The notes: a model not told the origin generated them from the sequence alone. Positions 1-62,286 are shown, numbered from the whole stretch's first letter. The stretch: DNA of 62,286 nucleotides, filler included, from Globobulimina sp. (GCA_003354225.1; 36 parts of 36 records of this genome joined end to end with filler, not necessarily neighbours in it), one strand, 5' to 3'. A program made the numbers and translations.

Positions 1-1635
1 CAAGGCACTTAGCCATCCACTAAATTTGTATTCAGGCCACCAGAAAACTCGTTGAAGATCAAATAGTCCCTTCTTTACCGCCAATTCTACTTCTGGATGT
101 TTTTGACTGAAGACATTTCGAAGAGCTTGTTTGTCTTGGTCGGCTGCAATCATGAACTTGACAATGCGGGGGTTCTCGAAGAAATCAACCCACTCAGGTG
201 CCATACTTCCAGTTCCGTCCGTTGGCTGCACGACAAAGGTAAGGCCGCCTGGCGCTGCCACTTGCATTGCTGCCATGTACGGACCTTTCTTGTCTTGTTT
301 TGAGTAGTCCATTCCAAGTCGATCGAATCTTCGTACTTCATGGATTGCTTTTCGAACATCCACAGACAGATTTTGTTGATTTCCGCTTCCGTCTTCTTCC
401 CGGTAGTCACCGCCTCTCTTATGTATCCCCCATCCACGTGGGTATCCCATATGTAATAAGAATGCTCTTTGCACTTCTTCTGGATGATCGAGAGCCGTGT
501 GATCCAAATCAAGTAAATAATTTCTAGCTCTATACAATCGACAAGGTTCCCATTTAGTATTCATAAATTCTCCATCAAATCCAACAAAAGAAAATTCCCC
601 ATCTCCAATCGTTTGTCCAATTGCTGCTCTGAGTGTAACTAAGCAGTCAGGACTGTTCATATCAGGAAAATGCAAAATCCTCTCAGTGTTGTTTGGGGGC
701 TGTAACAACAGTCTTATTGTAGCCCACCGAGCAGAACCGAGATTCATGTATGCTAATTGAAAGTCCTCTGCAACCCAATTAATGTCGAATAATCTCATTT
801 GCAAATTAGCTTGTTTAATCATATCAGGATGATTTAGATCTCTAATCTTGTTTGTAGCAATTACTCGGTCTGGTCCTTGAATAATAAATGGTGTTATTTC
901 ATCATTAAGTTGGCTAGGATCATATGAAAGTGGAAATGCTCGTAACATCGGATAATCTACCCATTTGCCTGGTTCGGTTGGCTCAAGTATTTGTCTTGCA
1001 TGTGCAGCTGCCATTCCTGTCCCCAAACATCTAGGCGTTGCTGTAATAGACACTGGATCCACAACATATCTTGAATTTGGATCATTAGGATCAGCCTTAA
1101 CATACACCACTGGCAATGGTGCAGGAAAAGTGTCCATATATCCTTGTGCTTCCAGAAAACAATGTCTTGAAGTCGTTGGTTTCATAAAGCCTTCCAATAT
1201 CACTCCAGGACCCAATTTCTTTTCCAATGGCTTCCAGATCTGTCTCATCAAATTGGCCGGTCTCGGCTTGACGAGCTCAGATAATCTGTCAGCAAATGCA
1301 GGTTTTTCTGGATGTAAATATTTCAATTGAGCTTCTGGTAACGGTTCTCTCCACAAAACGAAAGGTTCTTCTACAAAAGGCAATGGTTTAGCCCAAGCAT
1401 GATAATGACCACTATTTGACCTTGGTGGTGCTGTGGGTCGAGTTACTCTTCCGAATGTTAGTCCTCCATCTCCCACTGGTGGTTCATCAGTTGGTGGAAT
1501 AACCATCCGACGTGGAAGATATTTACTCCCTCCGACTGCTCCTTCTTCATCACTGTCATCACTAGAATCCGGAGATCGACGTCGAGATCCCGATGCTTTA
1601 TCCGTCTGGAGTACAAGAGGATCATCGTCGAGTTC
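1..1635 (-). CDS. Partial large protein with a DEDDy 3'-5' exonuclease domain (WRN/RNase D/Mut-7-like), open at both ends
   Basis: Manual translation gives 545 codons with no stop. Motifs: FVGFDGEF (ExoI), AAMQVAAPGGLTFVVQ, FFENPRIVKFMIAADQDKQAL (ExoII), GLFDLQ. Confidence 0.75.
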
Positions 1636-1637
1636 TT

Positions 1638-1737
1638 NNNNNNNNNNNNNNNNNNNNNNNNNNNNNNNNNNNNNNNNNNNNTTAATTAATTAANNNNNNN
1701 NNNNNNNNNNNNNNNNNNNNNNNNNNNNNNNNNNNNN
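1638..1737. other. Artificial contig spacer N44-TTAATTAATTAA-N44 (35 copies in the window, about every 1737 bp)
   Basis: An identical 100-nt linker with stops in all six frames recurs. Contig lengths step down 1637>1636>1635, indicating a length-sorted concatenation. Confidence 0.99.
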
Positions 1738-1778
1738 GATTAATCATTGTTTTATTTGTATTCTATGCCCCTCCACAA

Positions 1779-2183
1779 TTGTATTTTTCTTTATATTTTT
1801 ATCATTTTTTTGTTGGCCGTGGATTAACATTTTTATTCATTGGCACTGTAATATTAACATTCGGCGACGACTTCTCTGTGGCAACGGGCGTAATCACCAT
1901 TATCATTTCTTTCGTGTATTTTGTATTATCGATATGGACTAAATTCTGTAATTTAGGCTGTTCTTTGCCGCCACCACTCGTTCAACGCCAAACTGGTGTC
2001 ATCCCACCAAAAGACTCTACAATAAATTATCCACAAACACACCACAACGCTCCCAATCAGCATCAGACAACTCCCAATCAGTTAAATTCATACTATTTGT
2101 TGTCTATAATCCTTCTGTTTCTGTGTCCGCATTTTCAGCAACACATTGGAATGAATTTGATATGCATTTTTGTTGTAAATTAA
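1779..2183 (+). CDS. COPI-associated/TVP15-like Golgi membrane protein, C-terminal part
   Basis: FFVGRGLTFLFIG motif followed by TM helices. The start is missing. Confidence 0.5.
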   Translation: MYFSLYFYHFFVGRGLTFLFIGTVILTFGDDFSVATGVITIIISFVYFVLSIWTKFCNLGCSLPPPLVQRQTGVIPPKDSTINYPQTHHNAPNQHQTTPNQLNSYYLLSIILLFLCPHFQQHIGMNLICIFVVN

Positions 2184-2193
2184 AAGGCCGAAA

Positions 2194-2751
2194 GTGAGGG
2201 ATTTAGATTCTGAAATAGCGGCGGCATTTGGTAAAGATTTGAATAGTATGAACAAGCAGAAAGTGAATGGCTATGATGCGGAGATACCGCTTGTTTTGGT
2301 AATGTTGGAAGAGAGGTTATTTGACAGCGGGGGTTATAAAAAAAAGGGCATATTTGATCCGAAAATAATAGCATGGAAAATGGAAAACGATAATGACGAA
2401 TCTTACTCAGTGTCGAATAATATTATTTTATTTTTTAGTGAGATGCCAAGTCCTTTATTGAGTTTTGTGGATAGAAAAGTGTTTGAAAAGGGAGTGAGTC
2501 CCGATGCAATGTGGAGAGTTTTAGAAGGCATTGACGTGGAACATGCCGCAGTTACACAATTTCTATGGGATATTTTAGCCAAAGTCGCGAAATTTGAATC
2601 CGATACGGATATGAATTCAGAACAATTGGGTGCTATATTTGGACCGACAATGACAATGAGCAAACATGATATTGATAATGATGTGGTGGCTGCCACGAAA
2701 ATGAGTGTTTGTTGGAGAACAGGCATTGAATGGAGGATGGCTAAACTTTGA
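2194..2751 (+). CDS. RhoGAP-domain protein, divergent
   Basis: IPLVL...GIFD...FFSEMPSPLL...MNSEQLGAIFGPTM matches RhoGAP blocks. Confidence 0.7.
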   Translation: MRDLDSEIAAAFGKDLNSMNKQKVNGYDAEIPLVLVMLEERLFDSGGYKKKGIFDPKIIAWKMENDNDESYSVSNNIILFFSEMPSPLLSFVDRKVFEKGVSPDAMWRVLEGIDVEHAAVTQFLWDILAKVAKFESDTDMNSEQLGAIFGPTMTMSKHDIDNDVVAATKMSVCWRTGIEWRMAKL

Positions 2752-2979
2752 ATGTGCTAAAAATAATTGTAAATTGTACAGAGCCGATCAATGTTTTTCG
2801 CCTTTGACCTCTAACATTTTCTATTTCGAGGGGCACGTTCAGTGTTAGTGAGGCTAATAACTTTTGCTGCGCCATTTTCAAGCTGATTTTTTTTTATTGA
2901 ATGTACTTGATTTCAAGAAATCATCCCCACAAATTATATACAAACTAATTATAATAACAATCAAATAAAACATTGCAAT

Positions 2980-3374
2980 GTGACGTGCAGCACATGCAAT
3001 ATTGATACAAATGGTAGTATTTTAAATAAAATTAAATATGAATGGATTTGCCCGCGTGAGGATTGTAGGGGCGGTCCATGGCTTACATTAACTGGTTTTA
3101 TTAAACATTTTAAGAGAATTAAGAATAATTGTGCACAGCATCAAAATAACAATGATATCTATGGTACATTTCATATTAAGCCGTGTAACGAAAATACGTG
3201 CAATAACTATACAAAAACGGTTAAAAATTTAGTTTTCAAATATAAAAGAATTAACAACGACGTTGGCGGATATTGTGCGGGTTGTTCATTATTGAATCGC
3301 TCGAATAACATAAAAAACGGCACCGGCGAATTACAGAAATATAATTGTATCGACTCCATCAATTTATTGCGTAC
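2980..3374 (+). CDS. Cys/His-rich zinc-finger protein N-terminus, possibly the 5' end of a non-LTR retrotransposon ORF
   Basis: CPREDC...GFIKHFKR (C2H2-like), CNENTC and CAGC. Runs off the contig. Confidence 0.35.
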
Positions 3375-5224
3375 NNNNNNNNNNNNNNNNNNNNNNNNNN
3401 NNNNNNNNNNNNNNNNNNTTAATTAATTAANNNNNNNNNNNNNNNNNNNNNNNNNNNNNNNNNNNNNNNNNNNNACTAAACAGCACATACGGGAATAAGA
3501 ATGAACGTTATATAAACCAGCAGCAAGCTCAAGTCAAGTTTAAGATATCGATCTGTCGAGAAGCGACAGCAGAGACATGTCTAACGGGCAGGAAACAAAA
3601 CAAACAGCAAAACCGGTCCTGGCATTTACCAAGCATGTCGTCTGCACGACATTCCTCCCCCCATGAAATAAGTGGAAAACCACGAACCCATGGAAGTGGA
3701 ACACAGCTTAGGCGACAACTTGACAACTGACAGACAATATAAATACAAAAATACATCAATAACACATATTACAATAATTAAATAGGGGAAAAATACAAAA
3801 ATATCTAGCATTTACATATTACTGCACGACACAACAAAAAATGGTAATGTGCGAAAAACTGTTTTTGTTGCCTAAATTCAAAAATGAATTTTGAGTTTGT
3901 TAACATTTTACAAATTATACAATAATATATGGTCGTCCTTTAACAGTCCAATGGCCGCAGGCATTATCCAATGATGGTATACAAAATCCAACGTGATAAT
4001 ATCCAAATCCCTCCTCCCATGTGAAAAGTGAAAGGCCTAAAATAAACTAAATACATACAGGGGATTTAATTGAAACAAAAAAAACCTACTCTAAAAGAAA
4101 AACTATTGTATACAGATTAGTGGGTTATATGGTATGATAAAAATATTAAGCCACGCGTTACTGTGACAGCCATATTATTGATAAAAGGAGAATAATAAAC
4201 ACTACCTAAAATGCCGGGAAAAAAAAGCATATAATCAATAGTGAATCCAGGAGAATCGTCCAATCCATAGAAATAGAGAGCGTCCGGGGGTAGCAAAACA
4301 ATTCCGTCGGCACTGGCTGCACACATTCTGGGGCATCTCAGAATATACCAAATAGGTTCGAATGCTGACCAATTGCAATACCACACGTAGCCACAGATGG
4401 AAAAATCATATTTGAGTCTGTCATGGTTCATTAGATCGAATATACCATATCATGTTAACCAAAAGCAATTTTAGATCAATAATAAGAAATTCAAAAAGCG
4501 AAAGTATAGTAATTTTTAGACTTAAAAAACTATGGTAACCATATCTAGAAAGGGTCAAGTGTACATATAACGGTACAGTTAAAAAGCAACATAGGTACAT
4601 TACCAAAACAGGGGGATCCACTAAACTTACTGTATACCAGCGCTATTCAGACAGGATATCGACAAACCAACCAAGATGGGAAAATCGCACCATAATCCGT
4701 CAACCAAATTGTCAATACCATAACCACAACCAATCATCCATCTCCACTGTCCAGTAAGCAAAGGTTCCAGAGCCGAGAGGGCAACCCTTGTAATGATCCA
4801 TTTCTTTGAAAACGGCACAGTACAAATAGTATGTACAACAAGGACAAAAACGAGGACAGACAACATGCAAATAATTCTATCCATTATCACAAAAAGATGG
4901 GAAGAAAAAGTGCAAGCAAAACAGAGACACAAAAAAAACATCAAAATGCACAAAAACAGAGTATCAGCAAGCATATATTCATGGTCGAATAATATTCAGG
5001 ATCGAACTTCATAATTGTCCATTCCTATCAGGCTGCAGCTATTAATGATCTAAAATGCTGAAAATCGTGCAAAATACAAAGTTGCATGCAAACAAGATCG
5101 AAAATAATAGGNNNNNNNNNNNNNNNNNNNNNNNNNNNNNNNNNNNNNNNNNNNNTTAATTAATTAANNNNNNNNNNNNNNNNNNNNNNNNNNNNNNNNN
5201 NNNNNNNNNNNGATATATACACAA

Positions 5225-6848
5225 ATGTCGCACTCTAATTTTATATCAGATGATACACTAAAATTATCTGAAAACGTTGAATGTCAAAAAATGCTAAATA
5301 AATTAGGAGATAATTTCCCAGAAAGAGAGCAAATTGTATTATCCTTGGAATTAATAAAAATAAATAAAAGGGGCAGAGAACAAACACGCATATTATTATT
5401 AACAGATAAAGCTTTATACAATTTAAAACCGAAAGAATTAAAAAAATGTCAACGAAGAATCAGTATCGAAAAGATTGTATCCATAACAACCTCCACATCA
5501 TCGCCAGAATTCGCAATCCATATTCCAGATGAATATGATTATAGATATAAATCGCACAAATATAAAGACCGTATAATTGCTGTCTTATCAGAATTACATC
5601 GCAGAACAAGTGGTAAAAATATAAATATTAAAAAAATAAACACTGAGTCAACTGAACAATATATTGTCCCCAAAAATGCCGCCAGGATTTTAACGCGAGA
5701 ACAACGACTAAAACGTTATCGGGAATTAATCGGTAAAGATACCTACGAAGACGAACTAAATGATATCACCAACAGCAAAATTAAAATGGTACCCATTAAA
5801 GGAATGGATGCTATTAAAGTGAAACCGAATGATTTTGAGTTTTTAAGAGTAATCGGCCGTGGCTCATTTGGCAAAGTTATGCAAGTTAAAAAAAAAGATG
5901 ACGAGAAAATATATGCTATGAAAATCTTAAAAAAAAAGCAAATTATCGACACGAAGCAAGTGGGTCATACCAACGCTGAAAATAAAATATTACGCAGCTT
6001 ACAACATCCTTTTTTGATGCATTTACGCTTTGCTTTCCAGACAGACTCAAAGCTATATCTCGTATTGGATTATTATCGCGGCGGAGAACTATTTTTTCAT
6101 TTAAAAAACAAGCGAAGATTCAGTGAGCGACAGGGACAGTTTTTCGTGGCTGAGGTTGGTATGGCATTGGGCCATTTGCATAGTTTGGACTTTATTTATC
6201 GAGACTTGAAGCCGGAGAATATATTGCTAGATTGCAGCGGTCATATTTGTTTAACTGATTTTGGACTATCAAAGGATGTCAGTAACGGAGCGTTACATTC
6301 TTACTCTTTTTGTGGTACTCCGGAATACTTAGCCCCAGAGATAGTGTGCAGTTTAGGTCACGGCAAGCCAGTGGATTGGTGGGCGTTAGGTATATTATTA
6401 TACGAATTGACGGTTGGTATCCCTCCCTTTTATAGTACCAATGTGCATGAAATGTATAGGAAAATACAAGAAGCGCCGCTGCTGTTTCCTCCACATTTGT
6501 CAAATAAATGCAAGGATTTAGTGACAAAGTTGTTGGAAAGAAATGCGAAAAAAAGGTTAGGTGCTGGGAAAGGCTCATTTGATGATATACAGAAACATGC
6601 GTTTTTTAAAAATATTAATTGGAATAAATTGTATAATAAAGAGATTGAGCCACCGTATAAACCAAATGTGAAAGGAGATGATAAGTCAGTTCCGGAATGT
6701 TTTGATGATATATTTTTAAATGAAATAGTAAAGGATACGCCTGCTGTTGTTCCTGTTATTAGTACACAGAATAAAGTGAATAGTGATGAGGATGGAGATG
6801 GATTCATTGGATTTACGTATAAACCACAAACAGTTCTTGCACCGATGT
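5225..6848 (+). CDS. AGC Ser/Thr kinase (Akt/SGK/S6K-like) with N-terminal myosin-I TH1/PH-like domain
   Basis: GRGSFG, YAMK, YRDLKPEN, DFG, FCGTPEYLAPE and hydrophobic motif FIGFTY. N-terminus KINKRGREQTRILLLTDKALY...EYDYRY. Confidence 0.93.
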
Positions 6849-6998
6849 NNNNNNNNNNNNNNNNNNNNNNNNNNNNNNNNNNNNNNNNNNNNTTAATTAA
6901 TTAANNNNNNNNNNNNNNNNNNNNNNNNNNNNNNNNNNNNNNNNNNNNACAAATTCTGACCATATCTGTGTGGTAAAAATGTGCTGTACTACCTGCAG

Positions 6999-8345
6999 AG
7001 TGACATTCTATCCAAACATGGCAAGTTGGAGGAGGCCGCAGATGCTGTGGAGCGCGCTTTGTATCGTTTGGAATGTGGTTTGCATTCTCGGTTTTCATTC
7101 ACAGCCAGCGACTGCCGATTGGATTACTCCTTAATTGAAAACCGCAGCTTTTTCCTTTGTCTATGGAAATACTCTCAAAATTTAGGACGGAGAGGCTGTG
7201 TGCATTCCGCTTTTGAATTAACTAAAAGTTTGTTGTCGTTGTCACCGATACAAGACCCGCTGTGCAGTTTGCTGTGTTTAGATTATTGGGCTCTGAGAGC
7301 AATTGAATACGAATGGATGTTAGATTTCGCGCACTCTTTCAAAATAAATATATTTAGCAACAGTGGCAATGATTTGGATGGAATGGATGCACTGCGAATG
7401 TATCCGAATTGGTGTTATTCAGTGGCATTCGCCAAATATCAAATTGAACACAAAGAATCATACCACATTAAAAAGAATAAATATACGCAACAATATAGGT
7501 TTGGAGATTGTGATAATGGCAGAATACCGATGGATTTGTCAGTGACTGCGGGTTTGAGTGCATCTATTTTGATGCAACAGGCCATATTGATGTTTCCTGA
7601 GGTGATTGGCCCATTGCTGCACAAGGCAAATGAGAGAGTGCTGGGGCAGTCACAGTGGAAATCTGTCATGCAAAATGAATATTATTTAAAAGCAAAACTA
7701 CGACGGAATGAGATTGCTTCCATTGACAAATTGTGCAGGATTTACAGTGAGAGAGCACATGCTTTGTGGAATAATGATGCTTTATTGCAATGGTTATGGA
7801 AGCATTGTAGGTTTGTATTGCAGCGATTGGACAATCCGCGGTCATTTAAAGTTGTCGAGGATGATATGGATGGAATAAAAAAGGTGGATAATGGTAATGA
7901 TGATGGATTGGTTGAGTTTGAATTGGAAGATTTGAGCGTGTTTAATGGAATAAGGGATTCGGTTTATGATAGGACTAAAAGTGGGAAACGGAAAGGGAAT
8001 AAATTTCAGATGTTGGATGTTAATGAGTTTAGTGATGTGATCACCACTTTGCCTGTTGAAGAATTGCCGGATGCTTTGATGAGACCACAGACGATAAATA
8101 TAAATGATTTGCAAAATTTGAACGGAGATGAATTGAATCATGTGGTCGACCAATTGTTAGCAGCGGGGATTGAATTACCAGCTGAAATTCAACAAAGGTT
8201 AAACCAAGGGCAGCATTTACAAAATCAAAATGTTTTGAGCGCGATGTTATATTCTATGATGCCTTGGGTAAATCCAATAATAAGCAATCCACCGTCCAAT
8301 CGCAATAATGAGCAAAAAGATAATGACGAGGATGACAATCAATGA
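6999..8345 (+). CDS. TCF25: Ribosome quality control protein TCF25/Rqc1, 3' exon
   Basis: ENRSFFLCLWKY...GRRGCVHSAFELTKSLLSLSP..DPLCSLLCLDYWAL...PNWCYS...AILMFP. Probable acceptor CAG at 6996-6998. Confidence 0.85.
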   Translation, partial: SDILSKHGKLEEAADAVERALYRLECGLHSRFSFTASDCRLDYSLIENRSFFLCLWKYSQNLGRRGCVHSAFELTKSLLSLSPIQDPLCSLLCLDYWALRAIEYEWMLDFAHSFKINIFSNSGNDLDGMDALRMYPNWCYSVAFAKYQIEHKESYHIKKNKYTQQYRFGDCDNGRIPMDLSVTAGLSASILMQQAILMFPEVIGPLLHKANERVLGQSQWKSVMQNEYYLKAKLRRNEIASIDKLCRIYSERAHALWNNDALLQWLWKHCRFVLQRLDNPRSFKVVEDDMDGIKKVDNGNDDGLVEFELEDLSVFNGIRDSVYDRTKSGKRKGNKFQMLDVNEFSDVITTLPVEELPDALMRPQTININDLQNLNGDELNHVVDQLLAAGIELPAEIQQRLNQGQHLQNQNVLSAMLYSMMPWVNPIISNPPSNRNNEQKDNDEDDNQ

Positions 8346-8474
8346 GACTATTCATGTTAATTATCTTCTAATTTAGAAAGAGGTTCGAGCTTTTGATTTA
8401 AATTTGAATGTTAACAGTTTTGACGATTTTTGTCCTTGCACATATTTCACTGTATCGGTTCCGAAGCTCAAATA

Positions 8475-8585
8475 ATGTTTGCTACGTCGACAATTATCAT
8501 TTGTGTCTTACCTTCAATACTGATGCATACATCTGCACAAACTGCAGAATATGATGTGATCATAATGGGTGCCGGTGCCAGCGGA
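8475..8585 (+). CDS. Secreted FAD-dependent oxidoreductase (amine oxidase-like), N-terminal fragment
   Basis: Signal-peptide-like N-terminus, then YDVIIMGAGASG (GxGxxG). Confidence 0.7.
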
Positions 8586-8702
8586 NNNNNNNNNNNNNNN
8601 NNNNNNNNNNNNNNNNNNNNNNNNNNNNNTTAATTAATTAANNNNNNNNNNNNNNNNNNNNNNNNNNNNNNNNNNNNNNNNNNNNGTTTCGTTTCATTTC
8701 AA

Positions 8703-8783
8703 CGATTAGCAAAGTTTTTGGGTTAGCTAGAGTGGTTTTCAACCTAGTATTCGAAGTTGACCTAGTATTCGATGACCTAGTAA
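8703..8783. repeat. Interspersed repeat end: about 40-bp arm plus CCTAGTATTCG array
   Basis: GTTTTTGGGTTAGCTAGAGTGGTTTTCAA is nearly the reverse complement of the arms at about 27848-27887 and 29211-29251. The CCTAGTATTCGAAGTTGACCTAGTA motif is shared. Confidence 0.85.
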
Positions 8784-8900
8784 TCCTACTATACCTTCTA
8801 GTTGATCAATATTGAGCAAAATCAAGGTTAAATAGGAAAACTATAAGGATTTTGAGGATTTTGAGTTTTAAAGTGCAAATTTTCATTTCCTTTGTTATGC

Positions 8901-10016
8901 TCATTTACTGCAAATCACAATTATTTTAGATTTAGGCCGACCATTCTTGACAAGTGACGGAAATATACAATATTGTATGTCATTGTTAGCATTCTTTCTT
9001 TCCTTTTCGTGAATATTTGCATCGTACTGCTTATGAATATTATCATCTTCGCAATCAAAATACATTTCCAATGGAAATAACTGGTATTTACAATGAATAA
9101 CATTCCATATTATTTGACAACATTTTACAGAAAACAGTTTCTATCCATTATTAATAACATCGTCATTCAAACAAGTATCATATCGTTGAAATACTGTTTT
9201 GGTGATCGCATCAACCATATCTTGCAAATATCCTCCTAAATATTCATACATTTCTTTATTAATCAATGTTAATGCTTCCATATTCAATAAAATCACATTT
9301 ATTATATTTGAACTTTTGTCAAACTTTCGTTCCTTGTATTGTTTATTCATGCAATTATACGAAGCAACCAACAAATCAAATAATATGCAATACGCAATAA
9401 TTTCCATATTTTCATCAGTTTCATCACCATTTTTGCATAACAGATCAAACATATTTTTATGACATTGTTTCATCAAAAACCAATGCTCAATCATCTCATC
9501 TTCAAATCGATGAAATAAAATCAATGGCTCCGTTTTGTGAGATGTATGAATCCTATATTTGGCAAAATCGATTTGTAACTTTTTTAACCATTCTGTTCTC
9601 TCCAATTGTTTGAATTCAATCTCATTTATTTCATCATCTGTACTCTCGATATCTTCCACTTCAATCTCCTCAGTTAAAACAACAATATTTTCCTTATCGT
9701 CATCATCTTTCCCATAATCAGAAATAATTTGTTGTTCTTTAGATAGTAAATTAGCAGTCTCTGCTAAATCTAATATTTGATTTTTTAATGCATTATTTGC
9801 AGATTGTATTGCTGATATCTTTGATGATGTAGTCATATCCATCACTGATACATATTTTTCTTTCAATTCAATATTTGTTTTTGTTAATGCAATGCATTTA
9901 TTCTGTAACGATTCACATTGACTTCGTAACAATTTAATTGTTTTATCCTTTTCCACACATTGTTTTTGTAATAATTCTAACACTGAACTCAGTGAACTGT
10001 CGGATGGTTTGTTCAT
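8901..10016 (-). CDS. Coiled-coil protein with a MIEAP-C-like C-terminal domain, interrupted by an in-frame TAG at 9141-9143
   Basis: The frame continues 79 sense codons after the TAG: KCCQIIWNVI...YDANIH...IQYCIFPSLV...SKIIVIC. Confidence 0.55.
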
Positions 10017-10152
10017 TAGTATTTAAAAAAGCTTTAACTAAACCTCAAGCTCAAAAATTAAAAGTATTGAATCGAATTGAGAAATGAAAAACAGTACACA
10101 TAAAATGGAAAATAGAGTCATAGTGTCAATTATATTGTTAAGTATATCAATT

Positions 10153-10321
10153 TAATTATAATTAGTAGTTTCAACGCCAGCTTCTTCGTCTGTCGGTGCT
10201 GGGCTATAAGTTGAAGCATTCCTGTCATCCATAACAAAATATGCTAACCATACCATCCCACATAATAAGACTCCAAATAAACAAATAAATACAAGTGAAG
10301 TAATAAACCACGCATCATCGG
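10153..10321 (-). CDS. C-terminal fragment of a membrane protein
   Basis: Open from the contig end: LLCGMVWLAYFVMDDRNASTYSPAPTDEEAGVETTNYN*. Confidence 0.45.
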
Positions 10322-12159
10322 GNNNNNNNNNNNNNNNNNNNNNNNNNNNNNNNNNNNNNNNNNNNNTTAATTAATTAANNNNNNNNNNNNNNNNNNNNNN
10401 NNNNNNNNNNNNNNNNNNNNNNCAATATATTAGCTATATATTAGCACTAATCATATATATTAGCTAATCATATGCGTATCTCTTATCGGGAACACTACTG
10501 TACTTTTGAAGATTGTTTAAATTAAATGTTTGCTTGGATTGCGTTGAATGGATCTCTTTTAAATTGATTAAATTGAATAATTAATTCAAAATTCACATAA
10601 TTAGAATGTAGTGTAAATTCAATTTATTTGACAAGTTATTCAAGAAAAAGAGCATCTCCTGATTATGATGAAATAATTAGAATGTAGCTGAGAGTTTTTT
10701 TTAGAAATTTATTAAGCCACATGTGAGAACAACTGATACTCAGAGGAAACCCTCTGACTTATTTTTGTTCCAAATTTGTTTCAAAATGTTATTTAAAGTT
10801 ATTATTGAAACAGTAGTTGGCAATATCGGCGAATTAATATCGGACCTCCAAATTCGCACAATTTCGAAGATGTCCCATACTAATCTCTAGAAAATGAACA
10901 TTTTCTACAGTCCACAAATAAATAGATATCGGTGACAATGTGGCCATCAATAATACAGTAAGTCCAAAGAGAATCAAATAAAGTTCAAATAGAGACAATG
11001 TGAAAGCATTCATTGGAGTTTGAAGACTTTAATTACTTGACGACGGTGTAGCGGATGAGAGAGTAACTGTTAAAGAAAAGAAGGAACAGTTGTAATAATT
11101 AAAGCTAAATTTAGCAAATCAATTACTAATTTATGTCGGCATACATGTATGAACGCAGCTGAGCTGGATTATTTAGAATAAAGCGCTTTGACACATGCTC
11201 GACCAATCAAAATCAATAGGATTCAAAACTAAAATCTATTAGTCAAAAAATGAAATATTATTTTGAAGAAATTCCTAAATCTGAGAACAGTTTTTAAAGT
11301 TTTTGAGTCAAAAGTTTTTTAGTAAACAATGAATGGCGTACCAATTTAGCAAATAAGAGTGAATACGGTCTCAAATCGCCAGAATCAATCAAGTGTTGTC
11401 TGTCCGGTCTCGCATTCAGAAAGTCAAACTATATCTTCTCATTTTACTCTTTAGCGCCGATATTTTCATGTCTACGCCCGATATTTTGAGTCTCATCTCT
11501 CCTTTACGATGTTTTGGAAATTGTGTCATTTTTCTGTGCCGTTTCTAATTTCTTTTTTGTGCCAATGCATGGACGACAGTGTTATCGATCGAGACTGGCG
11601 ATTTGACGGGTGATTGAGTTTTGAGTGTAAGTTTTGATTGTTGATAGATGTTCACTTTTTCTTGGTTTGTCTTGCATCATTTTATCCATTTATGCATTGC
11701 ACTGTAATTGTATTGATCTTTTTGCATTGCTATAGCAGTATGACAATCCTTTGGATGATATAGGTTACCAGAAGTTGGGAATGTGCGGCACATTTTTTGC
11801 GGAACAGAATTGTGGAGTTTTTGCTATGTTTTATGGAACAATCATTGAGGAAATGTGAACGTGATATGTAGTTAGTTTATGGAACAGGTTTTTGAATTGC
11901 GGAAACGCAAAGCGGATAATATATACAGCTCCGCAAAATGCTTTTTCGAGTTAGTTTGACGAAGAATATAAAATAAATTAAATAAAACATGTTTTGACAA
12001 CCAGTTGTGATTCGAATTTGGAAGTGATGATTCATCGACGCTGGAATAATCACTGTTTANNNNNNNNNNNNNNNNNNNNNNNNNNNNNNNNNNNNNNNNN
12101 NNNTTAATTAATTAANNNNNNNNNNNNNNNNNNNNNNNNNNNNNNNNNNNNNNNNNNNN

Positions 12160-12302
12160 TGTTTATAAACAAGTAATCTTTTATTCCACCTCCAGCTGAC
12201 TGGACCAATGCGCTTTGCTCGAGCAATGAACAATCTTTCTGCTTCACGTTGTCCTCCCAATGCAGTTTGCATAATGCATATCAGCAGCAATACACTCAAC
12301 AT
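12160..12302 (-). CDS. Secreted protein N-terminal fragment
   Basis: Signal-peptide-like start MLSVLLLICIMQTALG. Confidence 0.4.
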
Positions 12303-12815
12303 ATTGTTTTGTTGCAAAAAGTTACAGTATTGCGCAAATGATCAAATATGAGTCATTATGAGATGATTATGAGCAAAGAGGCATATTTTCATAATCAATG
12401 AGCACCGAATATATATTCTTTTTTACTTTCCTGAATGCTCTCTTAAATTGTTTATTGTTGGAGAATCAGGCTCTAATCTGGTGATGTTAGAAAGCCCTGG
12501 AACTGCTATCAAATTGGTTGGTTTGCGATGAAATTATTGAAATATTGTCATCCAAATTGATCCAATTGCATATCATATATTGTTTTAGATATTATGCATA
12601 TTAAAATTCTAGTATGTATATTCTAGATCTAGATCTAGATCATTATCATTGCAATTGACAATTGTTTCTTCAAAACAGCTCGAAAAAAAAACAAATCCAG
12701 CTACCCGTCTATGATGCACTTAACTTTGACGAAACAGAATATTGGATTTCAACTGTACAGCGAGTGAATCGATGTAATTTATAGAAATTTGTTTACATAT
12801 ATTACAATTTGACTT

Positions 12816-13796
12816 TTATGAATTATATGGGTCACCTTTGATTTCGCCAGAAACAGCACTCACTGTATATCTTTGACTTGTTCTCCCTCCACTCCATGTT
12901 TTAAAATTAAACGTATCACCAGCGGCAGCAGTAAGTTTCTGAACAGTCACATTTTGATATGTCAATGGCGTATTTGATTTACAAACAGATGGGTTATGAT
13001 CAGGTAAAATTATAAATGCCTCAGACGTTGCTGTTGGGCCTAACAATTTTCCAATGTGAGTTGCCATATCAATAACAATCGCTGTTCGTTCATTTATACC
13101 GATTCCACGAATATTTGCACCATTATGGTCCGTACGCAATGTACCAACAAAAGCAAACAATCTGCCAAATCTATCTCTTGTGACAAAATGTGTATCCACA
13201 ATAGAATCAAATAGCTCATTATCCATTTGTTGAACAAAATAATTGCTAAATGTTACATATTTATTATATGGATTTTGCAATGCTTCATCACTGTAAACCG
13301 AACCATTGCTTGCTGAATAAATATAATATGTTTGTATATCGCAGCCAGCAGAGGTGCCACCAACAGGTACGTTTCTGTTAGATATTGCATTTTGTACTGC
13401 TGTTTGCAATTTGCTATTTGCCCATAATTGAAGATATGCATTTTGATCACCTCCAGCAAAGAATATCGCCTCTATTTGGACCATATAAATTAATTATTCT
13501 ATAAATTAAGCAAAAGCAAAACAAAATTATACCTTACCTGCTCCATTTATTTTATTAATAACAAAATCATCGTTTGCACCGTTTTTATTTTTAATTAAAA
13601 TTGTTGCCACAGAATTTGCACAGCCTTAAGTATAAAATGCCAATAATATGATTACATTTTGTGTAAATCTACAATAAATAGAGACTTGTACCTAATCTAT
13701 AAATATATGAATTATAGGCATCTGTTCCAGATGAGCGCAATACTAAAAAATCACCACAAGATGACCAATTAATTTGTTGTTTAAATGCATCATCCA
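12816..13796 (-). CDS. cphB: Cyanophycinase (peptidase S51), two introns (13625-13691, 13472-13537), 5' partial
   Basis: GDFLVLRSSGTDAYN, EAIFFAGGDQ, VGGTSAG, VDTHFVTRDRFGRL, GIGINERTA. Removing the two GT-AG introns restores the frame. Confidence 0.88.
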
Positions 13797-13897
13797 NNNN
13801 NNNNNNNNNNNNNNNNNNNNNNNNNNNNNNNNNNNNNNNNTTAATTAATTAANNNNNNNNNNNNNNNNNNNNNNNNNNNNNNNNNNNNNNNNNNNNC

Positions 13898-15533
13898 TTA
13901 GAAACAACAAATAACTCATTGTTTATTCATGCAATAAATCCAAATTATGGTTTAATTGTTGGTGAATCGACATTATTTGTTGAAATCTCAAATTATACAA
14001 ACAATCATGGTGTAAATTGTTGGTTTGATGATAAAATGTACACTGCATTTATGTTGGACCAAAACAAAATAAATTGTTTAATACCGTATGAAATGCAAAA
14101 CAATTCAAATTCAAACATATTATCAATATCTGACGATGAATATTTTACGTGGAGCAATTTAAAGACAGTTTATTATTTTAAAAATGAATCAATAAATGAT
14201 TATAATCTGAACAAATCCTCGGTGACTATTGAGTCGATTAATATATTAAGTCAACAAAAGTATAATTATACGTTTTCTATACAGACACTAAATAATTATA
14301 GTTTTAATGATGCACAATCGGACATATTTGTATTTACTGATAACTCCATCCAATTTGTGAATGCATCAAGAATTAATTATAACTCATCGATTGGCCATGG
14401 AATGATAGCAATTCATCCATCACAGATTGTAAATAATAATAATATTTATAATAACATTAATTTTATTAATTCTGCAAATATAAATGCATCAAAATTATTA
14501 CAAGGCATTGACTCTCCATATATTCGAATTGATGGCAATTTTTCATCAATTTATAATTTACTTGATGTTGAATGCATTTTTGATGAAACTATTTCGATAA
14601 AAGCAAATGTGTCCAATAATCAGTCATTTGTAACCTGTGTAATACCATATAATGACACAAATTATCACTACGTAAAATTAGAGATGAATGACACAAATGT
14701 AATATTGCCCAATTCAGCCTTTTATAAAACCAAATTACCCGTTTTATTATCAATTGAACCAAATTTTGCTCCAATATCAGGAAACAGCACAATATCTGTT
14801 TATGGTGAACGCTTTTTAATGTTTGCAGATATTTTATGTTTATTCGATTCAAATTACACAACAAATCCATTGGTAGTATCCGATATTTTGATGAATTGTC
14901 CAATTACACCAAATTATCATTCAATCAAAAGCATTAATTTTGGTTTAAATAAAATTAACACAACGCTTAATTTTACATTTATTGCTGATACAAATTATTC
15001 AACACTTAATGCAACATCTGACTCAATGATAAATTTAATTGATATTTCACCAAAACAAATATCAAAACAAACATTAATCACTTTATACATAGACAATAGA
15101 AACAACATTTCATTGTTATCAATTAATTGCATTTTTAATGAAACATTATATGTTATTCCAACTTCCTATTCATCAGTAAACGGTACATTGCATTGTTATT
15201 CACCAAATATCTCCCTTCCACATATTATTAATGTAAATCTTATCGACTTAAATACAAATATTTCTACCAATAAATTGCAAATACAAAATATTAATTTACC
15301 AACAATTACATCAATTGTGTCCTCAATGTATCATTTTGATATTTACGGAGATAATTTTTATTCAGAAATATCGGCGACATCGTTACCACTCAAATGTTTG
15401 TTAAATATATATAATTTCACATTTTATCCAATTTCAATAAATGCCATCCTAATTTCGTCTGATCATATTCGATGTATTTTTTATTATTTTGACTTATATT
15501 TATTACCGTCAACAATCAATGTAACACTATATT
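13898..15533 (+). CDS. Asn-rich extracellular protein with repeated IPT/TIG-like domains, partial
   Basis: Repeats such as LLSIEPNFAPISGNSTISVYGERF..ILCLFD...LMNCPI, with many NxS/T sites. Confidence 0.7.
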
Positions 15534-15634
15534 NNNNNNNNNNNNNNNNNNNNNNNNNNNNNNNNNNNNNNNNNNNNTTAATTAATTAANNNNNNNNNNN
15601 NNNNNNNNNNNNNNNNNNNNNNNNNNNNNNNNNC

Positions 15635-17270
15635 ATCAATGAACCGCGAGATTATATCGTTTTGAATGCATTTTTAAAGATATGTCTACATTTTAAAAAT
15701 CCGGCAACAATATTACTAATTTGGAATGACATCGAAACATTATCATGGCCACAGAAATCAAAAGTGTTATTTCCATATTTAATAAAATGCTGCATAGAAT
15801 CCAAGGAAATTGATGTTTTGAAAAGTTTGGAGGTTTTGTTAACGATCAAAGAATGTGGTTATAAACTTAAAATACATCAATCGTGGATCACTAAATTGAT
15901 TATAAAATGTGATAGAAATTTATATGCATTAAATGAGATAAAAAGATTTATAGATGATACTGATACAAAAGATACGAATTTTGTGATTGCAAAGACAGTG
16001 TTAATAAATTCATATGCTCGATGTGGCGGAATTGATTATGCATTGAATGTATTTAATTCTATCAATGATAAAGATAAAGATTCACAAAGCATTTGCGCTA
16101 TGATTAAAGCGTACATTGTAAACTATTATAATGATGAAGCAATCGCATTGTATGAGAAATATGATGCTCTAAACGACCATGTCTCTCATCTGTATGCCAT
16201 CAAAGCCTGCATGAATAGTTGCAATATACAAAAAGGAAAAAAAATACATTGTAAATTGAACTTATTCAATGACAATTGCAATGATATTAAAATAAAATCT
16301 GCCTTGATTCAGTTTTATGCAAAAACTTGTGGTGACATTAACAATGCATTACAATTATATAAATCAACAAAAGATGATGACAAAAATATTGTGATGGCTA
16401 GTTGTATGATGGACGCATTTATTTACAACAATTTAAGTAAAAAAGCATTGAAATTGTATAATGATATTGCAAAATTAATAAAAAAAGATAACATTTGTCA
16501 CATTTTAGCTTTGCAAGCCTGCATAGAAATAAATGACTTTAAAAATGGTAAAATTGTGTGTCAAGAATGTATGCAAAATAAAACTAATATGGATGATATT
16601 CAATTAAAAGACAAAATGATTGCATTTTATTGTCATTTCAATGATATTTGCAATGCAATAAATATATTTAAATCAATTGATAACAATGAAAGACGCACGT
16701 CGACATTTTGTGCAATGATGAAAGGCCATTTAAATAATAATAATTATCTGGATGTAATAAGTTTATATAATGATATTTATAATGTATCGATTGGAAGATA
16801 TACAAATGATATCTCTCATATTTTGGTCTCAATTGCATATTCAAATAACAATGATTTGGACAAAGGATTTGAATATTTTAACAAAGTTAACTGTTTTATC
16901 AATTCACGTTCTTTAGATATTGATAAATGTATTGATATATTATCACTGTTTAAGTTGTATAATATATCTGCATTTAATTGTTGTTCATCATTTATTATTT
17001 CAGCGATTAGAAAATGTGCAACAAATATTTGTTTACTACGTAAAATACATGAACTGATTGATGACAATGTAACACCGCTTCCAATTGAAATGAATGACAA
17101 ATTAATGGTTCTAACAGCATTAATTAATGCATATGGTGAATGTGGCAATGTAAATGAAGCAGAAATTGTATTTAATTCAATTAATGACGATATAAAAGAT
17201 ACAGTCTCTATCGGTGCAATGATGAAACTATATAGAAATAACGGTAAACATCAAAAAGTATTACAAATAT
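15635..17270 (+). CDS. Pentatricopeptide repeat (PPR) protein, PLS-like, partial
   Basis: LINSYARCGGIDYALNVFNSI, LIQFYAKTCGDINNALQLY and LINAYGECGNVNEAEIVFNSI, each followed by an AM(I/M)KAY-type repeat. Confidence 0.88.
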
Positions 17271-17370
17271 NNNNNNNNNNNNNNNNNNNNNNNNNNNNNN
17301 NNNNNNNNNNNNNNTTAATTAATTAANNNNNNNNNNNNNNNNNNNNNNNNNNNNNNNNNNNNNNNNNNNN

Positions 17371-17895
17371 GTGCTATGCCGCCAATTAATTCGTGTCCCA
17401 CACTATGTAATCGTTGCAATTTATTTACTATGCCAAATCCACCTGGATTTAATTTCGATGCTTCGCGATAAAATATTTGAATATCCTCTTTTTTTACTGA
17501 TTTATCTTCATATGATATGCATATATAATATGTGTTGTGTTATGTAATGTGTCATATCATATCATACCTTGTTGAATAACCATAGCATTCACAGTTACAT
17601 ATCCTTGTGCAGTGGATGGCAAATTGGAGAATTTTAAGGCTTCGCCAGTACTGCCCCAGGCAGACAAAATTTTATTTGTTGATTCTTCAATTTTCTGTGT
17701 TGTTGCGCCTATAATATAATTTTCCTTACTTGAAAATAAACCAATTTTATGTAATACTAATATTAATACTATTGATATTAATCCAACTCCACTGAGAATC
17801 TTACATTGGTGGTTTCGCGCTTCTTTTGAATCTAAATACATTTGACTGCGTTGAGTCATATCTACGTTTCTATTTTTTTTAGAACGAGAAAACAT
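17371..17895 (-). CDS. Type II membrane protein N-terminus with intron, function unknown
   Basis: ATG at 17895, one TM helix, and a GTATGA donor at about 17567. Confidence 0.5.
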
Positions 17896-17988
17896 TCTCT
17901 ACTTTCAAGTTTCAACTTTTTTAGTGCAAGTTAGTAAGACACCATTAAACTAAAGTTTTCTGTACACTAAGAACCAAACAACATAATC

Positions 17989-19007
17989 ATGTCAGCCTCA
18001 GCTCAGGCTCTAGAGTCAGGGGTAGCAATTTTCACATTTACAATATTAATATTTTCCTGTCTTTTGGGCGTATTTATTGCAATTTATGCATTATGGCGAA
18101 TATTTTTCAAAAATGCAAAACAACTTAAAAATGTTGATTCAACCACAGTGAATACAGCGGCATCGTGCATAATATTGCACGCCGTCACGGTACTCTTAGA
18201 TCCCATCGGGTATTGGTTTTTTATGTCTGACGAAGAATCCGCAGCAAGTACAATCTGGTTAATATGGGATGTATTATGGACACTGTCCAAATTAAATCTA
18301 TATTTTGTTTACATCTATCGATGTTATGTCACTTTTAAACATACAAAATATGCCTATGCGCCTCGCAAAGTGTACATCCCATTAACAATTGCTTGGATAT
18401 TACAATTGTGCAATTTGACAATATTTTTGTTTCACGACTTGGACGATTCATCCTCGATCACCGATATTCATAATCCATTGTCAAATAACGGCCGCGTCAT
18501 TCTTGCTGCTTCGTTGTATTTGTTGTTAGATTTTATAATTGTTTTAGCGGTGGTTGGCTTATTCATATATCCTATAATCAGATTAATGTCTGATTTGCGG
18601 ACAAAATCTGAACAAATTATGACTATAAATGCCATTGAAAGCGAGCAATTGATGCCGCATCATACAAATGGTGACATTGCAATGCAAGTACAAAATGCAA
18701 ATGGAGGCGATTCCAGCTCATCGGAACCGGCAATGACACCACATTCGCCAACAAAAATGGGCGCTGCGTATTATAATAAATATAAAAAAAATAAAAATGT
18801 GCCGTTAACTCCGGGGAATGCGATAAAAAATACAGATTCGAACTCGCCACAAATGCAAGCACATAAATCAAATGATTCAAGCAGTATAAATACAATATTT
18901 AAAATGAAAAAGTTTGCTCGTTTGCCATGCCCAGAAGATGAGGAAAATGAAAAGGAAAAGGAATTGGAAAATTTCGCACCGATCATATGGAATGAGAAAC
19001 AAATGCA
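17989..19007 (+). CDS. GPCR-like multi-pass membrane protein (TM1-5 plus a long cytosolic loop), partial
   Basis: Five hydrophobic helices, YIYRCYVTFKHTKYA after TM3 and LFIYPI at the end of TM5. Confidence 0.6.
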
Positions 19008-19187
19008 NNNNNNNNNNNNNNNNNNNNNNNNNNNNNNNNNNNNNNNNNNNNTTAATTAATTAANNNNNNNNNNNNNNNNNNNNNNNNNNNNNNNNNNNNN
19101 NNNNNNNAATGTACGGAAATATGGCGGTCAATGGTTTATGGGAATACATCCATTTAGAAACCCAAATATTCTACAAATTAAAACTTC

Positions 19188-20689
19188 ATGGCAGCACTTA
19201 CTAAAAGACTTAACTCGATAAGAAATGGCTCTTTTTCTTTGTTCAAGCCAAAACATGATATATCATACAATTGGATCCAAGCAGAAGAAAAGAAAAAGAT
19301 CGTGATACTAGGCAGTGGCTGGGCAGGTTACTCCTTTGCAAAGAATATAAACCGAGATCTGTATAATGTAACCATGGTATCACCAAGAAACCATTTTTTA
19401 TTTACACCCTTATTAGCATCCACCACAACGGGAACATTAGAATTCCGCTGCGTGACAGAGCCAGTTCGCAATTTGAACAAATTATCCTATCACCAATCCC
19501 GATGTATGGCAATAAATGCAGCAGAAAACAGCGTATTATTACGGGATTCGTTCGATACTTCGAATCTATATAATATACCATATGATTATTTAATATATGC
19601 AATTGGTGCACGCACAAACGATTTCGGTATCGCTGGCGTACGGAAACATGCATTGTTTTTAAAACAAGTACGCGACGCTATGAAAATCAGAGAGAAAATA
19701 CAAGAATTATTTGAGCGATGCAGCAAACCAACGACGACACGCGAAGAGAGAGACAAGTTATTGTCAATGGTGATTGTTGGTGGCGGTCCGACTTCAATTG
19801 AATATGCAGCGGAATTATATGATTGGTTAATGGAAGATGGTGCTAAAATGTTTCCCGATTTAATAGACACGTGTAATATTACATTATTAGAAGCCTCTGA
19901 CGACATTTTATCCGGTTTTGGTGCTGATTTAGCTCAGTATACAATTTCGAAATTCCGCAAACGAAAAATCAAAGTACGTACTACGTACTCACATTTTTCA
20001 CAGACTAGCGCAGTAAGCTTGAGTTTTTGCAAATTAATTGCCATGTCTACCTTTCTAAATTGTGTAAGGTTTTAACAAATAGCAGAGTTGTTGCGGTAGA
20101 AAAGGATTATGTCGAATTAGCAGACGGATATAAAATCACTTACGGACTGGTATTATGGGCCACTGGCATTATGTCGCAACCGTTGACTGATTCATTGTCT
20201 TTTGTTGAAAAATCAAAGTCTGGGAATGGCAGAATTATCGTGGATGAGTACTTAAAATGTAATGATAATATTTATTGTGTAGGTGATTGTGCAGAAACGG
20301 AGAGTATTGGCGCATTGCCGCCCACTGCGCAAGTCGCCCACCAGCAAGGCAAGTATTTAGCAAAGACATTCAATTATTTCTTGACAAAGCCATATGATGG
20401 GTTTGATGAAATATATTGCAATTATAATAAAACATTTAAGTACACATATAAGGGCACCATGGCATACATTGGATCGTGGCGCGGTGTCATAAATCTGCCG
20501 CATCATAATGATAGAGATACTAATACGAGCGAAATTAAAAAAAGATTGACCAGATTGCAAGGGATAAGAGCTTGGTTGTTTTGGAGATCTGCTTATTTCA
20601 CCATGTTAACAAGTACAGTGAATAGAATATTGGTTCCCATGTATTGGTTCAAAGCATGGATATTTGGAAGAGATTTCTCACGGTTTTAA
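19188..20689 (+). CDS. Type II (alternative) NADH:ubiquinone oxidoreductase, intron 19974-20068
   Basis: VILGSGWAG, SPRNHFLFTPLL, IVGGGPTSIE, GDCA..LPPTAQVAHQQG, WRSAY, IFGRD. Basic N-terminal presequence. Confidence 0.93.
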
Positions 20690-20844
20690 TTAAAAAAAAA
20701 CACTTAATTTATTTAATTTGTCAATACTATATATATATATGTTGNNNNNNNNNNNNNNNNNNNNNNNNNNNNNNNNNNNNNNNNNNNNTTAATTAATTAA
20801 NNNNNNNNNNNNNNNNNNNNNNNNNNNNNNNNNNNNNNNNNNNN

Positions 20845-21307
20845 ATTTCAAAGCAATCCATTCATCTTTTATTGGAATAGAAATAAATTGTTCCCAAACA
20901 TGTGGATTAACTCTGTTACAAACGACATCACCATTCTCTTCATGACAGATATATTTTGAATGTATCCCTAAAATACAAAGTTCATATTTTTTTCTAGAAT
21001 CATAACTTAAAACTACAGATTTATTTACTGTATGTTGTGCATATTTTGCATTAACGACATAATAATTTTTCTCAATTTTCGCAATTTTATGAATTGGTGC
21101 TTTTTGCCCTTCAATTACAAATTCGCCGAAATATAAATCACATTCTGATAATTTTGGACTTTTTAATAGTGCACAAATGCTTTCATTGCCGTCAAGGTCA
21201 ATAAATAATATTTGTGGTCCATTTTCAACACGAACTACAACACCATCAATACTTCTATCTTTCTTTGATTCCGATTCAGGTGTGCCGCAACCCTCTGTTT
21301 GAGCCAT
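20845..21307 (-). CDS. Protein with a fascin/hisactophilin-like beta-trefoil repeat, partial
   Basis: GIHSKYICHEENGDVVCNRVNPHVWEQF...WIALK. Confidence 0.6.
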
Positions 21308-21611
21308 TAAAAAATCCGAGTACTAAAGAGTTTTTGTGAGAAAAAAACAGCAATCTTTTTATAAACAAATCATTTTTGTTGCAAGTCATAGTTCTGTTTT
21401 GTCTCTATTTCGTTTATCGGATTTTTGAAATAATGGACATTTAAACTTCTCCGATAATGGTTGTTTGTACATAATCATTTGCGATCCAGTTATTTCATCG
21501 CTACAAGTAAATGTTATCACTGCCTCATTATGTTTAATTATCATAAAAATAGATGTTCCTTCATGGCAATGTCTAGTGTCCATTGTGAGCCACGAACCCC
21601 AATCAATCCAA

Positions 21612-22115
21612 TCAACGATTAATAAATCCCCATTTAAATGATTTCTCAGTTTCTTTTATTAGCAATGCATTATTCTCAGAGTCTACAACGCGTTTTAAGA
21701 TATATTCGTTTTTAATTATTTCATCAGCAACAAATGATTGATACATAAATATTAATTTTAGAGCGGAACCATCAAATTTTAAGAAATATTTTGCATCAAC
21801 AAATTTGTGTCGATCACCAATAATTATTCCATTTGCTGTCTCCAATTTAATATTATGAAATACTGCGATGCCGATAGTAAATTCATCGAATCCATTGCGT
21901 GGTTTATAATCGGTTATGCTCAAATATAGTTTGTCTGCAACTGGACATAAATATGCACGCATCTGACGAAACATTAATGGCACTAAAACTGTCTGGAACT
22001 CCATTTCAAATTCATAAACTCCACCCAACACATCATACGTACTCAAGTCTTTAGCACCACTTAGCACCAAAGAAAAATGAATGAAAATAATTATTGGGAA
22101 GAATACAGACTCCAT
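21612..22115 (-). CDS. Hypothetical secreted protein
   Basis: Signal-peptide-like N-terminus, about 167 aa ORF. Confidence 0.5.
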   Translation of the reverse strand: MESVFFPIIIFIHFSLVLSGAKDLSTYDVLGGVYEFEMEFQTVLVPLMFRQMRAYLCPVADKLYLSITDYKPRNGFDEFTIGIAVFHNIKLETANGIIIGDRHKFVDAKYFLKFDGSALKLIFMYQSFVADEIIKNEYILKRVVDSENNALLIKETEKSFKWGFINR

Positions 22116-22192
22116 CTTTAAGAAAAAAAACATTTTGTTTGAGAAAACTATCTTAATTTAAATTAATTATTAATAGTCATTTCACATCAAAA

Positions 22193-22480
22193 TCAGTCTT
22201 TTTTTGTAACACATCCAATACCAAATTTCTTCATTTCTTCCTTTATTTCATGGTAACATTTTCCCATTTTATCTTCAATACAAATATATTTTGGTTTCAC
22301 ACATTCTAATCTTGTTAAATTACTATATGTCATGGCTCGAAGTAATGTATAAATATATTGATTTGCAGTCGGTTCACCATGTTGCAACCAACTATTTATT
22401 ATAACACCTTGTTTATTATAGATATTGACACTAAATATCCGTTTATTGTTATCAATTTGAGGGGTACGACTCCAGCATAT
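22193..22480 (-). CDS. Hypothetical protein C-terminus
   Basis: Frame open from the contig end to TGA at 22193. Confidence 0.4.
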   Translation of the reverse strand: MCWSRTPQIDNNKRIFSVNIYNKQGVIINSWLQHGEPTANQYIYTLLRAMTYSNLTRLECVKPKYICIEDKMGKCYHEIKEEMKKFGIGCVTKKD

Positions 22481-22581
22481 ANNNNNNNNNNNNNNNNNNN
22501 NNNNNNNNNNNNNNNNNNNNNNNNNTTAATTAATTAANNNNNNNNNNNNNNNNNNNNNNNNNNNNNNNNNNNNNNNNNNNN

Positions 22582-23719
22582 CACTGTGAAACATAATAAA
22601 TTGTAGAAAATGACTGAAATAATAAAAAAAATACATAATGAAACAAGGCACAACACAATTTAGATTGCTTTTTTTTAGAATAATCTCTTTTGGACAACAA
22701 TTGAAACACAAAAGAAAAACACCCACGCAGCGATATGAATAAATTCACTTTTTGAATCTCCAAAATTAAATGGTTGATTTCTTACAACTAAATATGAACC
22801 AAATGTAATGCTCATAGCAGCACCAAATGAGCCACAAATCCATGAAACCAATACAATGTACAAAAATATCTTAGCAAATAAGCGGAATTCAACCAATAAT
22901 TTACTCCAATGGGCATACTCTGATTTAAATAATGATTGAAATTTCTCATAAAAATGTTGATGGAATACATGGGATTGAAATACTACGTCATGGACTTTAC
23001 TATAAATAAATATGGTCATCATTACATTTCGAATAAATGTTGACCAAAATACCAAATAAATTGATGTTAAACAAACAAATATTGCTTGAAAAAATTCACG
23101 AAGAATTTCACCTTCACATTCTGCAATAACTAAACCTAAAAATTTACGAACAATTCTGTATACAATATATTATAAACGCGTTGATGTCAAAGTGTTGCCG
23201 GTTTAGTAATATTATAATGATATTTTTTCAACAAACCCAGATTTTGAAAGATACAAAGCAACGCCATCAGAATATGCTTGCTTTTCAATCCATTGCGCAA
23301 TTTCTTCCTTTAAACGTAATTTTCTATCTGTTCCGGTTATTAATTGTTTAAATTTTTGAGACCATTCTGTCATCGGAGTCCATGCGAAGAACTTTTTTGT
23401 TTTTTTTATAGTGAATGATGTGCTGACTCTGACTGATGATGTTTTGTGCTGTACAGTGCTTAACTTTTATTGCAGGAAAAGCCGTAAATAATGTGAAAAA
23501 AAATGAGAAATATCCACCATAAAGTGCTAAAATTGTAGCAAATACTAATTCGAGTGATTTTGTTGTGGATGACGGCAACGAATTAAATGACTCGTGATGA
23601 TGTGCTACAAATGAACGAACTTTAATGTAAAATAAATAACTTGATTCAAACTTTGCATCAATATAATCTGCCAATTTACCACATACATCAATGCAACAAG
23701 AGCCTGTTAAGGAACACAT
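22582..23719 (-). CDS. Multi-exon multi-pass membrane protein, function unknown
   Basis: Exons join via GT-AG introns: ...FPAIK|FFAWTP...LSKSG|IVRKFLG...FWSTF. Confidence 0.55.
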
Positions 23720-23783
23720 GTTAAGGTTTAAGTTTTTTTTTCCTAAGTTTAATTAAAACTGTTTTTAAAACTGTTTTTAAATA

Positions 23784-24218
23784 ATGTCGCATTTCTCCAT
23801 GGTCCAGAAAGAAAAGAATGTGATCGGAAACCAACAAATTTGCAGATACTTTGGTTTTGGCTATGGATGTCACTTCGGAAATAAATGTAGATTTCGACAT
23901 GTTTATGAAGAGAATGGTGTTCGTTACGAGATGAAAGAAGAAAGCAAAGAAAATAATAATTATAAACCGGTTTATAACTATGAGAATGAGGGAATGTTTG
24001 TGATTATACGAAAGAAAGATTTTGATCATCACAAAGTGGAATCATTGGTGCTTTCGACAGTCTCAAAGATGAAAATAAGAAAATTACCATTTTTTGTATT
24101 TGATATTCATAATACGACGGAATTTACAGATCGCGCTACAAATAAACAATATTTAGACTTAAATGTATTAGAATATGTACAGAAATTACATGAAAATAAT
24201 TATTCTGTTTTGTTTTTA
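23784..24218 (+). CDS. CCCH zinc-finger protein followed by a HAD-like domain start, partial
   Basis: CRYFGFGYGCHFGNKCRFRH; FFVFDIHNT...VLEYVQKLHENNYSVLFL. Confidence 0.6.
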
Positions 24219-24929
24219 NNNNNNNNNNNNNNNNNNNNNNNNNNNNNNNNNNNNNNNNNNNNTTAATTAATTAANNNNNNNNNNNNNNNNNNNNNNNNNN
24301 NNNNNNNNNNNNNNNNNNTATTTCAAATGATCAAAGCCATCCATTCACTGATAAATCTTTTGAAGAATTACGATTTGAAGATGAATATTATGAAAGTCAT
24401 TGTTGCGAGCGGTGTAAATTGTGAATTATTGTGTTTTTATTGCTTTTGAAAGCACTGATAATATCAGAATGTTTATGAGAGTGAGCACTAAATTGAAAAG
24501 TTAACAAATTAATAAAAAATAATAAAGGGATAATACAGGGAATGTGCATACAAAAATTAGGATAAACTATACAAAAAAATACAAAAAATAATAGATAAAA
24601 AGGAAGTGATACTAATATCCACCAACTCCATCCTCTAGAAATCCGCAGTAATACGGGAATAGCCATTAATGTCACTGCTAACATCATTTATGTCGCTTGG
24701 CACCGTGGCAGTGATCGTATAGCGTACTTCTTGCATTAATAAAGGTGCCGAGCCAAACGAATACTTCCTAGTCAATAATGCGTCGACTTTGTCCATGCAA
24801 ACGACAACACCAACAGTTGAATGGATTATAAATGGACGGGAATGGTTTCATTGGAGATTGAATTTGGAAAGGAAAAGATGAAGAAATTGGTGGTGGTGAA
24901 CCACAAAGAAAAGGATGAAAATTAATGAT

Positions 24930-25265
24930 AGATTTGGTGGCAATGCACAGCCACAACAACAACACCAAAAAATGCTATTTAAAATGAGAATTGTGGCAAT
25001 CCACAGCCACAACAACAACTACACCAAAAAAAGTAACAGAAAAAATGATTTGGCAATCCACAGCCACAAGAAAACAAATGATCGACATTTTAATATAATG
25101 AGAGAGATATTTTATTTGCGGCAATCAATAGCTACAAAAACAGCACGCATATATTGATTTATATAAATGGAATTTAATTGAAGCAACGCCAACGTGGCAA
25201 TCCACAGATACAGTAACACCAAAAAATGATATTTGAATAAATTATTTGGTGACAATCCATAGCCA
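24930..25265 (+). repeat. Degenerate repeats GGCAATCCACAGCCACAA (about 6 copies), encoding FGGNPQPQQQ-like peptides in broken frames
   Basis: Copies near 24938, 24995, 25052, 25120, 25196 and 25249. Confidence 0.7.
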
Positions 25266-25723
25266 GATGGCAGATGAGTATGATGGCCATCATAAAAACA
25301 AAAAACCAAAAATAATGATAGTTTGAGTTGCAATCTGCCATGCCATATCCTTTCAATACGGGGACCACTCCACGGGTTGTTGTATTGTGCCTTAACATAC
25401 TCATTTGTCTGACGCCAGGCCCTTGGAAACGAACTAAATTGGCAACGATAACTGGTCTGTAGTCGGCGCGTTTAATTTGGGTCGGATATTGGAGCATTTT
25501 CGTGATGATTTTCTTGTAATGAGCATTGGAGACCGTGTGAGCTGTGGTATATGAGTCAATTATAAGATTATATGGTAGGGAACCTAACGAATATCGTCCA
25601 TGCACTTTTCTATAGCGCCGCAAATTCGCATATAGCGAGTTTCTGTCATTCTCCCTCTTGTTATCGAAAGGATTATTTACCTTCTGGGCTGGCTGCGTGT
25701 CGATGGCCACAATTCGCTGACGT

Positions 25724-25942
25724 TTGTTGAGTCTGCCAGACTGGGCACGATTTACAGCACCTTTAAGTTGGACATTTGTGCCGACATCAGATATCGACTC
25801 AAAATGTGCCAAAACATTGTATTATCAAAATATCGTTATTTCAAATGATCAAAGCCATCCATTCACTGATAAATCTTTTGAAGAATTACGATTTGAAGAT
25901 GAATATTATGAAAGTCATTGTTGCGAGCGGTGTAAATTGTGA
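25724..25942 (+). pseudogene. Nup98-like GLEBS (Rae1-binding) motif fragment
   Basis: FVPTSDID...YYQNI...FTDKSFEELRFEDEYY resembles the GLEBS consensus KSxEELRxEDY. Confidence 0.55.
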
Positions 25943-26055
25943 ATTATTGTGTTTTNNNNNNNNNNNNNNNNNNNNNNNNNNNNNNNNNNNNNNNNNNNNT
26001 TAATTAATTAANNNNNNNNNNNNNNNNNNNNNNNNNNNNNNNNNNNNNNNNNNNN

Positions 26056-26358
26056 ATAAGTTTGCATTGTGGCAATATACTGAAACCAATAAATAGTGTT
26101 GAACGGATATTGGAGGATCCTTCGTTGCAAATGGAGAAGAAACAGAGTTGGGAATTGAATGGCATTGGATTGCAATCTGCAGTTTGTGATGTGGTGTTTC
26201 CTGGGATTGGATGGATTGCATTGACTGGAACCAATAAAATAAAATTTACTGCTCATTCTATCAAGGATTTGAAAGTTGGTGTAAGGAAACCATTGTTGTC
26301 AAGGGATATGTATAGAAATGTTAAAAAGTATCAAGGAGTACCGCATAAAAAGTGGTGA
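26056..26358 (+). CDS. NOA1/YqeH-family GTPase C-terminal fragment
   Basis: CDVVFPGIGWIALTG...VGVRKPLL. Confidence 0.65.
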   Translation: MSLHCGNILKPINSVERILEDPSLQMEKKQSWELNGIGLQSAVCDVVFPGIGWIALTGTNKIKFTAHSIKDLKVGVRKPLLSRDMYRNVKKYQGVPHKKW

Positions 26359-26445
26359 TTATGATCAAATTTGTTACTTTCGTGAAAAACTAAAATTAAT
26401 ATTTATACACATGCTGACATGCAACAGTTAATAATACTGATTAAT

Positions 26446-27623
26446 TTACATTGTATTGTATTGTTTAAATGGATTAAATGATTCTTGATCAAGCTTATTT
26501 TTTTCAATTTGTGTATCACAATAATTTGCCATTGCTTTCAAGAATGGAACCATTTTCTGATCTTGTTTTAATGGATCAGAAACTAAATGTTTTGGCCCTG
26601 CTTCACCAACAATTACACGCGAAGATAATCCGTTTTGTAAACCTTTTTTCGTAAAATTCCAATAAATATTTGTTACTCCATCAGGATCGTTCCAATCTTG
26701 GACTGGATCTTCAACATTGACCGATATATCACCATAAACCCTTGCCATTCGGACATGTGTATGTTCCATTTTACTTAATATCCGATCCACATATGGTCCT
26801 TTCAACATTCCCCTGCAAATAAAATGTGATAAATCGCCATTTAACTCAAACTCTTTATGATTCTCATCCATTATTCGCACGAATGCTTCAGGATCTTCGC
26901 TGATTCTGCCAACATGCGTTTCGACATAAAAATTTAAACCATTTTCAAAACAAATATTCTGTAAAATATTTATTCTGTCAATATATTCATTTATTAATTT
27001 GTTGTCTTTTCGATATGAACCATCCCCAGTCATATATCGATCTGGTAGCCATATTTGAAAGGTAACATATTCGACACCTAATTTCCGATTAAAATGCAAG
27101 GATTCTTGCAAATCATTTAAATATTTGTCAACATTCTCAGCACTCCAATCATTATCTCGCGAATGTAATAACATTCCAAATATTTGTAAATTTGCTGCAT
27201 CGAATTTACATTTTATGATATTTATTATTTCTTCATTTGAAAGAGATGAATTTTTAAAATATAATGATTCAAAATTTTCAAGCGACATTTCAATGCCTTC
27301 ATATCCTGAGTTTTTTAAGTATTTTACTAATCTCTCCAATGTATTTACACGTAAATCACTGTTCATATCGGCACGGATTACTGGCCATTCCGCCAAAGCT
27401 ATTCGATGCCTATCTGATAAGATACGATTTGATTCTATTCTTTGTGTCGCATCTGTCGTTTGTATTATCTTTTTATTTGTTATGATAAAATTCTAATGCA
27501 ATGCAATATTTACAAACCATTGGGTGAAGTCAGTATTGTGGCAGCAAAACACGTTGAAATGGAAGTTGCTGTGATTGCTTTGTAACAAGATGCTCCAAAT
27601 CTAAAACCAAGACGTCTCCACAT
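26446..27623 (-). CDS. Xylose-isomerase-like TIM-barrel protein with putative mitochondrial presequence, intron 27453-27517
   Basis: GYEGIE, YVETH, NGDLSH, HTHVR. Exon 1 MWRRLGFRFGASCYKAITATS... splices in frame. Confidence 0.75.
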
Positions 27624-27981
27624 TACACTTTAAGCTTTATAACTAAAGCAGACAACTATTCACTGAAAACTCGCATTTCACAGTTGTGAAANNNNNNNNN
27701 NNNNNNNNNNNNNNNNNNNNNNNNNNNNNNNNNNNTTAATTAATTAANNNNNNNNNNNNNNNNNNNNNNNNNNNNNNNNNNNNNNNNNNNNCATATGGCA
27801 ACCAAGTATTCGAAGTTGACCTAGTATTCGAATCCTAGTATTCAAAATTGAAAACCACTCTAGCTAACCCAAAAACCTTGCCAATCGCAAAAGAAGTGTT
27901 AAGAAGTGAACCTAAAAAGTCAACTAAATAACAATCAATCCGCAAAAAAAAAGAGAGAGAAACAGTTAAAGTGATACAAAT

Positions 27982-28842
27982 TCAGATTGCATTGAGCCAT
28001 AAAGCAATGTGATTCCACAACCATATATTTAATGGAAATAAACTTAATGCCACAAGATAGATAATGACGCACCAATGAGGCCGTGGGCTCAGTATAATGT
28101 GATACAAATGAAAACCCATTGGATCCATAATAAATAAATAAATTAATACATAAAGCATTGCAATAAAAACACCCATCCACAAATCAAAAAATGTCAATAT
28201 TCGAGCATTTAATAAGTGATCCAATGCAGCAAATGGTAAATTCAATAAATGCACATTGAGTAAAAACGGGGATTTATTAAATGCGAGGAATGTTTGTTGT
28301 GCTCTTTCTGATTTAATGAAACATAAAATGAATGGAAATAACACTAACCACCAAATTGAAACAGTGATTGCATTGCATGCTAATGACGGAAATCTTAATA
28401 GCTCGCTTAGCACAAAAAATATTCTATTATCAAAACCAAATGACACCAATGAAGAGAAAAAATATCTGACTGTGAATAAATTCCATGACATCATGGTGAA
28501 GCTTGTTAATGGTAACCAGCTGTAACAAACACATATAACTGTCACTAATGCAAAGCCATAAAATGACAATAATAATCTCCATGCACCACTCCAAAAGGTG
28601 AAAGAATTTGTACTTGAAATTGGAAATTCATTGTATGCAAATTGCCATTCATATGCCATGGCCGTCACACATAATACTAAAAATGCATACGCTGTGGGAG
28701 ACCAGGGACCATAGCGAAGAAATCTTGGCATTTTATCTAAGACTGATGAGTAGGCAGATTTTTGTAAATTTCGCTTTAAATGGATGGTACGCGCTGTATC
28801 ATCACGCTTTAATCTTTCAGGTCTTTCAAAAAGAGTCGCCAT
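27982..28842 (-). CDS. Multi-pass membrane protein, FAR-17a/AIG1-like
   Basis: About 7-8 TM helices; SFTMMSW (Thr), ITVSIWW, LNVHLLN (His), LYHIILSP. Confidence 0.55.
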   Translation of the reverse strand: MATLFERPERLKRDDTARTIHLKRNLQKSAYSSVLDKMPRFLRYGPWSPTAYAFLVLCVTAMAYEWQFAYNEFPISSTNSFTFWSGAWRLLLSFYGFALVTVICVCYSWLPLTSFTMMSWNLFTVRYFFSSLVSFGFDNRIFFVLSELLRFPSLACNAITVSIWWLVLFPFILCFIKSERAQQTFLAFNKSPFLLNVHLLNLPFAALDHLLNARILTFFDLWMGVFIAMLYVLIYLFIMDPMGFHLYHIILSPRPHWCVIIYLVALSLFPLNIWLWNHIALWLNAI

Positions 28843-29015
28843 GGTTGAAATTTCTATAAATTCTGCAACTTCCAAATGTTGACAGTAAAGTTTTTTCTCA
28901 GTCTGTGTTTGAATGGTTGCTTTTGCACCCAAAATGAATATCAAATCGGTGACTTGGCGACATTGTACACAAAAAGTGATTGAAAATAATATTGAAGAAG
29001 TCAAAACTTGGCAAC

Positions 29016-29427
29016 CATATGGCAACCTAGTATTCGAAGTTGACCTAGTACTTTAGAATATGACCTGTTTGAAACACTGCGTTTTAGAAAAATTTTAAAA
29101 CATATGGAGAGGTCATCACCATCTCCTAACAAAACGACTTGCAATTTGCGGATTTTAAAAACAATGTGTTTCAAGGTCATATTCTAAAGTATTCGAATCC
29201 TAGTATTCAAAGTTGAAAACCACTCTAGCTAACCCAAAAACCTTGCCAATCAAAAAAGAAGTGTAAAGAAGTGAACCTAAAAAGTCAACTAAATAACAAT
29301 CAATCCGCAAAAAAAAAGAGAGAGAAACAGTTAAAGTGATACAAATTCAGATTGCATTGAGCCATAAAGCAATGCGATTCCACAACCATATATTTAATGG
29401 AAATAAACTTAATGCGACAAGATAGAT
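29016..29427. repeat. Second, diverged tandem copy of the unit starting at 27792 (period 1224 bp), including the 3' end of the gene
   Basis: Near-identical to 27792-28062, with several substitutions and one insertion. Confidence 0.9.
29051..29189. mobile_element. 139-bp MITE with TIRs and TA target-site duplication
   Basis: CTTTAGAATATGACC(TGT)TTGAAACAC ... GTGTTTCAAGGTCATATTCTAAAG, with TA on both sides. The empty site is at 27825-27826 in the other copy. Confidence 0.9.
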
Positions 29428-30073
29428 NNNNNNNNNNNNNNNNNNNNNNNNNNNNNNNNNNNNNNNNNNNNTTAATTAATTAANNNNNNNNNNNNNNNNN
29501 NNNNNNNNNNNNNNNNNNNNNNNNNNNCAATGGAATAGCTCGATTTGAGTTTTTTATGAATAAGACGTATTCGTACTAAAGGAAACTACATTGGGCAACT
29601 ACCTAGTTTTGTAACTCATTGTATTTTACAAACTTCGAGTTGCCCAACATAGTAATTGGTTCCTATAGTTCCGTAATTCTTTTAATACTGCGGTAGTTGT
29701 TTCTATATAGTTTTCATTGCCTGAATTTTTTAAAATAAATTCTATAAGACCAATTGTCCCCAATTCTTCCTCAAACTTACCATATTTCCTTGCGAGTATT
29801 TTTAATGCTTTTTTATAGATAACAATAACAGTTAAAAATTTTAGAATGCATTCGCATAAACAAAAAATGTACGACAACTAAACAGATTTGTTCAGAATAT
29901 ATGCTTTCATAGCTCTTTGAGGTGTTACTGGCTATGTAACTTTTCTATTATTCCGATAGTCCGAACCAAACAAAGCCGGCCATTTCATTAAAATCTGCTG
30001 AAAAATTGACTAAAATTAGAAATTTCTATACAATAAGGACAACTTTAATGCTTTTTATGTTAGGAGATTTACT

Positions 30074-30763
30074 ATGACTTTTTACCGCTATAAAAATTTT
30101 ATTATCCTCACGATGACTTTGCTATTCAATTTAACCATGATCTCAACCTCATACGGTGTAACATTTGAAAACAAAGTTAATGCAATCATAGAAATATCGT
30201 ATAATACATTTTTGGTTTGCGATGAAAAAATAGATTTTGAGGAACATAGAGTAGTTTTATCACCAGATGAAAAATTTAATGTTGATATCATCCGTAAGTC
30301 CCGCGGTTCGAAAGCAAGAATTCCACTATATGACCACAAATTAACTGAAAGAAGTTATAAAAGGTCAAAAGCTTTATATGGGCAACGTCAGCACAACATA
30401 TACAGCCATGCTTCCATTCTCCAAGAACAGTTAAAAAAAATTAACCCAAGCACTAGATTATTATTGTCCAGGATTCCCGTAATTACTGATGTTAAAATAT
30501 TACAAGCTCCTTCTGTCCAAAATCTCGAATATAGCAAAACTAATCGTAATGCAAAATTGCATTCAAAGTTAACAAAAAATCTTTCTGATGTGAGCCGCGG
30601 TTATATTAAAACCACCCAAAATACCTTATTTTTTCTACTAAAGTCTAAAATACAAGGAAATAAATGGATGCAGAATAAAATAACTATAGAAAAAATTGGA
30701 GACGATGAAGCATCAGTTTACGAGATTCAACAAAAGCCTAATGGGAAAATTATTTTAAAATAA
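30074..30763 (+). CDS. Bacterial-type hypothetical exported protein
   Basis: AGGAG Shine-Dalgarno 7 nt before the ATG, signal-peptide-like N-terminus, no introns. Confidence 0.65.
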   Translation: MTFYRYKNFIILTMTLLFNLTMISTSYGVTFENKVNAIIEISYNTFLVCDEKIDFEEHRVVLSPDEKFNVDIIRKSRGSKARIPLYDHKLTERSYKRSKALYGQRQHNIYSHASILQEQLKKINPSTRLLLSRIPVITDVKILQAPSVQNLEYSKTNRNAKLHSKLTKNLSDVSRGYIKTTQNTLFFLLKSKIQGNKWMQNKITIEKIGDDEASVYEIQQKPNGKIILK

Positions 30764-32459
30764 ACTGGGAATTGCTGTAAAAGCCTGTTTGAGTCAATAG
30801 TGTAATGTTCGCCACTGAAATTTTTAAAGTAAGAAAAAGATTTGGTACGCTCCCATATTCTATGTTCGAGACAATTCCACCCAACATCTGCACGATTGGC
30901 GACTATTATTAATTCGCCTTTGCTATTCACATCTACAACACCAGTTTGTGATACATCACCAAATATCCCATTTTATTTTGGCATTATTTACGTGCGTTTC
31001 TACTCTACGATACAAGATATCAATATTATTATTTAAATCACTACTTTTACCGATCGCTAGATTGTTCTCAATCATTTTCTCTCCTAATGCCCATCTAATC
31101 CTTATATAGCGGAGTATATCACCTTGAATTCTTCTAATAACTGCAACTTAAAAATCCCAGTAANNNNNNNNNNNNNNNNNNNNNNNNNNNNNNNNNNNNN
31201 NNNNNNNTTAATTAATTAANNNNNNNNNNNNNNNNNNNNNNNNNNNNNNNNNNNNNNNNNNNNGAATTATTGTTTTATATGATAATAAAAATTGAAACCA
31301 ATTAATAATATCAAAAGTATTACAATAATTATTAATGTATGATGATGTTATTTGCATTCGTACTTTCAAAGGAAACGGACTTTTAATAAAATATTTATCC
31401 ATCATCCATATGTATATAACACACCACAATGCATTACAAATATATTAATATTCTAACCGTTGCACACAAATGCACATTGTTAGAGCAGCAAACTCAAAAA
31501 AAAAAGCATTATTTCAAACTTCTTCAAATCATCCTCTTTTCTAAGCATATAAGACTCGCGCTGTGATATTAGAGCTATTCGACTTGCGCTGTGATTCGAA
31601 ATTGTGAATGTAGACACTCTCAAATACCAATTATATAATCAAAACATTAGAACTGTGGTAATCAATGAACAAGGACCCTTTCTACCATTTAAATACACAA
31701 AATATAACCTCAAACTAGAATTTTCTTCGACTGCATGCGTCGCGAATATGCGTGGTATAAAATAAAAATACGGCATGAATAAATCCATTTAAATGCCATG
31801 GAAGAGCAGCGATGTACAGCCCGTCATTACATACTGCCTTAGCTATGAATATGAGTGATATTATAAATTATTTATAATATTCTCGTAAAATCACCTCGTT
31901 AATCCAGCACAAATCAACAATCCGTTTACCACAATTACAAGAATAAAGCGATAGACTTTGGCTCCTCGACAATGTGAAAAAACACACTCATATCACACAT
32001 AAGCATCGTAGGTGGCCACTCTTTCCGTGTTCACTGACGGTCGTATCACTGCACTGCACTCTTTTTGAGGTAGGGAGCTCCCATTTAATTGTAGCTATTA
32101 CATATTACTCCGCAGTCCCTCGAGCTACACAAATATCAATATCATAATCATTATAGTTTGAAACTCAAAAACATTACAAAATATGCATTGTATGCACCTG
32201 CAAATATTAATGGCTGCGATAATTATTACAATGAAACATTCACAATTTCCAATCACAGCACATCACAGCCGTAGAATATGAGGGTATATGCTTAGAAACG
32301 ATAATTATAATTAAATTTAATTAATATAAATTATACAAATTTGTTTCATGTTTGTTGTTTAAAACTTTTTTTTAGCGAACTAGTCTTAACCGTAAGCATA
32401 GGCGGTTGCTGCACTGCGATCTATTTCAATCACAACAAACCAACACAAACAAGAAAAAC

Positions 32460-32899
32460 ATGGATGTGGACAGACAAAAAGCAGCCAAACAATACACAAC
32501 AAAACAATCCATATCCACTGCTAAACAGACACAAGAAAACAAAGCAAATTCAGTGCCAACAACAGAATCAAACGAAGCGAGTCATAACAAAGCAAACAAG
32601 CAAAACGATGATGCATCCAAACCAACGATCGATTTTGATATATTTTTAGAGAATAAAGCCAATGAAACGGATAATGAGAGTGATAAATGTGGGCATAACG
32701 TAAATGACTGCAAACCAATAAAACGAGTGATTGCGGCATTAATATATTATGAAATATTAAATGAGCGACAAACTGCTAACAGCAGCGGACAGAGAATATT
32801 TAGCGAGTTTTTGTGTGAAATGTATGCAAATTATTTGGATGACATCGCTCATTTCGTGGTATCGCATGACGGCGATTTAGAATTAATAAATATTTTATT
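32460..32899 (+). CDS. Uncharacterised protein with a CxxIxRxxxALxYY / LDDxxHxVxxH domain, partial
   Basis: Motifs shared with 45289-46408. Confidence 0.6.
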
Positions 32900-33089
32900 N
32901 NNNNNNNNNNNNNNNNNNNNNNNNNNNNNNNNNNNNNNNNNNNTTAATTAATTAANNNNNNNNNNNNNNNNNNNNNNNNNNNNNNNNNNNNNNNNNNNNT
33001 GAGGTTGATCCAAAACACAAAAATAAATTGTAATGATTGGGATTTATGTATGACTATTTCCACAGGACTTTATTTTATTTTTGTTTTTA

Positions 33090-33168
33090 TAACGTTTTTC
33101 ATAATCGAGGTAACGTTTTTCATAATCCAGGTAACGTTTTTCATAATCGAGGTAACGTTTTTCATAAT
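33090..33168. repeat. 21-bp minisatellite TAACGTTTTTCATAATC(G/C)AGG, about 3.8 copies
   Basis: Direct inspection. Confidence 0.9.
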
Positions 33169-34089
33169 CTCATCGCCGCTTTGCTTGGTCAATTGTAACA
33201 AGTCTCGCAACTAAAACAGGTCATGTAATAATATTATGTTATTATATTTGTTTGGCTGACAGATATTGAGCAGATATTATAAACAAATATGCTTAACATG
33301 ACGACGACGAATGGTGTATTATTGAGAGCGATTTGCCACTGATTTGAAAACGATGAAATGCCACCAATTGCACTCAAAATCACATTATATCCACAAACCA
33401 ATCCAAATCGCATGGAATGTATGAGATCATATGAGGAAAAATCCGTATATATTTATGTATATATTTTTGTATATGATTTGAAAATACGCAAATATGATTG
33501 ATATGATTTGAAAAGGAAGAAATGACCAAATTACACTCAAAATCACATAATATTCACAAACCAGTCAAAATCACATGAAGTAACATTCAAAATATTCCAT
33601 CCAATACATTTCAATGACATCAATGCATGAGATCATATGAGGAAAAATACGAATTTTTATCACAAAACACAGTCAAAGTAACACAGCGAATTGCCACTGG
33701 TTAACAGAGTGAATTGCCACCGGTTACAATGTGGCATATAAAGATAGAGAATTGCCACGGTCATAATTAACGTGGTCATTATGGTGTTTTGAGAGCGATT
33801 AAGAACGATGAAAATGATGCTTTAGGACAATGTGGATTTATGTTTGTTTTATGTTTGTTTTATATGGACAGAGGGAGATGTTTTTATCCTTGCACACTTT
33901 TCAGTTTTTGTATTCATTTTTTTGTTATGTTTATTTGTGTGATTTGTGTTTTTTTCACTTTAAAAAACAGTTTTTGGTATCAACAATCTGAGAAACGAAT
34001 GAATAGTGTTTGAGCGGAATTAGTCTCGCATAAACAAACAAAAGTAACAAAAAACTGAAAGTAACATATGAAATAACATAAATCCATAT

Positions 34090-34420
34090 AAAATAGATAC
34101 GGCGTAATCCGATGCCGTAAAAACCTCATAAATCCATATCGCGCCACTTTCTCTCTCTTTATATCCATATTAAATAAATAGATGCGGCGTAATCCGATGC
34201 CGTAAAAACCACATAAACACAATGCAACAAACACAAAATAAATAGCACCAAAACACATAAAACAACACAACAAAACAACACAACACAATAATAAACGGAA
34301 TAAAACAACACAAAAATACACAAACAAAATAGACGGAATAAAACAACACAAAAATACACAAAAAATAGACGGAATAACAACATAAAAATAAATAGAATAT
34401 AAACACAAAAATAACGGAAA
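34090..34420. repeat. AC-rich degenerate tandem repeats, including two copies of the hairpin (T/G)(A/G)CGGCGTAATCCGATGCCGTA
   Basis: Recurrent ACGGAATAAAACAACACAAAAATACAC units. Confidence 0.7.
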
Positions 34421-34545
34421 AAAAACACAATAAATAGAACGGTTATGAGCAAATGTAAGATTTTGTTTTATTTTGTTTTGTTTTATTTTATTTTATTATG
34501 TGTGAAATAGAGAGATTAGAGACACAAACCTGGATTGGCAATAAA

Positions 34546-34617
34546 TGTACGCAACAGGGATTGAACCTGTATCCTGGCATAAATAAGCCAGTGCTCTATC
34601 GATTGAGCTATGCGCAC
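34546..34617 (-). tRNA. tRNA-like element or pseudo-tRNA (8-nt anticodon loop), probable SINE head
   Basis: GTGCGCA/TGCGTAC acceptor, GCTC/GAGC D arm, CTGGC-TTATTTAT-GCCAG anticodon arm, ACAGG-TTCAATC-CCTGT T arm. Confidence 0.75.
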
Positions 34618-34736
34618 AAAATCAAAGTGGCAGCANNNNNNNNNNNNNNNNNNNNNNNNNNNNNNNNNNNNNNNNNNNNTTAATTAATTAANNNNNNNNN
34701 NNNNNNNNNNNNNNNNNNNNNNNNNNNNNNNNNNNA

Positions 34737-35081
34737 TATGCTATGGTAATGAAAATAATTTTCATTGTGGCAATTATTGGATGCATTGCAGGCACAATTG
34801 CATTGACGTGGATATCAATAAAAGTAGCAAAGAAACATAACGATGAAGGAAGTAATATAATTGATGGGAATTTATTTGATAATGCAACTGTGACAGTGAT
34901 TGCAATCAATTTATTTATGTTTTTATCAGTATTTGATATTTGCATGTTTTGTGAATTTTGTAGGGATAAAATATCCACTATTTATATGGTTCGATATTCA
35001 CCGTATATTACGCACAAAGATTGGGAATTTACTATTTCTGAAAATAAATCCATGCAAACTGCGAGCAATTATGGCAATTAA
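34737..35081 (+). CDS. Membrane protein C-terminal fragment
   Basis: Two hydrophobic helices, open from the contig start. Confidence 0.5.
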   Translation, partial: YAMVMKIIFIVAIIGCIAGTIALTWISIKVAKKHNDEGSNIIDGNLFDNATVTVIAINLFMFLSVFDICMFCEFCRDKISTIYMVRYSPYITHKDWEFTISENKSMQTASNYGN

Positions 35082-35783
35082 ATTCATCGAAAACAAGGTT
35101 TAAAAAAATTGAAATTCAAAATTTGTGCAAGGATAACTTTTTTTGACAATTTAAATTTATTTTCTTTTGTGAATTAATGTTTTACACTATTTTGTGAATA
35201 TATTCCGGGTATATGTCGATTATGATTCAATACATTCCGTTTCCTTAATAGTGCATGTTGCTGCATTTTATCTTTGATGCGCGTATTGGTTCGAATAAAT
35301 GCATCAAGATTTGGTTGGAGTTTGGCTTGTTTAAATTTTGCAGACATTTTTGACCTAAAATTACCATCCATTAATGTTGTACCTGTTTATTATAAAATCT
35401 GTAAATAATTAAAATGCAAAACAATGCAAACATTTAACCATTTGCTGATAAAATAAATATGATAAAAAGCACGACAAATGACCAAAATCTTGCAGTTACA
35501 GCCATGGTTTACGTGCTGTAATTTAATTTACACTAACAAAATTTTTCAGGTTCAATAAAATGTGGAACAGAACTGACAATTTCTAACTGAAGGAAATGTG
35601 CTTTAACAGATTTACGTATCAAAAAAGAAGAAAATGACTTTAATTCGTTAAATAAAATGAAATTTTTAATAAAACAATAGAGAATTTAATAAATAAAGAA
35701 ATAGTCGCAAAATTTCAAACAATCAAAAATATATATTTACTTTCAATTGCTCCATATTTAATAATTCACCGATTAATATTGCT

Positions 35784-36251
35784 TTATTGTAAGTTTTCAT
35801 TTTGTGATTCGGCGGTTTCTAATTCACTCTCAAAATATTTATGAAAATCATCCCGTTCATCACTGACTAGGTTATAATTAAATTGCTGCTCTTTTGCAAT
35901 CTCTTTCAATCGTTGTCGTTTTTTTTGTTGCTTCTCTTTCTTCTCCAAATCTGTCCATTTTTGTTTTCGTTTCTTCCTTTTTTCATATTTCGAAAAATCA
36001 AACTTATCCACTTTTTCCTTTGCTTTTGCATATAACACTTTATATTCTTCAGCTGTTAATTTTGATGCTTTAACCATATTTTCTATTTCTTGCATGTCCT
36101 CGGCGACGCCGTCCAGCACTTCTTTGCGACGTCGCTTTCTTTTCTGTCTTCTTTGAATCAGTTTCAATGCAATAAACACAACAATCCCAAGCACCACAAC
36201 AAAGGCATCCGGCGGCACTCTGTCAACCACTGTCCTTCTTTCATATGCATT
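35784..36251 (-). CDS. Single-pass membrane protein with a Lys/Arg-rich coiled-coil tail
   Basis: TM AFVVVLGIVVFIAL followed by RRQKRKRRRK. Confidence 0.6.
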   Translation of the reverse strand, partial: NAYERRTVVDRVPPDAFVVVLGIVVFIALKLIQRRQKRKRRRKEVLDGVAEDMQEIENMVKASKLTAEEYKVLYAKAKEKVDKFDFSKYEKRKKRKQKWTDLEKKEKQQKKRQRLKEIAKEQQFNYNLVSDERDDFHKYFESELETAESQNENLQ

Positions 36252-36677
36252 CNNNNNNNNNNNNNNNNNNNNNNNNNNNNNNNNNNNNNNNNNNNNTTAA
36301 TTAATTAANNNNNNNNNNNNNNNNNNNNNNNNNNNNNNNNNNNNNNNNNNNNGTATACGGAGAAATATTATTGAAACCGCTGAATTTTGTTTTTTTTTTA
36401 TTTTCAATATTAAACATCAAATTTTTTTTTTTAATCAATCAATACAAAGAATGTATTTTTTGTTTAAATATCAAATTTTTTTGTTTCGATAACTAAATAT
36501 TTGGAAAGAACAAGTTTTTTCGCATCGAAAACAAATTTTTGCAAATATAAATAAATGTTGTGAGTTGAATTAAAATAAATATAAACAAGGATGAGAAAAA
36601 AGAAAATGTGAAACAAAGAAACTCACAAAAGAACCAAAAATAAGTCACAAAAAGTGAAACAATAAACAAATAAATGA

Positions 36678-37987
36678 TTACAAAAAGGAAGGACCATTGT
36701 CCACCTTGCGTTTGGCGATCATATGAGCCGTGTTCTTCAAAAGAATACAGCTAATCTCCGATGTAATAATGTTGATAATGATATTTGAGTTGATATTATA
36801 TTTAGATCCATAATGATTTGCAATCCGTTTAACAAGTAACTGAGCGGGTAAACTCCACCCACCACTTCTCTCAAATGCAATCGGTTGAAATTTCCAATGA
36901 ACTGAACTAATATCTTCCTCATACTTTCTATATTTGTCTCGAATGGCGATGTCGGCCGAAATGCCGGGAAACCGGATAGTTTCCGCCAACTGCCTTAATT
37001 TATACGGTGACACTACAGTCACATCAAATGCATAATCCTGTCCCTTCAAATAATTAAATAAGTATAAATCCGCCGGCTTCGAACCGGAATCCAATAAACC
37101 GGGTTTTTCTTTCTCTACCAAGAATCCAGCCTTTTTAGAGTAATAAACGAGGCAATCTCTAATTTGGTTGTGTGTATGCGTGAATAGGCCGTCTTTGCTT
37201 CCACAATTTATACAATGGGCCCCATACTCATCCATCTCCTTATCGCAATCCACGCAATTCTTTTCGTCGTCGTTCCAATCGAATATTTTCCATCCATATC
37301 GTGCCGATGTGGCTAACTTATAAGATAACGGTGACAAAATTGTTGCCGGCCGCGTAGGCTTTGCGCGGATCCAAGCACCCGCATTGGCGGCCTTTGCCGT
37401 TGCATGTCGACTTTTATCAATAGCCGAACTCAAATTAATTTCGTATTGAGTCAGCCTAAAGTTCTTGATATATTCGGACAACATTTCTTGATTTAATAAA
37501 GAATTGTCACTTAACATAGATGGTTCGACTTGATATTTGTCGCAAAATGTTTGCTTCAAAGATATAAATTCATCGTAAATATGATTCGATAATAGATTCT
37601 GCTCGATTTTATCGCCGATAATCTTCAAATATGGAATAGTTTGGGCATAGGAACCCAGATAGGCCGCGAATGAAATATCTTCAATGGTGCGAACCCCGTG
37701 ACCGCCCTCCTTGACTCCCAAACAAAATTCCATAAACTCAAAATCGGTGAATGTGCGACCATAAATCCGCTCAAATGATTGCTTCAATGAATAGTCGAAA
37801 TCTTTTAAAGCGTCTATAATAATCAGGGGATGCGTTGTGCGGATAATATGATTTAACCGACAAGCATCAAAACAATTTGTTAATAATAAAACGGCCGCTT
37901 GCGTATCTTCCAAAGCGGCTGCTTGATCCATAAGATATTGTAGGTCTTGGACTTTCTGACCAACTTTTTCTTTTATATATGATTCTT
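36678..37987 (-). mobile_element. CRE-like non-LTR retrotransposon 3' end: RT thumb, CCHC zinc knuckle and restriction-like endonuclease
   Basis: LGVKEGGHGVR, AGAWIRA, CVDC...GAHCINC, HNQIRD, KPADL...AFDVTVVSP...KYRKY, FQPIAFERSGGW. A T-rich 3' UTR and A-runs follow to about 36385. Confidence 0.9.
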
Positions 37988-38088
37988 CNNNNNNNNNNNN
38001 NNNNNNNNNNNNNNNNNNNNNNNNNNNNNNNNTTAATTAATTAANNNNNNNNNNNNNNNNNNNNNNNNNNNNNNNNNNNNNNNNNNNN

Positions 38089-38351
38089 GCGTGGACCCCG
38101 CCGCGGTCGTCGGCACTGAGACCTTCACCACGACACCGTGCACCGTCCACGGAGACTGTGCCGGGCTCAGTTGGATGGGATGCGGTTCCTTCAGCGGCAC
38201 AACGCTTCTGGCCACGCCGAACCCGAACAATCCGGCAGTTCAGCTCCTCGAAACGGGCAGTGCACCGCTGGGCCAGATCCAACAGGTGTGCACTCTGGTG
38301 TGCACGGGCGACAACTGCGGCCTTGTGTGCTCGGACCCCGAAGAGTCCTGA
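38089..38351 (+). CDS. GC-rich bacterial Cys-rich protein C-terminus
   Basis: High GC at third codon positions, several Cys, open from the contig start. Confidence 0.5.
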
Positions 38352-38383
38352 CGTCGGGAGTCCCGTGAGGCTTGCGGTTCTGC

Positions 38384-38740
38384 ATGTACGGTGACGATGC
38401 GAGGAGCTACTTGTTGGCCAAACCCGCGGCGACCGAAGGGACGCCTTTCGGTCCCGACGTTCTCGTCTACAAGGTAGCGGGCAAGATGTTCGCCACGCTG
38501 GGAGTGGACGGCGCTACGGAGACGGCACGCATGAATCTCAAGTGCGACCCGGATCGAGCCGAGGCTCTGAGAGCCGAGCATGAAACGATTCTTCCCGGCT
38601 ACCACATGAACAAGCGCCACTGGAACACGCTGGTACTCGACGGTCGGTTGCCCGCAGCCGTAGTGACGCAACTGATCGACCACTCTTACGAGTTGGTCGT
38701 TGCCCGGCTTCCCCGGGAGCTGCGATCGACTCTGACATCA
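38384..38740 (+). CDS. MmcQ/YjbR-family DNA-binding protein (bacterial), 3' end fused to AT-rich DNA
   Basis: PFGPDVLVYKVAGKMFA...NLKCDP...PGYHMNKRHWNT...IDHSYELV. Confidence 0.9.
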
Positions 38741-39017
38741 TGCGGATATTTTATCCATTCAATCCATTTATCCGTTGATTGATCATATTTGAGGAGTCCG
38801 GGATAGATATCCATATTGTAATCATTGTATGAATTGAGTGCAATGAAAAAGCCATCATAACTGCGAGAAAATAGTCTATTGAAAGATGTAGAATATGGAA
38901 TGTCATTAATGCCAAACAATTGGGTCCATTGTGACGGATTCATGACAGCAAACAGTTTTAATTTTTTCAAACGTTGGACCAAGAAAACCAAAATTAATTA
39001 TTTACACACACACAAAA

Positions 39018-39724
39018 TCAAAACGAACTCAATTGATGATTATATTCATACATATTAAATCCGCCCTTTTCCGCAGGTATTTGATTTTTAACATCTTGAG
39101 CAGGTTTATTTAAAAATTCTTGATCAACACAATAATGACCATTTTGTGTATTTGGTTGAAATACTGCATCGTATTCATGCTTTAATAATTTATTCCAATT
39201 TATAGATTTAAACAATTTATGCTTTTGTAATGCAGAAACACCTTTTTTTGATCCTAACCGTTTTGACGTATTTCTATTTAACAACAATTTAATAAAATCT
39301 TTCAATTCTTTTGAACCAAATTTATGATTAACATCTTTTTTATCAAATTTTAATTTTTCTTTTTTTATATTTGTATACATTTGGTTCACATTTTGATCAT
39401 AAAATGGTGGAATACCAAATACCAACTCATACAAAGTTGTGCCAATCGCCCAGAAATCAACAGGTTTCCCATACTGTTTCCCCTCAATCACTTCCGGTGC
39501 GAGATATTCTGGGACGCCACAAAATGTATTCGTTTGTAATGTTTGTCCCAATTGTTTGCCCAAAGTAAAATCGCAAAGTACGACATGTCCATTTGCTCGC
39601 AATAATATATTTTCTGGATATATTTGTCTATGTATTATGTTAAATGAATGTAAATGTCCCACTGCTAAAATTATTTCAGCGACTATAAATCGCGCGAGAT
39701 TCTCAGCAAATTTTGATTTTATTT
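39018..39724 (-). CDS. AGC-family pseudokinase, C-terminal part
   Basis: HRQIYPEN, CDFT, FCGVPEYLAPE, VDFWAIG, PPFYDQN. Confidence 0.85.
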
Positions 39725-40561
39725 NNNNNNNNNNNNNNNNNNNNNNNNNNNNNNNNNNNNNNNNNNNNTTAATTAATTAANNNNNNNNNNNNNNNNNNNN
39801 NNNNNNNNNNNNNNNNNNNNNNNNTTTATCGCGATATCAAATCATCAAAAAATGATCAAATTATGATAAATCAACTCAATATTACATCAACATAATATAT
39901 TGTGGTTTCCAACTACTATCAACATTCAACAATAAGGTTGAGAATGGCAGAAGTGTTATCCTCGCGCAGGTGAGCTAATTTATTGTGGTGAGCAATCAAC
40001 TTCAAAAGTTGAAGTCCGATCGCCACAATGAAAATTAGCTCAATAGTTGTGAGTGATTGTTCGATTGCCTTGCTTTGCACCACAATATAAACTTAAATCT
40101 TGCAATTGATGGGAATGAATAAGAGAAAATATTTATACGTAATTCCGATTTTGCAATAGAAAAAATGCTATTTGTTTTTAACGTATAAGTGACATTCGAA
40201 TAGTTATAACAGTAAACAAAAGAGTTGGTTATCACTCATGGGAATAAAATTGAAACAGTATTAGTTTGCTTTAATGGGCTAATTCAATCAAGTATATCTC
40301 AACCACTTTAAAAGCAATATTGTTTCTATCACGAATTGAATTTTGTGTATGAGTTTCCATTGCTTTTTTATGTAAATACTAAATATTATAAATTGTATCT
40401 CGTTCCTTTACGTTTATACCAGCCAGTGAATTGGATATTGATTTGTAACTTTTACTGAATCTAAATAAGCACAATCGCAAGTGTTTCAGCCCCATGTTAG
40501 CTCACAGTAAAACATGCAAAAAACTGTAAAGATATACTGTAAAATTAACACATTAAATTTG

Positions 40562-41460
40562 CTACAATGGAGTGTCTGACATCCAAAATTGAAGCTGTGC
40601 TCCATTCATTATATACCTGCTATATATAAAAACGGTTCTTGTTTGAGCTCAACAACTTTGCCATTCACACTACAATTCACTATGTACACATTAGAGTCAG
40701 ATCCATTGTATACTTTGATATGAATATCTCCCTTTTCTCTGTGCAATATGACATCATTGAAAAATGGAGAGCCGAGCACATAGCTTCCATCTCCTGATCG
40801 AGGATAAAAGCCTAAGAATGCAAACACGGCCCAAGCACTCATGGTGCCATAATCATCATTGCCGGGAACTCCATCCGCCGTATTTGGGTATTTCAATTGC
40901 AACAACTTCCGCGAATATTTGGCCGTCAAATCTTGTCTATTTGCAGGAGGAAACGCAAACTGCCAAACAGAGAATAAGTCCTCTTCGTTGCCAGCCCAAT
41001 AATATGGATTCGGCATAAAATTATAGGGATCGACAAAAGATCTGTCAAAGAATTGTGTCAATTGCTCAACATAATAAGTTGTGTCCTTAAACAAGGAAAT
41101 CAATCCCGACACATCATGCGGAACAAAGAATCGATAGTGCCACGCATTGCCCTCAATATATTTACCATTTGTCAGTGACAATGGATCCATCGGACACAAC
41201 AAAGTTCCATTCTTATTCCTGGGACACATAAACTGTTTGTCTTTGCTCCACACATTCTTATAAAAGTTGCTTCGATTTAAAAACATTGCATAATCAGACG
41301 TTTTGTTCAAATGCTTTGCGACATTGGCAACAGCCCAATCATCATAGCAATACGCCAATGTATGGCAGGCGCCCTCCGACGTAGACTCATATGGAACATA
41401 TCCCAATTCAATATAGTCGGAAATATCAGTTCTTGCCGCATGTTGCTGTGGTTTGGTGGC
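40562..41460 (-). CDS. GH92 alpha-1,2-mannosidase, 3' part, with a 2-nt frameshift near the end
   Basis: TLAYCYDDW, YIEGNAWHYRFFVPHD, GNEED, PGNDDYGTMSAW, YVLGSPFF. Confidence 0.9.
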
Positions 41461-41688
41461 NNNNNNNNNNNNNNNNNNNNNNNNNNNNNNNNNNNNNNNN
41501 NNNNTTAATTAATTAANNNNNNNNNNNNNNNNNNNNNNNNNNNNNNNNNNNNNNNNNNNNTTAAAAAAAGTAATAAATATATATATATATATACAAAAAA
41601 TAAAAAAACAGATACCTATATATATATATATATAAAAACAAAGTTAGGAACTTGATTAGTAAAGCATACAAAACTTTAAGGTGAAACA

Positions 41689-42831
41689 ATGGCATTAAAG
41701 TCAAAAGAGTTTACACTTGCTCAGGTGATTACAGCATATATTTATCACAACAAAATTGATGAAAACGGTGATTTGTTTAATGAACCAGCGGCGAAATTAG
41801 GTACAGAGATATCAGAGACAAAAATAAAACTCATTGTTGACAACAGAAAAAAACGAACCAATGAAATTATGATGTTAGTGGTGAACATGAGCCAAAATAA
41901 AGAACTTTATCATCAAATTACAAATATATGTGCAGCTCAAAACATCTTAACACAATCATTAAATGTTAAAATCAACGCTGTAGAAAAAGCATTTGGATAT
42001 ACAGGTTCACGAAAATGTATTTTGAGAGTGTTAAAAGCAGACTTATTGATAACTGGATATTTACGGAAATTTCGCAAAGCGTCATTATCACCAAATATTT
42101 TTCAAACGTGTATTGCATTATGTCTTCTGTTTTTTGGTACGAAATGTGATGGAACATTGAAAGTTAAATACGAATCTACAAAAGGTAGTCATAAAGGAGC
42201 TGTAGCTGTTACATTTGATTCAACATCATGGCCACGAGCAGCAATAAGTTATTGTACTGAGTGTAAAAGATGTTTTGCGAAATATCAATATGGATCCATC
42301 AAAACTACAAAAGGTGATAAATATTTTTTAGGTGTCGAGTTTAGGAAATATTTTCAGGAAAAACTGTCATATTTTGACACAGATTTATTTTACGAATTTG
42401 GTGATTCATCAAATGATCAAGGTATTGGTGCAGAATTTTTTGTACGTCAATACAACACACGATGGAGACGTAGAAGAGAACAAATACGTATACAATTAAC
42501 CAAATTCGGTCAAAAATTAGGAAACAAGAAGACTGCAGACCCTTTGTTGTCAGCGGGCTCATTTTTAGATGCATATTTATGTTATTTTATTCGTTTAGTG
42601 ATTCAACATTATTTCATTCCTGGGAATGAATTATTATGCATTCCAGGTGAGTTGATTAGATCATATTTATTGGCAAAGGGAATTAAAACTGCATTATTAT
42701 GTAAATCCAATAAAAGAATAAGTCAGTACCACGTTGGATACCTGTGCAGGTTGTGCAATAAATTTTTTAACTCGAACAAGTTTGAAGAAAAAAGACATAA
42801 ATTCCTTTGTAAATTGGTGTTTTTTAACTGA
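41689..42831 (+). CDS. Hypothetical protein with a CxC5-like cysteine cluster (KDZ-transposon-associated type)
   Basis: AISYCTECKRCFAKYQYG...KYFQ..SYFDTDLF resembles the CxC5 layout. Confidence 0.4.
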   Translation: MALKSKEFTLAQVITAYIYHNKIDENGDLFNEPAAKLGTEISETKIKLIVDNRKKRTNEIMMLVVNMSQNKELYHQITNICAAQNILTQSLNVKINAVEKAFGYTGSRKCILRVLKADLLITGYLRKFRKASLSPNIFQTCIALCLLFFGTKCDGTLKVKYESTKGSHKGAVAVTFDSTSWPRAAISYCTECKRCFAKYQYGSIKTTKGDKYFLGVEFRKYFQEKLSYFDTDLFYEFGDSSNDQGIGAEFFVRQYNTRWRRRREQIRIQLTKFGQKLGNKKTADPLLSAGSFLDAYLCYFIRLVIQHYFIPGNELLCIPGELIRSYLLAKGIKTALLCKSNKRISQYHVGYLCRLCNKFFNSNKFEEKRHKFLCKLVFFN

Positions 42832-43296
42832 TAAACGTGGTCGTTCAAAGAGCGTGAAAAATAAAACTGCAATGTTAGAAGCGATTAACAAAAAATATAC
42901 AAATGATACACAAGAACAATGGAGGACAATATACAAATGATACACAAAAAATATACAAATGATATACAAATGGAGGATCGTTATCATTTTTGCTGGATAT
43001 GATATGATGTGTAGCATATTAGCTGTTATATTAAGTAACAATTCAAATCGATTAATGCAAATTTGTTCTGCTGTTAAAGCTGCATTATATTTTTGGTTTA
43101 TTTTAGGATTCATTTAAACCGAATTCATTTAAAGGAATGCCTAAATTGTCAGAGTTAGTGGAGATAAAATATTTCACAGATATTAAACGAGAATTANNNN
43201 NNNNNNNNNNNNNNNNNNNNNNNNNNNNNNNNNNNNNNNNTTAATTAATTAANNNNNNNNNNNNNNNNNNNNNNNNNNNNNNNNNNNNNNNNNNNN

Positions 43297-43524
43297 AAAG
43301 AGATGAAAACAAATATCATTCAAATTATTGAATTTGTCAACAAAAATTACAATCATTTGCCAAAATTACCAAAAGAGAAAGAATTATCATCGCCAATCTC
43401 ATTTCCGTTTGAAATCACTGCGCCAAACAAGAATTCATTGGAGGACGGATATTCTGCGCAATTTCTGAGAGGCTTCAAATCTACGATCAAGAAATTGGTG
43501 GAAAATGCACCACAAACAAATTAA
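43297..43524 (+). CDS. Hypothetical protein C-terminus
   Basis: Open from the contig start. Convergent with the next gene, with 10 nt between the stops. Confidence 0.45.
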   Translation, partial: KEMKTNIIQIIEFVNKNYNHLPKLPKEKELSSPISFPFEITAPNKNSLEDGYSAQFLRGFKSTIKKLVENAPQTN

Positions 43525-43534
43525 ACAATAAACA

Positions 43535-44899
43535 CTAAAACGACTTATATTTGAGCACAATTTGCTGCTGTTTCTGCAAAACGAGAGCCAATTCATACAA
43601 CATAACGTCCCATCTATTCCTCTTCAAAATGGTTTGGTGTTCGGACAGAGTCAGCCTTATATCGAATGGCTTATCAAAGTTCTTATTTATTTCGGTTTCC
43701 ATCGATATCTTCATTGTATTCTCGCCACTCAACTTCCAAAAATATTGTAACTGCTTCCCAGAACTCACTAAGTCCTCAAACAAGCCAATCCAGCCCATAC
43801 TTAACAGATTATTCCTCGCCACAACGTATTCATTGCCATTTACCAGCACATTCTCCATATTTTCATTCAAATGCGAGCCGCACAAATATTTGGTCATTAT
43901 ATTCCTATTTAGTTTATGCTCCACAAATTGCTCCAAATCCTCATATTTCTCTTTGTTGTCCATATCATAATAATTAGCCACCACAAAATCAACAGGTTCT
44001 CGCAAAACTGTATAATATGTAAAGTTGAGTTTATTTATCCACAAATCTTTGCCATTTCCAATATCCTCCAATTCATCAATACTTAGCACATATTTTTTAG
44101 TCTTTTCCTTCTCCTTCAAATCCGATATAAATATTTTGTCAAATCCGTACGGCAAATGTCCGTAAACCACTTTTATTTTTTGCATATTTCCATTATTATT
44201 ATTCTCAATGTCTGATGCTTTGAAATGTAATATTTGATTCTCTTTGAAATGTGCATTGATTATATGAGCAATAAGTGATTGCATCGCCGTATGAGGAATA
44301 TGTATGAATAAATACGCACCATTTTGCGGGATAATATCTGTTAAATATTCTATCCTTTGCGACAGCGCATTAATCTCATTGTCATTCAGCAAATGCTGAG
44401 TTGTAATGTTTATCATCGCCTCCAATAATTCATTGCAGTCCGAAGGCAATGGCTTCTTCAAATAATTATGAGATAATATGTTTCTTTCAATGCATAGAGG
44501 TTCCAAATATTTTAAAAATATATTCCTAATCTCGTCCTTGTTATTTCTGCTTTGAATATTTATTTCAATCCATTCATCTTTATCTTTCGTGTCTGCATTG
44601 AGTGGATTGTAGTCATTGTTTATGGAACTCATATTGTTGAAGGACTCATTATTTTTATTGTGCCTTCTTATCCATTGAGCATACTTTGGATGTAACTTCA
44701 TATTCATCAGTTTCTGCGTATAATGTTGCTGATCGACATCCGTTTGTTCTACAAAAAACTGCAGTTGGTTATACGGATAGTAATACCACAATAAAAATAG
44801 TGTTAAACAGCCACAAAAGCCCAGCAAACCAACAGCAATCATGCTTTTAACCTTCATTGGTTTCGATGCTTCTTTTCGCTTTCTTCGAGGTCGACGCAT
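43535..44899 (-). CDS. Golgi type II sulfotransferase-fold protein with degenerate PAPS motifs
   Basis: TM near the N-terminus; LFIHIPHTAMQSL, YYTVLREPVDFVVANYY, WIGLFE, NRWDVMLYELA. Confidence 0.8.
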   Translation of the reverse strand: MRRPRRKRKEASKPMKVKSMIAVGLLGFCGCLTLFLLWYYYPYNQLQFFVEQTDVDQQHYTQKLMNMKLHPKYAQWIRRHNKNNESFNNMSSINNDYNPLNADTKDKDEWIEINIQSRNNKDEIRNIFLKYLEPLCIERNILSHNYLKKPLPSDCNELLEAMINITTQHLLNDNEINALSQRIEYLTDIIPQNGAYLFIHIPHTAMQSLIAHIINAHFKENQILHFKASDIENNNNGNMQKIKVVYGHLPYGFDKIFISDLKEKEKTKKYVLSIDELEDIGNGKDLWINKLNFTYYTVLREPVDFVVANYYDMDNKEKYEDLEQFVEHKLNRNIMTKYLCGSHLNENMENVLVNGNEYVVARNNLLSMGWIGLFEDLVSSGKQLQYFWKLSGENTMKISMETEINKNFDKPFDIRLTLSEHQTILKRNRWDVMLYELALVLQKQQQIVLKYKSF

Positions 44900-45288
44900 C
44901 TTTGTTTGTTGCGAAAGTTTTCAGTCAACTGANNNNNNNNNNNNNNNNNNNNNNNNNNNNNNNNNNNNNNNNNNNNTTAATTAATTAANNNNNNNNNNNN
45001 NNNNNNNNNNNNNNNNNNNNNNNNNNNNNNNNCTCTTAAGTTTAGATTGATTGAATATAAATTCATATGCACTAAATTTCAATAAACTTTCTTCATCCTC
45101 TTTCTGTCCATATCACTTTGATTTGATGAAAGTATTAAAACAAAAAACTTTCCGCCGCCACTTACAAAAAATATGCTCCTATCGCTAGCCACACATTTAT
45201 AATAACTGCCCAAAGTAGGGAATACCTCTTCAGCCAGAATGAGGGGAATCAGATCGAGCTAGGTATTCACTAAAAACCTTGTTTGTTG

Positions 45289-46408
45289 ATGGGTTCTTCA
45301 GAATCTACGTGTTGTAATTGGACCAAATCAGCTGCAGAATCAGTTGCAGTACCATCATACGAACGAATTGAAAAAGTAGTTAATCACTCACGACATAAAC
45401 AATCCTGTACTAACGATGCAAATAATAGTAAAACTAATTCTGAACTTGAAATCTTTGGAGATACTGACAATCCGTCAGAAAGGTTACTATCTCAAGATAA
45501 TAATTATTGCGCTCAAAATACAATAACCGTCGAACCGCAATCAAACAAACTTGAAAGTGAGCAAAACAAAGTATGATTTTCTGTGAAAACACTTACATCC
45601 AAAATCCAAATGATTATAATAATGCAACAACACATAAAAACAGCGAAGGTTAACCAGTCCACTGTTTGTTGTGGATTTTGAAATATTTAAATTTGATACA
45701 AACAAATGTGAACAGAATGGAAACAGCAACATAATTATTGAAGAATGCGATGCATTGACTCGGTTTATGAGTGCGTTACAATATTATTTATCATTCAATA
45801 TATCAGACAATGCATTGTCGCATACTGTACTCACTTCATTCTGTAATAATATTTATAAAAATATATTGAATGATTATATCCATATTGTGTCAAATCATTC
45901 GAATCAATTCAAACTTAAAAGTAAAATGGTCGGAAAATGTGCACTTTCCAACTGCGATTATAGTAATTATACCGTTCAAAAAAGTAAACAAAACGGAGTG
46001 TTCCTATTTTATCGTGATTTATTTGATTGTGTTCATAATGCTTTGTTTCATGATGACGATGTACGACATTTTGGAGAATGTAAACGGTTTATTCATCCAA
46101 ATGATATCATGGAAAGTTATGGACAGTTACAAGAGATCAAAGATTGTCAAAATGGACAGTGTATTGATGAAATATTTGGTGACAGTTTGAAGGAAATTGT
46201 TGATGTTTATGTCAATCTGAATTGTGTGGCAAGCAATGATAATGATTTCACAAGTGATATATATAAAAAACATTATTCTGATTGTATTTTAGTGATTGGA
46301 TATATTCGAAGTGTGTCAAATTTCCATGCAATGATCGGAGTAGTAAATATATTGATTCTCAATTATTTCACAAAAGAACGATCGTATTCCGCAACAAAGC
46401 ATAAATGA
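45289..46408 (+). CDS. Putatively dual-acylated protein (MGSSES..CC) with an uncharacterised Cys/His/Asp domain, intron 45571-45643
   Basis: A GTATGA...AACAG intron joins ORFs 45283 and 45671 in frame. Confidence 0.65.
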
Positions 46409-46768
46409 TAACGATCGTATTTGCCAGACTTTCTTTAATTTTGTTTATTTTTATTCTTTCAACCCATGGATTTTTTTTTCAGTATATATTTTTCGATTTT
46501 TGGTTTGCCACTCTTTAAAAATATAGAGTCATATAAAGGAGGAATAAGTGACTATTAAAGGTGACAAGTTAAAGTGAACCTTAAAGGTGAACTTGCTCAG
46601 TTTTTGATAGGAAACTGTGAGTTTGAATGGCGGCGGGAATGAGACTCGAATGGATATCGAATGGATATNNNNNNNNNNNNNNNNNNNNNNNNNNNNNNNN
46701 NNNNNNNNNNNNTTAATTAATTAANNNNNNNNNNNNNNNNNNNNNNNNNNNNNNNNNNNNNNNNNNNN

Positions 46769-48404
46769 TTTTGTGTTGGGATAATGGTCGGTTTGAGTGT
46801 TGTTGGATACTTTGTTGGTGATATAGTTGGATAACTTGTTGGTTGTAACGTAGGTGAGTGAGTGGGGTGAAATGATGGTCTGTTTGTAAGGATAATTATG
46901 TATAAACAGTGTGCAGTGTTTCTAGGATTTGTATTCAGTAATTAATATTGTCAATATTCGATGCATACTTTTGTCTGAGAGCGATTAGATTTCAAATATC
47001 TGGCTTGTATCCTTCCGTACATCGTTTTTGTTAATGTAAATATTAATTTTGTATATATGTAATTGATACGCTTCAGATATTTAAAATCTAACCAATACAA
47101 ATTTTCTTCATATTACGCATGTCAACAGTCAACAGCACTGCTTTTATTGTTTAAAATGTTTACAAACACAAACAATATCCAAACATAAACAATATTTACA
47201 AACACAAACAAATCCTAGAAACACTGCGCATTATTTGCATATATTTATATACTTAGCACCTAGAGCTTGGGTAAAATGTAGCTTTTCTGCTTGGTTCTAA
47301 TGTGGATTGCAATGTGGGGCTACTTATTGGCTGCATACTAGGATGCAATGTTGCTATATCTGTAGGACTAACTGATGGGTTTAAGCTTGGATAAACCGTA
47401 GGTTCTATACTTGGTGGCAATGTTGGAATCTCTGTTGGATTATCTGTTGGTTGACGACTCGGTGTCATTGTTGGATATATAGTCGGTGGCACTGTTGGCT
47501 TTCTTGTGGGATAAAATGTTGTTGTTCCAAGTGTAGGACGCAAGGTAGGTAACATTGTTGGCATCGATGTCTCTGTCGGAGAACTAGATGGATTTATTGA
47601 TAATAACACGGTTGGATTTGTAGTTGGTTCTAATGTCGGATTATTTGCGCCAACATACGTTGGTTCAACAGTCGGTTCTGCAGTCGGATTGAGTGAATTT
47701 ACGGAATATGTCACATCAATGTAGTATAAAACAAAATTTTCATTGGGGCTTTCGCCAGAAATAAATATATTAAATCCTGTATTTGCGACAAACGATGATG
47801 TAAAGTGAGATTCTACTTTGTTTGTTACAGCATCAACAGAGTCTGACCATGAATATGATATTGTATTCAATATGGGATCATTCACAATGGTAATGGCCAT
47901 CGGCCATTGTGCTGCCTGTTTATAAACAGAGGCAACATTGTTCCAGTAATCAACCGCGTCATTTATCGGTGTACTTATGTCATTGCCACAGAATCTATGA
48001 AAGCGATCGGGCGTCAAAGAGCTGATCATTTGCGAGACATTGCGTGCAATCAATGGGGTGTTGCTAGCAGGGCATTCTTTGTATGCTATTTTTTTTCGAT
48101 CGAGTGAGATAACTTGGGCAAAATAAGTATTCTCAGCAGCGAATATAAAGACTATTTCTCCATCATTCATATAGGTGTCATTTGGTGTATGACCGTGCAA
48201 ATACAATTGTAATGTGGATGGCAGTGAGGGATGGAAAGCCCATTCTGAAGTCATCGAAATGTTTAAATCTATGCCTTGCTGAGTGGCTACATTAATATTC
48301 CAGTGGTTGTTGGCTATATGCACACCGGGACCCGTTGAGACTGAGATGCCATTTGCAGTGGATACAGAATCAGGTGCTAAATGAGCGGATTGTAGCACTT
48401 GTTG
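46769..48404 (-). CDS. Extracellular protein with PT/mucin-like repeats, intron 46880-47259, partial
   Basis: xPTx repeats continue in frame after the intron (RPSFHPTHSPT...). Confidence 0.75.
46913..47227. mobile_element. 315-bp intronic MITE-like element with perfect 20-bp TIRs
   Basis: GCAGTGTTTCTAGGATTTGT (46913-46932) and ACAAATCCTAGAAACACTGC (47208-47227). Confidence 0.8.
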
Positions 48405-49106
48405 NNNNNNNNNNNNNNNNNNNNNNNNNNNNNNNNNNNNNNNNNNNNTTAATTAATTAANNNNNNNNNNNNNNNNNNNNNNNNNNNNNNNNNNNNNNNN
48501 NNNNGCATTTCTGGTGGTTGGCTTGCACTTTAGAGTTGCATGATGGGTTTAGTGGAAGATACGAAAAATGTAAAGTGAAGAAGATGTTTTCTATTTTTAG
48601 CACTTGTTTTTGCGTCATATTTTTTCGTATAAATTCATAGAATTATTGTGATTATTATGAAAAGTTCATAATTGATCGACCATAAAATTAAACATGAAAT
48701 GCTGATTCCTTTATTTCCTTAGTTTCACAAATATGAGATGTTAGATAATTAATTATTGTATGTTGCTTTTGTTGCTCGAAATGTATACTACGTGTGCTTA
48801 CATACAAGAATTTCGTATTGGTTTCTGCCACTTCCAGCCAGTTTCATAATATGATCAAATTGAGCACCTACTGTTACTGAAGGAAATATACATTTGCTAC
48901 ATCGTCAATGTCATATCGGAAATATTATTCCGACACTATCTTTCCTGACATTTTTAGTGCTGATAGAAAAAAAGACATCATTACCTCAATCCTTGTTTTA
49001 ATTGAGAGTTAGCAACATAACTCCAATTAATGGAAGCGAAGCAAAGTGAAGTAAGTGTAAACGGTTTTTTTTTTAATTTCGACAACCCGGACCATTTACA
49101 TGAACG

Positions 49107-50140
49107 ATGAATCACGCATTCACAGAATCGACTGGACAATTTAAGAAGATATTGAATGAATTACAAAAGTATAAAACAGAAAACAAAAAATTAAAACAAG
49201 AATTAATTCGCATAAAAACAGAACAAAGATTCAAAAGTCAATTATTGGATGAAAAATCCAAACATATTATTAGTTGCATTGCAGAAAACATATCCTTAAG
49301 AAAAGAGATTGGATCTTTAAAAAACAGACTAAAGTTATCGCAAAAAAATAATTATAAAAACAAAAAACAACAACAACTTCCATTAATAGTCCAAGACAAA
49401 CAATTATCATTTGATAAATCTACGCATGACAACAGCGGACATGCACAGCATTATGAATATGACCAAATGCCTTATCTCATTCTCCCAGATATGCTAAAAT
49501 CATCATCCACCACATCTCGATCAAGCACCTCTAATATGTCGGCACAAGCATGCAAATTATCGTTTCCATGCACTCCGCCATGCACTGTGCCATGCATTAT
49601 CGATGAAAGTAAAAACGTTTCCGACTCAGTTTCCATACCAACTATAAATACAAGTAATACCATATTAAAATCCATTGCAGAAAGTAATGAAAATAGTCCA
49701 ATATTCACGACCATTGTGAATGAGAGCAACAATAACCAACATATACATATTCAGGAATGGACCAATAGCATTGCTACCATATTACCGCAACATACAAGAA
49801 ACGAAATGGTATGTTTTTGCATGTTTATGTATTTTGCATGTTTATGTATACTTTTGTAAAAATATATGTGTCTGTGTTGGTATATAGTCAGATTTATCCA
49901 ATATCAGTTATGTAACAGATGAGGAAGATTCAGTCATTTCGATGCATGGCCATGGATGGAACAGTGATTATCATCAACAGGAACAGGACGTAGATCATTT
50001 AACGTTAACATCAACAAATGAGAGCCGTGGTGATACGGCGGATTTAGTTTTTGTAGATTATAGTTCTCGTCATTTAAGCCAAGATAGTTCTCGTCGGCTA
50101 AGCGATATGGATGAAATGTTTATGCCGATACCAACAAATA
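49107..50140 (+). CDS. Coiled-coil/low-complexity protein, intron at about 49809-49887, partial
   Basis: Heptad-rich N-terminus and a GTATGT...TATAG intron. Confidence 0.55.
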
Positions 50141-50474
50141 NNNNNNNNNNNNNNNNNNNNNNNNNNNNNNNNNNNNNNNNNNNNTTAATTAATTAANNNN
50201 NNNNNNNNNNNNNNNNNNNNNNNNNNNNNNNNNNNNNNNNTGTAAACAAATAAAAACAAATCAAAATTAGTATACAGTTTTTTAGAATGTATTGAGCAGA
50301 ATTGATCGAAAAAACAGAAAAAAAAATATCAAAACAAGATGCGGACACTTTAAATTCATAAATTACATAAAAAAAAATAGCAAATCCAAAGATATCACAG
50401 GAGCGCAAAATCATTGAATTTTAATAAAATGGAAGGGATAGATTGTGAGTTTAGAGTGAGGATAGAAATAAGAT

Positions 50475-51564
50475 TTATTGATCATCTTTTTCCTCATTTT
50501 TGGCTTCATTATCTTGTGCATGTTCACGTCTGTATTTCTCTTCCTCCTCAATAATTCTATTAATCTCCTTTTGATCCAATTGTTTGATAAGTGTCGCTAT
50601 TTTAGCACATCCCAAATGTAATAATGATTTAATATCTATGTAGACAAAATAAACTACTTTAAGCATTGCTGCCCCATATCCATACGCAAAATCGCAACAA
50701 AAGCAAAGGAAAAGAGAAGCATAAGAAATTTCATGATTTTTCACATATCACATACCCATATAATTGGCAGCCTATCAAATCACATTTAAATACCATTACC
50801 AAAACCGAATACGTTTGCGTTTGTGTTTGTGTTTTGTATGTTGCTATTTTGTATCGATTGGAACTAAAAAAACAAACAAGAAGGCATACCAATATTATTT
50901 CAAATATGGTTTTCTTATCGAAGGCATCGATCCAAGTGGCGTCCCACTTATCAGACACAATCTGTTGCATATGGATGGACCGAACGGGGCATGGCAAAGG
51001 ATCTGGCTCTTTGCCTTTATGATGCTTAAGATATGTAATAACATGTTCCAATGTCTCTGGCGGAACTTGACGAATCTCAATCGATGCTGCATCCGCATCA
51101 CCTGTATACAGAACATAGTACATAAACGTAAACATCACAAAGTTAGTTGTTTATTTTGTGCGAAACCGCGTGCGCAGATTCGCAACAATCAACGCTTTAT
51201 TTAGTGATCAATCCACATTCCACAATTGCAAGTTGCTATAATTGTATTACAATTGGTTAACAATGTGGTTTTTGGAGTGATTTGCGTGGCTAAATAATGT
51301 ATTGTTTGTTTGTTCGATTCATTCAATGTGTAATGTTGATGTGATGTATGAGATAATGTGATTAGTAAAATGTTTACCTTCTAAAATAGTTGTAACAAAT
51401 TTGGATAATTCGGCACATTTTTTAGATACTTCAAATGATTTGGGTTGTTGTCCACCACTTTTTAAAGTTAAAACTTCCACATCTTCGTCTAAACCTCCTT
51501 GGTCTTCCTCTTCAGGATTGTCTTCTTTGTTTTCTTCTACTTTTGCGTCTGCCACTTCTGCCAT
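50475..51564 (-). CDS. SKP1: SKP1-family protein, four exons including a 16-nt microexon
   Basis: LTLKS...LEHVITYLKHH...WDATWI...IFEIIL|AANYM|DIKSLLHLGCAKIATLIK. Confidence 0.92.
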
Positions 51565-52370
51565 TCTAATTTAATACGTTAAAACGGTAATAAATCTAAA
51601 AAAATAGCTAAGTGAATAACGGATAGATACGAATGAAATGTCTGCTAACTTGATTGACTTTGCTTGGTTGTCCCAGATTATTGAGGAGGCAGAAAAGATG
51701 TTTGGTTTGGTTTTTTTCTTTGCTGTTTTCAACAGAATTTTAATATATGTTACGCTCGTTAGATGAAAACCAGCTTAAATAAATCTTTCCTTCCGACAGA
51801 GGATTAAAGACTCCGAGCAACAAATAATTAATTCAGCAACGTTGTTTCGTCCAATCATACACAAACAACTTTCATGNNNNNNNNNNNNNNNNNNNNNNNN
51901 NNNNNNNNNNNNNNNNNNNNTTAATTAATTAANNNNNNNNNNNNNNNNNNNNNNNNNNNNNNNNNNNNNNNNNNNNAATGTGTGGCAAAACAACACAGAA
52001 TCTATTATTATCAGATATTTACCAAAGGGATCGAAGAAGCCCAAAGATAAAACATGTTCTGTCAACAGCAAACTCTTTAAAATGTTATTGAACAGAACGC
52101 TATTTTCCCAAAATTAATTTTGACTGTGTCGATGTTTCTTTTTTAATTTAAATTATTCACATCAAACAATTTGCGTCATGCAACAAACATCAATTCCTAA
52201 CAATAAGTTTTTGTATCGCAGCCATGTCCATATATGCAGCCCGCACCACTGTACTGTAGTTTTTTTAATTCTCATCAACAAAAACAAACGTAAACTTTCT
52301 GTCTTGTGTGTCAACGTTCAAATACAAAATCACACTATCTCTGAAACATAAATTGTAACCAGATCTTGCG

Positions 52371-53482
52371 ATGGTCAATTTATTAAATATTATATTTATG
52401 AGTGCAACAGTCATTGCTGTCCATGGTCAAACAGGAACATGCTGCTATAATGCACAATGCGCAATACCTAATTTCCAACCGTGGAACCCATTTAATTTAA
52501 CACGAGGAACAGGAGTTACTGATTCCGCCACAAATATTAATGCTGTATCATGTTGTCCTTCTGGTGGCGACGTATTTGGCAAATTTAATGATGGTTCAGC
52601 AGCAGATGCATTATGTCGTTGTTATGATAGCGGTTTTATTGAACAGACCTGTCCCTATACACAATCGGATGCATTACAATGTGACAATGTTGGCTCCGAT
52701 GATGGCTGTCCAGATTTAATGGGTTTAGGTGGCACTGCAACAAATAATGGTGCTGTATCATGTCTTATTGGTAGTAGCAACGGAATACATTACGTTCCTC
52801 AAAGATGTCCCAGTTAAGAATTTTTGCACATTTCGTACTTTTTTCAAACGATTCTGATGTAGTAGGAAACCGGTATATTGTTGTTTGTACGTGACATAAT
52901 TTTAAATATTTAGCTCGATTATTATGTTTAAATGGATTGAGTCGATTTGAAGGTGTTTATTATACAAATTCTAGTTTATATTATTATGGTGCACCATTTT
53001 ATTGGTTTCGAGACACCGATTATTTACGATTTCAAATCCGCTATGATCGAACTGATCTTCATTGGAAATTAATTCAATGGATTGGTGCTGATGGTACTGA
53101 GGAAGCTCTATTACCGGCAGATTATTCTGGCGCAGAAGATTATAGATGGGATATTATTGATGTTCAATTGTATGCTGATTATTGGGGTAATGGTTGGTGG
53201 GTATTTAATGATGCTACACAACAGTATGAAAGAACAGATGCTGTTTATTTAACGGAAGGGGAATGTCCAACAACATCTGCACCCACAAAAGTACCAACAA
53301 AAGCACCCACTGCAACTGTAACTGTAACACCCGCTGTAACTGGAACTGGAACAACAACACAACCGACATTACCACCAACAGCTGCAGACACAACAAGGAT
53401 ACAAAGTGGTACTGCTGCAAAAAGTGCTGCAGGATATTCTTGTTATATTAGTGCGTTAATAATGTTTTATTTTATCTATTGA
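52371..53482 (+). CDS. Secreted Cys-rich surface protein with PT stalk and GPI-like C-terminus, intron 52813-52913
   Basis: Signal peptide, in-frame splice (CP|TRLLCLNGLSR) and hydrophobic C-terminal tail. Confidence 0.7.
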
Positions 53483-54083
53483 CCCGTATAACGTATTAAT
53501 ATTTTACAATACATAATGTTGAGCTGAGTGCTTCAGGAAATGCAATTTCAAACACCAAACAATGTCAGTCAATCAATAACTTTATCATAAACTTATAATG
53601 AAAAAAAAAATNNNNNNNNNNNNNNNNNNNNNNNNNNNNNNNNNNNNNNNNNNNNTTAATTAATTAANNNNNNNNNNNNNNNNNNNNNNNNNNNNNNNNN
53701 NNNNNNNNNNNATTTAAAGATAAAACAACTTAATGTTTGCCGTTTTTGAAAAACCTTTTTTTTAGCAAATCTTCTACAAAAATCATATAGTCTCAAACAC
53801 GTAAAATTGTAACCTGCGATCCGATCCATTGGGAATGACCGAGTAGGTAATTAATCATAATTAAATTCAATTGGTCCAAACACCTAATGGCTAATGCAAA
53901 AATTCAATTCATTTAAACTGTTGCATACTTAAGTTGTTAAAGTGCCAAAATGGAATTATGAGTGATCGTTTAAATGAATTTAATTTTTTTTGATTACAAA
54001 TCTTTTTAGTTGTTTAAATTAAATCCAATTATCCATATTTCTGTTATTCAAACAACATTTACCTCGATCTAATATTAACTGTC

Positions 54084-54578
54084 ATGGGTATGGTGGATTA
54101 TGGTGAAGCAACAGAATATGTGTTGCAACGCTTCGGAATGTTCAGAGGACTTAATTTCAGAAAAGCGATTATATTTTTATTGGCGATGTGTTATTGTCTC
54201 AATATTTTACAATGGATATTTATCTCTCAAAATACTTGGTCAATTGTCATCAATTGTTTATTTTTAATATCTCTGTTCATTGGTTCAGCTGGGATAGCGA
54301 TTTTTAATTTTATTGCATTGCTAATATTTGCATTGTGCACATTTTTGAGTACGATTGGCTCCATTATTATTATTATTTTATTAGCGACTGATGTATTGGA
54401 CACACAATCAGTAGGCTCAAATTTAGATTCTCTGCAATTAACAATATTATTAAGTATATTTGCAAGCTTCCAAGCAATTTTAGTCTTTCTATTATTAAAG
54501 GTTTTAAAAAATATCAAAGTGTATGCAACATCGGGAAGCATTTACATGAGTTTCGTAGACGACGACTTCAATTTTTGA
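54084..54578 (+). CDS. Four-TM membrane protein
   Basis: Four hydrophobic helices in a complete ORF. Confidence 0.65.
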   Translation: MGMVDYGEATEYVLQRFGMFRGLNFRKAIIFLLAMCYCLNILQWIFISQNTWSIVINCLFLISLFIGSAGIAIFNFIALLIFALCTFLSTIGSIIIIILLATDVLDTQSVGSNLDSLQLTILLSIFASFQAILVFLLLKVLKNIKVYATSGSIYMSFVDDDFNF

Positions 54579-54693
54579 CGAAATCAAATGATTGGAGAAC
54601 AACAAAAAACAGACGTATACGTTCCAATTTCAATTGGATTCACGATTATTTAATAAAAATATATCTCTAATTTCAAATTCCATGATTTGCTTT

Positions 54694-54845
54694 GCGCATC
54701 TCACGGGTGAACTAGTAGTGAGAGCATATTCAGCCGGGGTCATAATCCGGCTCCATGCTCACCGATTGCTTAAACATCCCGGTGAGGGAAGAACTACTTG
54801 CTACTTCAAAGTTTCTAGTCAGCTTAGACCATGCGTCTGTGAGCA
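54694..54845. ncRNA. Unidentified structured RNA-like island
   Basis: GC-richer than its flanks, with nested stems CTCACGGG/TCTGTGAG, ACTAG/CTAGT, AGTAGT/ACTACT, GAGCAT/ATGCTC, AGCCGG/CCGGCT and CACCG/CGGTG. Confidence 0.45.
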
Positions 54846-54897
54846 AGTAAATGTTTGAAAATTAAACTCGCATAGATCTAGAGTTCTAGACGACGAT

Positions 54898-55346
54898 ATG
54901 AATGACCATTCATACGTGACCGACTCAGATACGGACACAGAGCAACAAGAACAAAAACATGATGCACAGGATATAGAATTATCATCGCATTCAACAAACC
55001 CGAGCGAGGAACAAGATGAATGGTTGGATAATTCCAAAAGAATAAAATTCATAATCTGTGCTGGTTTAGTATTTATTTGCATGACATTAGTCATATTATT
55101 ACAACTATATTCTGATGCTTATGATTCATGGAAAGCATATGGATCAGGTGGCGGAGGAGGAGGAGGAGGCGATAATAGTGGCTTTATTGTGTCACCGACT
55201 GATATAAATCGAACATTTTCAGTGATAAAATTGGAGAATGGATTAGAAGTATTACTTATCAGTGATAAATCCACAGATAAATCAGCTGCCGCAATAGATA
55301 TTGGTGTTGGTTCATCAATGGATCCATCCACATATTTAGGTTTAGC
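54898..55346 (+). CDS. M16A metallopeptidase (insulysin-like) with an N-terminal signal anchor, partial
   Basis: IKLENGLEVLLISDKSTDKSAAAIDIGVGSSMDP..LGLA after a TM helix. Confidence 0.85.
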
Positions 55347-55446
55347 NNNNNNNNNNNNNNNNNNNNNNNNNNNNNNNNNNNNNNNNNNNNTTAATTAATT
55401 AANNNNNNNNNNNNNNNNNNNNNNNNNNNNNNNNNNNNNNNNNNNN

Positions 55447-55675
55447 CAGTCATTCCATCAATTGATACTTGTTTACAATATGAGTCTTCAATCGTAGGAT
55501 CATAATCTTCCAAGAAATTATCCGTTACTAATCGAATTGTTAACGCTGATTTCTATTCATATTGGAACAGTATATGTGTATATATCATTATGAAACAAAC
55601 AACATTACATACTCCTACTCCGCCACCTCCTAATACCACAATTTTAAACTCTTTCACGTCAGCTTTATTTGCCAT
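55447..55675 (-). CDS. Ras/Rap-family small GTPase, N-terminal part with intron
   Basis: [21 protein letters not shown]...[11 protein letters not shown]. Not in the ORF track. Confidence 0.93.
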
Positions 55676-55716
55676 GGAGGATTACTAACTCACTTCAAGA
55701 AAAATATTATGTAACA

Positions 55717-57081
55717 ATGGTTGCGATACCCAAATTATTGTTATTTGTTGTTGCATTTTGTTCAAACGAGTTACATTCATTGCAGAATAATAATGATGCT
55801 CCACAACGTTAGGCAATAATACATAGCTATAATTTATGTAACATACACATTTTTTATATTTAGAATTCGCCACAAATATTCAGAATAATGTATCAAAAAC
55901 GCTTCTCAATGATTATGATGAATGGATCACATCAAATGTCGTAATGCCGAGGTCTGGCCAAGCAATGGCTGTTGGAGCATACAGTAATTCAATTTATTTG
56001 TTAGGTGCGTATAGAATATATATTCGATATCAACAAATATTATGTATGTGTGTGTATTTTAGGAGGTATAAATGAAGAACTTCAGCTCGTGCGATATGAC
56101 ATCACTGCAAATAAAATGGTAGATTTCGGAGGCAAACACTTAACATCCCCGGTTTCTGGAGATGGACAATTTTACTCTGTCAGCAACAATATATTGTATA
56201 TTATTGATAGCTCGGGTTCTGGCTCCAAAGTAACAACATTTGATTTGCGAACAGCAAGCTTTGCTAGAAATTATATAAATATTCCGTATAATGTTGGTAT
56301 TGGATCCTGTATTGCATCGACTGCCACTTTGTTATATGTGGTTGGTGGCTCTAACACAGCTAATCATGACACTGTTGTTACTTCGAATAAATTACAAATA
56401 TTTTCAACGAAAAGTAACAAATGGACGAATAGTCCATCCTCGATGCAGCAAAGTAGAAATTATTTAACTTGTAATATTTATCAACAAAATAATATCAATA
56501 AATTGTATGCCATCGGAGGTTACAATCAAAATAATCAAAGAACGGTATATTTAGACAGTGTGGAATATATTTTTCCCACTGAGTCATATTCACATTGGCA
56601 ATATATCAGTGGACATTTATTATATCCAACAGAATCAGCACGATCTGTAATATATAAAACATCCATATTAGTTATAGGTGGTCAATATTATGATGATCGT
56701 CAAAGCAGACATTATTTAGATGTCATACAGATAATTGATATGAATACAGGCATAATAACAGCTGGTGGCCGCTTGGCGAATCCAATCGAAAACACTGCCG
56801 TAGTTATGGTAAATCAGGTTATTTATGCATTTGGCGGCTTTTATGGCCATACAATTAATCAGTGGCAATATTCTCGGCACACAACACCGACCAATGCACC
56901 AACACAAAGACCAACACAAAGACCAACAGAGAGACCAACACAGAGACCAACAGAGAAACCAACCAATGCACCAACCAATGCTCCAACATATTCACCAACA
57001 AATCAGCCAACAAATTCGCCAACAAATGCACCAACAGATTCACCAACTAACTCGCCAACAAATGCACCAACGAATTTACCT
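55717..57081 (+). CDS. Secreted kelch-repeat protein with PT-repeat stalk, two introns, partial
   Basis: Signal peptide MVAIPKLLLFVVAF; LYVVGG, LYAIGG, ILVIGG, IYAFGG; NAPT/QRPT repeats. Confidence 0.8.
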
Positions 57082-57699
57082 NNNNNNNNNNNNNNNNNNN
57101 NNNNNNNNNNNNNNNNNNNNNNNNNTTAATTAATTAANNNNNNNNNNNNNNNNNNNNNNNNNNNNNNNNNNNNNNNNNNNNACTATTGCAAGAAATATTA
57201 CATGCTACAAAACATAGGTGTTTGTTGATCATTCTTTAGCTGGGTTTGTTCTTCTTTTGCTGGTAATGGTAAACAGTTGCATGCATTTTCCGTCTTTTGT
57301 TTGACAAATAATAATGTGTGACAGATCTTCAATGAGTGTGACAGTAATCCCATGACTGCATGTTTGTGTATGATTGATTTAAACTTGAAATGAGCAACGT
57401 TTCCGTACCATTTATTTATTGTCGGAGCGTTTAATGCAAGCCATGAACAAAATCACTTATTTAAGCTGGTTTTAATCTAAGTGTGAAGAGAAAAGTGTGA
57501 ACCAAAAAAGTCAAGTCACATATTATAATTATATGTTGTTAAAATTATTATGCTAAAATAACATGGGACAAAAAAAACAGAAAAAATAATATGATGGAAA
57601 CGGTTAACGGTTCCGATAAAACAAACGTAAACAATTCATGTGTCATAGATGATGCATCATATCATATCCTATCATAAACAAATTAAGTTCTTCTGATTT

Positions 57700-58729
57700 T
57701 CATTGCATTTTATCGGGATCCACATCCCATCCGCGATCAATCCAAACTATTTGCAACTCTTTGATCAACCATTGGGCGACGGTGAAAGCGAAAACTAATT
57801 TCGGTCCAATTAAGGATAATTTGGGCGTCAACCCTTTAAACAGCGCATGCGGCCCTTCCTCTTTCATCAAATCCCGAAACACTTTGAAGCCAGATCGTGT
57901 ATCATCAAATGGCTTATTTTGAATGCGCGTTTTAATCACATCTAAAGGCGACGACACCATAATAGATGCAATACCGCCGCACATTGAGCCAACACATAGT
58001 TGCCATCCCTTGTCATCCTTTGGTCCGGTCACTCCAAATAGACGCGTATAGACCAAACTATTGGCACCAAACAAGGCAAACGAGCCTGGACAATTTCTGG
58101 CCGCGGTCCAGCCGATACCGCGATATAATTTAAAATTCTATCACATTATATGCGAAAATGCGTTATGCGAATATGCGAGCACAGACAGACAGAGACAGAC
58201 AGTTTGATACCTCATTCACAAATAAGTCAACGAGACCGCGCCCTTTTAAGACCTCCGGGTTTGTCTGCGATTTGATCTTAAGCACATCCAAAGGCAACAA
58301 GAACACCTCTCCGATGCCGACGAGTGCGCCCGAACAGGCGTTGGTCATATCGCGGGAGTTGCCGGCACCGAAAGTGCTGGCAAACCAACCGCCATACGTA
58401 CTCGCCATATAATCTCTTAATACCGGCTGCGAACCGAATTTGTACGTTCTTTGCAACACTTTATAGACTGCGCCAAAGGATACGCCTGGAAATAATGATA
58501 ACCATTTTCCAAAAAAAGATTTGTTGACAGAATCTTTGAATAATACTTTATTTAAACGAGAGAAATTATCCTTGCTTCCTTTTTGGAAAATTGTCTCTGT
58601 GTTACTCATTAAACGTTTGGCCACGGTATCTACGGGATGGAATATCAGAATCTCTAGTACTCCGGATGTGGCTGAACCTGTCACGTACGGTCCTTTTGCT
58701 CGTCCTTTTTTTCCACCTCCATGACCCAT
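57700..58729 (-). CDS. GGC1: Mitochondrial carrier, GTP/GDP carrier-like, intron 58138-58210
   Basis: FHPVDTVAKRLMSN, YKVLQRTYKFGSQP, LPLDVLKIKSQTNP, SPLDVIKTRIQ, FKGLTPKL. Confidence 0.85.
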
Positions 58730-59016
58730 CTCGCACAAATCAAATCAAATAGAATTAAATTAAATTAGATATAGGCGATTGTTCTGCAAGAGTAGAGTAA
58801 AACGGTTTTTTTTTTTNNNNNNNNNNNNNNNNNNNNNNNNNNNNNNNNNNNNNNNNNNNNTTAATTAATTAANNNNNNNNNNNNNNNNNNNNNNNNNNNN
58901 NNNNNNNNNNNNNNNNAAACATTATTTTTTACATAGGTGATAATTTGTAATTATACAGAAACGTTTTTTCCACAAAGTTATAACAAAAAACTGTACTTTA
59001 AAGTCACAAGCATGCT

Positions 59017-60428
59017 TCACATCTTTGTCCCCTCAATATCCAGTGCTTTACTGTTAGTCTCACTGTCCTGTTTCGGTGTTGATTTTATTAAAATAACAGG
59101 TTCAGTTTTGAAATATTCAGCGCGCTCCAAGCAATCCGCAGTTATAAACCCGTACCAATTCCGTATTAAACCTTGACTGAACGGATAATCGCATAAACAA
59201 AAGCCCATTCCGATGCACATTTTCCTCATCAACACCCATGGCCCCGGTATGCCTCTGTCCCTTTGCTGCAACGCTGTCGCTGTAACGTGTGTCGACGTCG
59301 CTGGACTCCCATTTTCTTGTTCATAGTCCAATCGCTGTCTCAATTTCTTAGGCTTTAGAAACTCATAAGTTGTCTGTTGAGTGCATACCAAATAGGAATG
59401 AAACGACACTAAAGACGCTGCCATAAAACCTTGATACAACATCCATAAAAACAGCAATATCCGCCATATCCAACCAACATTGGATCGATCTGACGATTCA
59501 CTGTAAAATAAGCAATCCGTTGCGATAAAAAAAGACCATCCCGACACTATTAATTGGCTCCAGCATAAAACATAAAATTGTCTGTAATTCTTGGCGCCAA
59601 CACATTGTTCAATTAATGGGCAATGATGGTCGAAGCGCGGGACGCATCTATCGCACATATAACAGTGTTTGGCCCTCAATGGACGCAGGAATTTGCAGCT
59701 ATATATAGCATGGCCACATTTTGAGTGCGAGGATATTTTAAAGTGGAAACAGAAACAATTACAAATGGATACCTTCTGCAGAAAGAGGGCGGAGTCGCAC
59801 CATTCGGGTCGATTTGAGTGAGGGTGGCGCCGTTATTTGCTTCTATGTCGACAGTGACACTGTGAGCGGCCGCGGATAATAATGACACGACTTCATCTTC
59901 ATTTTTTTTCAGATTTTTGTCGGTGGCGTTGGGGAAGGCGTCGGAAGAAAGAAAGCCTGGCTCAGAGAGGGAGGACCACAGAAATAAGATCAGTGACAAG
60001 ATCTGCAATCCGTGGAACAGTAAGATTTTGTCATACATATTGTTGTCGTAATAATATCGCAATGGCGACTCGGATAAGCTCCAAATCCAAATGGCAGCGA
60101 TGCAATTTTGTAAGGTATGATTGCCTCTTCTCGCCCATTGACGTAATTGTCTTTTTCGTCTTCGTTTTTCATAGTCTTTGGCTGTTAATTCTTCATATTG
60201 GTCATGGCCGTGGTTGCATTGTTTGTGCTTTTTATGGTCGCAATCTGCTGCATGTTCGCCGTGTGAATAATGAACCGATTTATTATCATGTTTGTGTTTA
60301 CAATTTGCTCCATGTTTGTGATGATCGGTGAAGGTATGGCCATGATTATGGTGATTCTGATGGTGATGATGATGTCCATGGCCATGCGAGTGGTTACAGT
60401 TTGGACCATGTTTGTGTTCGTGTGCCAT
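59017..60428 (-). CDS. DHHC palmitoyltransferase with a His-rich N-terminus, intron 59699-59772
   Basis: [31 protein letters not shown]...CVGAKNY, TTYE. Confidence 0.92.
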
Positions 60429-60651
60429 GTTCAGGTTAATGACTTACTGAGGAAAGGATTTTCTGAAAAACATACATCACATTCAATATTAATAGAACAC
60501 AACAAAAATTTGAATCATATTTTATTTAATACTTAAAGGGGCAATTTTTTTNNNNNNNNNNNNNNNNNNNNNNNNNNNNNNNNNNNNNNNNNNNNTTAAT
60601 TAATTAANNNNNNNNNNNNNNNNNNNNNNNNNNNNNNNNNNNNNNNNNNNN

Positions 60652-61845
60652 CTGCCCCCAATCCACACCGAATATTTCCTTTCTGGCGGAGCCACGATTT
60701 TAACCTTAATACTGGCCGGAGCCAAAGCGGTCATCTCTTTGGTTAAACGAACATCAATGCCGGGAAACATTGTCGTGCCGCCGGATAACACCGTATTGGT
60801 ATACAAATCTCGTCGAATATCCACATCGCATTTCATAATGGATTCATACGCCAATTTATGAATACCTTCACTCTCTTTGCCAATAAAAGCCGGTTTAAAT
60901 AATACTTCCGAACAACGAAATCTTTCCGCCCCGATTGTAATAACTTGGCCATCCGGCAACTCATAATTTTTCTCAATATCCGACGACGTTTCTGCTTTTT
61001 TTAATTCCTCATCATAATTTTCAGCAACATACGCCAATTTCTCTTTGATATCCCGCACAATCTCTCGTTCTGCAGAAGTCGTAAAGGAATAACCTCTCTC
61101 CGTCAAGATTTTCATTAAATAATCGGTTAAATCACGGCCTGCTAAATCCTAAAAAGCATAAAAAAATATATATATTTTAATGCGAATTTGCGTACGTAAA
61201 AAATATTTTGTTTAATAATGACATACCAATCGTAAAATAGCATGCGGCAAAGCATAACCTTCATAAATAGGCACGGTATGCGATACTCCATCACCGCAAT
61301 CTAATACCATGCCGGTGGTTCTTCCGGACGCATATAAACTTAATACAGCTTGGATACCAACATACATTGCCGGCACATTGAAGGTTTCGAACATAATTTG
61401 GGTCATTTTCTCACGATTTGCTTTGGGATTTAATGGAGCTTCGGTTAATAATACAGAGTGTTCTTCCGTTTCAATTCGTAATTCATTGCAGAATGTATGA
61501 TGCCAAATCTTCTCCATATCATCCCACGAGGTGACGATACCGTGTTCAATCGGATATTTTAAGGATAAGATACCTCGCTTGGATTGTGCTTCATCGCCAA
61601 CATAGGTATCTTTTTGCGCCATACCTTGCATTACACCTCGATGACGAGGTCTACCTACGATCGATGGAAAAACTACATATAAACATTTTGTTGTTGTATT
61701 ATAAAAAAAGTGAGAAAGCAAAAAAAATACCAGTTCTTGGTGCATCATCACCAGCAAATCCAGCTTTGACCATTCCAGAACCATTATCAACAACTAATGA
61801 TTGGACATCATCTTCACCACCATCACTATAATCAGTATCAGACAT
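60652..61845 (-). CDS. ACT: Actin with two introns, 3' partial
   Basis: [58 protein letters not shown]. Confidence 0.98.
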
Positions 61846-62286
61846 GATTTAATTTTAATTTTAATTGGTTTTGTTGTAGAAGAATGTGTGGAGAAAAAGT
61901 GTTTTGTTGAAGCCAACTAAATTACTTAATCCTTTCTAACAGGCGAATTTGTAAAAAGTGTTTTCTAACACGTCCTATTCTAAAGTATGCAAAGGGAACA
62001 CTTGGTATTGCATTATACCACGATCAATATTGAATATTTGATGTCTGTTATTTTTCAACAATATTCGACAAAAATGGTACTATTAAGAAAAAAACGTAGT
62101 ACTATTTGTGGAAGTAGTAATAAATGATGAAGTTAATTAAAAAAACACACAACATAAAAACTAATATATTTTTAAAGGGTTGATCAAAAATATAAATTGT
62201 GTTATAAATTAAATCCAAAATAAATTAAACTACAATACTTGTATCTATATTATATATATAACTAATGCAACGAGAAAAACAATAAA

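Follow-up and report, generated by a model that had tools for sequence, protein, structure and literature searches.

The first contig of the window raises the question of what is encoded by an open frame that fills it from end to end, and of which genome the frame belongs to. The window, i.e. the whole stretch of 62,286 nt that was analysed, consisted of 36 contigs of 1517-1637 nt separated by spacers of the form N44-TTAATTAATTAA-N44. Contig 1 occupied positions 1..1637 (no strand assigned), with an N44 spacer on its right side. Its minus strand had zero stops through 545 codons (positions 1-1635), which confirmed the initial claim that the whole contig is one minus-strand frame. With about 0.057 stops per random codon at the composition of contig 1, a stop-free run of 545 codons would occur by chance with a probability of about 1e-14. 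The frame (P0001; 1..1635, minus strand) was open at both ends. It was indeed missing from the ORF list, and only because it exceeds both contig ends. The expression "545-codon ORF" used in the sequence-only reading was correct as to the open frame but not as to the gene, since the frame makes up about a quarter of a gene of ~2000 aa and corresponds to residues 162-675 of a relative of 2039 aa (P0011). According to the main reading, to which we assign a probability of roughly 60%, contig 1 represents about a quarter of an intronless gene, taken from its interior. The gene would encode a giant protein of ~2000 aa, which belongs to a small unnamed eukaryotic family and contains a diverged, split DEDDy exonuclease domain. 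No further piece of the gene was found in the other contigs of the window (tblastn, P0011 and P0004 as queries).

With P0001 as the query, HMMER was run in full on 1.84 billion cluster representatives and returned nine relatives, of which seven were fragments of 108-226 aa, one had 776 aa and one had 2640 aa (P0004). Query residues 127-544 were matched by residues 1011-1418 of P0004 (E = 1.4e-29). When metagenome contigs were scanned with the nearest family members, a single locus was obtained (L001), a public metagenome contig of 7757 nt. The L001 ORF, P0011 (2039 aa), was complete, stop-bounded and intronless, and was 54% identical to query residues 43-545. P0011 and P0004 had in common a core (residues 291-1074 with 1065-1865, respectively) and a C-terminal domain (1700-1934 with 2277-2504). 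By composition, P0011 had two apparently globular parts (roughly residues 200-1200 and 1600-1950); the regions around them were acidic and Ser-rich at the N-terminus, rich in K/R/E/S in the middle and rich in Gly/Ser/Arg in the tail. The architecture of the family starts with a disordered acidic/basic N-terminus, followed by a family-specific region of ~250 aa and by an exonuclease-like domain of ~340 aa. After the exonuclease-like domain come another conserved region (~300 aa), a disordered stretch that is long and rich in K/R/E/S, and, last, a conserved C-terminal domain.

The family is rare in public data (nine clusters among 1.84 billion representatives) and seems to be tied to marine samples. 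The word-indexed search for homologues found none beyond the members already known. No family member had a functional name in any source, and the single listed name was "hypothetical protein". Whole P0001 matched zero Pfam families at E up to 10, nothing in the word-indexed protein search and, among PDB sequences, nothing except KANK1. The long relatives had no match outside the exonuclease-like domain in Pfam, NCBIfam, PHROGs or PDB sequences. PHROGs returned a single chance-level row, with P0010 only, and PDB phmmer and profile searches (P0001, A4, P0009, P0011, P0004 and A5) returned only chance-level KANK1, PP2A-B56 and Pf6r rows.

In contig 1, residues 1-45 (1501..1635, minus strand) were acidic, Ser/Arg-rich and of low complexity, and in the relatives this stretch was the tail of a longer disordered N-terminus. 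Residues 43-320 (676..1509, minus strand) made up a family-specific conserved region without a known domain, which aligned to P0011, P0004, P0008 and P0002. The most conserved block of this region (NW.AED..LAY.NLGSARWA) was located immediately before the exonuclease domain. The initial description of an unrecognised upstream part that opens with a low-complexity stretch was therefore accurate, with RRRSPDSSDDSDEE at residues 18-31 and no known domain in residues 43-320. Residues 321-360 (556..675, minus strand) covered the initial helix and strand of the exonuclease-like domain, including ExoI D354-x-E356. Residues 361-448 (292..555, minus strand) comprised the conserved insert, predicted to be mostly helical, which separates the ExoI strand from the strand that follows. 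Residues 449-545 (1..291, minus strand) comprised the GPYMAAMQVAAP strand (Q458), the next strand and helix, and the ExoII block ENPRIVKFMIAADQD.

The ExoI motif GFDGEF was at residues 352-357 (nt 565-582), MQVAAP began at residue 457, and the ExoII block was at residues 487-501 (nt 133-177), with D501 in IVKFMIAADQD. Both ExoI and ExoII were intact in contig 1, as had been claimed, with D354, E356 and D501 present. The ExoI D-x-E was kept in P0001, P0011, P0004 and P0008, aligned to D28 and E30 of RNase D, and was replaced by D-L-K in P0002. The ExoII Asp column was nearly invariant (90% or more) in the 10-row alignment, with Gly in P0007, and D501 aligned to D85 of RNase D with both hmmsearch and hhalign. 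Contig 1 stopped ~55 residues short of the position of ExoIII (Y-x3-D) in the relatives. At that position P0011 had YGGFD, P0008 YGWLD, P0009 YAGMD and P0004 YLNFE (Y-x3-E), and P0005 was without the ExoIII Tyr. The D-x-E, the ExoII D and the Y-x3-D were all retained in P0011 and P0008 despite an identity of ~25%.

Several lines of evidence, individually weak, agreed with each other, and on their agreement the exonuclease-like domain very probably belongs, in diverged form, to the DEDDy RNase D / WRN / Pol A-exo superfamily. PF01612 was the only Pfam family that matched more than one member (3 of the 10 domain-alignment members and 4 of 8 pieces). The E-values of the pieces were 0.0013 for P0009, 0.0035 for the P0008 core, 0.14 for P0010 and 0.22 for the C-terminal 100 aa of P0001, and all matches had the same register, with the ExoII region on profile positions ~64-101. 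The curated cut-off of PF01612 (23.6 bits) was reached by none of them (19.0 bits for P0009, the best; 11.8 bits for the P0001 piece). The NCBIfam rnd family was matched weakly in 3 of 7 proteins (E = 0.014-0.08; 12-15 bits vs a cut-off of 299). Among the language-model neighbours of P0011 residues 560-775, 29 of 30 had the PF01612 family set (score 0.91). The best three neighbours listed for P0001 all bore PF01612 (0.82), which alone is only a lead. Against E. coli RNase D as the one target, the A4 family profile gave an in-register match at ExoII (P about 2e-4).

With the full domain, insert included, hhalign against an RNase D template of low diversity (80 closely related enterobacteria; Neff 1.7) aligned the ExoII block only (P = 5.7e-4; probability 29.5%). 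With the insert columns removed, columns that were picked with the hypothesis in mind, the local alignment extended from ExoI to ExoIII over 133 columns (score 34.9), and the global mode aligned 196 columns (probability 81.5%). The segments DTEF, the LIQL strand, HAGSEDL, DTQ and DW..RPL..Q..YAAAD were in register. None of 150 column shuffles per mode reached these scores (local, mean 14.4 and maximum 27.2; global, mean 2.4 and maximum 9.4). The order predicted after the insert was strand, strand, helix, strand, ExoII helix, strand, helices and a long ExoIII helix, which we take to fit RNase D-type domains. AlphaFold2 produced poor models, both from the single sequence (pLDDT 34.7) and from 10 sequences (pLDDT 49.9; pTM 0.45), and fold searches with them were therefore uninformative, Foldseek returning no usable match against PDB, VIA-wide or in the VIA second look.

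The distance from E356 to Q458 was 102 residues, in comparison with 15 residues from E30 to Q45 in E. coli RNase D. The net insert relative to the E. coli RNase D spacing was therefore ~87 aa, in agreement with the ~80 aa initially proposed to follow ExoI. The insert was 78-98 aa long and present in all four long members (4/4), and parts of it were predicted to be helical (block-mean pLDDT 66-85). At the profile level, the family has a predicted DEDDy domain in which the ExoI strand is set apart from the next strand by this conserved, mostly helical insert. The sequence-only reading of a split WRN/RNase D-type exonuclease was thus supported by the profiles and by the conservation of the insert in the four long relatives, but the fold was not confirmed by structure. 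A keyword search of the literature, in the portions of text that it covered, returned no description of a DEDDy domain that carries an insert after ExoI, nor of this giant family.

The domain resembled RNase D (E. coli rnd) and PF01612 in the ExoI D-x-E, the Gln strand, the ExoII block (a hydrophobic strand, then A-x-x-x-D), the D-x-Q strand, the ExoIII block (W..P...Q..Y-x3-D) and the predicted order of strands and helices. It differed from RNase D in the 78-98 extra aa after the ExoI strand, in having no HRDC domain, in its location in the middle of proteins of 2000-2640 aa, and in that the similarity was below curated cut-offs. With WRN-exo, Mut-7 (EXD3), EXD1-2 and Rrp6 it shared the superfamily and a eukaryotic, probably nuclear setting; no insert after ExoI is known in that group. 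No RecQ helicase, MUT7-C, PMC2NT or HRDC domain was found by Pfam (E up to 1 for P0011; E up to 0.01 for P0004 and P0008). As Pfam found no other domain in them, the relatives are not orthologues of EXD/Mut-7, WRN or Rrp6, and an ordinary EXD/Mut-7 orthologue that shares the insert, proposed beforehand as a finding that would contradict the reading, was not encountered. A DEDD domain that harbours an extra subdomain between ExoI and ExoII is already known from PARN, a DEDDh nuclease with its catalytic domain interrupted by an R3H domain. PARN differs from the present family in its subfamily (DEDDh) and in its insert, and had no sequence relation to the family in any search.

Another comparison is provided by bdelloid rotifers, in which Juno and Vesta LTR retrotransposons and Athena/Terminon elements carry DEDDy exonuclease ORFs, according to two papers (PMC5408684, PMC6431247). 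As described there, the rotifer ORF3 is, like the present gene, DEDDy exonuclease-like, multi-copy and of unclear role, and a conservative swap between D and E within the DEDD motif, as seen in P0004, is reported for rotifer ORFs. The rotifer ORFs adjoin gag/pol or the Athena RT and have strong HHpred homology, whereas here there was no RT or LTR within 7.7 kb and homology was remote; the comparison is by published description.

If catalytic, the domain would be a 3'-to-5' exonuclease of the two-metal type that attacks single-stranded 3' ends. D354, E356 and D501, together with the Tyr/Asp pair past the end of the contig, would hold the metals and the attacking water, and the insert would be an added subdomain that chooses the substrate or the partners. 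More tentatively, the protein may be nuclear and may act on RNA 3' ends, as suggested by the RS/KE-rich and acidic Ser-rich regions and by a PRKRKV-like motif in P0011. Trimming of RNA 3' ends could be the natural function, a first guess that takes RNase D, Rrp6 and Mut-7 as analogues. Activity would not be universal in the family, because some short relatives (P0002, P0005 and P0007) were each without one catalytic residue.

In the best-matching run, with a minimum identity of 80%, 25 Logan contigs matched contig 1 (3 of them at 99% or more, 4 at 95-99%, 10 at 90-95% and 8 below 90%; 7 fitting only partly), numbers in which paralogues, element copies and strains look alike and the depth of which must not be read as copy number. 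A marine metagenome run had 8 such contigs (0, 2, 4 and 2 in the same identity classes), including one of 216 nt with zero substitutions. In two additional runs of the same sample no contig matched the stretch, which does not prove absence, and no RNA run was among the listed runs containing contig 1. Indels of the variants preserved the frame, with a 6-nt insertion behind position 618 and +1/-1 pairs 11-14 nt apart. Among the 40 substitutions listed (200 others unlisted), 24 were at third codon positions (binomial P = 5e-4); these 40 touched 28 codons, 17 of them synonymously, and created no stop. Differences between contig 1 and P0011 were 0.36, 0.26 and 0.55 at codon positions 1, 2 and 3, respectively. 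Judging by the pattern of substitutions and indels, the family is composed of several diverged coding variants under purifying selection.

Two alternatives concern the nature of the domain. That the exonuclease resemblance arose by chance in a region of another fold, e.g. ankyrin-like, was considered very unlikely: five motif blocks were ordered and in register with RNase D, the score was reached by 0/150 shuffles, and Pfam, NCBIfam and language-model features converged independently on PF01612 and rnd. The alternative draws on the sole PDB sequence match, to the KANK1 ankyrin domain (~50-80 residues; E = 0.017-0.023), and on the fact that no curated cut-off was reached and no structural match obtained, but zero Ank families appeared at E up to 10. 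For that reason, and because the KANK1 match covered one repeat-like stretch only, the ankyrin reading was rejected. It was considered unlikely, somewhat less so than chance resemblance, that the domain has an exonuclease fold and serves as a non-catalytic nucleic-acid-binding or scaffolding module. EXD1, Egalitarian and Maelstrom are named as non-catalytic exonuclease-fold cases (see also PMC5408684). The losses in the three short relatives, each in one catalytic residue, and the Glu of P0004 in place of the ExoIII Asp would fit such a module, as would the location of a large insert next to the ExoI strand and the embedding of the domain in a giant, largely disordered protein. However, the relatives with losses are short fragments and possibly pseudogenes, the change from Asp to Glu is conservative, P0001 had ExoI and ExoII intact, and P0011 and P0008 retained the complete set of D-x-E, D and Y-x3-D at ~25% identity.

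Two other alternatives concern the origin of the gene, and arise from the initial suggestion that contig 1 may belong to a virus, a mobile element or a second organism. In line with that suggestion, diverged coding variants co-occur in one sample; on the other side, RT, polymerase and capsid domains, terminal repeats in L001 and relatives in IMG/VR were not found, and codon use was like that of the window. It is possible, although doubtful, that the gene is carried by, or derived from, a selfish element or a host virus, with the exonuclease as an accessory as in the retroelements of bdelloid rotifers. The L001 ORF of 6.1 kb is intronless, the 25 Logan contigs fell into four identity classes in one run with 7 of them fitting only partly, several short relatives look decayed at catalytic residues, and Nucleocytoviricota was the first-listed of three neighbour clusters tied at 0.91 (P0011 residues 560-775). 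DEDDy ORFs have a precedent in Juno, Vesta and Athena/Terminon (PMC5408684, PMC6431247). Against a carrier of this kind, P0011 was without an RT, polymerase, helicase or zinc-knuckle motif, P0004 had scattered tri-/tetrapeptide matches only, and no such domain was found by Pfam in P0011, P0004 or P0008. The regex scan for polymerase motifs A, B and C was negative in P0011, P0004 and P0008, which had no Pfam polymerase family either; a Walker A or DEAD motif was absent from P0011 and P0004, and no capsid signature was found. L001 had no long terminal direct or inverted repeats and no telomeric repeats, Rfam returned nothing for it at E up to 1, hammerhead included, and the ORFs in its flanks (510 nt and 1127 nt only) had no Pfam family at E below 0.09. 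With flanks this short, L001 may still lie within a larger element. IMG/VR scans with A3, P0004, P0008 and P0011 gave no relative, GC3 and synonymous codon use of contig 1 were like those of other window ORFs, and purifying selection on the variants fits a cellular multigene family or several strains too. A bolder version, which we regard as improbable, is that the giant, intronless, variant-rich ORFs could represent an undescribed eukaryotic selfish element or a virus-derived gene of marine protists; the split RNase D-like exonuclease, its sole recognisable enzyme, would serve its own replication or interference with host small-RNA or RNA-decay pathways, and the remainder of the 2000-2600 aa would be new domains. 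That contig 1 comes from a second organism in the sample (prey, symbiont or contaminant) was judged quite unlikely. Contig 1 was initially described as less AT-rich than the host contigs, and its GC (0.434) was above that of most of them and second-highest of the 36: the other 35 contigs comprised 33 at 0.259-0.394 and two at 0.406 and 0.436. Its CpG observed/expected ratio (0.68) was the lowest but three, the marine metagenome run had near-identical pieces, including the 216 nt without differences, and at least one other contig had a bacterial-type YjbR gene with deviant codon use, by which the assembly is not clean. Nevertheless, the GC excess stems from amino-acid composition. By codon position, GC was 0.57 (first), 0.42 (second) and 0.31 (GC3), the last within the range of 17 other window ORFs (0.20-0.45), and the synonymous-codon fit (0.079 per codon) was within that of 20 others (-0.307 to 0.264; 3 lower). 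As the excess is at codon positions 1 and 2, and GC3 and codon fit are within range, composition gives no sign of a foreign origin.

If the main reading of contig 1 as a fragment of a giant-protein gene with a split DEDDy domain is right, it adds a new architecture to one of the best-studied nuclease superfamilies, with a conserved helical subdomain grafted directly after the ExoI strand and with the other ~1700 residues matching nothing known. The exonuclease domain is a defined, testable entry point into an orphan giant protein. The result is a moderately interesting find of remote homology and overturns nothing.

The remaining contigs of the window encoded ordinary eukaryotic genes, e.g. 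a protein kinase with a myosin TH1 domain, Tcf25 and PPR, and also Kelch, IPT/TIG, RhoGAP, NDH2, mitochondrial carriers and DHHC. The window also contained a GH92 and a YjbR of bacterial type. The actin gene in the window appeared as two ORFs with a gap of ~66 nt between them.

In the exonuclease-like frame of the first contig, the copy in the window was two codons shorter at one site than the sequences compared with it there. Six additional bases were present behind position 618 in the Logan contigs (contigs from two sequencing runs aligned to contig 1) of both runs aligned there, one of which was otherwise nearly identical to the window. The complete 2039-aa relative, P0011, likewise had two more residues at this site (AAIEAGQ vs. 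AAI--GQ in the window). The gap at 618 is either a two-codon deletion in the window's copy or the result of codons dropped by assembly. Residues 446-501 of the same frame (window 133-300) weakly resembled the KANK1 ankyrin domain (PDB 7ddx; E 0.017-0.023) in a single-repeat-like manner; this similarity was judged to stem from the D.nG....h....IVK.L pattern, either by chance or by convergence.

The 6.1-kb ORF of P0011 on public contig L001 had no introns, whereas the host does have them: its actin gene (60654-61793, minus strand) was read as two ORFs separated by about 66 nt (61149-61214), presumably a short intron. In P0004, the 2640-aa relative, a loosely repeated motif (DYEKYI...EW......W) was seen by eye at least twice (residues ~150-240 and ~520-720); it lies in the additional N-terminal 1000 aa of P0004 and is absent from P0011.

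The window was made up of 36 short contigs of near-equal lengths (1517-1637 nt) and was not one locus. A spacer (N44-TTAATTAATTAA-N44; 1638-1737) recurred between contigs every ~1737 nt. As separate contigs were joined, gene adjacency in the window was uninformative on linkage.

An NDH2-type NADH dehydrogenase gene, which is unusual for animals, was read in two overlapping plus-strand frames (19182-20072 and 20009-20686); a frameshift or a short intron could account for this. A single ORF (5213-6847) combined two domains not commonly found together, a myosin TH1 tail (residues 10-137) and a complete protein kinase domain (residues 205-461). A fragment of glycoside hydrolase family 92, a mostly bacterial and fungal family, was found at 40612-41460 (E 6.8e-78). 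The contig at 38089-39724 (GC 0.436) carried both a bacterial-type YjbR ORF (38369-38779, plus strand; E 6.6e-33) and a eukaryotic protein-kinase fragment (39021-39722, minus strand), which may reflect chimeric assembly, contamination or gene transfer. Synonymous codon use of the YjbR ORF (-0.307 per codon) was the clear outlier of the window.
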